Shown here: one piece after another, positions 1-54,847 of the stretch | Layout: each line of letters starts with the position of its first letter | Position numbering within the stretch: position 1 is the first letter of the stretch | Source of the DNA: Chrysochromulina tobinii | Taxonomy: Eukaryota | Assembly (NCBI GenBank): GCA_001275005.1 | Contig: JWZX01002689.1 | Location: forward strand, 1 to 54,847 | Length of the DNA stretch: 54,847 nucleotides | Direction of reading: 5' to 3' | The notes under the pieces: model-generated | Seen by the model: only the letters and a program-made list of their open reading frames with translations | Told to the model about the DNA's origin: nothing | Databases searched by the model: none | Translations under genes and position numbers: made by a program

Positions 1-448
1 TCCTCTGCAGAGAAGCGCACGAACCCCGACCGTCGTTCTCGTTGCCGTTCTCGCTGCAGTGCCGGCGGTGCCGGCGGAGAGGACGGAGGAGGCGGAGCCG
101 GAGACGCCGAGACCTGTTCCTGTGCGGCGCAATTCGATTGCGCCGATGCCGGCGAGGCCTGCGCGGACAGGGCCCCAAGACTCCCGAGCGGTGAAATGCT
201 CATCGCCCTTTCGCTGCCGCTGCGCGCGGCGTCATCCTTCGCCTCTTCGAGCTCGTCGTCCTCCTTCTCCTCGTCGCCCTTCTCATCCTCCTCTGATGCT
301 ACCGGCGTCCCATCGACAGTTGAGCGCTTGTCGTATGCGGGATCAGAGCCGAAATCGAGGTGCGCAACTGTCTCTGCAAGGGCCCTGATGTCCTCGGCAG
401 TAAGCCGCTGTGACCGCCGTGCCTCGCGCTGCGGTGCCGGTGGTATCA

Positions 449-449
<1 letters not shown>
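1..449 (-). CDS. Probable 5' part of a hypothetical protein running off the left edge (acidic then Pro/Arg-rich); start uncertain
   Basis: The minus frame is open from about 542 to the window edge and reads LIPPAPQREARRSQRLTAEDIRALAETVAHLDFGSDPAYDKRSTVDGTPVASEEDEKGDEEKEDDELEEAK...MSISPLGSL...PPPPSSPPAPPALQRERQRERRSGF. The Ser-rich plus-strand ORF 196..885 is its shadow. The first in-frame ATG is only at 203. Confidence 0.45.

Positions 450-486
<37 letters not shown>
449..486. repeat. (GCTT)9 microsatellite between divergent genes
   Basis: Perfect tetranucleotide run seen directly. Confidence 0.95.
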
Positions 487-593
487 GCTCGACTGTTTTC
501 AAGTTCTCGCCAGTTTTCAAGATTTTTGAGACAAAAGATTCTTCACCGTCGCGCCGGTCTTCTCGCTCCCAAGCCGAGGCTCCCTCTGGCAGG

Positions 594-2420
594 ATGCTCC
601 TCGTCCTGCTGGCGTTGCCGGCCTTCGTGTTCCCGCCACCCATGGGCATGCGTTCTTCGCAACCGGCGTTTGCGTTCGTCCTTCCAAGGAGGAGCGCAAA
701 CGTGGTTGCGACAGGACACGGGGCAGAGCAAGGCCCGGGCGAACATGATTCTCATGTGGATCACGACGACCACGGCTACGGTCACGCGGTTGTACATCAC
801 GAGGCAACAGACGGTGGCGAGCACCACGGCGGCCATGCTTCTTATGAGGCCGCAGATGGTGGCTCGGAGGGCGGCGTCTCCGTGAACGTCAACGTGGCCG
901 AACATGGTTCTCACGAGGCCTCGGCCCAAGACAACCACGAGCATGTAGTTGTTGATCGCGAGGCGGACGGCGGGCACGGCGATAACGAGGTTGCGGATCA
1001 TGAAGAGCACGGCGGGCAGGCGCACAGCGGGCATGCGCACGGCGGCCCCGAAGACGGGCATGATGCTCCCGGCGGCGAGCACGAGGTTGCGGATCAGGAG
1101 GTGCACGGCGGGCAGGCGCCCAGCGGGCATGCACATGGCAGCCACGAAGACGGGCACGCGCACGGAGGCGAGCATGGGGTTGCCGATCATGAGGGGCACG
1201 GACATGCACATGGCAGCCACGAAGATGGGCACGCGCACGGCGGCGGGCTCGAGGTTGCAGATCATGCGGGGCACGGACATGCACATGGCAGCCACGAAGA
1301 CGGGCACGCGCACGGAGGCGAGCATGGGGATGCCGATCATGAGGGGCACGAACTTGCACATGGCAGCCACGAAGATGGGCACGCGCACGGCGGCGGGCGC
1401 GAGGTTGCAGATCATGAGGGGCACGGACATGCACATGGCAGCCACGATGATGGGCACGCGCACGGCGGCGGGCACGAGGTTGCAGATCATGAGGGGCACG
1501 GGCATGCACATGATCATGAGGGGCACGGACACGCACATGGCAGCCACGAAGATGGGCACTCGCACGGCGGTGGTCACGGGGTTGCAGATCATGAGGGGCA
1601 CGGACACGCACATGGCAGCCACGAAGATGGGCACGCGCACGGCGGCGGGCACGAGGTTGCAGATCATGAGGGGCACGGGCATGCACATGATCATGAGGGG
1701 CACGGACACGCACATGGCAGCCACGAAGATGGGCACTCGCACGGCGGTGGTCACGGGGTTGCAGATCATGAGGGGCACGGACACGCACATGGCAGCCACG
1801 AAGATGGGCACGCGCACGGCGGCGGGCACGAGGTTGCAGATCATGAGGGGCACGGGCATGCACATGGCAGCCACGACGACGGGCACGCGCACGGCGGCGG
1901 GCACGGGGTTGCAGATCATGAGGGGCACGGACATGCACATGGCAGCCACGAAGATGGGCACGCGCATGGCGGCGAGCACGGGGTTGGGGGGCACGAGGCC
2001 GCACATAGTGGTGCGGAGGGCGGCGTCACCGTGAACGTCAATGTCAACGTGAACGGGGCCGCCGAAGAGCACGGCCACGGCCACGAGAACAACGGCGGGC
2101 ATGCTCACGGCGGCCATCACGGCGTCGACGACCACCATCACGGGGGCGGGCATGGCCATCATGGGGGGCACCACAGCGGTCACCATCACGCCCATCACGA
2201 TGAGGAGGAAGAGGAGGAGGAAGAAGAGGAAGAGGAGCACCACCACCACCACCACCACGGAGGCGGGCATGGCCATCATGGGGGGCACCACAGCGTTCAC
2301 GAACATGGCCACCATCACGGGGGGCATGGCCATCATGGGGGGCACCACAGCGGTCACCATCACGCCCATCACGACGAGGAGGAAGAGGAGGAGGAAGAAG
2401 AGGAGGAGGAAGAGGAAGAG

Positions 2421-2455
<35 letters not shown>

Positions 2456-2912
2456 GGAGCACCACCACCACCACCATCACGGAGGCGGGCACGACCATCA
2501 CGGGGGGCATCACGGTGGGCACCACAGCGTTCACGAACATGGCCATCACGGGGGCCATCACGACGTCCACGACGACGGCGGGCACCGGCACGTGTCGTAC
2601 GTGTCAGACGACGGCGGACACTTTGGCTCCTTCGACGGCGGCGATGGCGATGGCAACCTTAATTTTTTGTTTTTGCCGCTTGCGACCCTCTTTGGCATTG
2701 TCTTGGGCATCATCATCCGCGACTCGCAGCTGCAAAACGTGTACTATGGCGACGGCGGCTTTCCTCCGCCTTCGGGCGGCTTTCCTCCGCCTTCGGGCGG
2801 CTTTCCTCCGCCTTCAGGCTTTGGTGGCTACTCGCCGATGAGCTTCCGCCAACCGTTCGACGGCCGTCCATCTCGATCTCCATACGATATGTACCGTGAT
2901 GATTACTATTGA
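594..2912 (+). CDS. His/Gly-rich repetitive type I membrane protein with poly-Glu and poly-His tracts
   Basis: ATG at 594 gives signal-like MLLVLLALPAFVFPPP. Then 25-aa His repeats, two Glu tracts each followed by H7, a TM helix (LNFLFLPLATLFGIVLGIII) and a short tail with GGFPPPS x3 and Tyr-rich end. Confidence 0.85.
1128..1995 (+). repeat. Coding tandem repeat, ~75-nt unit (VADHEGHGHAHGSHEDGHAHGGGHE), about 11 copies, with a 177-nt higher-order duplication
   Basis: gcacatggcagccacgaagatgggcacgcgcacggc recurs. The 59-aa block containing the DHEGHGHAH insert occurs twice. Confidence 0.9.
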
Positions 2913-3285
2913 GCGCGTAGGACATACGACCGGAGGCGACATACGGACTATAGTAAACTTGATTCTAATTTAGTGATAATGGACTACTCACAGACACAGT
3001 ATAAAACTGCCATAGAGATAACACCTAACGGGACGGAGACTAACGACTAAACATTGAGCTAACAAATGAGCCGGGACGGCCGCTCCACGCAGCGCGCGCC
3101 GCCCGGGGGCGCCCACCCGGCGCGGTGCGGCGAGCGCAAACGGCAGAGGGCAGGCGGGGCTGCGCCGTGGCAGCGACGGCAGCGGCTGCGCCGTGGCAGC
3201 GACGGCACAGCGTGCGCGGGACGGCGTCGCCGGCGCGTGGGCCGCAGCGGAAGCTTGGCTCGCGTCGGCCGCGTGTCACCTGGAC

Positions 3286-3395
3286 CTCACCACGGCGCAA
3301 CATCTTAGCTCACCACGGCGCGACATCTCGTATGCGCTCACCACGGCGCGACCGCCCGAATGAGCTCACCACGGCGCGACAGCTCGTATGCGCTC
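3286..3395 (-). repeat. Four tandem copies of the terminal codons and stop of the 3366..4481 gene
   Basis: ctcaccacggcgc occurs at 3286, 3309, 3337 and 3365 (spacing 23/28/28). On the minus strand it reads APW-stop. Confidence 0.85.
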
Positions 3396-4481
3396 CTCGA
3401 GAAAGATGAGCTTGAGCAGCTCAGGGAGTATCTCGCGATGGCGAATGCCTAGCAGCTGCTGCACCTCGCCCGACGCGAGCGCGTCGTCATGCTGGCCGTC
3501 GCTGAGCGCGGCCTGCTGCAGGCGGGTGTGCGCCGCCTCAAACGTGGCGCTGCCGAGGCTGCGCATCAGCCGCTCACGCAGCTTGGCGACGCTCGGCGCG
3601 CCGCTACTGCCCTTGTCGAAGAGACCAAAGGAAGGAGAGGCGGTTGCACTCGCCGAGTCGTTCTCTCGAGTGCTGCCAGCCTGGACGAGCGCCGCGAGCT
3701 CTGCCTCGAAGGCCGTCTGCGCGCCGCTCGTGAGTGCCTCGCGCATGATCTCGTCGGGGTCGGCAAGCTCGAGCAAGCGCCGCGAGTGTGGCGAGCGTCG
3801 TGGCGAGCGTCGTCCAAGCGCGAGCGAGGTGAACCGAGCACCGCGCTGCTGCGGAGTGGGCGGCACTGGAGGAGCGCCCGCCTCGGCAGTCAGCGCGGCA
3901 GCGTCGCTTACCTGCACTGGCATCGGATCCACTGGCTCCCGAGTCTGGGGCTGCTCGGGCGAGCCCACCGTGGAGAGAGCCCCGGCTTTGAGCGGCGACG
4001 CATTCCGCCGCTGCTGATGACGTCGATCGAGCTTCTTTGCCAGCGCCTCTGGCACCTTGACAGCGTCGCCACCCTTTGCTGTCACAAGACGCGCGTTCGC
4101 TGCATGACGCTGCGAGCGCGGTGTCGCCGTGCCGCCGCAATCTGCCAGTATGCGACGCTTGTTCCAGTCAGCACCGGCCTTGAGCTCGGAGAAAGCAGCG
4201 CGGCGAGCTGTCGGGCTGATCGCGCCTGGGCTGCGAGACGGCGGCGTGTACGATCCCTTCGGGCTGCGAGATGGCGGCGTGCAAGAAGAGCCTTTAGAGC
4301 TGTCTCCAACGTGTCCGCGCTTGGGAGGCGTCTGTAAGCGCTGATCGGCCATCCGAGTCTCCGCCTCGCACGGCAAACCGCTGCTTCCGCTCGCAAAGAG
4401 CGGCCATTCTTTCGTATCGGACGCGCCCGGAGGCACAGCGCGGAGCGGCGAGTTTTTCCGGCGATTGGATGCCTTGGGCAT
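3366..4481 (-). CDS. Low-complexity protein with a NIMA-related kinase (NEK1/4/11-type) C-terminal helical domain and no kinase domain
   Basis: C-terminus VAKLRERLMRSLGSATFEAAHTRLQ...VQQLLG...LPELLKLIFLEE resembles the conserved NEK C-terminal helical module. Likely start is MPKASN at 4481 (alternative MADQRL). Confidence 0.6.
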   Translation of the reverse strand: MPKASNRRKNSPLRAVPPGASDTKEWPLFASGSSGLPCEAETRMADQRLQTPPKRGHVGDSSKGSSCTPPSRSPKGSYTPPSRSPGAISPTARRAAFSELKAGADWNKRRILADCGGTATPRSQRHAANARLVTAKGGDAVKVPEALAKKLDRRHQQRRNASPLKAGALSTVGSPEQPQTREPVDPMPVQVSDAAALTAEAGAPPVPPTPQQRGARFTSLALGRRSPRRSPHSRRLLELADPDEIMREALTSGAQTAFEAELAALVQAGSTRENDSASATASPSFGLFDKGSSGAPSVAKLRERLMRSLGSATFEAAHTRLQQAALSDGQHDDALASGEVQQLLGIRHREILPELLKLIFLEERIRAVAPW

Positions 4482-4718
4482 CGGACGGCTGACGAGCCCG
4501 CGCCGCCGCGCCGAGGCGCCACGCAGGGTGTCGGCCTTTTGCGTCGGGCGCGTCCAAAACGCTCCCAAATTTTTGACGAAATTGTTTATGTTGGAGAGTT
4601 TGAATCGCAATGTCCCTTCATTCCAGACCCTTTGGCTTCGACTTGGGCAAAGTTCGCACTTGCACGCGCTCGCGGAACAGCGACTCGGCAATTATCGGCC
4701 TTGCCGTGCTCCCAGCAC

Positions 4719-7595
4719 ATGTTGCTCTTCGCACTCGCGCTCCTCGCTGCAGATGGTTTCCATCCCGAGCCGCCCGAGATGCTCGACATCAGCGACCGGG
4801 ATTTGCAGCGCGCCGACTCGACCTTTGGGCTCCTCGTCATGTTCGGGAGCCGCCACTGCGAGCCGTGTGCCACTCTGCGGCCCCACCTGACTGCGCTGCA
4901 GCTGCAGCTCAACAGCGACGGCATCGCCGTTCTCATGGGTGCACTCGACACGGATCGCTACTCGCAAGTGGCCGATGAGCTCGGCATCACGCACCATCCG
5001 TCGTTTGCGTTCTACGCCGCCCAAGACGCCAAGCCGCCGCGGCTCTACACAGGCGGCAGCTCGATGCGCGAGCTGCTGAATTGGGTGCTGGAGACGTACG
5101 AGCAAGCTCGCGTGCGCAAAGGCAGTGCGTCGCCTTATCGGCCGCGAACGCTGGCTGACACGCGGATGATGCATCCAAATGCGGAGCTGGTCCCGGGGCA
5201 CGGCCGGACAAGTGTCCTGCAGCCTCTCCTCGAGGAGCGACCCCCGGCGCCCGAGAACCTCAGGCCCGCCACGCCCGTCGAGTGCGGCGGAAACGCACGC
5301 ACCGCGCTCGCCGTCATCGGCGGCCAGCTCGAGCTCAGCGTCGGCGCGGAGCGCGAGGGCACGCCGGTGGCCGCCGCCGTCGGTGCGTGGGATGCGACTG
5401 GCGCTCGCTTTGTGCCGCTGGGACAGCCGCAGTCGGCCGAGGGCACCGCGACGCGCACCGGCGGCGGCACGCTCGCGGGCGATGCACGCGTGCTCGCGCG
5501 CAACCGCACCGGGTGCATCTTTGCCGCGGGCACGCTCCGCCCGTCGGCGACCGCAGCGCGAGGCTTCGAAGGCGCCGAGGAGCTCGTGGCGCGCTGGCAG
5601 ACGACGTTAGGATGGCAAGCGCTTCATGGCCCACTACGAGCGGCGGGCGGCGCCGCTCGTGCTGAGCGTCGTGCCGAGCGTTTTGCCGGGCGCGGGCGCA
5701 GCGACTGGGGTGTCGACGAAGACGGCGAGCGCCGTCCCGAGCATCTCGGCGACGCGAGCGACGAGGACGAGGACAATGCTCGGGACGGCGCTCGGGATAA
5801 CAACGCTCGGGACGGCGCTCGGGGCCACGCTCGGGACGACGCGTCGGCGGCCGTCGCGTACGCTGCTCGGGACGGCGCGATCGCCGCGCTTTGCGTGCAC
5901 GGCTCGACCCTCTACGTGGGCGGCGGCTTCACGCTCCGCCCTCTGGGCCTCGACTGCGCGAGCGCCGAGTCGAGCGCGGGCGCCGAGTCGAGCGCGGGCG
6001 CCGTGTCGAGCGCTGGCGAGGGTGCGAGCGCCGAGGGCTACCGGTACAGCCGCGCCGAGCGCGTGCGTGATCTGTGCCGTCCATTGGAAGGCGCCGTGTC
6101 GAGCGGGGGGCGGCGCGAGGTGCGCTTTGTGGCGGCGTGGCACGCCGAGACGAGTGAGTGGTCCGCCCTCGGCGGCGGCGTGGATGCGGCCGTGACGGCG
6201 CTCGCCCTCGACGGCGCGCGAGGCGTGCTGTTCGTCAGCGGCAGCTTCTCGCGTGTCGGCGCGTTGGCCACGCCGAGCGGCCTGGCCGCTTGGGACGGCG
6301 CGCGGTGGCGCGCGCCGTCCCGCGCAGTGAGCAGCCTGCCGAGGGGCTCGCGGCTCCTACAGCTGCTGGTGGGTGGCAGCCGGCTGTTTGCACGTTCCGA
6401 GGATGGGAGTGTGCATGTGCTCGCAGACAGCGGCGAATGGTCGGTGCTGCCACGACTGCCCGCACCGCTACGGACGGTTTCAACGCTCGCATGGCTCGAT
6501 CGTCCGCTCGAGACGACGCTCGAGAGCGCCGTCGTGAGCGCCGGCGAGGCGGGTACGGCCGAGAAGGTCGAGGACGGCGGCGGGCAGTACATACCGGTAA
6601 TACCGGAAGGGCAGCTTCTCGCGGCGGGTGACTTTGTGAGGTACGAGCGGAGTGGTGAGATGGGCGGCGTGGTGGCTTGGGATGGGCGTGAGTGGCGCCC
6701 TCTCGGCAGCACACGCACGAGTGCTCACGACGGCGCGCGCGACGACCAGGCGCCCGGGGGCAGTGCTGCTCGCCACGACGCTCGCACGCCGCCCGAGGGC
6801 ACTGGGGTGCGCTGGGGGCTGATCACGGCTTTGAGCATCGGCGTACTGCCGTGGGGCTCCAGCTCCACTGGGCTGCTCGCCGCAGGCCACTTTGGGCGCA
6901 GCCACGGCATGGCATGGTGGCGCGGTTGGGTGGACTGGGAGCTCGTGCAGGGCACGGGGACCGTGCGCGCGCTCTCGCTCGCCGATCGCGCCGTGCGGGG
7001 GCTCGAGGCGCCCACGACGGCGCGCGGACCTGCGCTCCGCTGGCCCACCACGGCGCCGGCGAGCGTCGTGGCGGGCGAGCCGATGTGGGTCGAGGTGGCA
7101 CCGCCTTCATCCACGTCAGAGTCGCAGGCGACGGGCGAGGGCGCCGTGGTGAGCGTACCGGTAGTCCGATGGGAGTCCTCTGTGGAAGGGGATGGTCCCT
7201 CTGTGGACGGTCCCTCTGGGGCTGGCCCGTCACCAGGCCCAGCACCGGTACCGGCACCCGCGTCGCCGCAGCGTGTTGGCGTGGCGGCGCTCGCGGCAGT
7301 CGAGCAATTTGAACGCCGCAAGGCGCGATACGGCCACCCAAACGATCGGCTGCTGCTCGGAGTGCTGCTAGTGTTGCCGCCGCTCTTCATCGCGTACTAT
7401 GCAGTGCAGGCACGAACCGACTCAAGCGTCCTCACGGCGCGAAGCCGCGCGCCCTCGCCGGCGCAGGCGTGGCTGACGGAGACAGGGCGCAAGCTATCGG
7501 CACGAGCTGGCACGGCGGCGCATACGCTGCAGGATGTTGTGCTGCGCAATGCGGAGCGGGTATTGGAGCGCGCGCTCATAGTACGGACAAGATAA
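4719..7595 (+). CDS. Secretory-pathway thioredoxin/PDI-like domain + Rax2-like beta-propeller + TM protein
   Basis: Signal MLLFALALLAADG. Thioredoxin fold with CEPC and YTGGSSMRELLNWV. Propeller blades LYVGGGF, WSALGGGVDAAVTALA, LFVSGSFSRVG, LAAWDGARW, VVAWDGREWRPLG. TM LLLGVLLVLPPLFIAYYAV. Confidence 0.75.
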   Translation: MLLFALALLAADGFHPEPPEMLDISDRDLQRADSTFGLLVMFGSRHCEPCATLRPHLTALQLQLNSDGIAVLMGALDTDRYSQVADELGITHHPSFAFYAAQDAKPPRLYTGGSSMRELLNWVLETYEQARVRKGSASPYRPRTLADTRMMHPNAELVPGHGRTSVLQPLLEERPPAPENLRPATPVECGGNARTALAVIGGQLELSVGAEREGTPVAAAVGAWDATGARFVPLGQPQSAEGTATRTGGGTLAGDARVLARNRTGCIFAAGTLRPSATAARGFEGAEELVARWQTTLGWQALHGPLRAAGGAARAERRAERFAGRGRSDWGVDEDGERRPEHLGDASDEDEDNARDGARDNNARDGARGHARDDASAAVAYAARDGAIAALCVHGSTLYVGGGFTLRPLGLDCASAESSAGAESSAGAVSSAGEGASAEGYRYSRAERVRDLCRPLEGAVSSGGRREVRFVAAWHAETSEWSALGGGVDAAVTALALDGARGVLFVSGSFSRVGALATPSGLAAWDGARWRAPSRAVSSLPRGSRLLQLLVGGSRLFARSEDGSVHVLADSGEWSVLPRLPAPLRTVSTLAWLDRPLETTLESAVVSAGEAGTAEKVEDGGGQYIPVIPEGQLLAAGDFVRYERSGEMGGVVAWDGREWRPLGSTRTSAHDGARDDQAPGGSAARHDARTPPEGTGVRWGLITALSIGVLPWGSSSTGLLAAGHFGRSHGMAWWRGWVDWELVQGTGTVRALSLADRAVRGLEAPTTARGPALRWPTTAPASVVAGEPMWVEVAPPSSTSESQATGEGAVVSVPVVRWESSVEGDGPSVDGPSGAGPSPGPAPVPAPASPQRVGVAALAAVEQFERRKARYGHPNDRLLLGVLLVLPPLFIAYYAVQARTDSSVLTARSRAPSPAQAWLTETGRKLSARAGTAAHTLQDVVLRNAERVLERALIVRTR

Positions 7596-7671
7596 AAATA
7601 TACTTCGCACAGCTTGAATTACAGAAAATTCTGTGAGCCTTCTTCACAGCCCTGCGGAAAAACCGTATCAA

Positions 7672-9297
7672 ATGCTCGCCGTCTTCATCGCCAGCATTCT
7701 CTCTCCGGCGGTACCGAATGCGGATGCGATCCCTGAGTTGCCCGATTACGGCACTCCACCGACGCTGCAGTGGTCGGGGTTTCTCAATGCCTCCAAGGCG
7801 GAGCCGGGCACCTTCCTCCATTACTGGTTTGCGGCAGCCGAGTTGCCGGACTGGCAGAAGAAGCCGACGATTCTCTGGTTGAACGGCGGTCCGGGCTCGA
7901 GCTCGCTCATCGGCATGCTGCAGGAGATGGGTCCGCTGATCGTCGATCGCAATGGCGCTCTGATGAAAAACCCCTGGGCGTGGACGAAGATTGCCAACTT
8001 AGTTGCGATGGAGTCTCCTGCAGGTGTGGGGTACTCATATTGTGCGGCCATGCTCACAGGCGGCTCGTGCGCCAACACTGACGTGTCGACAGCCAAGGCT
8101 GCCGCAGCCGCGATCGCTGACCTGTTCAGCACCAAGTTTCCGGAACTTCGTGCCAACCCGTTCTTCATCTCAGGCGAGTCGTATGCTGGCGTCTACGTCC
8201 CGACGCTTGCGGCCGAGATCGTCAAGGCAAACAAAGCCGGCGCGCCGCACATCAATCTCGTCGGTCTGGCCGTGGGCGATCCATGCACCGACAACACGGC
8301 GCAGGCCGACAGCATGGACATGCTCTGGTACGCGCACAAGTACGGTCTCGTGCCCGACGCCGAGTTTGACTTCTTATGGAATACGTGCCGGACTCGTGCA
8401 CCTTCGGCAGTGGGCGCGGGTGAGTGGCGGGCCGAGGCCTCGGTGGCGGGGCACGTGCGAGTACGGCCGACGCGCCGATCCTATGCAACTGCAACCTCGC
8501 CGGCAGACCAGGACAATTGCACGATCGCGTACCGCAAGTTCCTTGTATCCTCGAGCAAGGCGATCTCACAAGACTGGGACCTTCAGTACATCAACGAGCT
8601 CTCGTACTACTCTCCCGCCGCGCCCTTCCGCTGGGACGTGCCTTACACGCTCAACGGGCGCACGGCTGCGTACATGAATCGCGACGACGTCAAGAAGGCG
8701 CTGCATGTGGAGACGGCGCCCCAGACCTCATGGCCTGGGCCGCCAGACGGATGGAGTTACAAGTCGAGCTACGACGCGTGCAATGGCGGTGACAAGCTCT
8801 CCAACAAGTCGATGATCGACTTTTACCGCGAGCTTGCCCCAGCACTTCCGGGCAAGATCGTGGTGTTCAACGGCGACACCGACCCGTGTGTCTCGTATGA
8901 GGGTACTCGGACCGCCATCGAGCGGGTCGGCTTCCAAGAAGTGTCCCCCACGCGCCCGTGGTTTTTCAATGCGAGCGCCGCGACGTCGGAGTTCCTGCTG
9001 CAAAAGGACTTGCTCTTTGGGCCGGCCCTCGCAACCGTGGACGCCGGCCCCCAATTCGGCGGGAACATCGTCGATTACGAGCACAACCTCTCCTTTGCGA
9101 CTGTGCACGGCTCCGGGCATATGGTTCCGACGTACCGCCCGCAAGCCGGGCTCAAACTCATTCAGCACATTGTCGAGGATACGCCGTTTGCCCCGCCCGT
9201 GCCGTCCGATGCACAGATTCTCTCCATGTCCGAGGATGACTTTGACGCTTTCCTCGACACGTGGGTGGTAACGGCGAAGACGGCGCATTACGTCTGA
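7672..9297 (+). CDS. Serine carboxypeptidase, family S10
   Basis: Signal peptide; WLNGGPGSSS, ESPAGVGYSY, catalytic GESYAG, NGDTD and GSGHMVP motifs. Confidence 0.95.
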   Translation: MLAVFIASILSPAVPNADAIPELPDYGTPPTLQWSGFLNASKAEPGTFLHYWFAAAELPDWQKKPTILWLNGGPGSSSLIGMLQEMGPLIVDRNGALMKNPWAWTKIANLVAMESPAGVGYSYCAAMLTGGSCANTDVSTAKAAAAAIADLFSTKFPELRANPFFISGESYAGVYVPTLAAEIVKANKAGAPHINLVGLAVGDPCTDNTAQADSMDMLWYAHKYGLVPDAEFDFLWNTCRTRAPSAVGAGEWRAEASVAGHVRVRPTRRSYATATSPADQDNCTIAYRKFLVSSSKAISQDWDLQYINELSYYSPAAPFRWDVPYTLNGRTAAYMNRDDVKKALHVETAPQTSWPGPPDGWSYKSSYDACNGGDKLSNKSMIDFYRELAPALPGKIVVFNGDTDPCVSYEGTRTAIERVGFQEVSPTRPWFFNASAATSEFLLQKDLLFGPALATVDAGPQFGGNIVDYEHNLSFATVHGSGHMVPTYRPQAGLKLIQHIVEDTPFAPPVPSDAQILSMSEDDFDAFLDTWVVTAKTAHYV

Positions 9298-9561
9298 AAC
9301 CTGGCTCCACACCACAAAGGAATGAGGATGCGATGACGGGCGGTGGTTCCGGTCGGAGGTTCGGAGCGGTGTAGGAAAGGGGCGGATGCTGACTCGTGTG
9401 TGGGGTGGGTGTGGGGTGAGGAACTGACTCGAGGTGTCAAGTCAAGTCCACTTTTACATACTAAGCTGTGAATTCTGTCTTGAATTTGCTGACCGATTTT
9501 CCAGTCGAAAGTCAGACCTCGAAACGAGGGTCGAAACGGCGTCCCGCGAGAGGGTCTCAGC

Positions 9562-10380
9562 ATGCCGTCGAAGACGCCGAAGGCCGTCGCCCCAAAGCCA
9601 GTACGCAAATGCGGCACGCCGGGCTGCAACTTGCCCGACTACCACCCCGGCATTTGCGAATCCCTGGCACCGGCAAGGAAGCGCGATCCGGTGAATTACA
9701 CATTGAAGCCGGCGCCGAAGCCGCCTCCGCGTCCCGCGGCCATGCCTCGGCTTAAGAGGCGGGTTGCCGTGCTGAAACCGGCGGAACAGAGCATTCTGCC
9801 CAACGGTCTGCACCGTTTCTACCATGTTCATCGCTGGGGCGTGCCGCTACCTGATGGCCCTGTCGATTGCACCGCGGGGAGCGACGACGAGGTGGATGAG
9901 AGCTGGCGGCTTGAGGCACCGGCTCGGCGCACGAGGGCGCGCACGGACGTGCCGTCGGGCGATGCGACGTTAGCGCAGCTCTGGAATGCGCACGTGCGAT
10001 CGTTGCCTCCGCTCGTTTCCGATCGCATGGTGCCGGGAGCGTGCCGTCAGTTTGCACGGGCGCACGCAAAGGTCCTCGCCAAGGAGCTGCGCCTTTCCTT
10101 CGCATCGCACCTTGCCGTGCTGTGCGAGCACAATCTGCTACATAACGACGACGCGGAGGATTGCGTGATGATCGTCGATGCTCTTGCCGCCGCCTCTCGT
10201 TCATCGGCGGAGTCAGGTCTTCGAAGCGACTCCGCCGAGGACGGCCCTAGCCCACTGCCCACTGCGCTATGTGCCGAGTGCTCGCGCCCGCTGCACGGGA
10301 AGCGCTGTGTCTCGTTTGGGCGGGCACGAGGAGCGGCCACGTGGCCGCTCCAGCAAACCTTAGCAGCAGCGGATCGCTGA
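9562..10380 (+). CDS. VEFS-box protein (SUZ12/VRN2/EMF2-like PRC2 subunit), minimal form
   Basis: RFYHVHR...SDDEVDESW...LWNAHVR...VSDRMVPGACRQFARAH...LCEHNLL...CVMIVD aligns by eye with the VEFS-box consensus (FYHSH...DSEDEVD...LWNSFVR...IADGHIPWACEAFS...LWNHGL). N-terminal CGTPGCNLPDYHPGIC Zn-knuckle-like motif. Confidence 0.8.
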   Translation: MPSKTPKAVAPKPVRKCGTPGCNLPDYHPGICESLAPARKRDPVNYTLKPAPKPPPRPAAMPRLKRRVAVLKPAEQSILPNGLHRFYHVHRWGVPLPDGPVDCTAGSDDEVDESWRLEAPARRTRARTDVPSGDATLAQLWNAHVRSLPPLVSDRMVPGACRQFARAHAKVLAKELRLSFASHLAVLCEHNLLHNDDAEDCVMIVDALAAASRSSAESGLRSDSAEDGPSPLPTALCAECSRPLHGKRCVSFGRARGAATWPLQQTLAAADR

Positions 10381-10887
10381 GTGTGCGCTTCGCAACCTGT
10401 TTCAGTGCAACTGTCGTAGTTGGCGTGGGCCCTCGGCGCCTCGGAATGTCGGGAAACGCGGAGCGCGGCGGGTTTGATTCGTTCCTAGAGTGTTTACTCG
10501 TACAGAGCTCAATGGGGCGATATTTCGAGTTATTTTTGAGTAGGTGGGGTTCGCGTATACTACTTTTTGCGTCGCCTCTTTTCGCTCTCTTCCTAGTCGC
10601 TCTCTTGCGCCGGCGTTGCCGGGGTTCGATGCGGCGAAGGCGCAAGGCGGGCGCCACCCGACGCCGAAATGAAGTCGCGCGTAGGTCATATCTGTCGAGG
10701 GCCCAATTCTGACATGGCACCGGCCTGGGCGTGCCCATCGAACTTCGCGGCGCCCAGGATCTTGAGACGAGACGTGCAGGCTGCCCCCGGGTGTCTCTCC
10801 CGTGGAAGCATCAGGGCACTCTGCTGCAGATATCAGGCGTTGCGAGGTCCGTCGGGGACCAGATGGGCGACTGGTGACCGCCGCAGC

Positions 10888-11688
10888 CTACGAGAGGCCG
10901 TGCTTGGAGAGAAGCGCCTTGAAGGAGGAGAAGAGGTCCTCGTTCTCGCCACCAAAGATCTCCTGCGCCATTCGTATCGTCTCCTCGCGCGACTGGGCGT
11001 GGTCATTCAGCCGCTTGATGTTCGCGAGGAACTGGTTGAACTGCTCGTACGTGAGCCGCAGCCGAGCCTGCCGGAAAAAGTCCTTGCCGTCCATGCGCGC
11101 GGCAGCCGATTCGGGTGGAGCGGGCGTAGCCGCCACCGAGTGCGCCGCCGGCGGCGGCGCGCCCACCGACGCGGACATCGGCGGCTGAGCGCGGGAGCTG
11201 TAGGGCGCGTTGCAGGGCGACGATGGTCCGAGGCCGCCCAGGAAGCTCGAGCGCGGGCCGAGCGCGCCGCCCGGCGTGAAGTCAGCAACTCCACCGCTGC
11301 AGCCACCGGCGGCGCTGAAAAGGAAGCCACCGGCGGCCGCGGCCGCTGCCGCAGCGCCGCTGCCGGGGAGATCCTCATCCTTGATTGACTGCAAGATTGA
11401 GCGCTTGAACGAGTCGAGCTTCGAAAGGTCGCGCTGCGTGGCCTTCAGATCCTGCTGCAGAGACGACTTTTCGTCGGAGAGCACGCGCACGCGGCTCTCA
11501 CTTTCACTCAGCTGCGCCTCGAGCTCCGCCACACGCCTTTCGAGCAGCGCCACCTGCTGCTGCCGATCCTTGCCATAGGCGCGCAGCTGCTGCAGCTCGT
11601 GCTCCTGCTGCCGGGCCTTTTCGTCGTAGGCCGTCTCGATCATCCGCAGGCCTTGGCGGAGGGCCTCGTCGGGCCCGCTGGCCATCAT
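10888..11688 (-). CDS. At4g15545/NAIP-family coiled-coil protein
   Basis: Coiled coil ending RDLSKLDSFKRSILQSI, and C-terminal DGKDFFRQARLRLTYEQFNQFLANIKRLN...IFGGENEDLF domain typical of the family. Confidence 0.85.
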   Translation of the reverse strand: MMASGPDEALRQGLRMIETAYDEKARQQEHELQQLRAYGKDRQQQVALLERRVAELEAQLSESESRVRVLSDEKSSLQQDLKATQRDLSKLDSFKRSILQSIKDEDLPGSGAAAAAAAAGGFLFSAAGGCSGGVADFTPGGALGPRSSFLGGLGPSSPCNAPYSSRAQPPMSASVGAPPPAAHSVAATPAPPESAAARMDGKDFFRQARLRLTYEQFNQFLANIKRLNDHAQSREETIRMAQEIFGGENEDLFSSFKALLSKHGLS

Positions 11689-12130
11689 TTGATCGGCTTT
11701 TGAGGTCCGTTCACAGCTTTTTGAGAGGGAAGGACTCCTCGCACGAAACCATTCGAGAGTGATATAGTTTCCGCCGACGCCGACCCGCCCCAGCTAGGCG
11801 AGTCAAGTCAATTCAACTTCATGAACAACAGACACAAGTTGTCGATATTATTTGACGCGCTGCCGTGCGAGTCAAGCGCTCAAGCCTCTTGACTTGATAT
11901 GACTTGACTTTGGCTTGAATATCTCGTCGTCTCTCACGAGTTCCGTCTGAAGCGTCGAGATTCCCCCAAATCTCGTCAGAGACCTCCGCCCGACAAACCA
12001 TCTCCGACGCAACCTCGCAATGTGCGTCGCCGCCGCCACCCTCGCTGCGTCTTGTTCGGCGTGGTTCTCGCCGCCGTCGATCTCGCTCATGCCATGGCGT
12101 GTCTCTTTGCGCAGGATTCACACCACCGTT

Positions 12131-12751
12131 ATGCTCGCTTGCCTTGTTGGCTCCTCCGCACTCATGGTCGGCACCTCCTCGAGGCCGATGGTGATGAGCC
12201 AGCGCATGGCGTCGCCCATGATGGCCACCACGTCCGCGACCCTGAAGACGATCCAGGGCCCGGATCTGTACTGGGAGGACAAAGGCCCCCTGCAGAACCC
12301 TCCGATGGAGGAGTCGGACTTCAAGGAGTACGACAAGTACGACCTGTTCCTCGCTGCCTGCGCCAAGAACGGCGTCAACCTCGACGCGGCGGGCACCACC
12401 GTCCTCGCCCCGGGCAACAAGGCCGTCGCTGAGTACATGGCGGTGAATGGCCCGCTGTCGAAGGCTGTCTGCGAGTACCACATCATCAAGGGTCTTGTCA
12501 ACACCGATGCGCTCGGCAGCGCGAAGCTCACCACCGTGCAGGGCGGCACCATCACCTACCGCCGTATGTTCCGCAAGGATTTCGTGGACAACGCGTTCTG
12601 CGCCGCCAAGTCGTCGCCGCCCCGTACCAGCTACTCGGGAAACATCAAGACCGACAACGGCATGATCCACATGATCAACGAGGTCATCTACCCCGGCTGG
12701 ACGCTGTCGTCCGGCGGCGTTGGCGCTGTCGGCGCCACCCGCGACGCTTAA
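12131..12751 (+). CDS. Fasciclin (FAS1) domain protein, probably plastid- or secretory-targeted
   Basis: TVLAPGNKA (H1), EYHII and NIKTDNGMIHMINEVIYP (H2) FAS1 motifs. Presequence MLACLVGSSALMVG...SRPMVM. Strong codon bias. Confidence 0.85.
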   Translation: MLACLVGSSALMVGTSSRPMVMSQRMASPMMATTSATLKTIQGPDLYWEDKGPLQNPPMEESDFKEYDKYDLFLAACAKNGVNLDAAGTTVLAPGNKAVAEYMAVNGPLSKAVCEYHIIKGLVNTDALGSAKLTTVQGGTITYRRMFRKDFVDNAFCAAKSSPPRTSYSGNIKTDNGMIHMINEVIYPGWTLSSGGVGAVGATRDA

Positions 12752-13406
12752 GAAGACATTCTTGCGACTTGCTCACGCACCAAAGCGTACCATCTCACCT
12801 CCGCGGCGCAGCATCGAGGCACAGCCTCGCCAGAGTCGGCCTGTGGAGGCATGCGTCAGGGATGGGCGTGTGCGTCCCAATAAATACGCATTTTTGAATT
12901 AGGTGCAGGTTGCCATGGTGGAGGTGACTGTATGCGGCTGTGTACACGCTGTGATGTATGTGGTGCGTGTCAGCTCGGGATCAGGACCTTAAATTCAATT
13001 TGACGGTAGATCATTCGTGCAATTCGCGCGTGTCATGTGTCGTAGTGCACACCTCTCACCTGTGGACGCAGGGTTGACGCAGGGTCCCGGCGCCCCCGCG
13101 AGGTGGAGCCGGCCGCCGGTGGTGGAGACCGCCCCCGCGACCGGTGGCGGCCGCGCGCCTCCGCGGTCATGTCCGCAGTCCGGTCCGCCCCCAACACGAA
13201 CGTCGAACCAAACCGTCGCTCCGTGGGTCTTATATCGTTAAATCGAATCGCGAGAAAATGTATCTGTGCTTGATACGCGGGGGCGGCCCCGAGGCCCTCG
13301 CAATGGGCCCTCGAGCGTCTAGCGTCTTGCGCGTTGCGGCGCCTTTCACCCTCCGCCCCTCCGGCGGCGTATCACAATGACGGGTACAGCTGAAGCTGAG
13401 TTCCAC

Positions 13407-14663
13407 TCACCTTATTGATAGAACGAGATGCTCATCGAAGACGGCCAGGCAAGCCTCGTAGTCGATCTCTGCTCTAGAGCAGCTCTGGTGGCAGCGCCTC
13501 ACCTCCGCATAGAGTGCCTGAAGCGCTTGGGTGCAAGTTGGGCAGTCGACGCCGTCGGTTAATGCCGCGACCGTTGAGCCCCTGCTCGTGAGCAACCCTC
13601 GCTTGATGGACGTTGTGAGAGCGGCTGGCTGGCCGTGCCACGGCAGGCTGCCCGCCGCCAGATAAGTAAGGGTGTAGACCAGGCTCTCGATGTCATCGGC
13701 GGGGCGCGTCGCACAGGAATGCGCATCGAACTCGTCCGCAGCGACGCTCGCAAACAGGATCGAGCCGAGAGGTCCATGCGGTTGCGAATCCCCCCCGACG
13801 GCGCCACGCTCCCCGACGGCCCCAATGCAGCCCGGAGCGCGCGTGCACGAGCCAAAGTCCACAAGATACAATCGGCTGCGCGGCTCTAGTGTCGTCGCGC
13901 CCGCGTCGAGGAGGATGTTTGACGGCTTGACGTCATTGTGCACGAAGCCGGCGCGGTGCAGACTGCGGAGGAGGCGGAGGAGCGTCGCACCCACACGCAG
14001 CAGCGTCGACGCAGCGACGACTTTGGGCGCCCCCCGGCCGTCGCTCTGTTTCGGACCATGCAGCAGGTCGTCGAGATCGGGGCCGAGTAAGTTCATCACC
14101 AGGGCGCCGCCCGGCGTGTCTGGGCCGGCCACCTCGTGGTGCAGCAGCGTGGGGAAGCCAGGGACGCCCGAAAGGGCAGATAGCACCTCCGCCTCGCGAG
14201 TGATCGCGATCGCGCCAGATTTGAGCCCGACCTTCACGGCCACAGGGTCAGCGTGGCCGGGGAGCTCGCCAAGCCGCACCTCGCACTGCGTCCCCTGTCC
14301 AATGCGTCGTCCAATAGTCAGCTCGTCGATGGATGGGAGAGGAGTTGGCGATCGTGGTGTTGCCGGCTGTAATCGGATCCCGGCATCGAACCACGACACG
14401 ACTCGCGGCGACACCAGTGGTGACACCAGTGGTGGCGGCCGAATGCTTTGGGTGGTGGACACAACCCTCCCGATGACATGTTGCTCCCGAATCTCGTCGA
14501 AGGAAAACGTCGCACCCCAAGTAAAGCCGAGAGGATGTGCTAGGTCCTCCACTGCGGAAAATCGGCCTAACGGCGAGCTTACTGCTGTGGAGTGCGCGAG
14601 GGCTGACAGCATCGAAGGTCCCGACAGCATCGAAGGTCCGGGCAGCCTCTTTTTCCAAAACAT
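13407..14663 (-). CDS. Casein kinase 1-like Ser/Thr protein kinase
   Basis: [55 protein letters not shown]. The true start may be one of the downstream MLS codons. Confidence 0.88.
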
Positions 14664-14829
14664 TCACAGAAAACTTCACAACGTTCACAGCCCCACCCCG
14701 CGCTCTGGGGACGCCGCACGGGTTGTGCAGAGTCCGTGCGGGTTAGAGATGTGTAAGAGGTTTGGACCCGCTGCCGACGTTACACAGGGACGAGATTGGG
14801 CGGAGCTGTATTCTGCAGCCTTCGCGAGC

Positions 14830-15648
14830 ATGTTATCCCTCATCCTCGCGGCGACTTCGCCGCGCGCGCGCCTCAACACTGGTTTAATGGCCACCGCCCC
14901 GCTCTCGATGACCTCCGCGCTGATGGCGAGACCACTGGTGATGCCTAGGTCACGCTCCGTGAAGATGCAGTATCAGGGTTATGGTCAGCAGCAGGCTTAT
15001 GGTCAGCAGCAGGGCTACGGTGCTCAGCAGGGCTACGGTCAGCAGGCGTATGGACAGCAGGCGTATGGACAGCAGGCGTATGGACAGCAGGCATACGGCC
15101 AGCAGCAGGGCTACGGTGCTAGGGGCACTTGGCTGCTGTGCGAGAAGCAGGCATGTTTTACGGTGCGTCCTGGCCAGCAGCAAATACTGGGTCGTCTTGA
15201 CATCCCATCTGAGGATACTACGGATTCACGTGTGTCGCGCGAGCACATCGTGGTGAATGTTGGAATGGATGGGAGCGCTACTCTCAGGCCTCTGAGCAAG
15301 AATCCAACAGGTTGGCGCGCGAACGCGTATTCTCCGTGGCAGTGGCTACAAACGGATCAGTCGATGATCCTTACCGAGGGCTGTCAAATCAGCCTGGATA
15401 TCAGGAATCCCGAGGGTCCCATGTTCACGTGCCAGATAGACAGGGGTGGTGGCATGCAGCAGCCCGGAATGGGAGGCTATCCGCAGCAAGCTGGCTACCC
15501 TCAGCAAGGATACGGCCAGTACCCGCCGCAGCAGGGCTACCCGCAACAGGGCTATCCGCAACAGGGCTACCCGCAACAGGGGTATCCACCGCAGCAGGGC
15601 TATCCGCAGCAAAGCGGCTACATGGGCGGCTATCCGCAGCGGTACTGA
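14830..15648 (+). CDS. Gln/Gly/Tyr/Pro-repeat protein with a central FHA-like domain and targeting presequence
   Basis: [10 protein letters not shown]...RSVKM presequence; (QQAYG/QQGYG)n; ILGR...SRVSREH...SKNPT FHA signature; C-terminal (YPQQG)n. Confidence 0.75.
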
Positions 15649-16095
15649 GGCCTCACTGAGTTCAGCGCTGCGATGCATTGGCGCATGCACGATCGATGGC
15701 TGGGGCTGAACGCTCACCCGCTCTTGGAAGGGTTGTGCTAGATGCACCTTGATGTATGCGCGCGTCCCACAGCAAGGCCTTAATTCTAGCTGAGGGCTGG
15801 CTGCTGACATCGCATGGCAATTGACTTTGTCAAGCAACGAGAGGCTTGGGCGATCGAGGATTGGGCACAACGACGCAACGACTAGGACTTACCGCTCAAT
15901 GTTGGTTCCCTTTCTGCGGACCATATAGTTTGTACATTAAGATTTCGCCCCTTTCTGGGGGGGGCGGGGGGGCGGGCGGTTCGGGCTTTGGCGCGTCCTA
16001 ATACTAAACCATTTGAACCGACGTACCAGTACCTTGTATTTATCTGCGCATCGATTCAAACCCGTCTCCATGCTTCGTTGCTCACTGCACGCCGC

Positions 16096-18225
16096 TCACC
16101 AGCCGCTGGCCTCCGCGGTTGAGGCGAGGACATGCATATATTCAGCCGCCAACGCGTCCACCGCGGCTGCGCCTGGGCCGTCCGGATTGCGGAGACTGCG
16201 CGCGCTCTCGAGAGGCTTGACCACGTTACTCACGTCCCAAAGGTCCTTTATGGTCTTGCCGGGGTCGTAGACGTCGGAGTCGTCAATAGAGCTGCCCACG
16301 AGGCGCACGCGACTCTCGCCGCCGCTGCCAAGAGCGCCGCCGAAACCCGCCGATATGGCGCTGCCGACCGTTGTGGGTCCGAGGCTCACGGCGACAGCCA
16401 CTTCCGCAGGCAAGCCGTGCACCTCCAGTTCGCTCTCGGGGACCAGCATGCAGCCGTGCTGCGCTAGCAGCTCGAAACGGAGTGTGCGGGCCTTGGCATC
16501 CACAATGACATTGAGGCGGCAACCGTCGCGCAGGAGCATGCCCTTCGACTTGGCGCTCCCCTTGAGGACCCTCGGCTGCGGGATCGCGAGGTACTCGTGC
16601 CGGTGCCCTTTGAAGAAGACGCGCCCGCTGTACGCGTTGCATACAATCGCGTGGCTGGATCGCTCGAGCGGCGAGGAGCCTTCCCACGAAGCCGCCGCCG
16701 ATGCTAACGCATCGGCCGCGGCCGCCCAGCGCGCGCCAACACTGCGGCCAGCACTACCTCGTCGCCGCGGGAGCACCGGCTCGTCGCCCCCGCGCGCATG
16801 GTCCTTTTGGTAGTTCAAGCCGACGACGCCGACGCACATCGGACCTGAAAGCTTCTCAATGATCAGGGCGACGGTGAGCACCTCGTGCGAGTGCCAACGG
16901 TCGACGATGCACGTAGTCCAGCCTTGCTGCCCTGGGTCGCGCCAGATCAACAGCCGGTCGGGGCTGATGTGTACAAAGGGCACCATGGACTTGTCCGGCG
17001 CCGCGCTTGGCGGTCGGGCTACTGGTATGGCTAGCCTGTCGACCGCCCCAGCATCTGCCTGCAGCAGCGGTGGCAGCGGCGGCGCGAGCAGCGGAAGATC
17101 GAACGGGGCGGCGGCGCCCCCCGACGGTGCGCATGCCCGCAAGGCGCTTCCGAAAGCCGAGCTGGACGCCGCCCGCGCAGCTGGAGCGTCGGCCGTGACC
17201 GTTGCCGCCACGGTGAGGCGAAGGGCCTTGGCGGCCGCGCGCAGGGTCTCGACAGCGCCTCTCGGGGCCTGCGGGCCGTCGCCATCCGGCCACGTCCATC
17301 GGGCGAAGTTGACCTCGCGGTGAGCCTTTTGGCGGCCAGTGCCTTTGAATGCTCCAACCCGGCGACCAATCTTTCGAAGCAGCTCGCTGGCAATGCGATG
17401 GGTGCGCTGGTCGACTGCCTTAGCTTCGCGCAGCGTGCTCGCCGGGCACATGGAGAGGATCATGCGCAGCAGGTCGTCGCTGAGCTCAACTGCTCTCTTG
17501 CTGGTGAGACCGTCGTCGTCATCAAGGTCGTCCTCGAGATCCCAACGCCGCGTGGCTAGAGGTGGGAGTAACAGCGACGCAGAGTCGGCGGCACGTGCCG
17601 GATCTTCGCTGGCCGCCTCGTCGAATAGTTGTCGTGATGCCGAGAAGAAGAATTTGCTCGAACGGTCGCTGCGGCTCTTGAACTTGTCCTTCCCAGGCGG
17701 CGTGGGTGCCAGGCCAGGCGTGGGCAGCTCTTCGGACGGTCCAGGCGGCATGGGTGGGAGACCAGGCGGGGGCGGCTTGCTCGTGGCGGAGGGTAGAAGC
17801 GGCAGCGCCGCAGTGGTCGTCGACCGGGCGGCGCGAGAGGATGCTGCTGCGTCGGCGCGAGAGCTGGCCACACGCGAGGCTGCTGCAGCTGCTGCCAACG
17901 ACGGCCTGCGCCGTTGGGCCCGACGGTTCATACCAGTTCCGCCGATCGGCCCCTGGTTCCACTCCTCTGCCGTCCGTGCTACCGCTGCCGCCCGCCCTGC
18001 TGCGAGTGCTGCCGCTGCGTCCTCTACAGCCTTTCGTGTCGCCGCGATCTTCTCTTGAGCTTCCCGCTGTTCTTTCGCTGATCTTTCAGCGATAGCCTTT
18101 CGCGCCGCGGCCGCCTCTTGCGCTTCCCGCCGAGCCTTAGCCGCCCTTTCCTGCGCCGATGCGAGCTGTGCTTCGGCCGCCGCCGCCGCCGCAACCCCCT
18201 CGGCCGCCGACTGAACAGGTGGCAT
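16096..18225 (-). CDS. Hypothetical protein with F-box-like motif and C-terminal SPRY/B30.2-like beta domain
   Basis: LSDDLLRMILSMCPASTLREAKAVDQRTHRIAS is F-box-like. MCVGVVG...GCRLNVIVDAKARTLRF...LPAEVAVAVSL is SPRY-like. N-terminal Ala-rich coiled coil. Start uncertain. Confidence 0.55.
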   Translation of the reverse strand: MPPVQSAAEGVAAAAAAEAQLASAQERAAKARREAQEAAAARKAIAERSAKEQREAQEKIAATRKAVEDAAAALAAGRAAAVARTAEEWNQGPIGGTGMNRRAQRRRPSLAAAAAASRVASSRADAAASSRAARSTTTAALPLLPSATSKPPPPGLPPMPPGPSEELPTPGLAPTPPGKDKFKSRSDRSSKFFFSASRQLFDEAASEDPARAADSASLLLPPLATRRWDLEDDLDDDDGLTSKRAVELSDDLLRMILSMCPASTLREAKAVDQRTHRIASELLRKIGRRVGAFKGTGRQKAHREVNFARWTWPDGDGPQAPRGAVETLRAAAKALRLTVAATVTADAPAARAASSSAFGSALRACAPSGGAAAPFDLPLLAPPLPPLLQADAGAVDRLAIPVARPPSAAPDKSMVPFVHISPDRLLIWRDPGQQGWTTCIVDRWHSHEVLTVALIIEKLSGPMCVGVVGLNYQKDHARGGDEPVLPRRRGSAGRSVGARWAAAADALASAAASWEGSSPLERSSHAIVCNAYSGRVFFKGHRHEYLAIPQPRVLKGSAKSKGMLLRDGCRLNVIVDAKARTLRFELLAQHGCMLVPESELEVHGLPAEVAVAVSLGPTTVGSAISAGFGGALGSGGESRVRLVGSSIDDSDVYDPGKTIKDLWDVSNVVKPLESARSLRNPDGPGAAAVDALAAEYMHVLASTAEASGW

Positions 18226-18582
18226 ATATGCTGGCAGCTCTTGGAGTGATGCTGCTGCTGCTTGGAGAGTTCGCCGTCCGTGAGCTCGCCCCGTATGTGA
18301 AGTGTGAATGTGAATGGTTGTGAATGTGTTTCTGGGCCGAAACAACACAAGTACCCGCTCAAATTGCACAACCACGAAGGATAACTCGCCCAGCGGAACA
18401 TCTCACACCCGCGCTGGGCCGCACCTGCGACCTCTCACTGTGGGACAACCCACCCGACCTGACACGCCCCAATCAAAATGCGATTCATCTCAAATTCTCC
18501 TCACGTCCGCGACCAGCGAGAATGCATGGCAGGTCATCCCCCGCCCCTCTGCTCATGTCCGGGCTCATGTCATCAGGCGAAC

Positions 18583-21500
18583 CTATTTCTTCTTCTCCGC
18601 GGACTTCGGACCGCCTGGTGTGGTCTTCTTCGCGCCCAGGGGGGACGGCTTCTTGTCGGCAGTCCTGCCGCCACTCGTCAAGGCGTACGCGCGGCGCTGA
18701 ATCCTCCGGAAGGCGCCGTTCAGCTCCCTGTAGTCCAGCTTGCCCGAGCCATCTGGATCGAGGGCCTTGAACACCTTAGCCGAGTCAGCCTTGCTGCAGC
18801 CGAAGCCCATGCCGTTGAGCGCCTGGTGGAACTCCGAGACGTCGATAAAGCCGCTCTTGTCGTCGTCCCACGAATTGAAGAGCTCGAGCACACGCCCCTT
18901 GGACTCTTTGAGAGCCTGCTGCAGCGCCCACTGGACGTACTCCGCCAGGTCCACTGTGCCGCCGCCGTCGAGGTCGAGCTGCACGAAGAGCTTCTTGAGC
19001 TCCTCGTCGGACATTTTAGCGGTCGGGTCGTGCTCCGGGTCGCGCATGCGTACCATGTTGCAGAACTCGTCGAACCCGAGCTCGGAGTTGCCGTCCTCAT
19101 CCGCCTTGAAAAAGTCATCCGCCTTGATCTGCATATTCGATCTGAAGTCGCCTCTCCCCTCGCCGAACACATCGCTCGCTTCAGCATTGGGGGATGTCGA
19201 GCGGGGTCTGTTTGTCGCCTTCTTGAGCCCCAGGACCCCCGCGATCCCCAAGCTTTTCTTGAGGAATTTGTTGAGCTCTTCAAAGTCAATTGAACCCGAC
19301 TTGTTGGGGTCGAACTCGTCGAAGGCCGCTTCGATGACCTGTCTGGGGAAGTCCGCTCCAATCTTCGCCCACGCGGCGATCCACTCCTTCCTATCAATCT
19401 CGCCGCTGCCATCGGCATCAAAGTCGCGGAACAAGTCCATGACGCGCATGTTTTTGGAGCTGAGGTATTCCTTGAGCGACTGAGCCACGGTCTTGGTCTT
19501 GTCGTAAGGGATCAGGGGGGGCGGCCCGGCGGCGGGCACCGCGACCGGCGGCGGGCGCGCCTGCGCGAGCTTGAGTTTGGCGCGCAGCTCGTCGATCTCC
19601 TTGAGGAGCTCCTTTTGGATGACGTGGCGCTCGCCCTCGAGCTGCGAGCGCTGCTCGTCGAGCATGCGCCGGAGCATCTTAGCCGCCGCCTCAGCGTCCT
19701 TGATCTGGCGAGCACTCAGCTCTTCCTTGGCGCGCCGTTCCGCCTCGAGAGCCGCCTCGGCCTCCTTGCGCAGCTGCTCGAGCTGCTGCCGCTCCGCGTG
19801 GGCGCCACGCAGCGCACGCGCGAGCTCCTCGGCCATGCGGTTCGCCGCCATGCGCATCTCGTCAAGCGAGGTCGAGAGCATTGCATTGCGCTCCTCGAGC
19901 TCATCGCGCTGCTGCAACACATTCGCCATGGCCGTGTTGTTGCGCGCGTCCTCGCTGGCGTACTTGGCCATCTCGGCCGCCTTGCGCCCCACTAGCGCCT
20001 CGAGCTCCCAATCCCGCTTCCAGGACGAGTACCCTGCGCTCAGCTTGGGCTTCGTCAGCCGCAGCGACGCGGCACGCAGCAGCCGCTGGCGCCGCGTCTT
20101 CTCGAACCACAAGTCGATCCAAGAGGTCATACCGCGCGACAGGTCCTTTGCCAGGATGCGCCGCGCCGCCATGCGCTGGAGGTGCGCAATGCGCTTCTCC
20201 TTCTCCTCCTCGCGCTGGCGCTGCATCTCGAGCTCAGCGGCCGCTTTGCCGCCGTCGAGCGCCGACAGCTTGTTGAGCAGCTCCTCCCGCTCGCGATTGA
20301 GTCGCACATTCTCCTTTTGGAACGCCGTCCGCTCCGCTAGCACCACTTCGAGCTGCTGTGTCTGGAAGCTCACGCTCGCCGCGAGGGCCGCCTGGCGGGC
20401 CGCGAGCCAGTCGCGGTTCCAGTGCGAGTACGCATTCGCGAGCTTCGGCTTCAAAAGCCGGCCCGCCGCGCTCTGCAACATGCGCCGCTTCTCGACGCGC
20501 TCTGTGTACAAGTCGTGCCACTGTGTCCAGCCGCGCAGCAGGCCCTGCTTTCCGAACCTGTGTGCGGCCATCGTCTTGATCTGCTCGATGCGACGCTCCT
20601 TCTCCTCCTCGAGCTTGCGCCGCAGCTCGGCTTCGCGCTCGGCCGCTCCGCCGTCCAAGGAGGAGAGTTTTTCGAGGAGCGTCTCGCGCTCGCGCTTCGC
20701 CGCCTCGAGCTTCTTCTCGTACTCGTTGCGTTGCCGGAGCAGCTCTTGCTGAGCATCCTCGAGCTTGAGAGTTTCGCGCCGCAGCCGCTGCTCGGCCGAG
20801 CCGCTCGCGCGTGCGATCACCGTCGCGCGCTCCCAGTCCACACGCCAACTCGAGTACGATGCAATCAGCTTGGGCTTGGTCAGGCGCGCGGCCGCCTTCT
20901 TGAGCAGGTTGCGCTGATACACCTTGTGGGACCACATCTCATGCCAAGCTGACCAGCCCATTGCAAGCTTCCCATTGATCATGCGCTTGAGCCCCAGCTG
21001 CGCCAGGTGCTGCACGCGCTTCTCCTTCTCCCTCTCGAGCTCCTCTTGGGCGAGGCGCATCATCTCGGCCTCCTGGCCGCGCCCGTCCAGCATCGCCGCA
21101 CGCGCGTCGGCGAGCTCCTTGTGTAGTTGGGCATTCGCCGCCTGAGCCGCCGCGAGCTCGTCGAATGCGTTCTTGAACTTGAGCTCCTTGCTGTGTGTGT
21201 TCGCGGCAGACATATGAGCCGTCCAGTCGTGCTTCCAGTGCGAGAGCGATTGGATGAGCTTGGGTTTGGTCAGGCGCGAAGCCGCCTTCTTGAGCAGGTT
21301 GCGCTGATACACCTTGTGGGACCACATCTCATGCCAAGCTGACCAGCCCGTTGCAAGCTTCCCATTGATCATGCGCTTGAGCCCCAGCTGCGCCAGGTGC
21401 TGCACACGCTTCTCCTTCTCCATCTCAAGCGCGCGCGCCATCTCAAGCTCCGCCGCCGCCAAGCCGCCATCGAGTTGGCTCAGCTTCTTGAGCAGCATAT

Positions 21501-24500
21501 CGCGCTCCTGAATGGCGGTTGTGAGCTTCTTCTCGAGCTCCTTCTTGACACGCTGCAGCTCCTGCTCGGCCTCGGCGGCCTCGTCGGTCGCCTTCTTGAG
21601 AAGTTGCTCGTGCGTGAGCTCCATATGCGCGTGGGCCTCCGCGTCCCACGAGTGCTTCCAATGGCCGTACGATCGGATGAGCTTGGGCTTGGTAAGCCGC
21701 AAAGCCGCCTTCTTGAGCAGGTTGCGCTGATACACCTTGTGAGACCACATCTCATGCCAAGCCGACCAGCCCATTGCAAGCTTCTGATTCATCATACGCT
21801 TGATGCCCTGCTGGCCCAGAGCTTGCACGCGCTTCTCCTTCTCACGCTCAAGCTCCTCTTGGGCGAGGCGCATCATCTCGGCTTCCTGGCCGCGCCCGTC
21901 CAGCATCGCCGCACGCGCGTCGTCTAGCTCCTTTTCAAGCTTTGCCACTTTGGCCTCGGCCGTGGCGCGCTTTGTCGCCTCGTCGTACAGCTTCTGCTCC
22001 TGCGTCAACGAGGAGAGCCGGCCAACCTCTGCCATGAAGTCGTGCTTCCATTGCTGGTACGACGCGACGAGCTTGGGCTTGGTCAGGCGCGCAGCCGCCT
22101 TCTTGAGCAGGTTGCGCTGGCGCACCACGTCTGACCACATCTCATGCCATGCTGACCAGCCCATCGCGAGCTTCTGGTTCATCATGCGTTTGAGCCCCTG
22201 CTGGCCGAGCGCTTGCACGCGCTTCTCCTTCTCACGCTCAAGCTCCTCCTCGGCAAGGCGCAAGAGCTCAGCTTCCTGGCCGCGGCCTGCGAGCATGGCC
22301 TTGCGCGCCTCGGCGAGCTCCTGAGTAAGCTGCTTAACCTGCGCAACAAGCGAGCCCTGCTTGGCAGCCTCCGCCTCGAGACGCGCTGCCGCCTGTGACG
22401 CAGCATCTGCTCCCATGAACTCCGTCCAGCCGTGCTTCCAGAGCGAGTACGACGCGATCAGCTTGGGCTTGGTCAGGCGCGCAGCCGCCTTCTTGAGCAG
22501 GTTGCGCTGATGCACCTTGTGGGACCACATATCATGCCATGCCGACCAGCCCATCGCGAGCTTCTGGTTCATCATGCGCTTGAGCCCCTGCTGGCCCAGA
22601 GCTTGCACGCGCTTCTCCTTCTCGGCCTCGAGCTTCTTCTGCATCTCTATCTCGGCCGCCGCCATGCCACCGTCGAGTGCCGTCAGGCGACGCAGCAGGT
22701 CATCGCGCTCCTTGTGTGCAACGGCAAGCTTCTTCTCGCTCTCGACATGCACGCGCTCCAGCTCCTTTTCCAACGCTGTGCGCCGCTCGGCGTGGTTCAT
22801 TTCGTGGCTGGCATACGTCTCGAGCTGCGCCGCGGCCATCGCTCGTTCCCAGTCGTGCTTCCAATGCGAGAGCGCTTGAATGAGCTTGGGCTTGGTCAGC
22901 CGCGCGCCCGCCTTCTTGAGCAGGTTGCGCTGGTGCACCTTGTGAGCCCACATCTCGTGCCATGCCGACCAGCCCATTGCGAGCTTCTGATTCATCATAC
23001 GCTTGATGCCCTGCTGGCCAAGCGCCTCGACGCGCTTCGCCTTCTCTTTCTCGAGCTCCTCCTCCTGCAGCCGCCTGAGCTCCGCCGTTCGCCCATCACC
23101 GTTGAGCATGGCCTTTCGGGCGTCCTCGAGCTCCTTGCGGAGCTTGCGAACCTCAGCCTCGGCAGCTGTGCGCGCTTTGAGCTCTTCAACGTACTTTTGC
23201 TCCACCGTCATCGCTGCTGCGGCACCAAGCGTTGCCGTCCAGTCGTGCTTCCAGTGCGAGAGCGCTTGAATGAGCTTGGGCTTCGTCAGCCGCGCGCCTG
23301 CCTTCTTGAGCAGGTTGCGCTGATGCACCTTGTGAGACCACATCTCATGCCATGCCGACCAGCCCATCGCGAGCTTCTGATTCATCATACGCTTGATGCC
23401 CTGCTGGCCCAGAGCTTGCACGCGCTTCTCCTTCTCCTTCTCCAACTCCTCTTCACGCAGCCGCTGCAGCTCCGCCTCGCGGCCGTTGCCGTTGAGCATT
23501 GCCGTGCGCGCTGCGTCGAGCTCGGTCCGCAACTTGAGCACCTCCTTGCGAAGGTCGGCGTTGATCGCATCGCGCTCGGCCGCTGCCTGGGCTGCCTTCT
23601 CGGCGAGCGTCATCTTCGCTGATGCCGCCTTGTCGGTAGCCCAGTCTTGTTTCCAGTGCGAGTACGTCTGAGTAAGCTTGGGCTTGGTCAGCCGCGCGCC
23701 TGCCTTCTTGAGCAGGTTGCGTTGGTGAACCTTGTGGGACCACATCTCATGCCACGCCGACCAGCCCATTGCGAGCTTCTGGTTCATCATGCGCTTGAGC
23801 CCCTGCTTGCCGAGCGCCTCGACACGCTTGAGCTTCTCCCTCTCAAGCTCCTCCTCGGCAAGACGCTTGAGCTCAGCCTCACGCCCGCCACCGGCGAGCA
23901 TGGCGGCCCGCGCCTCGGCGAGCTCCTTCTTCACCTTAGTCAGCTCGACAAGCACCTTGTCCATCTCGGCACTCTGGCTCGAAAGCTGACCCGCCTTCTC
24001 TGCCTGGGCTTCCTTCAACATCTCCATCTCCCAGTCCCGCTTCCATTGCTGGTACGACCCGATGAGCTTGGGCTTGGTCAGGCGCGCGCCTGCCTTCTTG
24101 AGCAGGTTGCGTTGGTGAACCTTGTGGGACCACATCTCATGCCATGCCGACCAGCCCATTGCAAGCTTCTGATTCATCATGCGCTTGATGCCCTGCTGGC
24201 CGAGCGCCTCGACGCGCTTCTCCTTCTCGGCCTCGAGCTGCCTCTGCATCTCCATCTCGGCTGCCGCCTTGCCGCCGTCGAGGGCGTAGATGCGCTTGAG
24301 GAGCTCGTCACGCTCCTTGACCAGGGCGGCGATCTTCTTGGCACTCTCAGCCTCCACGCGCTCGAGCTGCTGGCCCAGAGACTCGTAGCTCGAGGCCGCC
24401 GCTTTCTGCGCCTGTGCCTGCAGCGTCAGGTCAAAGTCTTTGAACCAATGAGAGTAGGCGGCCGAGAGCTTGGGCTTTGTGAGCCGGTTGGCGGCCTGGA

Positions 24501-27500
24501 GCAGAACGCCACGCTCATAACGCCTGGCCTCATACTTGTCAAACCATGTCGTCCACGCAGCGGTGAGTGCCTTGTTGAACACACGGGAGATTGCGCGCTT
24601 CTGCACGATCGCAATGCGCTCCTGCCTCTCCGACTCGAGCTTTTCGGCCAGCCGGCGCTGGATCTCGGCTTCGCGTCCGCCGCCGTTCATAGCGAGCTCG
24701 CGCGTGTGCTTGAGCTCGGCGGTGAGCTTCGCAAGCTTCTCCTCGAGCTCCTGACGAGCGAAGACCTCGGCCGCGAGCCTCTGTTCGCCCGTCATGGACA
24801 TCTGCGCCGCAGCGAAGCTCTCCCAGTCCTTCTTCCACTGCGAATAAGATTGGATGAGCTTGGGCTTGGTCAGCCGCGCGCCCGCCTTTTTAAGCAGGTT
24901 GCGCTGATGCACCTTGTGAGACCACATCTCATGCCAAGCCGACCAGCCCATTGCGAGCTTCTGGTTCATCATGCGCTTGATGCCCTGCTGGCCCAGAGCT
25001 TGCACGCGCTTCTCCTTCTCCCTCTCGAGCTCCTCTTGGGCGAGGCGCTGCAGCTCCGCCTCGCGGCCACTGCCGTTGAGCATTGCCTTTCGGGCGTCTT
25101 CGAGCTCCATGCGGAGCTTGGCATTCTCGGCTTCCGAAGCCTCGCGTGCCTTCAGCTCGGTGACATACTTCTCCTCGATAGTCATCGAGGCCAAAGCGGT
25201 CAACTCCGATTCCCAGTCCTTCTTCCACTGCGAATAAGATTGGATAAGCTTGGGCTTCGTCAGCCGCGCGCCTGCCTTCTTGAGCAGGTTGCGCTGATGC
25301 ACCTTGTGAGACCACATCTCGTGCCAAGCCGACCAGCCCATTGCAAGCTTCTGATTCATCATGCGCTTGATGCCCTGCTGGCCCAGAGCTTGCACGCGCT
25401 TCTCCTTCTCCTTCTCCAACTCCTCTTCACGCAGCCGCTGCAGCTCCGCCTCGCGGCCGTTGCCATCGAGCATTGCCGTGCGCGCCGCATCGAGCTCGGT
25501 CCGCAACTTGAGCACCTCCTTGCGAAGGTCGGCGTTGATCGCATCGCGCTCGGCCGCTGCCTGGGCTGCCTTCTCGTCGAGCGTCATCTTCGCTGATGCC
25601 GCCTTGTCGGTAGCCCAGTCTTGTTTCCAGTGCGAGTACGTCTGAGTAAGCTTGGGCTTGGTCAGCCGCGCGCCTGCCTTCTTGAGCAGGTTGCGTTGGT
25701 GAACCTTGTGAGACCACATCTCATGCCAAGCCGACCAGCCCATTGCAAGCTTCTGGTTCATCATACGCTTGAGCCCCTGCTTGCCGAGCGCCTCGACACG
25801 CTTGAGCTTCTCCCTCTCAAGCTCCTCCTCGGCAAGACGCTTGAGCTCAGCCTCACGCCCGCCACCGGCGAGCATGGCGGCCCGCGCCTCGGCGAGCTCC
25901 TTCGTGAGCTTGTCGACCTGCTTCGCCAGATCCGAGGCATCCTTGACACGCTCGGCCAGCTCCCGCTCGCGCTTCTGCTCCTTGGTCAGGAACTTGGAGG
26001 CCGCCTGGTCGGCGTCCCAGTCGCGCTTCCAGTGCCCATACGATTGGATGAGCTTGGGCTTGGTCAGGCGCGCAGCCGCCTTCTTGAGCAGGTTGCGCTG
26101 GCGCACCACGTCTGACCACATCTCGTGCCATGCCGACCAGCCCATCGCGAGCTTCTGGTTCATCATGCGCTTGAGCCCCTGCGAGCCCAGTGCCTCGACG
26201 CGCTTGAGCTTCTCCCTCTCAAGCTCCTCCTCGGCAAGGCGCTTGAGCTCAGCCTCACGGCTCGAGCCGTCGAGCGCAGCCTTGCGCAGGTCCGAGAGCT
26301 CCTTGCGCAGCCTGTTAAGCTCCATCTCCGTCTCGCGGTGGCGATGCTGCTCGTCGGCCAGCTGCTGGGCGACGGACATTGTCTTGAGCTTGGCGAATTC
26401 TGCGCCCCAGCTGGCGCGCCAGTGTCGGTACGATGCGACGAGCTTGGGCTTGGTCAGGCGCGCACCCGCCGCCTTGAGCATATTGAGTCGGCGCACCTTT
26501 TCGGCCCACATCGTGTGCCAGCCCGACCAGCCCATCGCGAGCTTCTGGTTCATCATGCGCTTGAGCCCCTGGCTGCCGAGCGCCTCGATCCGCTTCTCCT
26601 TCTCCTTCTCGAGCTGCTCCTGCGCCAGGCGCATGATCTCACGCTCGCGTCCCGTTCCCGTGAGCGCCGATTCGCGCGCGTGCTTGAGCTCCAGGCGTAA
26701 AGAGTCAAGCTCCTGCATGGCGATCTTGTACTTGGCCTGTTCCTCGGCGAGCAGCTGGTCCGTCGACTTGGCCGCCTGCACGAGCTTGTCCGCCGCCCAC
26801 AACTGCTTCCACTCTGAGTAGGACGCGATGAGCTTGGGCTTGGTCAGCCGAGCGCCCGCCTTCTTGAGCAGGTTGCGTTGGCGCACGTTTTCGAACCACA
26901 TCTCATGCCAGCCCGACCAGCCCATTGCAAGCTTCTGGTTCATCATGCGCTTGAGCCCCTGCTGGCCGAGCGCCTCGACGCGCTTCTCCTTTTCGGCCTC
27001 GAGCTGCTGATGCATGCGCTGCTCGGCATCAGCCCTACCGCCGTCCATTTGCTGAATCTGCGCAAGAGCTCGCTTGAGCTCCGACGCCAGATCGTCGAGC
27101 TCGCTCTGCAGGCGGCTCTCGTTGGCGCGCGCCTCGCTCAGCTGCTGGTTCTCGCTCTTGCCCAACTGTGCAAGGGAGGGCCACAGGCACGAGCGGATCA
27201 GAAGAAGGGCTAGCATCTCGCATGAATGTGCACGTTCACGACAGAAGGCACGGTATGGGTAGACACGGAGCGACGAGCGGACGGGGCGAGCGTGCTCCGA
27301 TTCGCACCTTGGCCTTCTCGCCGGCCGTCCATTCACGCCGCCAAGAGGCATACGCGGCCGACAGCTTTGGACGTGTGAGGCGGTTCGCTGCCGCCTTTAG
27401 CAGCCGGAGGCGGCGGCGCTTCTCGATCCACGGCTCGTGCCACGCGGACCAGCCCATGGCGAGCTTTTGGTTGAGCATGCGCTTGAGGCCGACCTTGCCA

Positions 27501-28836
27501 AGCTGCTCGATGCGCTTCTCCCTCTCGAGCTCGCGCGCGTGCTCCACCCCGGCCTTGGCCTCGTTCTCCAAGCGCGACGCATCGGTCAGGCGCATACGCC
27601 TCTCGTGCTCAAGGGCCGACTCGGAGCCGTCTCGCAGGCTGGCGATCACGTCTTGCAACTCGCGGACCTCATCGTGGTGCGCGCGACGCGCGTCCTTGAG
27701 CGCTTGGTCACTGGCGCCCTTGGCATGGCTCGTCTCTTCGAGCGCTCGCGAGGCGACTTCGAGCTTGAAAGACGTGTCGTCGAGCTGCTCCTTGAGAGAG
27801 CTGACTTCGCGCTGCAGCTGGCGGATGAGCGCATCCTTGGCGTCCATCTCTGCACGCATGCCCGCGGCCGCCGCGTCGGTGTCCGACTCGAGCTTACGCA
27901 GCTCGGTCTCGAGGGCGCGCCGCTGCTCCGCCATGGCGCGCGCCAGCTGCTTCTCGCCCTCCCTCCGTTCGGTGGCCACTTGATGCGCTTCCTCGCGGGC
28001 GCGCTGCACGTCGATGAGGGCTAGCTCTTCGCCTACGCGTGCGAGCTGACGCTCCTCGCGTTCCTTTGCGAGGCGGTCCTGGGCGGCACGCAGCACGGCG
28101 GCAGTCACGCTCAGCTCGTACTGCAGCTCCTCGGCTGCGGGCCGCCGCGCGCCCGGCGTCGTGAGCACCGTCGACAGGTGCGGAGCTGCCAGGAGATGCT
28201 CCCCGGGCGTGAGCACTCCATGATAGCCCTTGGGAGCAGGCGCAGAGCCCGGGCGGTACACCTGCATCGCGCCCGTGTAGGGTGATGGTCGGCCGCCGCT
28301 GCCGCGCATCACCGCCGCCGAGGTCGGCCGCCCCGGCGCATGCGGCAGCGTCGAGGCGAGTGGCTGCGGTGAGAAGTCGACGATGGTCATCGTCCCCTCG
28401 GGCGGCGTGACGTAGTTGCTGCCGGGCCGTGACTTCGGGCGGCCGCGGGTCGGGCGCGGGCCTGGCGTGGGCGACTCCTGCAGCACTTCGATGTTGTCTG
28501 AGACGATTGTGAACATGTCGGCTGGAGCGGCTGGAGCAGAAGGCTTGGGGCCTCCGCCGCTCGACCATGCGGTGGGCACAGGCTCGCGATGGCTCGAGGT
28601 CTCATAGCGCGAGCGTGGCGGTAAGACGACAACTGGCGCTCCGGCCGCCCTGCAGAGAAGAAGGAAGCGAGGGGCAATACACGTGAGAGCTTGTTGGTAA
28701 TGCGTGAGGCGCACGTGCAAGCGAGGCGGTGCGAGAGCGAATGATGACTCCTTTGCGGGACGGGCGGACGCCGGGCGCACATGTTGTTTGTCGACCCGTC
28801 AGCATTGTCGTAGCGCGCCACGTAGCTGCCGAACAT
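18583..28836 (-). CDS. Giant (~3,326 aa) Sfi1-like repeat / coiled-coil protein with six C-terminal EF-hands; exons 28836-28781, 28649-27308, 27165-18583
   Basis: Two GT-AG introns join three ORF segments in frame (NNM|AAGAP split codon, and EKAK|LGKS phase 0). About 19 modules of RMMNQKLAMGWSAWHEMW...ARLTKPKLIQSYSQWKKDW. EF loops DADGSGEIDRKE, DPNKSGSIDFEE, DEDGNSELGFDE, DLDGGGTVDLAE, DDDKSGFIDVSE, DPDGSGKLDYRE. Confidence 0.88.
27166..27307 (-). other. Spliceosomal intron (142 nt), phase 0
   Basis: Donor AAG|GTGCGA, pyrimidine-rich acceptor CCCTCCCTTGCACAG|TTG. Removing it fuses ORF 27236..28780 to ORF 18583..27351 in frame. Confidence 0.85.
28650..28780 (-). other. Spliceosomal intron (131 nt), phase 2
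   Basis: Donor AT|GTGCGC, acceptor TTCCTTCTTCTCTGCAG|G. Removing it joins MFGSYVARYDNADGSTNN to MAAGAPVVV. Confidence 0.75.
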
Positions 28837-29379
28837 CGATCCGCCGGTTGAACAGGAACCCACAAGAGAGGGTCTGCTGCACGTAAGACGGCCTCTTTTT
28901 CCAGTGACCTGACCGAAGGCACGGCCAATAACGTTTTATTGCATGCTGCTTCTTTGAGAAACTCACGTGTCTCACACTCCGGACCAAATTGCTCCGGATC
29001 CCCAGGCACAAGGGACCAAGTATTTTGAGTGTACCTAAACCAAATTTGACTGTTCCGAAATTTAGCGGAGCCGTGCGTTACTACCGAACCTCTCTCTCTC
29101 GAGGCGCCTGCGAAGTGCGGTGGACCAACTCAATCATCACTAGCAGCTTCCCTGGTCTACCCCGCCCCGCGGTTCAAAGACACCGGGGGAGCCGGGACAC
29201 ACACAGACAGTACATGAGCTCTTTGAAGTTTGAACATTGGAACAAGCTCACCGCAGGTGTGTGGTTGTGATCAGTAGATGATGTGACCGAGGGCTCCCCG
29301 CAGGCGAGCCGACCTTCCGGACCAGCCGAGCATGCATGCATATATACCGCCCAAATTACCATATCGGGCATCGTAAACG

Positions 29380-29425
29380 CAGTTCAGTTCAGTTCAGTTC
29401 AGTTCAGTACTGAACTGAACTGAAC
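29380..29425. repeat. Head-to-head (CAGTT)n/(AACTG)n pentamer array forming a perfect palindrome centred on AGTACT
   Basis: gttcagttcagttcagtactgaactgaactgaac is self-complementary. Confidence 0.9.
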
Positions 29426-29550
29426 CAAACGTCGAGATCCATCGCACGCGCACTCATTGAGTGCTTCGAGAATCGCTCTCGTGCGCTGCGCTCGGTCGTA
29501 TTGTTGTTGTTGTTTCACGCAGGAGTGTGGCGACGTACAAACTGACGTAC

Positions 29551-30363
29551 ATGCATCAAGTTACAGCGCTCCTGGCTATCTCAGTAACCCAGAACGCCAC
29601 CCGGCACGCCACTGGCACCGTGTGCGACTTGATTTACATCGAGCTAGGCAGCAACAGAGGTGACTCACTCGAGGCATTTGTCGCCAAGAAGCCAGATGGC
29701 CACGTGCACAGAGCATTGATGGTTGCAAACCCATCTTGGTCTCCTGCACAAACATGTATTCACGCCTTCGAGCCGAATCCCAAGTGGACTCGAACGCTGC
29801 ACGACATGCGTGAACACCTTCAGCACAACGTGACCTCCATCGAGATACATACAGAAACGGCAGTAGTCCACGACGACCGGACACAAGTGGAGCTCTTCGT
29901 GGATCCTTCATCACTCAGCGAAGCGAGTAGTATCGCGTATGGGCGCAAGGGTGGCCGAACATCAACGCTGGTGCGCGGGGTGAATCTGCACAAATGGCTG
30001 GTGTCAAGATTTGCTGGCTCCTCTACGCCAATTGTGATGCGGATCGACGTTGAGGGATCCGAGTACAACCTGTTGAGATCGTTGATTTACAGGGGTACGC
30101 CAGCACTTCTCGAGCGGAATGTTCTTCACATCGCAGTGGAATGGCATAGGTATGTGAAGCACGATTCCCTCGGAGTCAACGAGACGTCATGGATGAGCGA
30201 ACTGGACGCCAACTACTCGTGGATTCGAGGAACAAACGTCATGGATACGCGTGACATGCCTCTGGAAGACACGCTCGAGAAGCAGCTGCATTACTGGCTT
30301 GCAGCTGCAGGCGTGCGGCTGTTCTGTGGGAGATGCAAAATGATTGTGGGAGATGCAAAATGA
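29551..30363 (+). CDS. FkbM-family SAM-dependent methyltransferase
   Basis: IYIELGSNRGDS, IHAFEPNP, IVMRIDVEGSEYNLL and IAVEWH motifs. Hydrophobic N-terminus. GC visibly lower than neighbouring genes. Confidence 0.8.
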   Translation: MHQVTALLAISVTQNATRHATGTVCDLIYIELGSNRGDSLEAFVAKKPDGHVHRALMVANPSWSPAQTCIHAFEPNPKWTRTLHDMREHLQHNVTSIEIHTETAVVHDDRTQVELFVDPSSLSEASSIAYGRKGGRTSTLVRGVNLHKWLVSRFAGSSTPIVMRIDVEGSEYNLLRSLIYRGTPALLERNVLHIAVEWHRYVKHDSLGVNETSWMSELDANYSWIRGTNVMDTRDMPLEDTLEKQLHYWLAAAGVRLFCGRCKMIVGDAK

Positions 30364-30807
30364 GAGTTCTTGTGTTGACCGAGGGGAGCGGAGCCGCCCT
30401 TTGAGCTTACTCCCCCACCCCTTTCCAAGCTATTTGTAGGGGAGGTGTAGTGAGCACGGGGGGACCGCGACGAAACTGACTGACTGACTGAGTATGGGAA
30501 CCTGAGTGTGGGAACCTGACCCTCTATCGCTATGGACGGAGGTGTATATAAGGTGTGGCCGCATCGGCCGCATGCTGCCGAGTTTCTAATCGTAATCCCG
30601 CAATTTTAGAACATGTTCTTGAAGGACACAACCCATGCAAGCAAACAGCTTCGATTGATGTGTTGTTTGCAATTGCGAATTGGTTGTTTTACTAATGAGC
30701 TTGCTTGCTTGACATGTTGACAACAAAATGAAAATCTGGGTCCTAGGTTCCTATACTTGTACCAAGCAAGCAAGAGAGTTATCAGCACCGCCCGGGGCTC
30801 TAACTTC

Positions 30808-32664
30808 TCAATCTGCCCATTCGACCGCCTGTGACGGTGGACCAGCGGATGGCACCGTACCAGCGGGTGGTGGGGCGGGCGGACCCAATGGCGGACCCAC
30901 GGGCGGCACTGGACGCGGTGGCGGCGGACCCGCGGGCGGCGGCGGACCCACGGGCGGCACTGGACGCGGTGGCGGCGGACCCGCGGGCGGCGGCGGACGC
31001 GGGGGCGGCACTGGACCCGCGGGCGGCGGCGGACGCGGGGGCGGCGGCGGACGCGGGGGCGGCGGCGGACGCGGGGGCGGACCAATACCAAGCATGGCTC
31101 CCGTGCCCTGTCCACGTGCGCCACCGACCGCCTGCAGGCCCTGCCCGACGGCTCGAGCGCCCTGCTGGATTGGCAACAGGGGCGAGGCTGGGGATGGTGA
31201 GTGCGACTGGGGCGTAGCCGTTGGCAGTGGCTGGGTGGGCAGTGGCTGCGTGGGCAGTTGCGGACTCGCGGACGTTTCAGCGGACGTTACCCCCAGAGGA
31301 GGCGGGCCGTACGGCGGCGACGGGCGTTGCGGCGGATAACCGTTTGGATCCTCCAGCAATACCATGTAGGCTGCCACGCCCTCGAGGCTGATGCTTGTGC
31401 CCAGCTGCGCCGGCGGGCCTGCCGCGGCCGGCGCGGCGGCAGTCGGCAGGCCCTCGCCGCTCTCAGGCCGCTCAGCCGAAGACGCGTCGAGCTTGGTCCA
31501 GAAAGTCGTCTCCAACTCTGATGCGGCCTCGGGCCAAGGGGCGCCCGGCACGACGCGACGCCCCTCGTCGCCACAGCCGTCCGCCCGGCACGACGCTCCT
31601 TCCACCAAACCGGGCCGTGGCGTCTCGCACTTGTCAACGTGCATGCGGCCACCACGCGCCTCGCCGCTGAGCAGACTTGTCTCCCTCTGGGTCCCTTCTC
31701 GGGGATGATCTCGCGGATGATCTCGGGGATGATCTCGGGGGTCGACGCGCCTCAAGCTCCGAAGGAGATCGCGATCTCCCAAGCGATCTCCCAAGCGCCG
31801 TCCCAAGGCCTGCTCCGTTGGCGTCGGTTGCGAGCGCGCGAGCAGCGAGCCGAGCGCGCGCAGCAGCGACACATCCTGCGCCGATCGGCACGGGGGCCGA
31901 GCCACCACTCCGCCATCGTCGTCAACAAAGCCCAGATCTTCGAGAAGGCTGACGCCGCCTGGCGCGTGCAGCACGGCGGCGACCTCGGCCGACGAGAGGA
32001 CGCACGCTGTCTTGGGCGCGTTCAGGGCTCGACGGATGGCCGCCAAGAGCACGCTCAGAGTGGCGCTGGCCACCTCGAGGCTGCTTGCCGTGCCGATGAG
32101 GTGTGGCAGCGTGACTGCCGTGAGCCGCTGCAGCCGATCAGAAATGCCGGACGAGGACAGCGCGTGGCCAGTGAGAAATGCCTCGCCCACGGCAGAGGCT
32201 ATGCTTCCGGCTCGCGCAGCAGGCGACGAGGGAATGCACAGGCACGTGACGAGGCTCACGGCTGCATCGCGCGGCGTCTGGCAGAGCATGCAGTCGCGGT
32301 GGAAAATGGAATTGCAATAGCTGCAGCTGTTGCAGCACCATCGGCACAGTGGGCCATGCGTTGCGTCTAGGGCATCGGCAGCAGCTCGGAGGGCAGCAGC
32401 TGACCTCCATGGCATCGGCGGTGGCGGCCGTTCTTCTCGTTCTTCTCGCCTCCCTTTGGGTGGCCGGCACGGTCGCCGCTGCGGCGGCTGAGTCTTGGTG
32501 CAGATCGACGCGATGAGCATGTCCTCTTCGAGACGTGTTGAAGGCTGCCGCAGGATGTCCCTTCTTGGCAAGTAAGGTATGAAGTCGACCTCCCGGTCCA
32601 GGAGCACATCAGCGTGCCACATGTGCGGCGAGTTCGACCGGATGAAGGACCCATCATGGTACAT
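30808..32664 (-). CDS. RanBP2/NZF-type zinc finger + PUB-like domain + proline-rich protein
   Basis: WCCNSCSYCNSIFHRDCMLCQTPR zinc finger; VLHAPGGVSLLEDLGF is PUB-like; C-terminal PPPRPPPP repeats. Start at 32664 or 32415. Confidence 0.6.
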   Translation of the reverse strand: MYHDGSFIRSNSPHMWHADVLLDREVDFIPYLPRRDILRQPSTRLEEDMLIASICTKTQPPQRRPCRPPKGRREEREERPPPPMPWRSAAALRAAADALDATHGPLCRWCCNSCSYCNSIFHRDCMLCQTPRDAAVSLVTCLCIPSSPAARAGSIASAVGEAFLTGHALSSSGISDRLQRLTAVTLPHLIGTASSLEVASATLSVLLAAIRRALNAPKTACVLSSAEVAAVLHAPGGVSLLEDLGFVDDDGGVVARPPCRSAQDVSLLRALGSLLARSQPTPTEQALGRRLGDRLGDRDLLRSLRRVDPRDHPRDHPRDHPREGTQRETSLLSGEARGGRMHVDKCETPRPGLVEGASCRADGCGDEGRRVVPGAPWPEAASELETTFWTKLDASSAERPESGEGLPTAAAPAAAGPPAQLGTSISLEGVAAYMVLLEDPNGYPPQRPSPPYGPPPLGVTSAETSASPQLPTQPLPTQPLPTATPQSHSPSPASPLLPIQQGARAVGQGLQAVGGARGQGTGAMLGIGPPPRPPPPPRPPPPPRPPPPAGPVPPPRPPPPAGPPPPRPVPPVGPPPPAGPPPPRPVPPVGPPLGPPAPPPAGTVPSAGPPSQAVEWAD

Positions 32665-32737
32665 GGAAATGCTTTGGCTTTCTTGAATCCGTGTGCGTGA
32701 ACGTGAACGCAGGACCCTGCTACATGCAAAGTTGTAT

Positions 32738-33451
32738 CTACACGCTATCAAACATGCCCCGCGGAATCCGCGGTGTGCGCGGGTTGGCGCCCGATACGGC
32801 GCCCTCATCGCCGATCTGCGGCTGCGGCGGCTCGTACATGACACACGGCTCGCCGGGGTCTCGCAGCTGCTTCACGGCAGGTGCGAGGCCGAAGAGGCTG
32901 ATGAGGATGACCTTGAACACGTTGCTCACGTTGATGGGTACCGAGGGCGCGCAGAAGATGAGCGGCGCGCTGATGGCCTCAGCGAAGCGCCGTGAGACCT
33001 TGATTATGTGCGCGTGCTCGTCCACTGGCTGCTCGAGCAGCTGATCGTACTTGCAGCCGACGAGGAAGGGCATCGCGCACTTGTTGAGCGCGCGCGCCTT
33101 GCGATGCCATTCCCGTATAGCATCGAGCGTTTTCGGCCGCGTGAGGTCAAAGAGCAGCAGCAGCGCAGCAGCGTCGTTGCACACGAGCGGAAGCATCGCC
33201 TCCGATTCGATGTGGCCGCCAATGTCCCATAAGCTGAAGGTGACCTCCTGGTCGCCGAGCGACACGATGCGCTCCATGAAGTTGACGCCCTGCGTTTGAA
33301 GCTGCGTCTCATCGAAGTTTCCCTCGCAGAAGCGCTGCATGAGTGACGTCTTGCCCACCTGGCTATCGCCGAGCAAAGCTACTTTGATGATTGTCGCGCT
33401 CGGAGTGCCAAGTACACTGGCGGATCGCCTGTTCGGCTGGCGCTCCGCCAT
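32738..33451 (-). CDS. TEM1: Spg1/Tem1-family small GTPase (septation/mitotic-exit network type)
   Basis: GDSQVGKTSLM, TQGVNFME, WDIGG, MLPLVCNDA, FDLTRPKTL, LVGCKYD, INVSNVFK are the family signatures. Confidence 0.88.
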   Translation of the reverse strand: MAERQPNRRSASVLGTPSATIIKVALLGDSQVGKTSLMQRFCEGNFDETQLQTQGVNFMERIVSLGDQEVTFSLWDIGGHIESEAMLPLVCNDAAALLLLFDLTRPKTLDAIREWHRKARALNKCAMPFLVGCKYDQLLEQPVDEHAHIIKVSRRFAEAISAPLIFCAPSVPINVSNVFKVILISLFGLAPAVKQLRDPGEPCVMYEPPQPQIGDEGAVSGANPRTPRIPRGMFDSV

Positions 33452-33498
33452 TCCGCTCCTTCACCGAAACCCGCTTCCCCGGCTCTCCAGAAAACACG

Positions 33499-33573
33499 AC
33501 AAGTAAAGTCAAGTCGAGTCAAGTCAAGTTCAAGTCAAGTTGAACTTGACCTTGAACTTGAACAAGTCAAGTC
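33499..33573. repeat. AAGTC/GACTT pentamer array with internal inverted repeat, upstream of the Tem1-like gene
   Basis: caagttcaagtcaagtt-g-aacttgaccttgaacttg (33525-33560) is a near-perfect hairpin embedded in AAGTC units. Confidence 0.85.
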
Positions 33574-33692
33574 ATGGAAGACATTCAACAGTGAATCCCT
33601 TAATACTGCATGCGCCGCGCCCTTGATGAGGCGCAATCAACGGAAGGGAGATACAAACGGAGTGGATGCCCGTCGCGACGCGTCTGAGAGCT

Positions 33693-34694
33693 TCATCGAT
33701 GTGATGCGGACTCGTCCACGTGGGAGGCGTGCTCTGAGGGAAAGCTTGACATTTCGGACTCTTCTGAGATGGCTACGCGCGCGGCCTCATGGGTCAAGTG
33801 GAGCTTCTCGAGATGGCTTGAGGCTCGGCAGACTCCCCACAGATAGAGGGCAGCTCCGGTCCAGATGAGCACGAAAGAGGCGCCTCGGAGTGGCGTGAAG
33901 CTCTCGTGCTGCAGAAGGCCGAGCCCGAAGGTCATGCTCGGCGCGATGAATTGGAGAAAGCCGACCTGCGAGAGCGGCAAGCGACGAGCCGCCCACGAGA
34001 ATAGCACGAGTGGGATAACTGTCACCAGGCCGCAACCTACCAGGAGCAGCGAGACCCCAGTCGCGGGGCCGCCACCAAAGTGACCCTGGCCGTTCGCTTG
34101 CAGCCATACCAAGTAGGCTGATGAGGGCACGCAGAGGATAGTACACTCGACCAGCAAGCCCGTCTGCGCCTCTGCCTTGACTCGCTTCTTGATGATCCCG
34201 TAAGCGCAGAACGAGAACGCGAGCGCGAGGGAATCGGCAGGGAGCGCTCCGAGCGCGATGCCCTGCAGAGCCACACCGCCGGCGGCAAGGCTTATGGCGG
34301 CCATGCTTTCACGCCCAAACCGCTCGTGGAAGAGGAGCGCGCCCGCAACGACCGAGAGCAGCGGGTTTATAAAGTATGCGATGCTCGTCTCCAGCATCCT
34401 GCCGCTGATGGTGCACCAGACAAAGATAGCCCAGTTGACGAAGATGAGCGTGGCGGAGAGAGTGAGCCAGAGGAGCACTCGGAAATTGCAAAACACCTCC
34501 CTCGCATGCTGCTGCTGGCCGGCGAGGACGACCAGGAGCAACGACATGGGCACGCTCCAGACAATGCGGTGCATCACCAGCTCGGTCGGTTCGATGCCGT
34601 GCCGGTTCATGAGCTGGAAGTAAAGCGGCGCCACGGAGCCCCAGAAGATAAAGCAAATGACGCCAGCAGCCAACGCCCGACGGTCGACGGCCAT
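33693..34694 (-). CDS. rarD: RarD-type EamA/DMT membrane transporter, bacterial-like
   Basis: About 10 TM helices; FWG..PLYF, HRIVWS, NWAIFVW, ETSIAYFINPL, LFHERF, SFCAYG, RRLPLSQVGFLQFIAPS are RarD hallmarks. Intronless. Start MAVDRR assumed. Confidence 0.9.
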   Translation of the reverse strand: MAVDRRALAAGVICFIFWGSVAPLYFQLMNRHGIEPTELVMHRIVWSVPMSLLLVVLAGQQQHAREVFCNFRVLLWLTLSATLIFVNWAIFVWCTISGRMLETSIAYFINPLLSVVAGALLFHERFGRESMAAISLAAGGVALQGIALGALPADSLALAFSFCAYGIIKKRVKAEAQTGLLVECTILCVPSSAYLVWLQANGQGHFGGGPATGVSLLLVGCGLVTVIPLVLFSWAARRLPLSQVGFLQFIAPSMTFGLGLLQHESFTPLRGASFVLIWTGAALYLWGVCRASSHLEKLHLTHEAARVAISEESEMSSFPSEHASHVDESASHR

Positions 34695-34939
34695 TAGGAT
34701 GTCTTTCTCGCAGACGACTTGCGGAATCTTTCTTGCGAATCTGAGCACGCTCGCAAAGTCCGCGTCTCTCACCGGGCTAACTGACTGAATGTCGGTCTGA
34801 GTCGAAGCTCCCGTCCCATGCAAACTTTGCACGGTGGAGGTTTCAGGCATCGCGTCGGAGACTTGACCGACAGCAGCGCGGAGCCTGGGTGCGCTCAGAC
34901 ACGCAGACTCGACCGCTGTCTTGTCGCGCGACGCAGACC

Positions 34940-37589
34940 ATGGACGACACGTGCGCGCCTGAGGCCGAGGCCCTGTCCTCTACAAGTGAGACTGCGGCCG
35001 CCACCAGCAGCGCTGCCGGGACGATCAGCGATGCACCTCCCACCGACAGCGAGGCTTCGTTGGCATCCCACGAGGTCAGCACGTCCATTACAAGTTTGTG
35101 CGCGCCTGTGGCTTCGAGCTCTGGAGAGGCGGCTTCTTCCTCGAGCGACACTGCGCCGGCTTCGGCCACCGGTGCGCACAGTCCGGGCGGGGCCGTCGCG
35201 TACTGGCTGATGCCATGCGCTTCGTGCAGGTTTAACAATGAGGTTGGCATCCCAGTGGGCGAGCAGCTGCACGAGTTCGCAGTGCGCTGCCACGCGTGCC
35301 GGGCGCTCAATAAGGTGACATTGGATGCGGGTGGCGATCCCCTGCTCGTCGCCGAGGGGCTCCTCGAATGGGCCCACCCGTCGGAGCCGTTGCCGGCCGC
35401 TCAAGGCACGCACAAGGCGATGCCCGCTAAGAAGCGGTACAAGGCGACGACGATGTTGAGTTCCGTGGCGGCTGACGACGACGCCGAGCTGGAGGCGCTG
35501 GAGGCGAGTGCCTCGGCCGTACCCGTCACCGCGCGACACGCGGGCATGGATGCGGATGACGACGACGACGACGACGACGACGATGAGGACAAGCCTCTGC
35601 GCAAGGCCAAGGCAAAAGGCAAGGCGTCTAAGGGCTCAGCCAAGGGCAGCGGCGCGAGGCCACTGAACGTCAAGACCGGGGCGTCAAAGCCCAAGGGCTC
35701 GGGCGCGAGCAGCGCGAGCAGCGCGGCGGCGCACAAGAACCCGTCGCCGCCGACGCAGCGTGCTCCGAAGGAAGCCACCGGAGCGAAGCTTGCAAAGGGC
35801 AAAGTTGGGCCTGTGGGGAAAGTCGGGCCCGTTGCTACCAGCGCGAAGCCGGCGGCGGACGGGAAAGCGCGGCTGGCGGTGATCAAGCTGGGGAGCGTGG
35901 TACTTGCCCTCTTCCACGACGGCCAGTACTACACGGGCGTCGTCGAGGACATGCAAGAGGGCACTGGGGTCAAAGCCAAGCCCGCAAAAGGCGCGAAGTC
36001 GAGCAAGGCGCGTGCCGGGGAGCCTAAGGATACGAGTAAGGATCAGATCAAGGTCGCATGGGATGACGGCGATCCGAGCTCGTGGGTGGAGTGTGAACAC
36101 GTGGCGCTCGCTTACAGGCAGCCGCTGCCCGCGGAGCTCGCTCCGGGCATGCCGGTACTCGCGCTCTTCTCGGGCGTGTGCACCACAGCAGACGACGACG
36201 AGCAGACTGACGTGTGGTTCCCCGCGCGGGTGCTACGCGCACCGAGTGCGCCAAAGGGCGCATCGGCCGATGACCCAATCGCAAGCAACTTTGAGCTCGA
36301 GTGGCTTGGCGACGAGGGCGACGAGGGCGACAAGTACTTCAGCGCGGGCGTGCACCAGTTGCGTACCTTCCTGGCTCACATCCCGATGCGCTTTCGTCGC
36401 GTGGCCTCCCCGAAGCCCCTACGCTCCGTCTCGCCGGGGAAGCAGTGGGGGCGTGGCTTCCGGCCGGACGGGACGGTGGGCAGCCTGATCGAGGACGAGG
36501 AGGGCGCGGCCGAGGGCGTCGCGGCCGATTTGCTACGCCGCTCATCTCGCGACCTCTCGAAGGCGGATCCCTCAGACACGAAGCTGCTCAAGGATGCGCT
36601 CGCGGAGCTGCAGCGTGCGTGGGCGGGCAACGAGCCGCGCGGCGGGTGGCGTGTCGAGGTCGACTACGGTGGAATCCCAGGGTTGCTCCTGTGCCACGAC
36701 TTTCTCGATGCCAAAGAGGTCGAGGCACTGCGCACCCTCATGGGCGCACACCGGCAGTGGGCATACTACCATTACGTGCCGTACACCTCGTGAGCGCAAC
36801 GGCTCTCGAGTGCGTGCTCTGACTGCCTCTTGATTGCCACTGATGGGCTTTCTGATTGCCTCCCTCATCAGGACGGCTCTAGGCTCGGCCGTGCAGAGGA
36901 TCGACTTTGGGCCGAACGCGGGCGAGGCAGGCCGGGGAGAGGGCGTCGTCTCGGGCGCGTCCATGTGGCGGCTCGGCGCGCTTCGGGCCGAGCTGCTCAA
37001 CATGGTGGGCGAGCGACTGCGCCATGTCTTCCAGCGGCAAGGGCTCTGGGCGCACACGCAGCCGGACACGCTGCAGCTGACCAAGATCGGTGCGGGGCAG
37101 CAGATTGCCAACCACTACGACCGACGCGATCGCTGGCAGGAGGGCATTGCGTCCATTGCATGGTCAGAGCTGCCCACTTCGGAGCGCGAATCACGTGGGG
37201 AGGCTTGGACACTTGTGATGGAGAAGGGCTTCGCCAAGCGCGATCGGACACAAGTGTCGCTTTCCATGCCGCCCGGCGCGGCATACGTGCTGACCGGGCG
37301 CGCGCAGGGTGTGACCAAGGCGTGCGAGAAGCTCACCGTCGGGCACAACCCGTGCCACTGCTGCTGGACTCACGGTGTGCGTATGGGCGCAGACGTGAGC
37401 GTCACTCGCCAATCGATGACCCTTCGCGTGCTCGCCGATGAGGACGAGGAGGTGGACGGAGACGATGAGGAGGACAAAGAGGAGGAGAACGAGGGTGGTG
37501 AACAGGCCGATGAACCCGACGAGGACGGCGAGGGCGCCGATGAGGAGATGTGCGTCGAGGTTTCCGCCACGGTCGCAGCAGAAGGCTGA
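34940..37589 (+). CDS. Zn-ribbon + tandem Tudor/Agenet-like domains + AlkB-like 2OG-Fe(II) dioxygenase; intron 36790-36871
   Basis: CASC...CHAC; GSVVLALFHDGQYYTGVV...IKVAWDDGD and GMPVLALF...WFPARVL...FELEW; GLLLCHDFLDAKE, HYD...WTHGV...RQSMTLR. An 82-nt intron (TC|GTGAGC...CATCAG|G) joins ORFs 34889..36793 and 36834..37589 in frame. Confidence 0.8.
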
Positions 37590-37787
37590 GAGAGATCTGA
37601 TCGCACACTCTATGACTATGTTGAGAACTGGGAAAGGGGCGCAAATATGACGAGATATGTTCACCACCAGCGCCACGTGCGCGTGACCTCAGATCTTTAC
37701 GTGCGATCTTAAAAAGTGACAAGCGCCTTCGCGCCCAAAACAGCGCCCTTCCAAATCCGGAAGGGACGCTTCACCTCCATTCACACG

Positions 37788-38553
37788 ATGGAGGCCTTGC
37801 TTCTTCGAGAACGCGTAGCCGAGCTCGCCGAGAGCAAGTGCGCCACCAGAATCCCTGTCGAACACGATTGCCAGTGAGTTTTGACGGGCTGTGAACAGAT
37901 CCACACCACGTACGCACAGGTCCAACCTTGTTGCCATCGCGGATTGGTGCGCGGTGAACTACGTGACCCCGGGAGACGTCTGTTTGACGCGGGCTGAGAC
38001 TTTGTTGCGCATCAAGGAGTACCTCAAGGATGCTCTGGTGATGGTGACGCAGCAAGTCTCAGCCTGCGCCACTACCATGCAGAGCAGCCTCGATCAGCAG
38101 GCGCTCGACTTACAGGAGGTCGACTCGACGATGGAGCTGATCGAGAACCGGCTCGCCTCGCAGAAGGAGCAGATTGCCCGCAGCGCGATGCTCGCGCAGT
38201 GCATGCGTAAGCTTCCAGCGCAATCGCTCGACCTTGACGATTCGATCGAGACCAAGGCCGTCGAGCCTGTGTTCCGCACGCCAGACGGCCTGATCAACTT
38301 TGACGCCCTCGACAAGCTCGGCCGGCACCCGCCGCGCCCCACCGCGCCCGCCAGCGCCCGGCCGCCGCCGCCGCCGCTGCCTCCGCCTCCGCAGCATAAA
38401 GATGGTAAGCCCTTGCCGGCCGGGTTCGTCATTGACGGACAACTCATTCGAGACCTACTGGAACGATCCTCGAAGTCATCCCCGCCCCCGCCACACCTCT
38501 CACCTGATCCCTCCAGCCACATAACAAACACGTTGAAGCCGCGGCTGAATTAA
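37788..38553 (+). CDS. ABI: Abl-interactor (Abi/ABIL) subunit of the SCAR/WAVE complex; intron 37838-37919
   Basis: Spliced product MEALLLRERVAELAESK|SNLVAIADWCAVNY...IKEYLKDALVMVTQQV...LDQQALDLQEVDSTMELIENRLASQKEQIAR matches the Abi N-terminal region. Poly-Pro tail, no SH3. Intron AA|GTGCGC...GCACAG|G. Confidence 0.75.
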
Positions 38554-39183
38554 GTCGAGAGAAGAGAGAGAGAGAGTTGTGTGCGCGGGTGGGGGGTGCG
38601 GGTGGCGCCAATTGCGTGGGACTATAACCAAATTATCTGTCGGGACGACGCGTACACTTGTGCACGGCACGCATGACGGCACGTCGTCGGTAACCACCGG
38701 CCGAAGGATCTCTCGACCGGCTGATGGCGAGCCGGGGTCGTCCTAGGCATCGGCATCGCGCGGGCGCGCGCGCGCACAGCGCGACACTCGGCCGGATACC
38801 ACTCGATCGACGACGCCCATGCCCCACTGTGCATGAGCAATTCGTTGCATGCTGCCCACTCCACAGGCCTCGCCGCAATACTCGGGCGGGCTGCAATACT
38901 ACAAGTACGCACAGGTAACACGCGACAAAAGCGCCAGGCTCGGCTCGCCGATGCGACTCCGCCTACATCGGCGAGCCATGAAGCGCCGAGCCTCAGATCC
39001 GAGCCAACGGCCATGTTCCCAATGATGTCATCATGGGGATCGTGTCCGCATACGACCACCGACGTTCCGTGCCCCATCGCGCATCTTCACCCCCACCCTC
39101 TGTTGCGCTCCCGCACTGCCTGTGTCCTCCAACTGCCTGTGTCCTCCAACCGCCTGTGACCTCCGTCAGCACTCGACGTGTAC

Positions 39184-41613
39184 CTAATCGGAGGACCAAC
39201 CGCCTAACTCGGAGGGCAACGTGGCGGACTCGGCAGCGGCGGCGGCGGCTTCCGCCGCGGCAGCGGCAGCGGCAGCGGCAGCGGCAGCGGCGGCGGCTTC
39301 CGCCGCGGCAGCGGCAGCCTCCACCTTTGCGGCCGCGGCGCCCGCGGCCGCAGCCTTCTCCGCCGTGGCGGCCGCGGTGGCGGCGGCCTCGTACGCGGCT
39401 TTGACGATCTCCTCTTGATTACGCCTCCAATCATCGTAGTAGACGAAGCCGACAATCGCCACTGCGAAGAAGATTGCGGCGAGCACCACATACAGGAATT
39501 GGGTGTGCTCCTTGCGCCACCACTTGAGCTGCCAGGCTGGTGCATCAGGACGCTTGACTCGGAACGGGTTGTCCTCCTCCTCTACGGCCGCTGCAGCTGG
39601 CTTACGAGCGCGCAGCCCCACGGAGTCTCCGTGGCTGTGGGAACCTGCCTCGATGAGTCCGCCGAATTTGGCCTCAACCGACGCGTCGAGACCGTGCGCC
39701 TTCGCTAAATCGGCCGCGAGCTTGCGCGGGTCGTCGCCCTCGTGCAGCTCGATCCGGCCGGTGCGGCCAGGCCCGAGGTTGACAGGTGCCGATGCCGGTG
39801 CATCCGCGGGCGCCACCGTGGGCACGTTGGGGGCGCTCGCCGCCCCAGCACCCTTGCGTGTCGGAGCCGTGGGCGGCGTGGGCATCGGCGTGTCCACGCC
39901 AGGGTCAGCCGCCGCTTTCGACGAAGCCGCAGACTCGGAGGCGGAGGGTGCGGCGGCAGTGACGCCCATGGGGCCCTCAGATGGGGTACCATTGTATTTC
40001 TCCTTTTTCTTCGCGGACTTATCCTCCACGTCACCTGTGGTCGCCACCACCGCCGCTGCCACCGCTGCTGCCGCTGCTGAGGACGCTGCCGACTCACCGC
40101 CGCCGCCGCCGCTGCCACCAGCTTCTTCGGCTCTGCCTTGAGCGCTCGCTTTCTTGGCGGTGGCAGCTAGCTCGTCCTCGTCATTGTCTGCGAGGTCGAG
40201 CTCCCCACGATCCACTCCACTCTTCGTGCAAGAGACTGGTGGCACTGGTGGCTCGGCCTTGGTGGGCGTGCCCGCCGAGGCTGCCGGCGCGGCGCCCTTG
40301 GCGAGCTGGGTCTTGTCGGCACTTCCTTGGCCGTCGAGGGGTGGCGGTGGACACTTCGCACCTTCAATCTCAGCTACTGCCGACTTGAGCAGTGCTACGC
40401 ACATACGGTGGTTCTCGGAGCTGCCGTGGAGCGCCCACTCGAGCGCGGATCGGTTCTGGAAGCGCACGCTGAGCGACTCGTCGTTGCCCTCGTCGAGGAG
40501 CATGCGCACGCAGTCCACCTGCCCCACCGAGGCCGCCGAGATGAGGGCGGTCCCTTTGCCCTTGAGCACCTCGCCCGTGCTGGCGCCCTCGTCCAAGAGC
40601 AGCCGCGCCATGGCGCCGTCGCCTTTATGGCACGCGACCATCAGAGCCGTCTTGCCATGCGCCGTGCATGCGTTCACGTCCGCTGAGTGCTCGAGCAGCA
40701 GCCGAGCAACGTCGAGCCGCGACGCTGTGGTCGCGGCGAGCAGCGCCGTCTCGCCGTTCTTGAGCGCAATGTTGGGCGAAGCGCGCGCGTCCAGCAGCAG
40801 CTGGGCCATCGAGCAGTTGCCCTGGATGCACACTGCGTACAGTGCCGTCGCGCCGCCCTCGCCCGGCGCCGCGTTGATGTCCACGACCTCCTCACTCTCA
40901 AGCATACGACGCACGGACTTCTCGTCGTTCGCGGTCGCGGCGCGATAGAACCGATGCGTGCGGGTCACCTCCGGGTTCTGCTGCTGCATGCCCATCGCCT
41001 GCAGTGCGGCCGCCTGCTGCTGCTCCGCAGTAGTGGTCGCCGCGCCGCCGCCGCCGCCGTGCGCGTGCCCGTGCGCGGGCCCGTGCGGCTGCCGCTGCTC
41101 CTCGTACCCCGCTGGCGCGTGCTTGAGCAGCAGTTCGACGAGCTCGTTGCGCTGCTCGCGCTCGGCGAGCATGATCGGGGTCCACTCCTGCACCTTGAAG
41201 GTAGGATCGGCTTTGGCCTCGAGCAGCACCTTGGCGAGCTCGATGTGTCCCTGGTGGCATGCAACCCACAGGGCGGTCATCTGGTTGGCGTCGATCTGGT
41301 CCACCTTGGCACCATGTTTCAGGAGCAGCTTGACGATGTCGAGCTTGCCGTCTTGACACGCCTTGTACAGGGGCGTGGCACCGTCCTCGCGCGGCTGGTC
41401 GGGCGGGGCCTTTGCCTCGAGCAACAGCTTGACTGCGTCTGTGTGCCCGAACTCGCACGCCACGTAGATAGCTGTCGCGCCGCCGTGCGGGTGCGGCCAC
41501 TTCAGCAGGCTGTCGAGCTCCTTCGCGTGCCGCTGCAGCAGCTTCTTCAGGTGGCGCACGTTGCCATGGTAAGCGGCCGTGTAGACCAGCGAGCCCGGAT
41601 CCGCTTCGGGCAT
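39184..41613 (-). CDS. Ankyrin-repeat protein with C-terminal transmembrane anchor
   Basis: About 10 ankyrin repeats (GATPLYKACQDGKLDIVKLLLKHGAKVD etc.) in two blocks; TM FLYVVLAAIFFAVAIVGFVYY; poly-Ala tail. Confidence 0.9.
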   Translation of the reverse strand: MPEADPGSLVYTAAYHGNVRHLKKLLQRHAKELDSLLKWPHPHGGATAIYVACEFGHTDAVKLLLEAKAPPDQPREDGATPLYKACQDGKLDIVKLLLKHGAKVDQIDANQMTALWVACHQGHIELAKVLLEAKADPTFKVQEWTPIMLAEREQRNELVELLLKHAPAGYEEQRQPHGPAHGHAHGGGGGAATTTAEQQQAAALQAMGMQQQNPEVTRTHRFYRAATANDEKSVRRMLESEEVVDINAAPGEGGATALYAVCIQGNCSMAQLLLDARASPNIALKNGETALLAATTASRLDVARLLLEHSADVNACTAHGKTALMVACHKGDGAMARLLLDEGASTGEVLKGKGTALISAASVGQVDCVRMLLDEGNDESLSVRFQNRSALEWALHGSSENHRMCVALLKSAVAEIEGAKCPPPPLDGQGSADKTQLAKGAAPAASAGTPTKAEPPVPPVSCTKSGVDRGELDLADNDEDELAATAKKASAQGRAEEAGGSGGGGGESAASSAAAAAVAAAVVATTGDVEDKSAKKKEKYNGTPSEGPMGVTAAAPSASESAASSKAAADPGVDTPMPTPPTAPTRKGAGAASAPNVPTVAPADAPASAPVNLGPGRTGRIELHEGDDPRKLAADLAKAHGLDASVEAKFGGLIEAGSHSHGDSVGLRARKPAAAAVEEEDNPFRVKRPDAPAWQLKWWRKEHTQFLYVVLAAIFFAVAIVGFVYYDDWRRNQEEIVKAAYEAAATAAATAEKAAAAGAAAAKVEAAAAAAEAAAAAAAAAAAAAAAEAAAAAAESATLPSELGGWSSD

Positions 41614-42019
41614 GAAGATCGCAGCACGAGCCGCGGCGCTGCGCTGCGCTCGCTCGACGCTCGCGACGCTCGACGGGAGATACACGTGTGAAATAAAACC
41701 GTGGCTGTGAATTGCAGTTAAATGGGCGCACTCGCGTCCTATTACAACACCATGCGCACAACCCTGCTCGGAGCTCGGACGTCCAGCCAGCCTTGCGCCA
41801 AGCGCGAGCTCGCAGCTCAGGCAAGCAGCCGGGCTCTCCGGACCTCAGACAACGGCTCTGTCATCCCTCCGCTCGGCCGTACTGTGTCTGTGAACGTGGT
41901 CGCGTGGTGTGTCGGTTTGGAACTAAAGTAGGGTGAAATCTCCGGGAACTCACCGAGATCACCTATAACTACTTAGGAATCGCCTACTTTTCGCATACAG
42001 ACACCGCATGACCCGCGCA

Positions 42020-45000
42020 CTAGACGCGCATCGCAGCCATGCGATCAAGCGCAGTACCAGAGTTAACTAATGTAGATTTCGCCGGCGTTTTGATTTGCGT
42101 GTCCTCCGCATGCACATGAGGGTTGAAGTCGAGGGGCGGGGAGAGTGACATGGAGACGGATCGTTCTGTCACCCCTCTCGTGAACGAAGCCGTCCGTGAT
42201 GTCACTCCAATAGATCGGACCAGGTAGTCGGTCGCTTGCCCAACGCCTTGGAGCACGCGGCTGGTGGTGGCTCGAGGCGAGGTCGAACTTTGATCTGGTG
42301 AGTCCCGGGTGAGCGCAGGGTCAAACTCATCAGTTGCTCCCGGTGAGGAGCGACCAATAGAAGGACCATATGACAAGTGATCGATCCTCTCCTCGCGCTG
42401 CAGCCAGCTAAAGATGTCGCTGCGTGTGTTCGTCCTCGCAAGCGCGATGCACACGAGACGTTCCCACTCTGCGACCCAGCAGTACCACCCACGATGCACG
42501 CGCGAAAGTCGCAAGTAGACCTCGCCGATGCGCGCACGCAGCACCAAGGGCGCGCGCTGTAAACGTGCCTGACGTTGAAGCACCCACGAGCGCCACGCGC
42601 GGTACATGGCTCGCTGCCGCCTCCATCGCTCAGCGCGATTCATGGACTCCTCGAACAGCTTGCCCTCGTAACACCTGTAGTACTTGGAGACCCACGTGGG
42701 CGGCTGCTGCCAAAAGTTGAAGGCCTCGGCGAGCAGCAGCAATGCGAAGCGGTGTGTGCATGCCCGCAGCCGCTGCCACATTAGGGAGCGTCGGCGCCAC
42801 TGGTCGGCACACAAGTTGAACGCGCGCCACGTCCTCACAAGTTGAGTGCCACGAGTAGAAACCCACGAGTTCAATGCGACCCACGAGTTGAACGCGCGCG
42901 ACATTTCGAGATTGCGGAGCTTGCGTGCAGTCCGGCTGAGCATCCGCTCAAGCGCCGCGCGGCGCATCTTGCTCTCCTTGCCTAGAGGAAGTTTGATGGG
43001 CAGCTGCTCCAAGGAGTGCGAAACTGACTCGGCCGCGTCGGCCACCGTCTCCGCGACTGTGTAGATGCCCCTCCACACTCCCATCAGCGCGCTCAAAGGC
43101 TTGCTCACCACCTTCTTGACGCGCGTGGCTCTGGCTGTAGGAATGTCGGTGGTGGTGGGGGGGAGGCTTGGGATGTGCAGGTTGTCACGCCACCAGTCGT
43201 CGGAGGTCGGGGCGCTGTTGAGAGGGTCCGATGCAGCGTGTGGTCTTGTCAGTTCGAGTTCCGCGCGCAACGGCCCCGACTCACGCTCGAGCCCGAACGT
43301 GGTGAAGCCGCCAACATAGCCCCCCCTGGAAGGAGCTGCGCGCACCGGCTCCAAGTCGGGCACGGGCACGATCGTGGTGAAGCCACCTATGTACCCCCCA
43401 CTGCCTCTTTGGGGGCTTGCCAGTCCTGGTTTCTTCTTCGACGGGCTCGGCGGGCTCAGGGCGGCCGGGTCATCGGTGGTGGGGAGGGGCAGGAGGCGAG
43501 GGGAGACTGCCGTCTGTGGGGAGACTGCCATCTGTGGGGAGACTGCCGTCTGTGGGGAGACTGCCGCCTCCTCGAGCACCGCTTCCGCTACCACCACCAC
43601 TACCCCTGGCTCGGAGTGAAGCGCTTGCGCCCGTTCTTCGGCTTCGCGCGCACGTGCCTCGGCGGCTGCGAGTTGACGGCGCATCGTAGCCTCGCGAGCG
43701 GACCAAGCTGAGGCTTTGGTGGACTGGCCGGCTTGCTCCACCACCTCCAAGAGCCTATCTACGGTCTTGTGGGCTGTGTGCAGCTCGGCAGTTAGCTCAC
43801 GCAAACGTGCCTCGCGCGACTCCCTGGCCGCCTCGGCCAGCATGGCCGCCGCCTCGGCCGCCTCGGCGGCTGCATCGGCCGCCGTCTGGGCCGCGAGCCA
43901 ATCTCGCGCTGCTGCGTCCGCCTCGGCCGCCGTCACGGCCGCTGTCTTGCTCGACTCCCGGACCGGCGCCTCGCTGCGCCTCGCGACGACCTCTCGGGCG
44001 CCGTCTCGGCCAAGTGCACCCGACCGAGAGAGGTCCTCTCGAATGCATGCACCCGGCCGAGAGAGGTCCTCTGGAATGCATGCACCCGGCCGAGAGAGGT
44101 CCTCTCGAATGCATGCACCCGGCCGAGAGAGGTCCTCTCGAATGCATGCACCCGGCCGAGAGAGGTCCTCTGGAATGCATTCGGGTATGGGTCCGCGTAT
44201 GTTGGACGCCTTGTACGCCGTAGCCACCATCGCACCCTCGGCCACCGCAGCTAGTACCTGAGCCATGTCGGCGTCTACGTCTGCCATGGCCTCTTCTGCA
44301 AGCTCGTCCGGCGTGGAGCTCTCCTCAACCTCAGAGGACCCCACGATTAATGCTAAGAGGGCGTCCACCCTCGCCGCGGCCGCGTCCGCCTCTGCCGCGT
44401 CTGCTTTCTCAGCCTCAGCCTTGGCATCATCAACAGCCAGCTGGGCCGCGGGAGGACTCATCCAATCAAGCGGTTGCCACCACTCCTTGGGAGCGGCCTG
44501 CACAGCCACCGCCTCCCCGTCTGCCGCCTTCTCGGCGGCTGCATTCTCGGCCGCCGCCCTCTCGAAAACCATCCAATCCAGCGGTTGCCACCACTCCTTG
44601 GGAGCGGCCTGCCCGGCCGCCGCCTCCTCTTCTGCCGCCTTGTCGGCCGCCGTCTTCTCGAAAACAATCCAATCAAGCGGTTGCCACCACTCTTTGGGCG
44701 GGGCTTGCCCGGCTGCCGCCTCACCGGCTGCCGCCTTCTTCTTCGCCGCCGCCTCTTCGGCCGCCGCCTTCTCGGCCGCCGCCTTCTCGGCGGCCGCCCT
44801 CTCGGCTGCCGCCCTCTCGGCCGCCGCCTTCTCGGCCTCCTGCCGGAAATGTTTAGCAAACTTGCGTATTGATACGGTGTTGGGCGTTTCGTAGCCGCTT
44901 GCGCCGCAAGGTGTGGGAATCGTCGGACGGTGCGCTCGAGGCGCCTCAAAATGCAGGGTCTTAGGCGCGGATATGATGTCGGTCCACAAGAGCACCATCT

Positions 45001-45241
45001 CATCGGCCGCCGGCTCCTTGCACGGCTCCTCGGATGATGTGGCAGAAGTGAGAGAAGAAGTCATGATGCGGATTCCCTCGGCCGATTCCTCTGCCAGCCG
45101 CTGCCTCATCTTCTGCTGGAGACGAAGGAACTTGCTGGCGCTGTCTTGAACCGTCTGGCTCGCTCGCAGTCTTCGAATGGCTACCATGATTTCTCGACGC
45201 GCATCCATTTCATCTGGCGCTACATGAACATGTAGCGGCAT
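42020..45241 (-). CDS. Large repetitive/coiled-coil protein with C-terminal Sfi1-like W motifs
   Basis: AEKAA repeats, KEWWQPLDW x3, CIREDLSRPGA x5, AVSPQ x3-4, coiled coil, then MSRAFNSW, LAEAFNFW, MYRAWRSW, VHRGWYCW. Confidence 0.7.
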   Translation of the reverse strand: MPLHVHVAPDEMDARREIMVAIRRLRASQTVQDSASKFLRLQQKMRQRLAEESAEGIRIMTSSLTSATSSEEPCKEPAADEMVLLWTDIISAPKTLHFEAPRAHRPTIPTPCGASGYETPNTVSIRKFAKHFRQEAEKAAAERAAAERAAAEKAAAEKAAAEEAAAKKKAAAGEAAAGQAPPKEWWQPLDWIVFEKTAADKAAEEEAAAGQAAPKEWWQPLDWMVFERAAAENAAAEKAADGEAVAVQAAPKEWWQPLDWMSPPAAQLAVDDAKAEAEKADAAEADAAAARVDALLALIVGSSEVEESSTPDELAEEAMADVDADMAQVLAAVAEGAMVATAYKASNIRGPIPECIPEDLSRPGACIREDLSRPGACIREDLSRPGACIPEDLSRPGACIREDLSRSGALGRDGAREVVARRSEAPVRESSKTAAVTAAEADAAARDWLAAQTAADAAAEAAEAAAMLAEAARESREARLRELTAELHTAHKTVDRLLEVVEQAGQSTKASAWSAREATMRRQLAAAEARAREAEERAQALHSEPGVVVVVAEAVLEEAAVSPQTAVSPQMAVSPQTAVSPRLLPLPTTDDPAALSPPSPSKKKPGLASPQRGSGGYIGGFTTIVPVPDLEPVRAAPSRGGYVGGFTTFGLERESGPLRAELELTRPHAASDPLNSAPTSDDWWRDNLHIPSLPPTTTDIPTARATRVKKVVSKPLSALMGVWRGIYTVAETVADAAESVSHSLEQLPIKLPLGKESKMRRAALERMLSRTARKLRNLEMSRAFNSWVALNSWVSTRGTQLVRTWRAFNLCADQWRRRSLMWQRLRACTHRFALLLLAEAFNFWQQPPTWVSKYYRCYEGKLFEESMNRAERWRRQRAMYRAWRSWVLQRQARLQRAPLVLRARIGEVYLRLSRVHRGWYCWVAEWERLVCIALARTNTRSDIFSWLQREERIDHLSYGPSIGRSSPGATDEFDPALTRDSPDQSSTSPRATTSRVLQGVGQATDYLVRSIGVTSRTASFTRGVTERSVSMSLSPPLDFNPHVHAEDTQIKTPAKSTLVNSGTALDRMAAMRV
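44015..44181. repeat. 33-nt coding minisatellite, 5 copies
   Basis: tgcatgcacccggccgagagaggtcctctcgaa repeated (CIREDLSRPGA). Confidence 0.92.
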
Positions 45242-45414
45242 CGGTGCCCGCCCAGGACATCGAAACTTGACAAATTAGGCGTGTATGCCCTTCATTTTGG
45301 TATGCATGTAGTTGAGCCCCTCCCTGCCGCTGGCCTCGTTGGCTCTGCGACACCGACAGCGAAACGTAAACACTATACACCCCCAGGACCACAGGTCCCG
45401 CACCGCCCGCACCG

Positions 45415-47325
45415 TTATGTGTGAAAGCAGCGGCCAGCGCCGTGACCAGTGTAGAGCAGCTCCCCCCAAAGAGCAGCGCACTTTTGTAACGCGGTGAGAA
45501 CACCACACAGAACATCAATGACGTGTGACGACAACGGCTCTACTCTTTTTGGAAAGATCAGTGATATGTCGGGACAGGCAGCAAGGGCGGTAAGGCTCTG
45601 TGCAACTTGATGCTCGTAGACTTCGACCTTGTAACTGTCCCCGGAAGTGTTGTACTCGATGTGCATCTCGGGCGTGCTGAAATAGGCCAAAGGCTTGCCG
45701 TTCATTAAGCTGGACTTCTTCAGGGCTTGGAACGTGCGTTCGACTTGGGGGGTGCGTTCGATCTCAGGCTTGGCGACTACTGCCTGGAAGGTGGAGCTCG
45801 ACGGTTTCCCAGCTGCCGGCGGAGGCACCTCAGCCTGAACCTTGGCGCACTTAGACAAGGTCTCGTTGCTCAGCCGATCGCTCTTGTGCGCCTACAAGCT
45901 CTTCCTGTCGGGAAAGCGAGCACCGCAACGGTCGCAATGCGAGACGCGATGCACACTTGCAGCAGCTGTCCCACCATCAACGGTCCGGACACTTGCGCTG
46001 TTCGGACGACTAGTGTCGTCACTACGTGGCCCGTCCTTGGCTAGCGCGGCTGTCGATGGGCGTTGTCGCGGGGGCGTCGTCTTGGAGCCGTTGGCGCTGC
46101 TCGAGGTTGTTGGGGTGCTGGGTGTGCCTCTTGTGCTGTATGGATCAGATACGCTCAGTAAGCTGCTCTTCGTTGCAGGCATTGCCGTGGGGACCCTGTA
46201 GATCTGAGCCTCCGAGTCGGGTGAGACGAGCATGTTGCAAATGCCATTGCCATAGCGACCGAAGTCGACAGAGACTCGGCGGTGCTTGTCAGGCACGTCC
46301 ACAGTGCAGGCCCCGATAACCGTGCCGATGTCGCCTTTCACGATGGTCACCGGGTTCTGAAGATATGTGATACGCGAGCCCACTGTATCACCCTTGGCGA
46401 AACCACCGAGAAGCTGAACGTCATGCTGTGCCTGGCGTCGATCCTCCTCAAGCCTTCTCTGGCGTCGCTCCTCCTCATGCCTTCGACTCGCATCCTCTTC
46501 GCGCCGGCGGTCCGCACGTCGTTGCACCTCCTCTTTGCGCTCGAGCTCTTCCCGGGCATGTCGTGCTTCGTCTTGGCGTCTGCGATCTTCTGCCCTCCGC
46601 GCTGCTTCCTCTTCGCGGCGTCGCTCCTCCTCGCGCTGGCGCTGAAGAGTTGCGCTGTGCTCTTTCTCCCGTGCAGCCATCGCGCGCTCTGCTGCACCCA
46701 GGCGCTGGGCAGCTTCGATGGCCTTGCGAGCTTCGAGGGCTCGATGAGCCGAATCGATCTGTTTGGTAGCTTCTTGATCCTGGCTAGCCTTACTGCGCTT
46801 GGAGTCGGCTTCTGCCTTCACCATGGAGCCTGCGCTGCTGCCCACTACACATTTGACTGTCGTGGAATCCTCGGCGTCAGCTTCCGCCCTCATGCGCTCA
46901 ATCGTGCGTCGTCCGTACCACTCTTGCCCTTCACTACAGATGTCATGACTGGCTTTGACGAGCTGGGATGCCATCCGCACTTGACGCTTTGCGGCTGTTT
47001 GTGGTACGCTGCTGCTGATCGACCTCTTCTCGACATCCTTCGCGGCATCTTGCTCGAGGAGATTCATCACCACCTTCAACGTGTTGAGGTCATCGTCAGT
47101 CGCATTGCCGACATTCAGCTTGGACATGAGCCGCGCGTTTAGGGCGATTAGCGTCTCACGATCCGCCATGCGCACGCAAAGTGATGGCGAGCGCACCAAC
47201 ACACTGCGCTCGAGGAGACCCATCACCGCCTTCAACGTCTTGAGGTCATCATCAGTCGCGTTGCTAGCCATCAGCTTCGACATGAGCTGCGCGTTTAGGG
47301 CGAGGAGCATCTCACGATCCGCCAT
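45415..47325 (-). CDS. Hypothetical protein with duplicated ~40-aa N-terminal helical unit, charged helix and SH3-like barrel; in-frame TAG at 45892-45894 probably removed by a short intron
   Basis: MADRE.L.ALNA.LMSKL...NATDDDL.TLK.VM.LLE occurs twice; ER-rich helix; GGFAKGDTV...IVKGDIGTVIG...RVSVDFG. ORF 45415..45858 continues in the same frame after the TAG. Confidence 0.55.
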
Positions 47326-47808
47326 GTGCGTGTGCGAAGTCGAGCACCCATCCACTCCAACGCGCACGCGCGCGCGCAAAGTTGACGATTCCCGGTTCCA
47401 AAATATCGACCTCTTCACAGACAGTACAAACGCAGACTTTCAGACTTTAAGTACGGTTTTACCCAAAGGGGTCCAGGGGAGGGATTGATATCTGGATTTA
47501 CACACAATCCTCATAGCCTGATTTCAAACTCGCCTGAGTGACGCCAAGTGGCAGAGTACACGTCACGCGAGGGTGATACCCAGGCATACAGGGCGTGTAC
47601 GGTGTTCAGCAGTGTGTCGAGTGTCCCGCTGGAATGCCGATGACGAAGTCATCAGTCAACGCTCGCCCGCGGCACCCCCTATTCTCACTTTTCAGGTGAT
47701 CTCTGAGGGCGGTAGGTCACTGCTCACTCTAGACTCTTGTTGGCGTTCGGTTCTACCCAGACGAGAGACCTTTTAACGGACACTTCATGTAGTACGCACA
47801 ATCAAATA

Positions 47809-50043
47809 TTACTCCTTGAACAAGATCCGTTCCATGGCGAGCGCCGAGCGGCCCACGCAATAGTAGTCCTGCCGGCGGCCGGCGACGACAAAGCCCATCG
47901 CGAGGTAGAGAGCTTTGGCGGGCTCGTTGGTCTCGTCCACGTGGAGCGTGCAGCACTGCGCGCGCGCCTTACTTGCCATTTCGAGGGCGTGGGCCATCAG
48001 AGCGCGCCCCACGCCGGAGCGCCGTGCGTTCGGCGCGACGACCAGCTTGGTGATGGCGAGGGTGAGGGAGGAGCGCTGGAGCACTGCGTACCCGACGCAC
48101 GTGGTCGGCGCGTCGAGGGGCGCCGCACAGAGGAGCGTGACACCGCGGCCTCGCACCTCTTTGGCTACGTCCATCGCCTCATGCTTCGCAAACGCGCGCC
48201 GCTCGATGGCCGAGCACAGCCCGACCCAATTCTCATCCGCGCGGGCGGCGATCGAGACGCGCGCCGCCGCCGCCGTCGCGCGCGCATCGACGGTGAGGCC
48301 GCCTGATGCTGGCTCAGGCGCCCGTGTCGCCTCGGCGGGTGCGCGCTGTGGCGGCGGGTCCGGTGGCGGCGGCGGGGCCGGTGGCGGCGGGGCCGGTGGC
48401 GGCGGCGGGTCCGGTGGCGGCGGGGCCGGTGGCGGCGAGGCGCGCGGAGCAGCAGGCGGAGGAAGCTCCTCCGCAGCTGGGGCTGCCAGCGGGGCCGATG
48501 GCACGTCTGCCTGCGCGGTGCTGAAAGTCGGCCCTGGAGGCGAGGGTGGTGCAGATACCGCGGCATCACTGGTGAACACAGCAGCATCACAGGCTGTGCC
48601 ATCCGCCTCACATGCGCGGGGATCACCCGCGCCCTGCGCCTCGCACGCACAGCCGCCCAGCGCCGCCCCGCACGCCTCCGCCCCGACCGTGGGCTCACCC
48701 GAGTCGCCCTTGCAGCAGCGCCCAAGTGTGACGGCGCGCACCTCGTCGGTAGCGTAATTCGCGTACGAGCCACCCGCCTTTGCATAGTTATCCATCGGGT
48801 ACGTTGGCAGCCAGTCGCGCACCCCCAGGGCGATCTCCGCCTCGTACGGCGTGAGCAGCGGCGCCGCGAACGCGTGCCCCCAGTCAATGGAGAGTCGCGG
48901 GCATGCGACCTGGATCCATGCTTCCACATGCTCGATCGCTGCGAGCTTCGCCGGGAAAATCTCCGAGAGGAGTAGCGTGACCTGGGTGCATCCCTTTCGC
49001 GCGAGGAGCGCCTGAAGGTGCTGGAGCACGTCGGGGTTGCCCTGCCGGCCGAGCGTGCCGAGTACCAAGCCCCAGCGTGTCGCGCCGCGCGCCGTCGCGA
49101 TCGCCGCCTGCCTGAGCGCATGCATCCGTCCATGCTCGTATCGCTCGCGCGTGATGGCCTTTGAGTAAGGGTCATACCGGTAGAGCGGCACGTGCGGGTT
49201 CTGGATCATGACCGACTCAGGGTGGAAGCGACCATCGGCCACGAAGACGCACGCGTCGAACCCGTCGAGCTGCGGCGACGTGCATCCCAGCACCTCGCCC
49301 GCTGAGAGGGGTCGGCACTGCGGCAACTCCACCGTGGCGAAGCGAGCGCTGAGCGCGGCGCGCGCGGCGTGGAGCGCGCCCGCAAACTGGATGGTACCAC
49401 ACAGGGCGAGGCGCTGCTCCGGTGCAAAGTTGAGCGCCACCGTGTCCACCAGGTGCGGTGTGTCAATCGAGATCTCGACGAAGACGTAGAGCACGTCGGT
49501 CGCCATGCGATCGATGGGCACGAGGCATGAGTGGCCATAGTGCACGAGCAGCAGGCAGCCGAGCGCGGCGGCGCTCAGGTCGTCGACGCAGCACGCGCCG
49601 TACGTCACGTCGCCCATGATCACGCATTCGACTGCCGCGAAGCGCTCGAGGATGTCAGCGATCGCGCACGCGTACAGCAACAGGCCCTCGGGCATCTGCA
49701 GCGCCACAAGCGGCGGCTCTGACGGCGACAGCTGCTCGGCCGGCCGCTGCGCGATCATCTGCTTGAGGCGCCAGATGGTCTTTGGGATCTCAAAGTTATA
49801 ATTCGGCGGCAGCGCGCCCAGCGCGACGAGCAACTCTGGGTCCTCTGTGATGGCTGCCGGGATCTGCGAGACAAATCGGCGCCGCGGCGGCCGGGCCTTG
49901 GTCACCTTGGGCCCGGCAACGAGCGCCGTCGAGGGGTCAGCTGTGGAAGGCGCCGCGGGGGACTTCGCCGCCCCGAGTCCGCCGAAGCGTGGCCGCGGCG
50001 GCGGCGGCGAGTGAATACCCGGGTCGGAAGGCACGGTTGCCAT
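47809..50043 (-). CDS. DPH1: Diphthamide biosynthesis protein DPH1 fused to a C-terminal RimI-like GNAT acetyltransferase
   Basis: [81 protein letters not shown]-terminal [16 protein letters not shown]...[14 protein letters not shown]...GF...RRQDYY. Confidence 0.92.
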
Positions 50044-50325
50044 GTGGTACGACGTCGCTCTCGCAAGTGAGGTGTGAAATGAGAGACTTCGGCGTCTCGT
50101 CCTTGCTAGGCCGGAGCAACTTTGAGAATGCATCAGTCCCTGAGAATCACCATCCTACTCCGCGTCACTATTGTCGCTGAGCGTGCTGAGCCTCGGTGAG
50201 TTTTGTGTATATCGTGTGATGAGTCCCGTCATCAAGGAAGGCCGCAAGAGAGCTCCTCAAACAAGCCCTGGTGCGACACCAACCGTTGCCTGACCGTCCA
50301 GCTGGCCGGCGCTCGAGCGCGCAAC

Positions 50326-50856
50326 ATGATCAGCAGCTTCACAACCGGCAGCGCTGCCGCACCCAGGAGACCTGACCTCTCCAAGACGCACGCGGCGCGC
50401 GTGCAGGAGGCCTACTCGTCCAAGACTCTTTGCACGCGGCCGCGTGTCCCGATGGGCTTGGACATCGATGAGATGATGCCGGCTACAGCTGATCAAGCTC
50501 AGAGGCTGAAAGACGCCGATTTGGGGAAGGCCGTTACGAGACTCGAAATGCAGCTGGTCGAGGTCCTGTACTCGAGAACAACTGCGCACTTCGGTGAGCA
50601 CCGCGTGTTGAAGAGCGCCTTCAACAAGTTTGATACGGACAATTCAGGCGCGATCGACTTCAATGAGTTTAAGCACGCCCTCGAGTACATCGGCCTACAC
50701 ACGCAGGAGTCGGGCCTTCCCGGCAACGGGGGCATGCCGGAAGTTGTCCTTGAGGCCTTGTTCCGTAAGTACGACCAGGATGGCTCGGGCCAACTGGAGT
50801 ACATGGAGTTTGTCAATGCTCTGCTGGCGAACAAGGATGTTGGCCAGCTGGGTTGA
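50326..50856 (+). CDS. Small EF-hand calcium-binding protein (two EF-hands)
   Basis: DTDNSGAIDFNE and DQDGSGQLEYME canonical loops. Confidence 0.85.
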   Translation: MISSFTTGSAAAPRRPDLSKTHAARVQEAYSSKTLCTRPRVPMGLDIDEMMPATADQAQRLKDADLGKAVTRLEMQLVEVLYSRTTAHFGEHRVLKSAFNKFDTDNSGAIDFNEFKHALEYIGLHTQESGLPGNGGMPEVVLEALFRKYDQDGSGQLEYMEFVNALLANKDVGQLG

Positions 50857-51360
50857 GAGCAGGTGCACTTGTTTGGGGACCTGATGCAGCAGCAGGAGGA
50901 AAAGCCAGGAGCTCACCTTGTCTTCCGAGATGAAGAATCGTGCAGCAGCAGCTGCGCACGTCAGCACCGTTGCACGTCACCGCTGCGCCATACGGCGATA
51001 CGGATTCGGATACCGTGTTCCAGGCGGATGGTCGGATAGTTCCGTATCTCACTGGTCGTTCAATCTAAGGTCTGAAACCGCAACGCAGCACACGCTAGAC
51101 CAGAAACTAGGTCCCCAATGATCCTATCTCATTCCCAAAAATGCCAAACCAGCCAAATGGGGTCCGTGCCGGGTGCGGGTCGCCGACGTTGCACCTGGCA
51201 GTGGCACCTCCTCATTCTCATGTCGCTGTGAGGGACACTAGGGCTCGCATACCGCACCGATTTCGTGTCAGAGTCGGGCACCTGCATGCCAGCGCTCGCA
51301 CGTTGTCAGAGAAAACGACGAAATCCTTAGTTTCGTTAGTTTGAGTTTAGTTTGAGTTTG

Positions 51361-52203
51361 ATGGCGCCGACCGCCACACGTGGCGGCGTCGCGGCGCGTG
51401 GAGCGGGAGCGAAGCCAGTCCTCGCCACGAAGCCCGCTGCCTCATCGAAAAAGGCCGAGAAGGCGAAGTCCAAGGGACAGGTGGACAACCGCATGCTGTA
51501 CTACGCCGGCGGCGCAGCAGGCGCCGTGGTTGCCATTATTGTCGGCAGCGCGCACCTGCTGAAGCGAGCGCGCCGCGCGGAGCGCCGCCGCTTGGCGGCC
51601 ATGTCTGAGGAGGAGCGCGCCGAAGAGGAGGCGCGCATTGCCGCCGCGCGCTGGGTCGTGAGCGAAGGCACGATGCTGCTCATCGCCATAGGGCTGCTGC
51701 TGCTCTGCGTCGGTGGTGTCATCGCCTACTTCTTTGGGACGCGCATCCGGGCAAAGTACGTGGCGATGCATGAGGCGATGCGCGAGCGTGCTGGTCGTGC
51801 GGCCGCGGCCGAGGCCAAGGCGGCCGCCGCTGTCCAGAACCGCGAGCAGCGCCTCGCTGCACGGGCGGTGCGCGCGAAGCGACTCGCCGAGGAGCGGATG
51901 AAGCAGCAGGCATTCGAGGCTGAGCTGCTCGCGGAGATTGCGCGATTCAAGGCATCCGACCAGCAGGCGGCGGCCGAGGAGGCGGCCGTCAGGCTCGCCG
52001 AGTACCAGGAGGCCTGCCGCGAGGCCGAGCGCATCAAGGAGGAGCAACGACGACCGAGCTCGGGAGCCGTCTGTGGCGGAGGCGGGCTCGATGATGAGGA
52101 TGATTGGGACATAGGCGAGTGGGAGCAGACCGAGTGGGCCGACGATGGTGGCGACGATGGTGGCGACAGCGGCCACGCCGGGGAGCCCGGAGAGGAGGAG
52201 AAT

Positions 52204-52249
<46 letters not shown>

Positions 52250-53274
52250 GAGCAGCGCACTTGCCTGCAGCTGAGCGCATGGAACTTGCCGATGGGCCCG
52301 CCCGCGGCACGCGCATCAGCCTCGAGAATCTGAAATTGCCCGAGGCGGTGACGCTGCGCGCGGAGTCCGTGTGGCTGCAGCTCGCGTGCACGCGCTGTGC
52401 CGAGCCGACAGAGCTCATCCTCTCGGGTCTGGTCGCCTCCGAGGCCGAGCGCAAGGCATGGTGCGACAAGTGCGCGTGCATGCTCTCGGCGGCGTTCCGG
52501 CCTGCACTGCTGCATGGGAGCAGTGGGCTTGTCGGGCACGTGGATGCGCTCAACTGCACGGTCGCCGACGTGCCACGTGTCACGGTACTCGCCACCTGCG
52601 GCCGTTGCTATGCCGAGCTGCCTCCTCTCGAGCTGCAACGTGGGCGGCGCGTCCAGTCGGGCTGCCGCCAGTGCTCCGCTCCGATGCAGGTACAGATGAG
52701 TAACGTCAAGGTTGACCGGCTCGCGGGTGGCGGCACGGCCAGCGGTGCCAAGCCGAGCGGCGACGACGACGAGGACGAGCTCGAAAGCTTGCTCAAGAAG
52801 CTGCGAAAGAAGAATGCCGATCAACTCAAGACTCTAGGCATCACCGTTGGGAAGCCCCTACCTAATAAGGGCGCGTGCTCGCACTTCAAGCACTCGTTCC
52901 GCTGGCTGCGCTTCCCTTGCTGCGGGCGTGCATACCCGTGTGCCATGTGCCACGCCGCCTCCGACTGCCCCGCGGCAGAGCTCGGTGCGTGGGCGAATCG
53001 CATGCTGTGTGGCAAATGCTCGCGCGAGATGCCCTACTCCGACCAGCCATGCTCCTTCTGTGGCAATACCTTCCACGGCCCCGGGGGCGCGCACTGGCAG
53101 GGCGGTGATGGCTGCCGTGACCAGCGGCGGCTGAGTACCAAGGACTCGCGCAAGCACAAGGGCGTCTCCGTCGACGGCGTGAAGAAGAGCTCTTCTGCTA
53201 AGAAGCATCGCGTCGGCGTCCTCGGGAAAGTCAACTCGGCGGCGAAAAGTGCGGCACATGCACGTGTGGGTTAG
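51361..53274 (+). CDS. Membrane-anchored CHY zinc-finger protein
   Basis: Two N-terminal TM segments, coiled coil, acidic tract, multiple CxxC pairs. GACSHFKHSFRWLRFPCCGRAYPCAMCH...ANRMLCGKCSRE...CSFCG and WQGGDGCRD...LSTKDSRK are typical of a conserved eukaryotic CHY family. Confidence 0.82.
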
Positions 53275-53481
53275 GGGGGCTGGGGGTGGTGTGGCAAAGG
53301 CCCTCCGGCCCGGGGGTGGTGGGATAGTCGCGCGCCAACGGACGTACGAGAGGCCTCTGCCCGCAAAGGCATGGCCCACTAGGTGACTTCGGCAGGTGTT
53401 AAGGGAGAGTCCACAGTGTACGCGGGGTAGATTATGGTTATCATGAGCTCACACTATCCCCTAAGGGCACGCTGGCGTGCC

Positions 53482-53834
53482 TCATGAGACGGGAGTCTCC
53501 TCAGGCGGCGGCGCATCTGACTCGGTCGGCGGTGCATCCGCCTCAGGCTGAGGCGCACCTGCTGCGGGCGCCGCATCTGCCACCTCCCCATCTGCAACCT
53601 GCGAGCGAGGATATGGGCACGGTCATGAGGGCTGAACGCGATATCCAGAAGCGCGAGTGGCCGGGCGACTCGTGGCACCTCAGCGAATTGCGCAAGGTAC
53701 ATGGAGATCACGCGAAATGGATCGGTGGACTCCTGCTTGATGGCTTGGTTAACGGCCTCGGAGAGCTTCTCCTCGATGCCGTACTTTGTGATGTAGTCGC
53801 GCACCTTCTGGATGGAAGACACCGTGTCCGCCAT
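53482..53834 (-). CDS. 90-aa protein with RIIa/Dpy-30-like dimerisation-docking domain and acidic tail; intron 53599-53678
   Basis: VRDYITKYGIEEKLSEAVNQAIKQESTDPFRVISMYL. An 80-nt intron (GAG|GTGCCA...CTCGCAG|GTT) gives VADGEVADAAPAAG...EETPVS-stop. Confidence 0.7.
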
Positions 53835-53971
53835 GAGTGTCCTGGGCACCCAGCCCTCCTTCCCGACGGCCGTGTGCAAAACGAGAAGGCTTTTTCGATG
53901 TGCCGGTAAAGTACCGGTAGGAACTTGTAGATACCGAGACAGCGTTTTCGAGAGGACGAGTCACCCCAAAC

Positions 53972-54847
53972 TTATGCATGGGCTTTGGGCTGCTCCACCA
54001 CATGCTCCACCTCCTTGGAGAGGGGTAGCTCAGAGTCGGTCTGTCCACAGGATGCCTGCATGGGCTCCGCGATCGCCTCCCCGATGGGCTTGTCGGCGCG
54101 GATCCGCTTCCGCGCCACAGGCAGCACCTCCCGCCAGCCCGAGTATTGGTCCTCGGGTGGCTTGAGCACGCACTTGAGCGGTGCATGCACCACGCCGCGG
54201 TCTCCGAGCCAGTGGTGCCGAGGCTGGCGTGTGTCAACCATGGGACGGGGTTTCGTCGGTCGGATGGGCGCCGCTTGGATAGACGGCTTGGGCGGCCAGG
54301 TGCTCGCCGCGCTCGCTGCAACTCCGGGGGCACAGCCGAGCGCTGCGTCCGCCGCTGTCTCCCTCTCATATGCTATCGCACTCACCCGAACGGCCTGGTG
54401 GGTGGAGCTGTCGTCGTACGCGGCCGGCAAGCCCTGGCGCATTAAAAGGGCGGCTCCGAAGCCAGTGACGTGGCGGGTGCCCGCGAGGCAGCTGATGGCG
54501 CTGCGCGCATCCAAGGGCTTGTCGAAGATGATGAGCGCATGCGCCGCGCCGCGTGCCACATTGCGTATCGTCAGATGGGCCGGCGTCAGGTTGTGATTTG
54601 CGAGCCAGGCACGCACCCATGTTTCGGAGATCGACACCGGCGTCGGCCACGGACCAGTACGCGCCTCGAGGGCACCTTTGACCATCACCAACCGCCCCGT
54701 ACGCCCTGCCTCGTCCAGGACCGCCGGCGCGATCGGCGCATCGAACGCACGTGGCGCCGCCCCCGCCGACGAGGCCCCCTCGGGAGCGCCGAGATGGGCG
54801 CGCGCTCTTCCAAGGTCGCGTTCTCGCTCGAGGCCGCGGGGCGCCGA
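53972..54847 (-). CDS. 3' part of a hypothetical protein with an RRM-like segment, continuing beyond the right edge
   Basis: The frame is open to the window edge. HALIIFDKPLDARSAISCLAG resembles RNP1 plus helix. Confidence 0.45.
   Translation of the reverse strand, partial: SAPRGLERERDLGRARAHLGAPEGASSAGAAPRAFDAPIAPAVLDEAGRTGRLVMVKGALEARTGPWPTPVSISETWVRAWLANHNLTPAHLTIRNVARGAAHALIIFDKPLDARSAISCLAGTRHVTGFGAALLMRQGLPAAYDDSSTHQAVRVSAIAYERETAADAALGCAPGVAASAASTWPPKPSIQAAPIRPTKPRPMVDTRQPRHHWLGDRGVVHAPLKCVLKPPEDQYSGWREVLPVARKRIRADKPIGEAIAEPMQASCGQTDSELPLSKEVEHVVEQPKAHA

Follow-up and report, generated by a model that had tools for sequence, protein, structure and literature searches.

Why does an alga encode a protein that is almost one quarter histidine, and to which compartment would such a protein be sent? 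The question is raised by an ORF in Chrysochromulina tobinii (C. tobin), located at the start of a 54,847-nt stretch of DNA (contig JWZX01002689.1), the whole of which is called the window here. Its product, P0001, contains 188 His (24.4%), 176 Gly (22.8%), 93 Glu (12.0%), and 59 Asp, and is devoid of Lys, Cys, and Trp. The His fraction of this frame was 0.226, compared to a median of 0.027 among the 80 stop-to-stop frames of at least 200 aa in the window. The features of the locus are collected in Table 1.

Table 1. Features of the P0001 locus (positions in the window; residues refer to P0001)
Feature	Position	Strand	Basis
Probable short 5' untranslated region	556..593	+	RNA contig starts, four studies; weak hint
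Complete ORF, 772 aa (P0001)	594..2912	+	Translation; frame open in L001–L003
Short signal peptide, residues 1–10 (alternative cut after residue 27)	594..623	+	Hydropathy; modelled helix 2–12
Transit-peptide-like stretch, residues 11–44	624..725	+	Phe at +1, three Arg, no Asp/Glu; RR without hydrophobic Tat core
Inverted repeat, ~31-bp stem, codons 20–41	652..717	+	Shuffle and grid z-scores
Acidic His-rich region with first Val/Asn strand-like motif (876–896) and two degenerate 31/32-aa repeats	726..1184	+	
Repeat array: ten full His/Gly/acidic units of 25 aa (75-nt period) and two partial units of 9 aa (27-nt period)	1185..1988	+	
Second alternating Val/Asn motif, end of array	2025..2051	+	
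Cassette 1: His/Gly block, E12 (2202–2237), H7 (2238–2258)	2133..2258	+	
Cassette 2: His/Gly block, E28 (2376–2459), H7 (2460–2480)	2304..2480	+	
Single predicted transmembrane helix, residues 689–708, GxxxG at 701–705	2658..2717	+	Hydropathy, AlphaFold2
Gly/Pro/Phe/Tyr tail of 64 aa, 7-aa repeats, conserved Tyr/Asp end	2718..2909	+	

The window has a GC content of 63.9%, and values of 63.4% and 63.6% are reported for C. tobin and C. parva (PMC8379373). Its genes are long and single-framed; in the P0001 ORF, no joint internal to the gene was found in six RNA runs and no intron was seen. Transcription was compared in these six of the 14 listed RNA runs (18 runs were listed in all, three of them with a freshwater label), together with X15 and X16, whose kind is unrecorded. 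Parts of the ORF were covered in 6/6 RNA runs. The 5'-most listed contig began at 556, 563, 570, and 570 in four of the six runs, from four studies, just upstream of the ATG, and X15 extended to 533. At the other end, the listed RNA contigs stopped at 2937 (X1) and 2986 (X10). Depth was zero at 3001–3240 in X1, X2, and X4 and at 3107–3507 in X3, X10, and X13, whereas X15 and X16 do cover the flank. The RNA contigs carry no strand, and no single one covers the whole gene; X2 contigs enter the E28 tract from either side. At the neighbouring carboxypeptidase ORF (7672–9297), X3 contigs spanned 7657–9338, with ends nearly matching the ORF.

An antisense ORF at 543–2558 (671 aa) was rejected: the RNA contigs end at 556–570, short of its stop codon, and the conserved tail falls outside it. 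An opposite-strand joint at 608/668 in X16 was read as a fold-back artefact at the hairpin because five other runs read straight through. Separately, a 35-nt piece (2052–2086) recurred with the same different flanks in five of eight runs compared, as in another transcript or locus, and probably belongs also to another His-containing gene.

The whole gene is spanned as DNA by locus L002, and L001 and L003 reach from the array to the tail; the frame is open in all three, which are probably the same strain and hence not independent. The L002 version encodes 872 aa, with four repeat units more than P0001. Since the three loci differ in repeat number, the true repeat count of the gene is uncertain and the copy number depends on the assembly.

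Regarding the surroundings, no metal-related neighbour was found among those ORFs of the window that were scanned for families. The ORF at 4719–7595 encodes 958 aa: a signal peptide and a single thioredoxin-like domain with CxxC (Pfam E 3e-7) are followed by a long middle part without assignment, and a hydrophobic segment lies close to the C-terminus. On the reverse strand, an ORF of about 2900 aa at 18583–27351 contains about ten 130-aa repeats (390-nt period), and 47809–50133 combines diphthamide-synthesis and GNAT acetyltransferase domains in one frame, as a fusion or as two in-frame genes. AT-rich hairpin-forming stretches occur at 5-nt tandem repeats in the intergenic segments 29366–29435 and 33496–33565.

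The body of P0001 is a His/Glu domain. Six His positions were invariant across the seven distinct DNA repeat units compared; the protein contains 66 HxH pairs, and only three Arg occur in residues 45–688. E12 and E28 occupy residues 537–548 and 595–622, respectively, and H7 follows each. Much of this layout had been anticipated in the initial annotation. Its count of about 11 repeats of 25 aa is a fair description of ten full units plus two partial 9-aa and two degenerate 31/32-aa units, and its two cassettes with poly-Glu of about 12 and 28 residues and H7 are borne out by E12 and E28. Likewise, its single TM helix corresponds to the one hydrophobic segment of transmembrane length (modelled helix 689–717), and its Tyr/Pro-rich tail to the Gly/Pro/Phe/Tyr tail found here. 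The two Val/Asn motifs flank the repeat array in related contexts and are candidate beta-zipper stickers.

An AlphaFold2 model of P0001 placed helices at residues 2–12 and 689–717 only, with pLDDT below 50 for 718 of the 772 residues; the input was a single sequence, for which low confidence is not proof of disorder, and the modelled picture is compatible with a disordered chain. Searches of P0001 against Pfam, NCBIfam, and PDB returned low-complexity matches only, with no family and no fold, and the ESM Atlas gave no usable match. P0001 and two neighbouring proteins were also absent from an exact protein look-up.

The N-terminus provides the main evidence on location. Two candidate cuts were identified by eye, A10/F11 and A27/F28, each leaving Phe at +1. 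The first has Pro at −2 and a signal peptide of only 10 aa; the second matches AXA-F but has a long polar c-region. After Phe11 the stretch is rich in Pro, Ser, Ala, and Arg, and the first Asp or Glu is residue 45, compared to residues 12 and 18 in two neighbouring signal-peptide ORFs. The 644 residues downstream of the leader are 23% acidic. Acid-free windows of 34 aa made up 146 of 5204 in 11 Pfam-supported ORFs of the window; if the cut lies at 27/28, the applicable figure is 919 of 5391 windows of 17 aa in neighbouring proteins. Beyond the signal peptide named in the initial annotation, the N-terminus also has a transit-like stretch.

The definition of a plastid leader asks for F, W, Y, or L at +1 and few acids among the first 15 residues (PMC12136025), AXA-F is given as a mark of such leaders (PMC5784005), and ASAFind has been used on haptophytes before (PMC5462543, PMC11014865). 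P0001 has both Phe at +1 and an acid-poor, net-positive run over the first 15 positions. For comparison with published leaders, 21 of the 122 Chrysochromulina rows in supplement 13 of PMC11014865 were inspected by eye. In four of the eight rows labelled thylakoid or probably thylakoid, F stood at the SignalP +1 position and the first acid came between +10 and +31; in two rows the signal peptide was about 11 residues long from Met. One non-thylakoid row had F at +1 followed by acids at once, so Phe at +1 alone is not diagnostic. By these marks, the N-terminus of P0001 is likely built like the chloroplast leaders of algae whose plastids have four membranes. P0001 does, however, lack a thylakoid-lumen signal, since the RR at 32–33 is present but no hydrophobic Tat core follows it, the next hydrophobic stretch starting at residue 689.

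At the DNA level, the two halves of the transit-like stretch are reverse complements of each other, and among the hairpins found in the window this inverted repeat ranks first after GC adjustment. In 560–730 the hairpin reached z −5.0 against 200 shuffles; the GC-adjusted z was −5.9, beyond all 1566 grid windows, with the test window placed on the hairpin and the grid windows not. Because codons 20–41 form one inverted repeat, the composition of the stretch, including its Arg-rich end, may be accidental. A transit peptide may have arisen from the repeat, or the likeness to one may be superficial; the repeat may also be a translational control element. On balance, a plastid location of P0001 appears moderately probable, and a secretory location is conceivable though doubtful.

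A second leader was found among relatives of the tail. Only two of 24 relatives have an N-terminus, the metagenomic proteins P0012 (221 aa) and P0020 (195 aa), each encoded on its own contig of roughly 1.1 kb. Thylakoid-lumen leaders of the Tat type are defined by a twin-Arg, a hydrophobic core, and AXA (PMC5784005). P0012 and P0020 carry a signal peptide, a short transit peptide, a twin-Arg, a hydrophobic core, and AFA, the full Tat lumen set. Beyond the leader they start with His/Asp, E7, and H7 and continue into the helix and tail as in P0001. Their leader is not homologous to that of P0001; over 52 aa it shares 73% identity with the leader found in an unrelated family (P0026, P0029–P0051). 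That family is unnamed and widespread (at least 39 cluster members, signal, transit, and twin-Arg leader, no NCBIfam match), and its gene calls are probably first exons only. P0020 had one lead-only match (0.75) in the ESM Atlas. The exact P0012/P0020 leader with another continuation was not found among 50% representatives of all lengths or among proteins of 107–342 aa, and the leader was absent from the window, L001–L007, and viral and prokaryote contigs.

Whether P0012 and P0020 represent a real short paralogue or assembly chimeras appears nearly even from their sequences. For a paralogue, the identical join occurs twice, and the six residues ahead of the Glu run resemble those of cassette 2. 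For a chimera, the leader–cassette join falls at a triplet repeat, and the two proteins carry different tail alleles, each common to long-form alleles. In either case, the samples seem to contain a protein that is addressed to the lumen and begins with His, Asp, and poly-Glu.

The helix bears on the same problem. Three Asp lie on its N side and an Arg directly on its C side, and with the positive-inside rule these charges favour an N-out/C-in (type I) orientation. They suit the Tat form, or a type I protein of the secretory route, better than a His domain facing the stroma. GxxxG was retained in 15/15 rows of alignment A2, and a two-copy structure prediction of the helix and its flanks scored 0.16 against a mark of 0.32 and counts neither for nor against pairing. 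The tail resembles cytosolic tails of the Gly/Pro/Tyr type, but the cytosolic side assigned to it in the initial annotation is only putative; the number of FPPPS copies in it varied from 1 to 6 among relatives.

The strongest alternative is a type I membrane protein of the secretory pathway, located in the ER, Golgi, acidic vacuole, food vacuole, or cell surface. Residues 11–33 would then be a pro-peptide cut at RR, which may be a dibasic site, and the lumenal or external His/Glu domain would bind trace metals at neutral pH and free them in an acid compartment, close to the metal sponge originally proposed. A signal peptide with one helix and a short tail, the acidic residues before the helix and the Arg after it, and a YxxM in the tail allele of the window would suit such a protein, and HRC, of similar make-up, is described as a secretory-lumen protein (PMC6171002). 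However, the Phe at +1 and the 34 acid-free residues are unlike the two neighbouring signal-peptide ORFs, and both relatives with an N-terminus have a plastid-lumen leader. Furthermore, YxxM is abolished by an M/T polymorphism, any Yxx-hydrophobic motif occurs in only 10 of the 24 relatives, and Tyr-based sorting motifs are not conserved across the tails. P0001 also has no N-glycosylation sequon, which weighs little because fewer than one is expected from its composition. Overall, we consider this secretory type I protein unlikely. The candidate metal sponge of the initial annotation stands in its architecture and is partly supported as a function, but its placement at the cell surface, in the Golgi, or in a scale matrix has become the second choice, owing to a leader with Phe at +1 and no acid before residue 45.

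The family of P0001 is narrow. A search with the tail returned three clusters with 24 members, all short gene calls, and 14 aligned relatives were 83–99% identical. No relative below 83% identity was found among 1.84 billion representatives or in word-index searches, and a full HMMER search of these representatives with P0020 found no distant tail relative. A word-index search of residues 660–772 against proteins of 424–1351 aa scored none of 665 candidates, and viral and prokaryote contigs yielded no relative. P0027 (25% identity) and P0028 (44%), among four HMMER matches, are repeat proteins and were set aside as chance; L007, among seven loci, matched at 44% over 34 aa only and was dropped.

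This narrowness would also be expected of a young, lineage-restricted low-complexity gene whose His content built up as unstable repeats expanded; the His domain would then be a spacer, with any function confined to the helix and tail. The repeat number that differs between assemblies points the same way, as do the His blocks after H7, which are shorter in P0020 and P0021. The repeat units showed three synonymous-only versus nine non-synonymous codons, with no synonymous excess, and this test favoured no reading frame. Against this explanation stand the transcription in all six RNA runs compared and the six invariant His positions. In addition, the listed length changes within the ORF all keep the frame (3, 21, and 42 nt, and units of 75 and 27 nt), whereas several of those listed 3' of the stop do not (1, 2, 19, and 26 nt among others). 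A functionless His spacer is thus improbable in our view, and P0001 is a real, expressed, lineage-restricted His/Glu membrane protein.

The pH response of the His/Glu domain was estimated with an independent-site model. Residues 41–688 contain 188 His and 146 Asp plus Glu, and the net charge of the domain was about −132 at pH 7.5, −16 at pH 6.0, and +25 at pH 5.5, crossing zero near 5.8. In the same model, each chain took up 91–134 protons from pH 7.5 to 6.0 and 15–62 from pH 8.0 to 7.0. Thus, the term polyampholyte, applied earlier to this domain, does not hold at pH 7.5, where it is a polyanion, and is apt only near pH 5.8, where its charges balance.

Such a charge reversal, together with His/Gly-rich repeats and two Val/Asn motifs, could also serve a structural matrix or adhesive, in which metal- or pH-triggered condensation of His/Gly chains would build a scale, coat, mucus, or haptonema matrix after the manner of the His-rich condensing matrix proteins of squid beak and worm jaw. 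Coacervates of that type are driven by aromatic residues; these are rare in the His domain, with 10 Tyr in the whole of P0001, mostly in the tail, and the leader evidence points to the plastid. Since C. tobin is described as naturally wall-less, in contrast to scaled haptophytes (PMC4580454), the scale-matrix idea is weakened further, and we regard the matrix explanation as very improbable.

Taken from its sequence features, P0001 would most reasonably be read as a disordered, membrane-tethered, pH-switched buffer of metals and protons. Combined with the address, a pH-switched metal and proton store delivered to a chloroplast membrane is the best joint explanation, to which we would give a probability of roughly 0.4. 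Under this explanation, the signal peptide and the Phe-led, acid-free transit peptide would carry P0001 across the four membranes around the plastid, with the C-terminal helix as its anchor in a chloroplast membrane. The His domain of the long form would face the stroma or an envelope space, since the thylakoid-transfer domain is missing. His clusters are established binders of transition metals, and carboxylate runs of Ca or Mn. In P0001, the 187 His, with their HxH pairs, may act as a low-affinity, high-capacity store of Zn, Ni, Cu, or Mn, while Ca, Mg, or Mn may be taken up by the poly-Glu tracts. At neutral pH, the predicted disordered chain of about 650 residues would be an extended, metal-loaded polyanion. 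Protonation of His would compete with metal, so that acidification would release the metal and the chains would collapse or condense, perhaps assisted by the two Val/Asn motifs. The predicted switch would be strongest in an acidifying space, such as the thylakoid lumen or a vacuole, and milder in the stroma.

A more elaborate version would join both leaders in one system. A lineage-specific pair of thylakoid-anchored His/Glu polymers, alike in helix and tail but with swapped leaders, would send the short Tat form to the lumen and place the long form on another plastid face, as a light-driven reservoir trading about 100 protons per long chain for Zn or Mn. This would steady the pH of the lumen and provide metal for carbonic anhydrase or for the repair of photosystem II. 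This pair remains speculative, and we hold it to be quite unlikely.

P0001 was compared to several known systems. ZIP (SLC39) and CDF transporters have His-rich ectodomains or loops, and HxH-spaced His/Gly segments are shared with P0001. However, P0001 has one helix and no Pfam or NCBIfam transporter match, and the stop and the transcript end follow the tail; P0020 matched the CDF protein DmeF faintly (E 0.023; 14 bits, where the cut-off is 250). A ZIP or CDF transporter was rejected for want of a multi-helix transporter domain. Metallohistins are small, secreted, Gly/His-rich proteins. Those of Alnus glutinosa nodules are described as sequestering Zn, Ni, Co, Cu, and Cd (PMC11534348). Compared by description, they share with P0001 the His-rich, metal-sequestering type in a photosynthetic eukaryote, but P0001 is far longer and has poly-Glu tracts and a membrane anchor.

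P0001 also resembles muscle HRC, whose His-rich/acidic repeats and poly-Glu are described as giving low-affinity, high-capacity Ca binding (PMC6171002). HRC is described with an N-terminal signal sequence, for which P0001 has a candidate in its hydrophobic N-terminus ahead of the transit-like stretch. Both proteins have His-rich/acidic units in tandem (9 x 29 aa in HRC and 10 x 25 aa in P0001) and a poly-Glu stretch, and low-affinity, high-capacity cation binding is the proposed mode for P0001. By the same description, the HRC repeats consist of HRHRGH with 10–11 acidic residues, a motif absent from P0001; HRC has a C-terminal cluster of 14 Cys where P0001 has none; and the His share is 13% in HRC versus 24% in P0001, which adds a transmembrane anchor, a tail, and a plastid-type leader. 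P0001 is not an HRC member; the likeness is one of analogy, with no sequence relationship found. For the candidate pair of P0012/P0020 and P0001, a precedent is described in cryptophyte phycoerythrin alpha1/alpha2 pairs, in which related proteins either carry a Tat lumen domain after the signal and transit peptides or lack it (PMC5784005). The proteins themselves are unrelated to ours, the leaders of P0001 and P0012/P0020 are non-homologous, and the short form is only a candidate.

Disordered His-rich metal stores are familiar from animals, plants, and bacteria, in the cytosol or along the secretory pathway. At the level of titles and abstracts, with subscription literature mostly outside, no report of a membrane-anchored one was found for a haptophyte or algal plastid. 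Should P0001 be secretory, it would be a sizeable yet rather ordinary His-rich protein restricted to its lineage. Should its address be plastidial, it would be a simple, expressible candidate for trace-metal storage and proton buffering in a complex plastid, and the pair of leaders would illustrate how an address is acquired by new plastid proteins.

What the first reader, a model, noticed from the sequence alone, without database searches (positions are those of the whole stretch)
18583..28836. Giant Sfi1-repeat filament protein with its own six EF-hands: candidate Ca2+-driven contractile system (haptonema/flagellar root)
Seen: once two introns are removed, one ~3,326-aa protein contains about 19 modules of ~130-140 aa. 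Each module has two L-x3-(W/Y)-x2-W motifs (KLAMGWSAW and KLIQSYSQW) whose terminal Trp residues are exactly 33 aa apart, followed by a charged coiled-coil spacer with a GxG hinge. The C-terminus has six canonical EF-hands. Established: a 33-aa period with an L/F/W 1-5-8 triad is the Sfi1 centrin-binding repeat, and giant Sfi1-repeat proteins plus centrin/spasmin form the ATP-independent Ca2+-triggered contractile fibres of ciliates. Haptonema coiling is rapid and Ca2+-dependent. Inference: this may be the backbone of a centrin-based contractile fibre in a haptophyte. Paired binding sites alternating with hinged spacers, plus a built-in Ca2+ sensor, is an architecture I do not recognise from described Sfi1 proteins.
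Basis: partly seen in the sequence, partly recalled or inferred. Interest (0 to 1): 0.92.

Follow-up and report, generated by a model that had tools for sequence, protein, structure and literature searches.

The report
Centrin-beaded hinged filament of haptophytes
This expressed algal gene encodes a 3,326-residue protein in which 19 pairs of predicted centrin-binding sites alternate with hinged spacers and end in six calcium-binding EF-hands; it is likely the backbone of a calcium-responsive fibre at the flagella/haptonema base, and gives a testable, unproven candidate for the unexplained coiling of the haptonema.

Summary
One minus-strand gene encodes 3,326 aa, and both introns are spliced in lake RNA contigs. 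It has 19 modules of 130-142 aa and six EF-hands. Its last 3,263 aa are identical to Chrysochromulina tobinii KOO27660.1 ('calmodulin-related protein').

Each module holds two Sfi1-like sites 33 aa apart, a fixed proline, a heptad spacer and a glycine hinge. The sites meet most published Sfi1 features but never the strict consensus, and Pfam and PDB give no Sfi1 hit. A structure predictor puts one centrin on each site (0.66 against best control 0.07), possibly from memory of solved Sfi1-centrin complexes.

The gene belongs to a large family. Every named holder of the paired module is a prymnesialean haptophyte. Tails carry 2-6 EF-hands or a C2 domain. Three paralogue gene models peak with centrins at the end of cell division.

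Best reading: backbone of a centrin fibre at the flagellar/haptonema base that likely compacts on Ca2+. Binding is predicted only; contraction and location are untested. A role in haptonema coiling is possible (~0.15), but centrin is reported only as a dot at the haptonema tip. Verdict: new variant of a known kind.

The parts
28781..28836 (-). Exon 1 (start codon at 28836)
   Evidence: spliced RNA contigs X2, X4
28650..28780 (-). Intron 1, 131 nt, GT-AG
28133..28836 (-). Pro/Ser/Gly-rich N-terminal segment, aa 1-191 (spans intron 1), likely disordered
   Evidence: sequence
27521..28132 (-). N-terminal coiled-coil-like head, aa 192-395; its first helix recurs in relatives P0001, P0009, P0012, P0019
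   Evidence: seen by eye, not scored
20008..27520 (-). Array of 19 modules, aa 396-2852. Each has a 64-aa basic core (net charge +8 to +12) with two Sfi1-like sites 33 aa apart and a Pro in site 2, then a 66-78-aa acidic heptad spacer with a Gly hinge
27166..27307 (-). Intron 2, 142 nt, GT-AG, just after the first core
   Evidence: same junction in KOO27660.1
19570..20007 (-). C-terminal long helix / coiled coil, aa 2853-2998
   Evidence: AF2 helix, pLDDT mostly 85-97
19498..19569 (-). Pro-rich linker, aa 2999-3022
   Evidence: pLDDT under 50 over most of it
19246..19497 (-). Helix plus EF-hand pair 1 (loops at aa 3049, 3085)
18928..19125 (-). EF-hand pair 2 (loops at aa 3155, 3197; each with one non-canonical position)
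18688..18927 (-). Helix plus EF-hand pair 3 (loops at aa 3233, 3269)
18583..18687 (-). Basic low-complexity tail and stop codon

Best explanation
The protein is likely the backbone of a calcium-responsive centrin fibre at the base of the flagella and haptonema: each of its 19 modules is predicted to bind two centrins, and the hinged spacers would let the chain compact when Ca2+ rises. Shown here: the gene, its splicing, the repeat anatomy, the family and the six EF-hands. Predicted: a long helix broken just before the Pro and at the Gly hinge, with one centrin C-lobe on each L-x3-[W/Y]-x2-W-x3-W site. Inferred: (1) the 33-aa spacing lets the two centrins touch head to tail as in yeast Sfi1, making rigid two-centrin beads about 20 nm apart; (2) the heptad spacers pair chains side by side; (3) Ca2+ makes centrin beads associate, folding the chain at its hinges, as proposed for ciliate myonemes; (4) the terminal EF-hands (a C2 domain in some relatives) anchor or cross-link the fibre end in a Ca2+-dependent way. 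My odds for the steps: binds centrin-family proteins about 0.8; Ca2+-driven shortening about 0.5.
For: Sfi1 features in 357 cores from 25 relatives: 357 of 358 matches ungapped; Leu at W-7 in 285 and 300 (sites 1, 2); aromatic or Leu at W-3 in 354 and 324; Ala at W-16 in 319 (site 2). Li 2006's less obvious feature, few charged residues at W-4 and W+4, is met: 0, 0, 0 and 1 of 357 against 30% overall. The profile also hits proteins with continuous 33-aa repeats, one named 'protein SFI1 [Pseudoscourfieldia marina]' (hhalign probability 87%, E 4.5e-6). Complex prediction: score 0.66, best of 3 controls 0.07; mark reached by 51 of 78 solved and 2 of 108 mismatched microbial pairs, and 39 of 65 and 2 of 126 eukaryotic pairs; runs agree in at least 72% of contacts; partner pLDDT at least 67. 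Pro/Gly kinks and Ca2+-dependent compaction are reported for Spirostomum Sfi1 repeats (10.1101/2024.11.07.622534). 72 of 104 relatives with a long tail have EF pairs, and 7 have a Pfam C2 domain. Three paralogue gene models peak at D6 (2.9-4.6 fold), as do 5 of 8 rows named centrin, against 5 of 40 control rows at that strength. Centrin lies around basal bodies and roots in haptophytes.
Against: The strict AX7LLX3[F/L]X2W pattern matches 0 times. Leu at W-8 occurs in 0 of 357 cores; K/R after the Trp in only 7 of 357 at site 1. No Sfi1 family in Pfam scans. No Sfi1 chain in PDB sequence or fold searches. The complex pass may come from memory of solved Sfi1-centrin structures. The centrin used (L028) is a stand-in of unknown host and differs from the C. 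tobinii centrins seen; calmodulin was not tested. Yeast Sfi1-centrin shows no Ca2+ response, and many ciliate Sfi1-repeat proteins are basal-body organisers (PMC5112337). This gene itself was not in the held part of the expression table. Two of the three paralogue models appear to be near copies, so there are about two independent cases, and D6 fits any division-linked gene. No localisation data.
Confidence: 0.45

Rival explanations
1. Static centrin scaffold. The protein binds centrin pairs but works as a non-contractile ruler or connector around basal bodies, like yeast Sfi1 and the Tetrahymena Sfr proteins; the EF-hands only regulate assembly or anchoring.
For: The same motif and prediction evidence. 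Yeast Sfi1-centrin is Ca2+-insensitive. Most Sfr proteins localise to basal bodies. Expression peaks at the end of division.
Against: Near-invariant Pro and a conserved Gly break in each module, features linked to contractile ciliate Sfi1s. A Ca2+-binding tail of two unrelated types. Giant size and multiple paralogues resemble the ciliate contractile families.
Confidence: 0.27
2. Haptonema coiling actuator. The protein and its paralogues form the thin Ca2+-binding filaments along haptonemal microtubules and impose the twist that coils the organelle in milliseconds.
For: All named holders of the paired module are Prymnesiales (C. tobinii, C. parva, Prymnesium polylepis), and ESM clusters are Haptophyta. 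Unidentified thin filaments and Ca2+-binding MAPs are postulated for coiling. C. tobinii has a long, coiled haptonema.
Against: Centrin is cited as only a dot at the distal tip (Lechtreck 2004, seen only as cited in PMC6398456). A shaft fibre with 38 centrins per chain should stain along its length (inference). No microtubule-binding domain was found. Presence or absence in species with vestigial haptonemata could not be tested.
Confidence: 0.15
3. The sites bind calmodulin or a lineage-specific EF-hand protein (a divergent centrin, or free-standing copies of the tail domain) rather than canonical centrin, making a multivalent Ca2+-sensor scaffold.
For: The cores are basic amphipathic helices with Trp anchors. 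Departures from the Sfi1 consensus are systematic. C. tobinii has divergent centrins and a free-standing EF protein resembling the tail, Ctob_008743 (likeness by eye). The predictor cannot tell family members apart.
Against: The fixed 33-aa spacing is explained by centrin-centrin geometry. No IQ motif in the protein.
Confidence: 0.1

Closest known systems
Sfi1/SFI1 of yeast and human (consensus AX7LLX3F/LX2W[K/R]; PDB 2GV5, 2DOQ; PMC2063913)
   Same: Helical chain, L-x3-aromatic-x2-W triad, Ala at W-16, 33-aa spacing, uncharged W-4 and W+4, predicted centrin C-lobe binding.
   Different: Sfi1 has 20-24 continuous repeats. Here sites come in pairs split by 66-78-aa heptad spacers, lack the first Leu, use W/Y at W-3, carry a fixed Pro, and the chain ends in EF-hands.
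Ciliate giant Sfi1-like backbones: Spirostomum GSBP1/2, Stentor Sfi1-1/2/3, Paramecium PtCenBP1 (PMC9946354; 10.1101/2024.11.07.622534; 10.1101/2025.08.11.669701)
   Same: Giant size, regular Trp repeats with gaps between sites, Pro/Gly helix breakers, several paralogues, expanded centrin families.
   Different: Ciliate period is 69 aa with one Trp; here 130-142 aa with two sites 33 aa apart. The passages read mention no EF-hand or C2 tail. Their contraction is measured; this one's is not.
Tetrahymena Sfr1-13 (PMC5112337)
   Same: Multi-gene family of Sfi1-repeat proteins; Sfr1 has two tandem repeats plus an isolated one.
   Different: Sfr1 is small (about 190 aligned residues) with three repeats, and is a basal-body regulator with no reported contraction.
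Algal continuous 33-aa Trp-repeat proteins (P0137 'protein SFI1', Pseudoscourfieldia marina; unnamed P0213, P0229, P0262)
   Same: Detected by the module profile; same RM[L/M]NxxLxx[G/A][W/F]xxW helix. P0213 also carries EF-hands.
   Different: Continuous or 73-aa periods, no Pro, no hinged spacer. Hybrids such as P0183 and P0189 have both forms.

Membership tests
Sfi1 repeat | Trp anchors 33 aa apart | tested here: met
   19 of 19 modules; 357 of 358 family matches ungapped
Sfi1 repeat | Ala at W-16 | tested here: met
   Site 2: 319 of 357 (19 of 19 in this protein). Site 1: Ala 147, Ala or Gly 286 of 357
Sfi1 repeat | Leu-Leu at W-8/W-7 | tested here: not met
   W-7 Leu in 285 and 300 of 357, but W-8 Leu in 0 of 357 at both sites. 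The SFI1-named P0137 also lacks it
Sfi1 repeat | Phe/Leu at W-3 | tested here: inconclusive
   Strict F/L in 44 and 128 of 357; with Trp/Tyr allowed, 354 and 324
Sfi1 repeat | Lys/Arg after the Trp | tested here: inconclusive
   Site 2: 223 of 357 (17 of 19 here). Site 1: 7 of 357
Sfi1 repeat | Few charged residues at W-4 and W+4 (positions 22 and 30 of Li 2006) | tested here: met
   0/0 and 0/1 of 357 against 30% overall
Sfi1 repeat | Match to a curated Sfi1 profile or solved Sfi1 chain | tested here: not met
   No Sfi1 family or chain among hits; the SFI1-named P0137 also fails
Sfi1 repeat | Binds one centrin per repeat through the centrin C-lobe | tested here: inconclusive
   Prediction only: 0.66 against control 0.07, C-lobe residues 97-164 on both sites; may reflect memory of solved complexes
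SFI1 orthologues (centriole/SPB) | 20-24 continuous repeats | tested here: not met
   38 sites in 19 separated pairs
Ciliate contractile Sfi1-like backbones | 69-aa repeat with KGAL start | tested here: not met
   Period 130-142 aa
Ciliate contractile Sfi1-like backbones | Regular Pro/Gly helix breaks | tested here: met
   Pro in 99% of cores; AF2 breaks at residues 49-50 and 110-112
Ciliate contractile Sfi1-like backbones | Ca2+-dependent compaction; localisation to a contractile fibre | not testable with these tools
   Needs bench work
IQ-motif arrays (calmodulin) | [FILV]QxxxRGxxxR motif | tested here: not met
   0 matches; no Pfam IQ hit in this protein
EF-hand Ca2+-binding domain | Paired helix-loop-helix with D/N at 1, 3, 5 and E at 12 | tested here: met
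   Six Pfam stretches, three folded pairs; two loops deviate at one position

The most novel reading that the evidence does not exclude
This haptophyte family is the missing Ca2+-driven, motor-free actuator of haptonema coiling: hinged filaments with two centrin-type sensors every ~20 nm and a Ca2+-gated anchor at one end, evolved independently of ciliate myonemes.
Probability: 0.15. Interest if true: 0.93.

Novelty: new variant of a known kind. Interest (0 to 1): 0.68.

Why it matters
No backbone for centrin fibres in haptophytes turned up in my literature searches, and the proteins behind millisecond haptonema coiling are stated to be unidentified (PMC6398456). This family gives named, expressed candidates with sharp predictions: two centrins per module, a period near 20 nm, and Ca2+-dependent folding at defined hinges. 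If contractile, it would be a second design of ATP-independent Ca2+ actuator beside the ciliate one, with a compact 130-aa unit that is easy to express. It also re-annotates genes now called 'calmodulin-related', 'troponin' or 'hypothetical'.

Tried and rejected
Sfi1 by library: Pfam, PDB by sequence or profile and Foldseek on the two-module model gave no Sfi1 match. The SFI1-named algal protein fails the same way, so this is weak evidence.

Microtubule-inner-protein lead: RIB57-containing entries topped the EF-domain searches, but per domain calmodulin scores as well or better. Rejected.

Separate genes or mis-assembly: rejected. One frame, spliced RNA, and P0002 from another source is 100% identical over the 800 residues scored, with the same module spacings.

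IQ array: 0 matches.

Spacer lengths quantised in helical turns: phase R=0.39 on all 600 spacings, 0.22 on 341 per-protein values, none on the 42 distinct values. Related sequences are not independent, so I do not rely on it.

Higher-order super-repeat: only one recent duplication is clear (spacers 5 and 10, 97%).

Binding of the protein's own EF-hands to its repeats: not tested; the one complex job went to centrin, and the fold output gives no contacts.

Range across haptophytes: most hits are unnamed metagenome proteins. No named Emiliania, Isochrysis, Phaeocystis or Diacronema member appeared among the 28 family or repeat proteins looked up or in the listed hits; this is no evidence of absence.

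No whole genome was held. Earlier scan notes held no look-alike by sequence.
Full report
GENE. A 2,937-codon open frame lies at 18583-27396 on the minus strand. Two GT-AG introns (28780-28650 and 27307-27166) extend it to an ATG at 28836, giving 3,326 aa, about 380 kDa. Lake metatranscriptome contigs skip intron 2 in 3 of 4 runs laid and intron 1 in 2 of 4, and cover the last modules and EF-hands without joints. These are contigs, so they show neither strand nor level, and none spans the gene. Of 53 coding differences I took from those tables (the homogenised repeat edge, rows outside the frame and 13 rows not shown were left out), 36 are synonymous against 23% expected. The last 3,263 aa equal KOO27660.1 of Chrysochromulina tobinii, named 'calmodulin-related protein'.

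ANATOMY. After a low-complexity start and a coiled-coil-like head come 19 modules spaced 130-142 aa. Each has a 64-aa basic core (median pairwise identity 75%) and an acidic spacer (34%). The core holds two L-x3-[W/Y]-x2-W-x3-W sites 33 aa apart, with a Pro inside the second. The spacer has hydrophobic residues in 4-3 steps and a Gly 18 residues before the next core. AF2 on two modules gives long helices (pLDDT 87, pTM 0.31) broken at residues 49-50, 74-75 and 110-112. A long helix, a Pro-rich linker and three EF-hand pairs follow. As pure helix a module is about 19.5 nm and the array about 370 nm.

IS IT SFI1? I tested the published consensus (PMC2063913; passages and sections 5 and 7 read) on 357 ungapped cores of 358 matches in 25 relatives. 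Spacing, Ala at W-16, Leu at W-7 and the Trp are met. So is the low charge at W-4 and W+4 (at most 1 of 357, against 30% overall). Not met: Leu at W-8 (0 of 357), K/R after site 1, the strict pattern (0 hits), and any Pfam or PDB Sfi1 match. The core profile hits 1,608 clusters at E<=0.001 among 1.84 billion representatives; only the best 150 were shown. Of the 146 new ones, a crude split by median spacing gives 125 spaced and 21 closely spaced, the latter mostly continuous 33-aa or hybrid forms (P0234 and a few short ones are misfiled by this rule). One continuous protein is named 'protein SFI1' in a green alga. So the sites are a divergent Sfi1-type repeat, and the protein is not an SFI1 orthologue.

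PARTNER. With two copies of a metagenome centrin (L028, host unknown), ESMFold2 scored 0.66 against a best control of 0.07. The runs agree in at least 72% of contacts and partner pLDDT is at least 67. One centrin C-lobe sits on each site (core residues 16-35 and 49-68). The mark was reached by 51 of 78 solved and 2 of 108 mismatched microbial pairs, and by 39 of 65 and 2 of 126 eukaryotic pairs. Sfi1-centrin structures are solved, so the pass shows likeness and not binding, and it cannot separate centrin from calmodulin.

FAMILY. The first search gave 26 long relatives with 8-30 modules, 23 with EF-hands. Among 221 proteins examined, 185 have two or more strict modules. Of the 104 with a tail of 250 aa or more, 72 have one to three EF pairs. 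Seven proteins end in a Pfam C2 domain instead, and others have neither. A tree of the last EF pair (72 rows, 86 columns, poorly resolved) puts this gene in a starred 20-row group of mostly six-EF proteins. Named holders of the paired module are C. tobinii (three lineages), C. parva and Prymnesium polylepis (four fragments). ESM Atlas neighbours are unnamed clusters, commonest Haptophyta, on few labelled members and with a low recognition value. The range beyond Prymnesiales is open.

EXPRESSION. In the supplement of PMC4580454 (file 1, cut when stored; search hits and parts 198 and 300 seen; section 11 read) this gene was not in the held part. Three paralogue models peak at D6, 2.9-4.6 fold over the other time points; two appear to be near copies. 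Five of 8 rows named centrin also peak at D6, while 5 of 40 control rows do so at that strength. D6 is the end of division, when cytoskeletal and flagellar genes peak. This fits a flagellar-apparatus protein but does not locate it.

MECHANISM. Established: centrin binds Sfi1 repeats by its C-lobe, and 33 aa suits head-to-tail centrin contacts. Ciliate giant Sfi1-like proteins with Pro/Gly kinks compact and self-associate on Ca2+ (passages of PMC9946354, 10.1101/2024.11.07.622534 and 10.1101/2025.08.11.669701). Yeast Sfi1-centrin does not. Inferred: this chain forms rigid two-centrin beads on hinged coiled-coil spacers, and Ca2+ would draw beads together. The swap between EF-hands and C2 at the same end suggests the tail is a Ca2+-dependent anchor. 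For location, centrin is around basal bodies and roots in two haptophytes (passages) and is cited as a dot at the haptonema tip. Coiling depends on microtubules and unidentified Ca2+-binding MAPs, and unidentified thin filaments were seen (passages of PMC6398456 and 10.1101/322453; Lechtreck 2004 not seen). I therefore favour a basal fibre (0.45 contractile, 0.27 static) over a haptonema actuator (0.15) or a non-centrin partner (0.10).

NOVELTY. Searches for Sfi1 with haptophyte (3 papers, listing only), haptonema with centrin, Sfi1 repeat with EF-hand domains, Sfi1 with algal roots, haptonema proteins and the accession (10 of 234 rows shown) showed no description of this family. The library lacks most subscription papers. 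The Stentor domain table is an image and preprint supplements are closed; these could hold an Sfi1-like protein with EF-hands. Gaps between sites are known in ciliates, and P0213 shows EF-hands on a continuous-repeat protein, so the parts are not unique; the paired, hinged module with a Ca2+ tail appears to be. I also read passages of PMC8622359, PMC5112337, PMC3941069 and PMC9010356; the last two added nothing. Verdict: real, new variant of a known kind, interest 0.68.

Noticed in passing
P0019, P0131, P0140, P0141, P0147, P0274, P0276: Relatives with the same paired modules end in a C2 domain with acidic loops instead of EF-hands.
   Followed up: partly
P0183, P0189, P0193, P0207, P0217, P0236: A recurring 700-900-aa hybrid type: Pro-containing paired sites followed by continuous 33-aa repeats; a possible link between continuous and spaced forms.
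   Followed up: partly
window 42020-45274 (-): The C-terminal third of this 1,084-codon frame has several Sfi1-like helices (e.g. L-x3-F-x2-W after 'RKLRNLE'), a second candidate centrin binder in the window.
   Followed up: no
window 414-2912 (+): His/Gly/Glu-rich tandem-repeat protein with an N-terminal signal-like segment, poly-Glu runs and a C-terminal hydrophobic segment; no Pfam match; possible metal-binding surface protein.
   Followed up: no
window 47809-50154 (-): Diphthamide synthesis domain and a GNAT acetyltransferase in one open frame, joined by a Pro-rich linker.
   Followed up: no
window 50200-50856 (+): Small EF-hand pair protein; not a centrin by inspection.
   Followed up: partly
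PMC4580454 supplement, Ctob_008743, Ctob_008960, Ctob_004209: C. tobinii has divergent centrins with acidic tails, and a free-standing EF protein resembling this gene's tail; all peak at D6.
   Followed up: partly
L009/L010, L037/L038: Metagenome contigs with two centrin genes in tandem.
   Followed up: no
window 23239-26208 (-): Spacers of modules 5 and 10 are 97% identical, and those of 6 and 11 69%: a recent internal duplication.
   Followed up: partly
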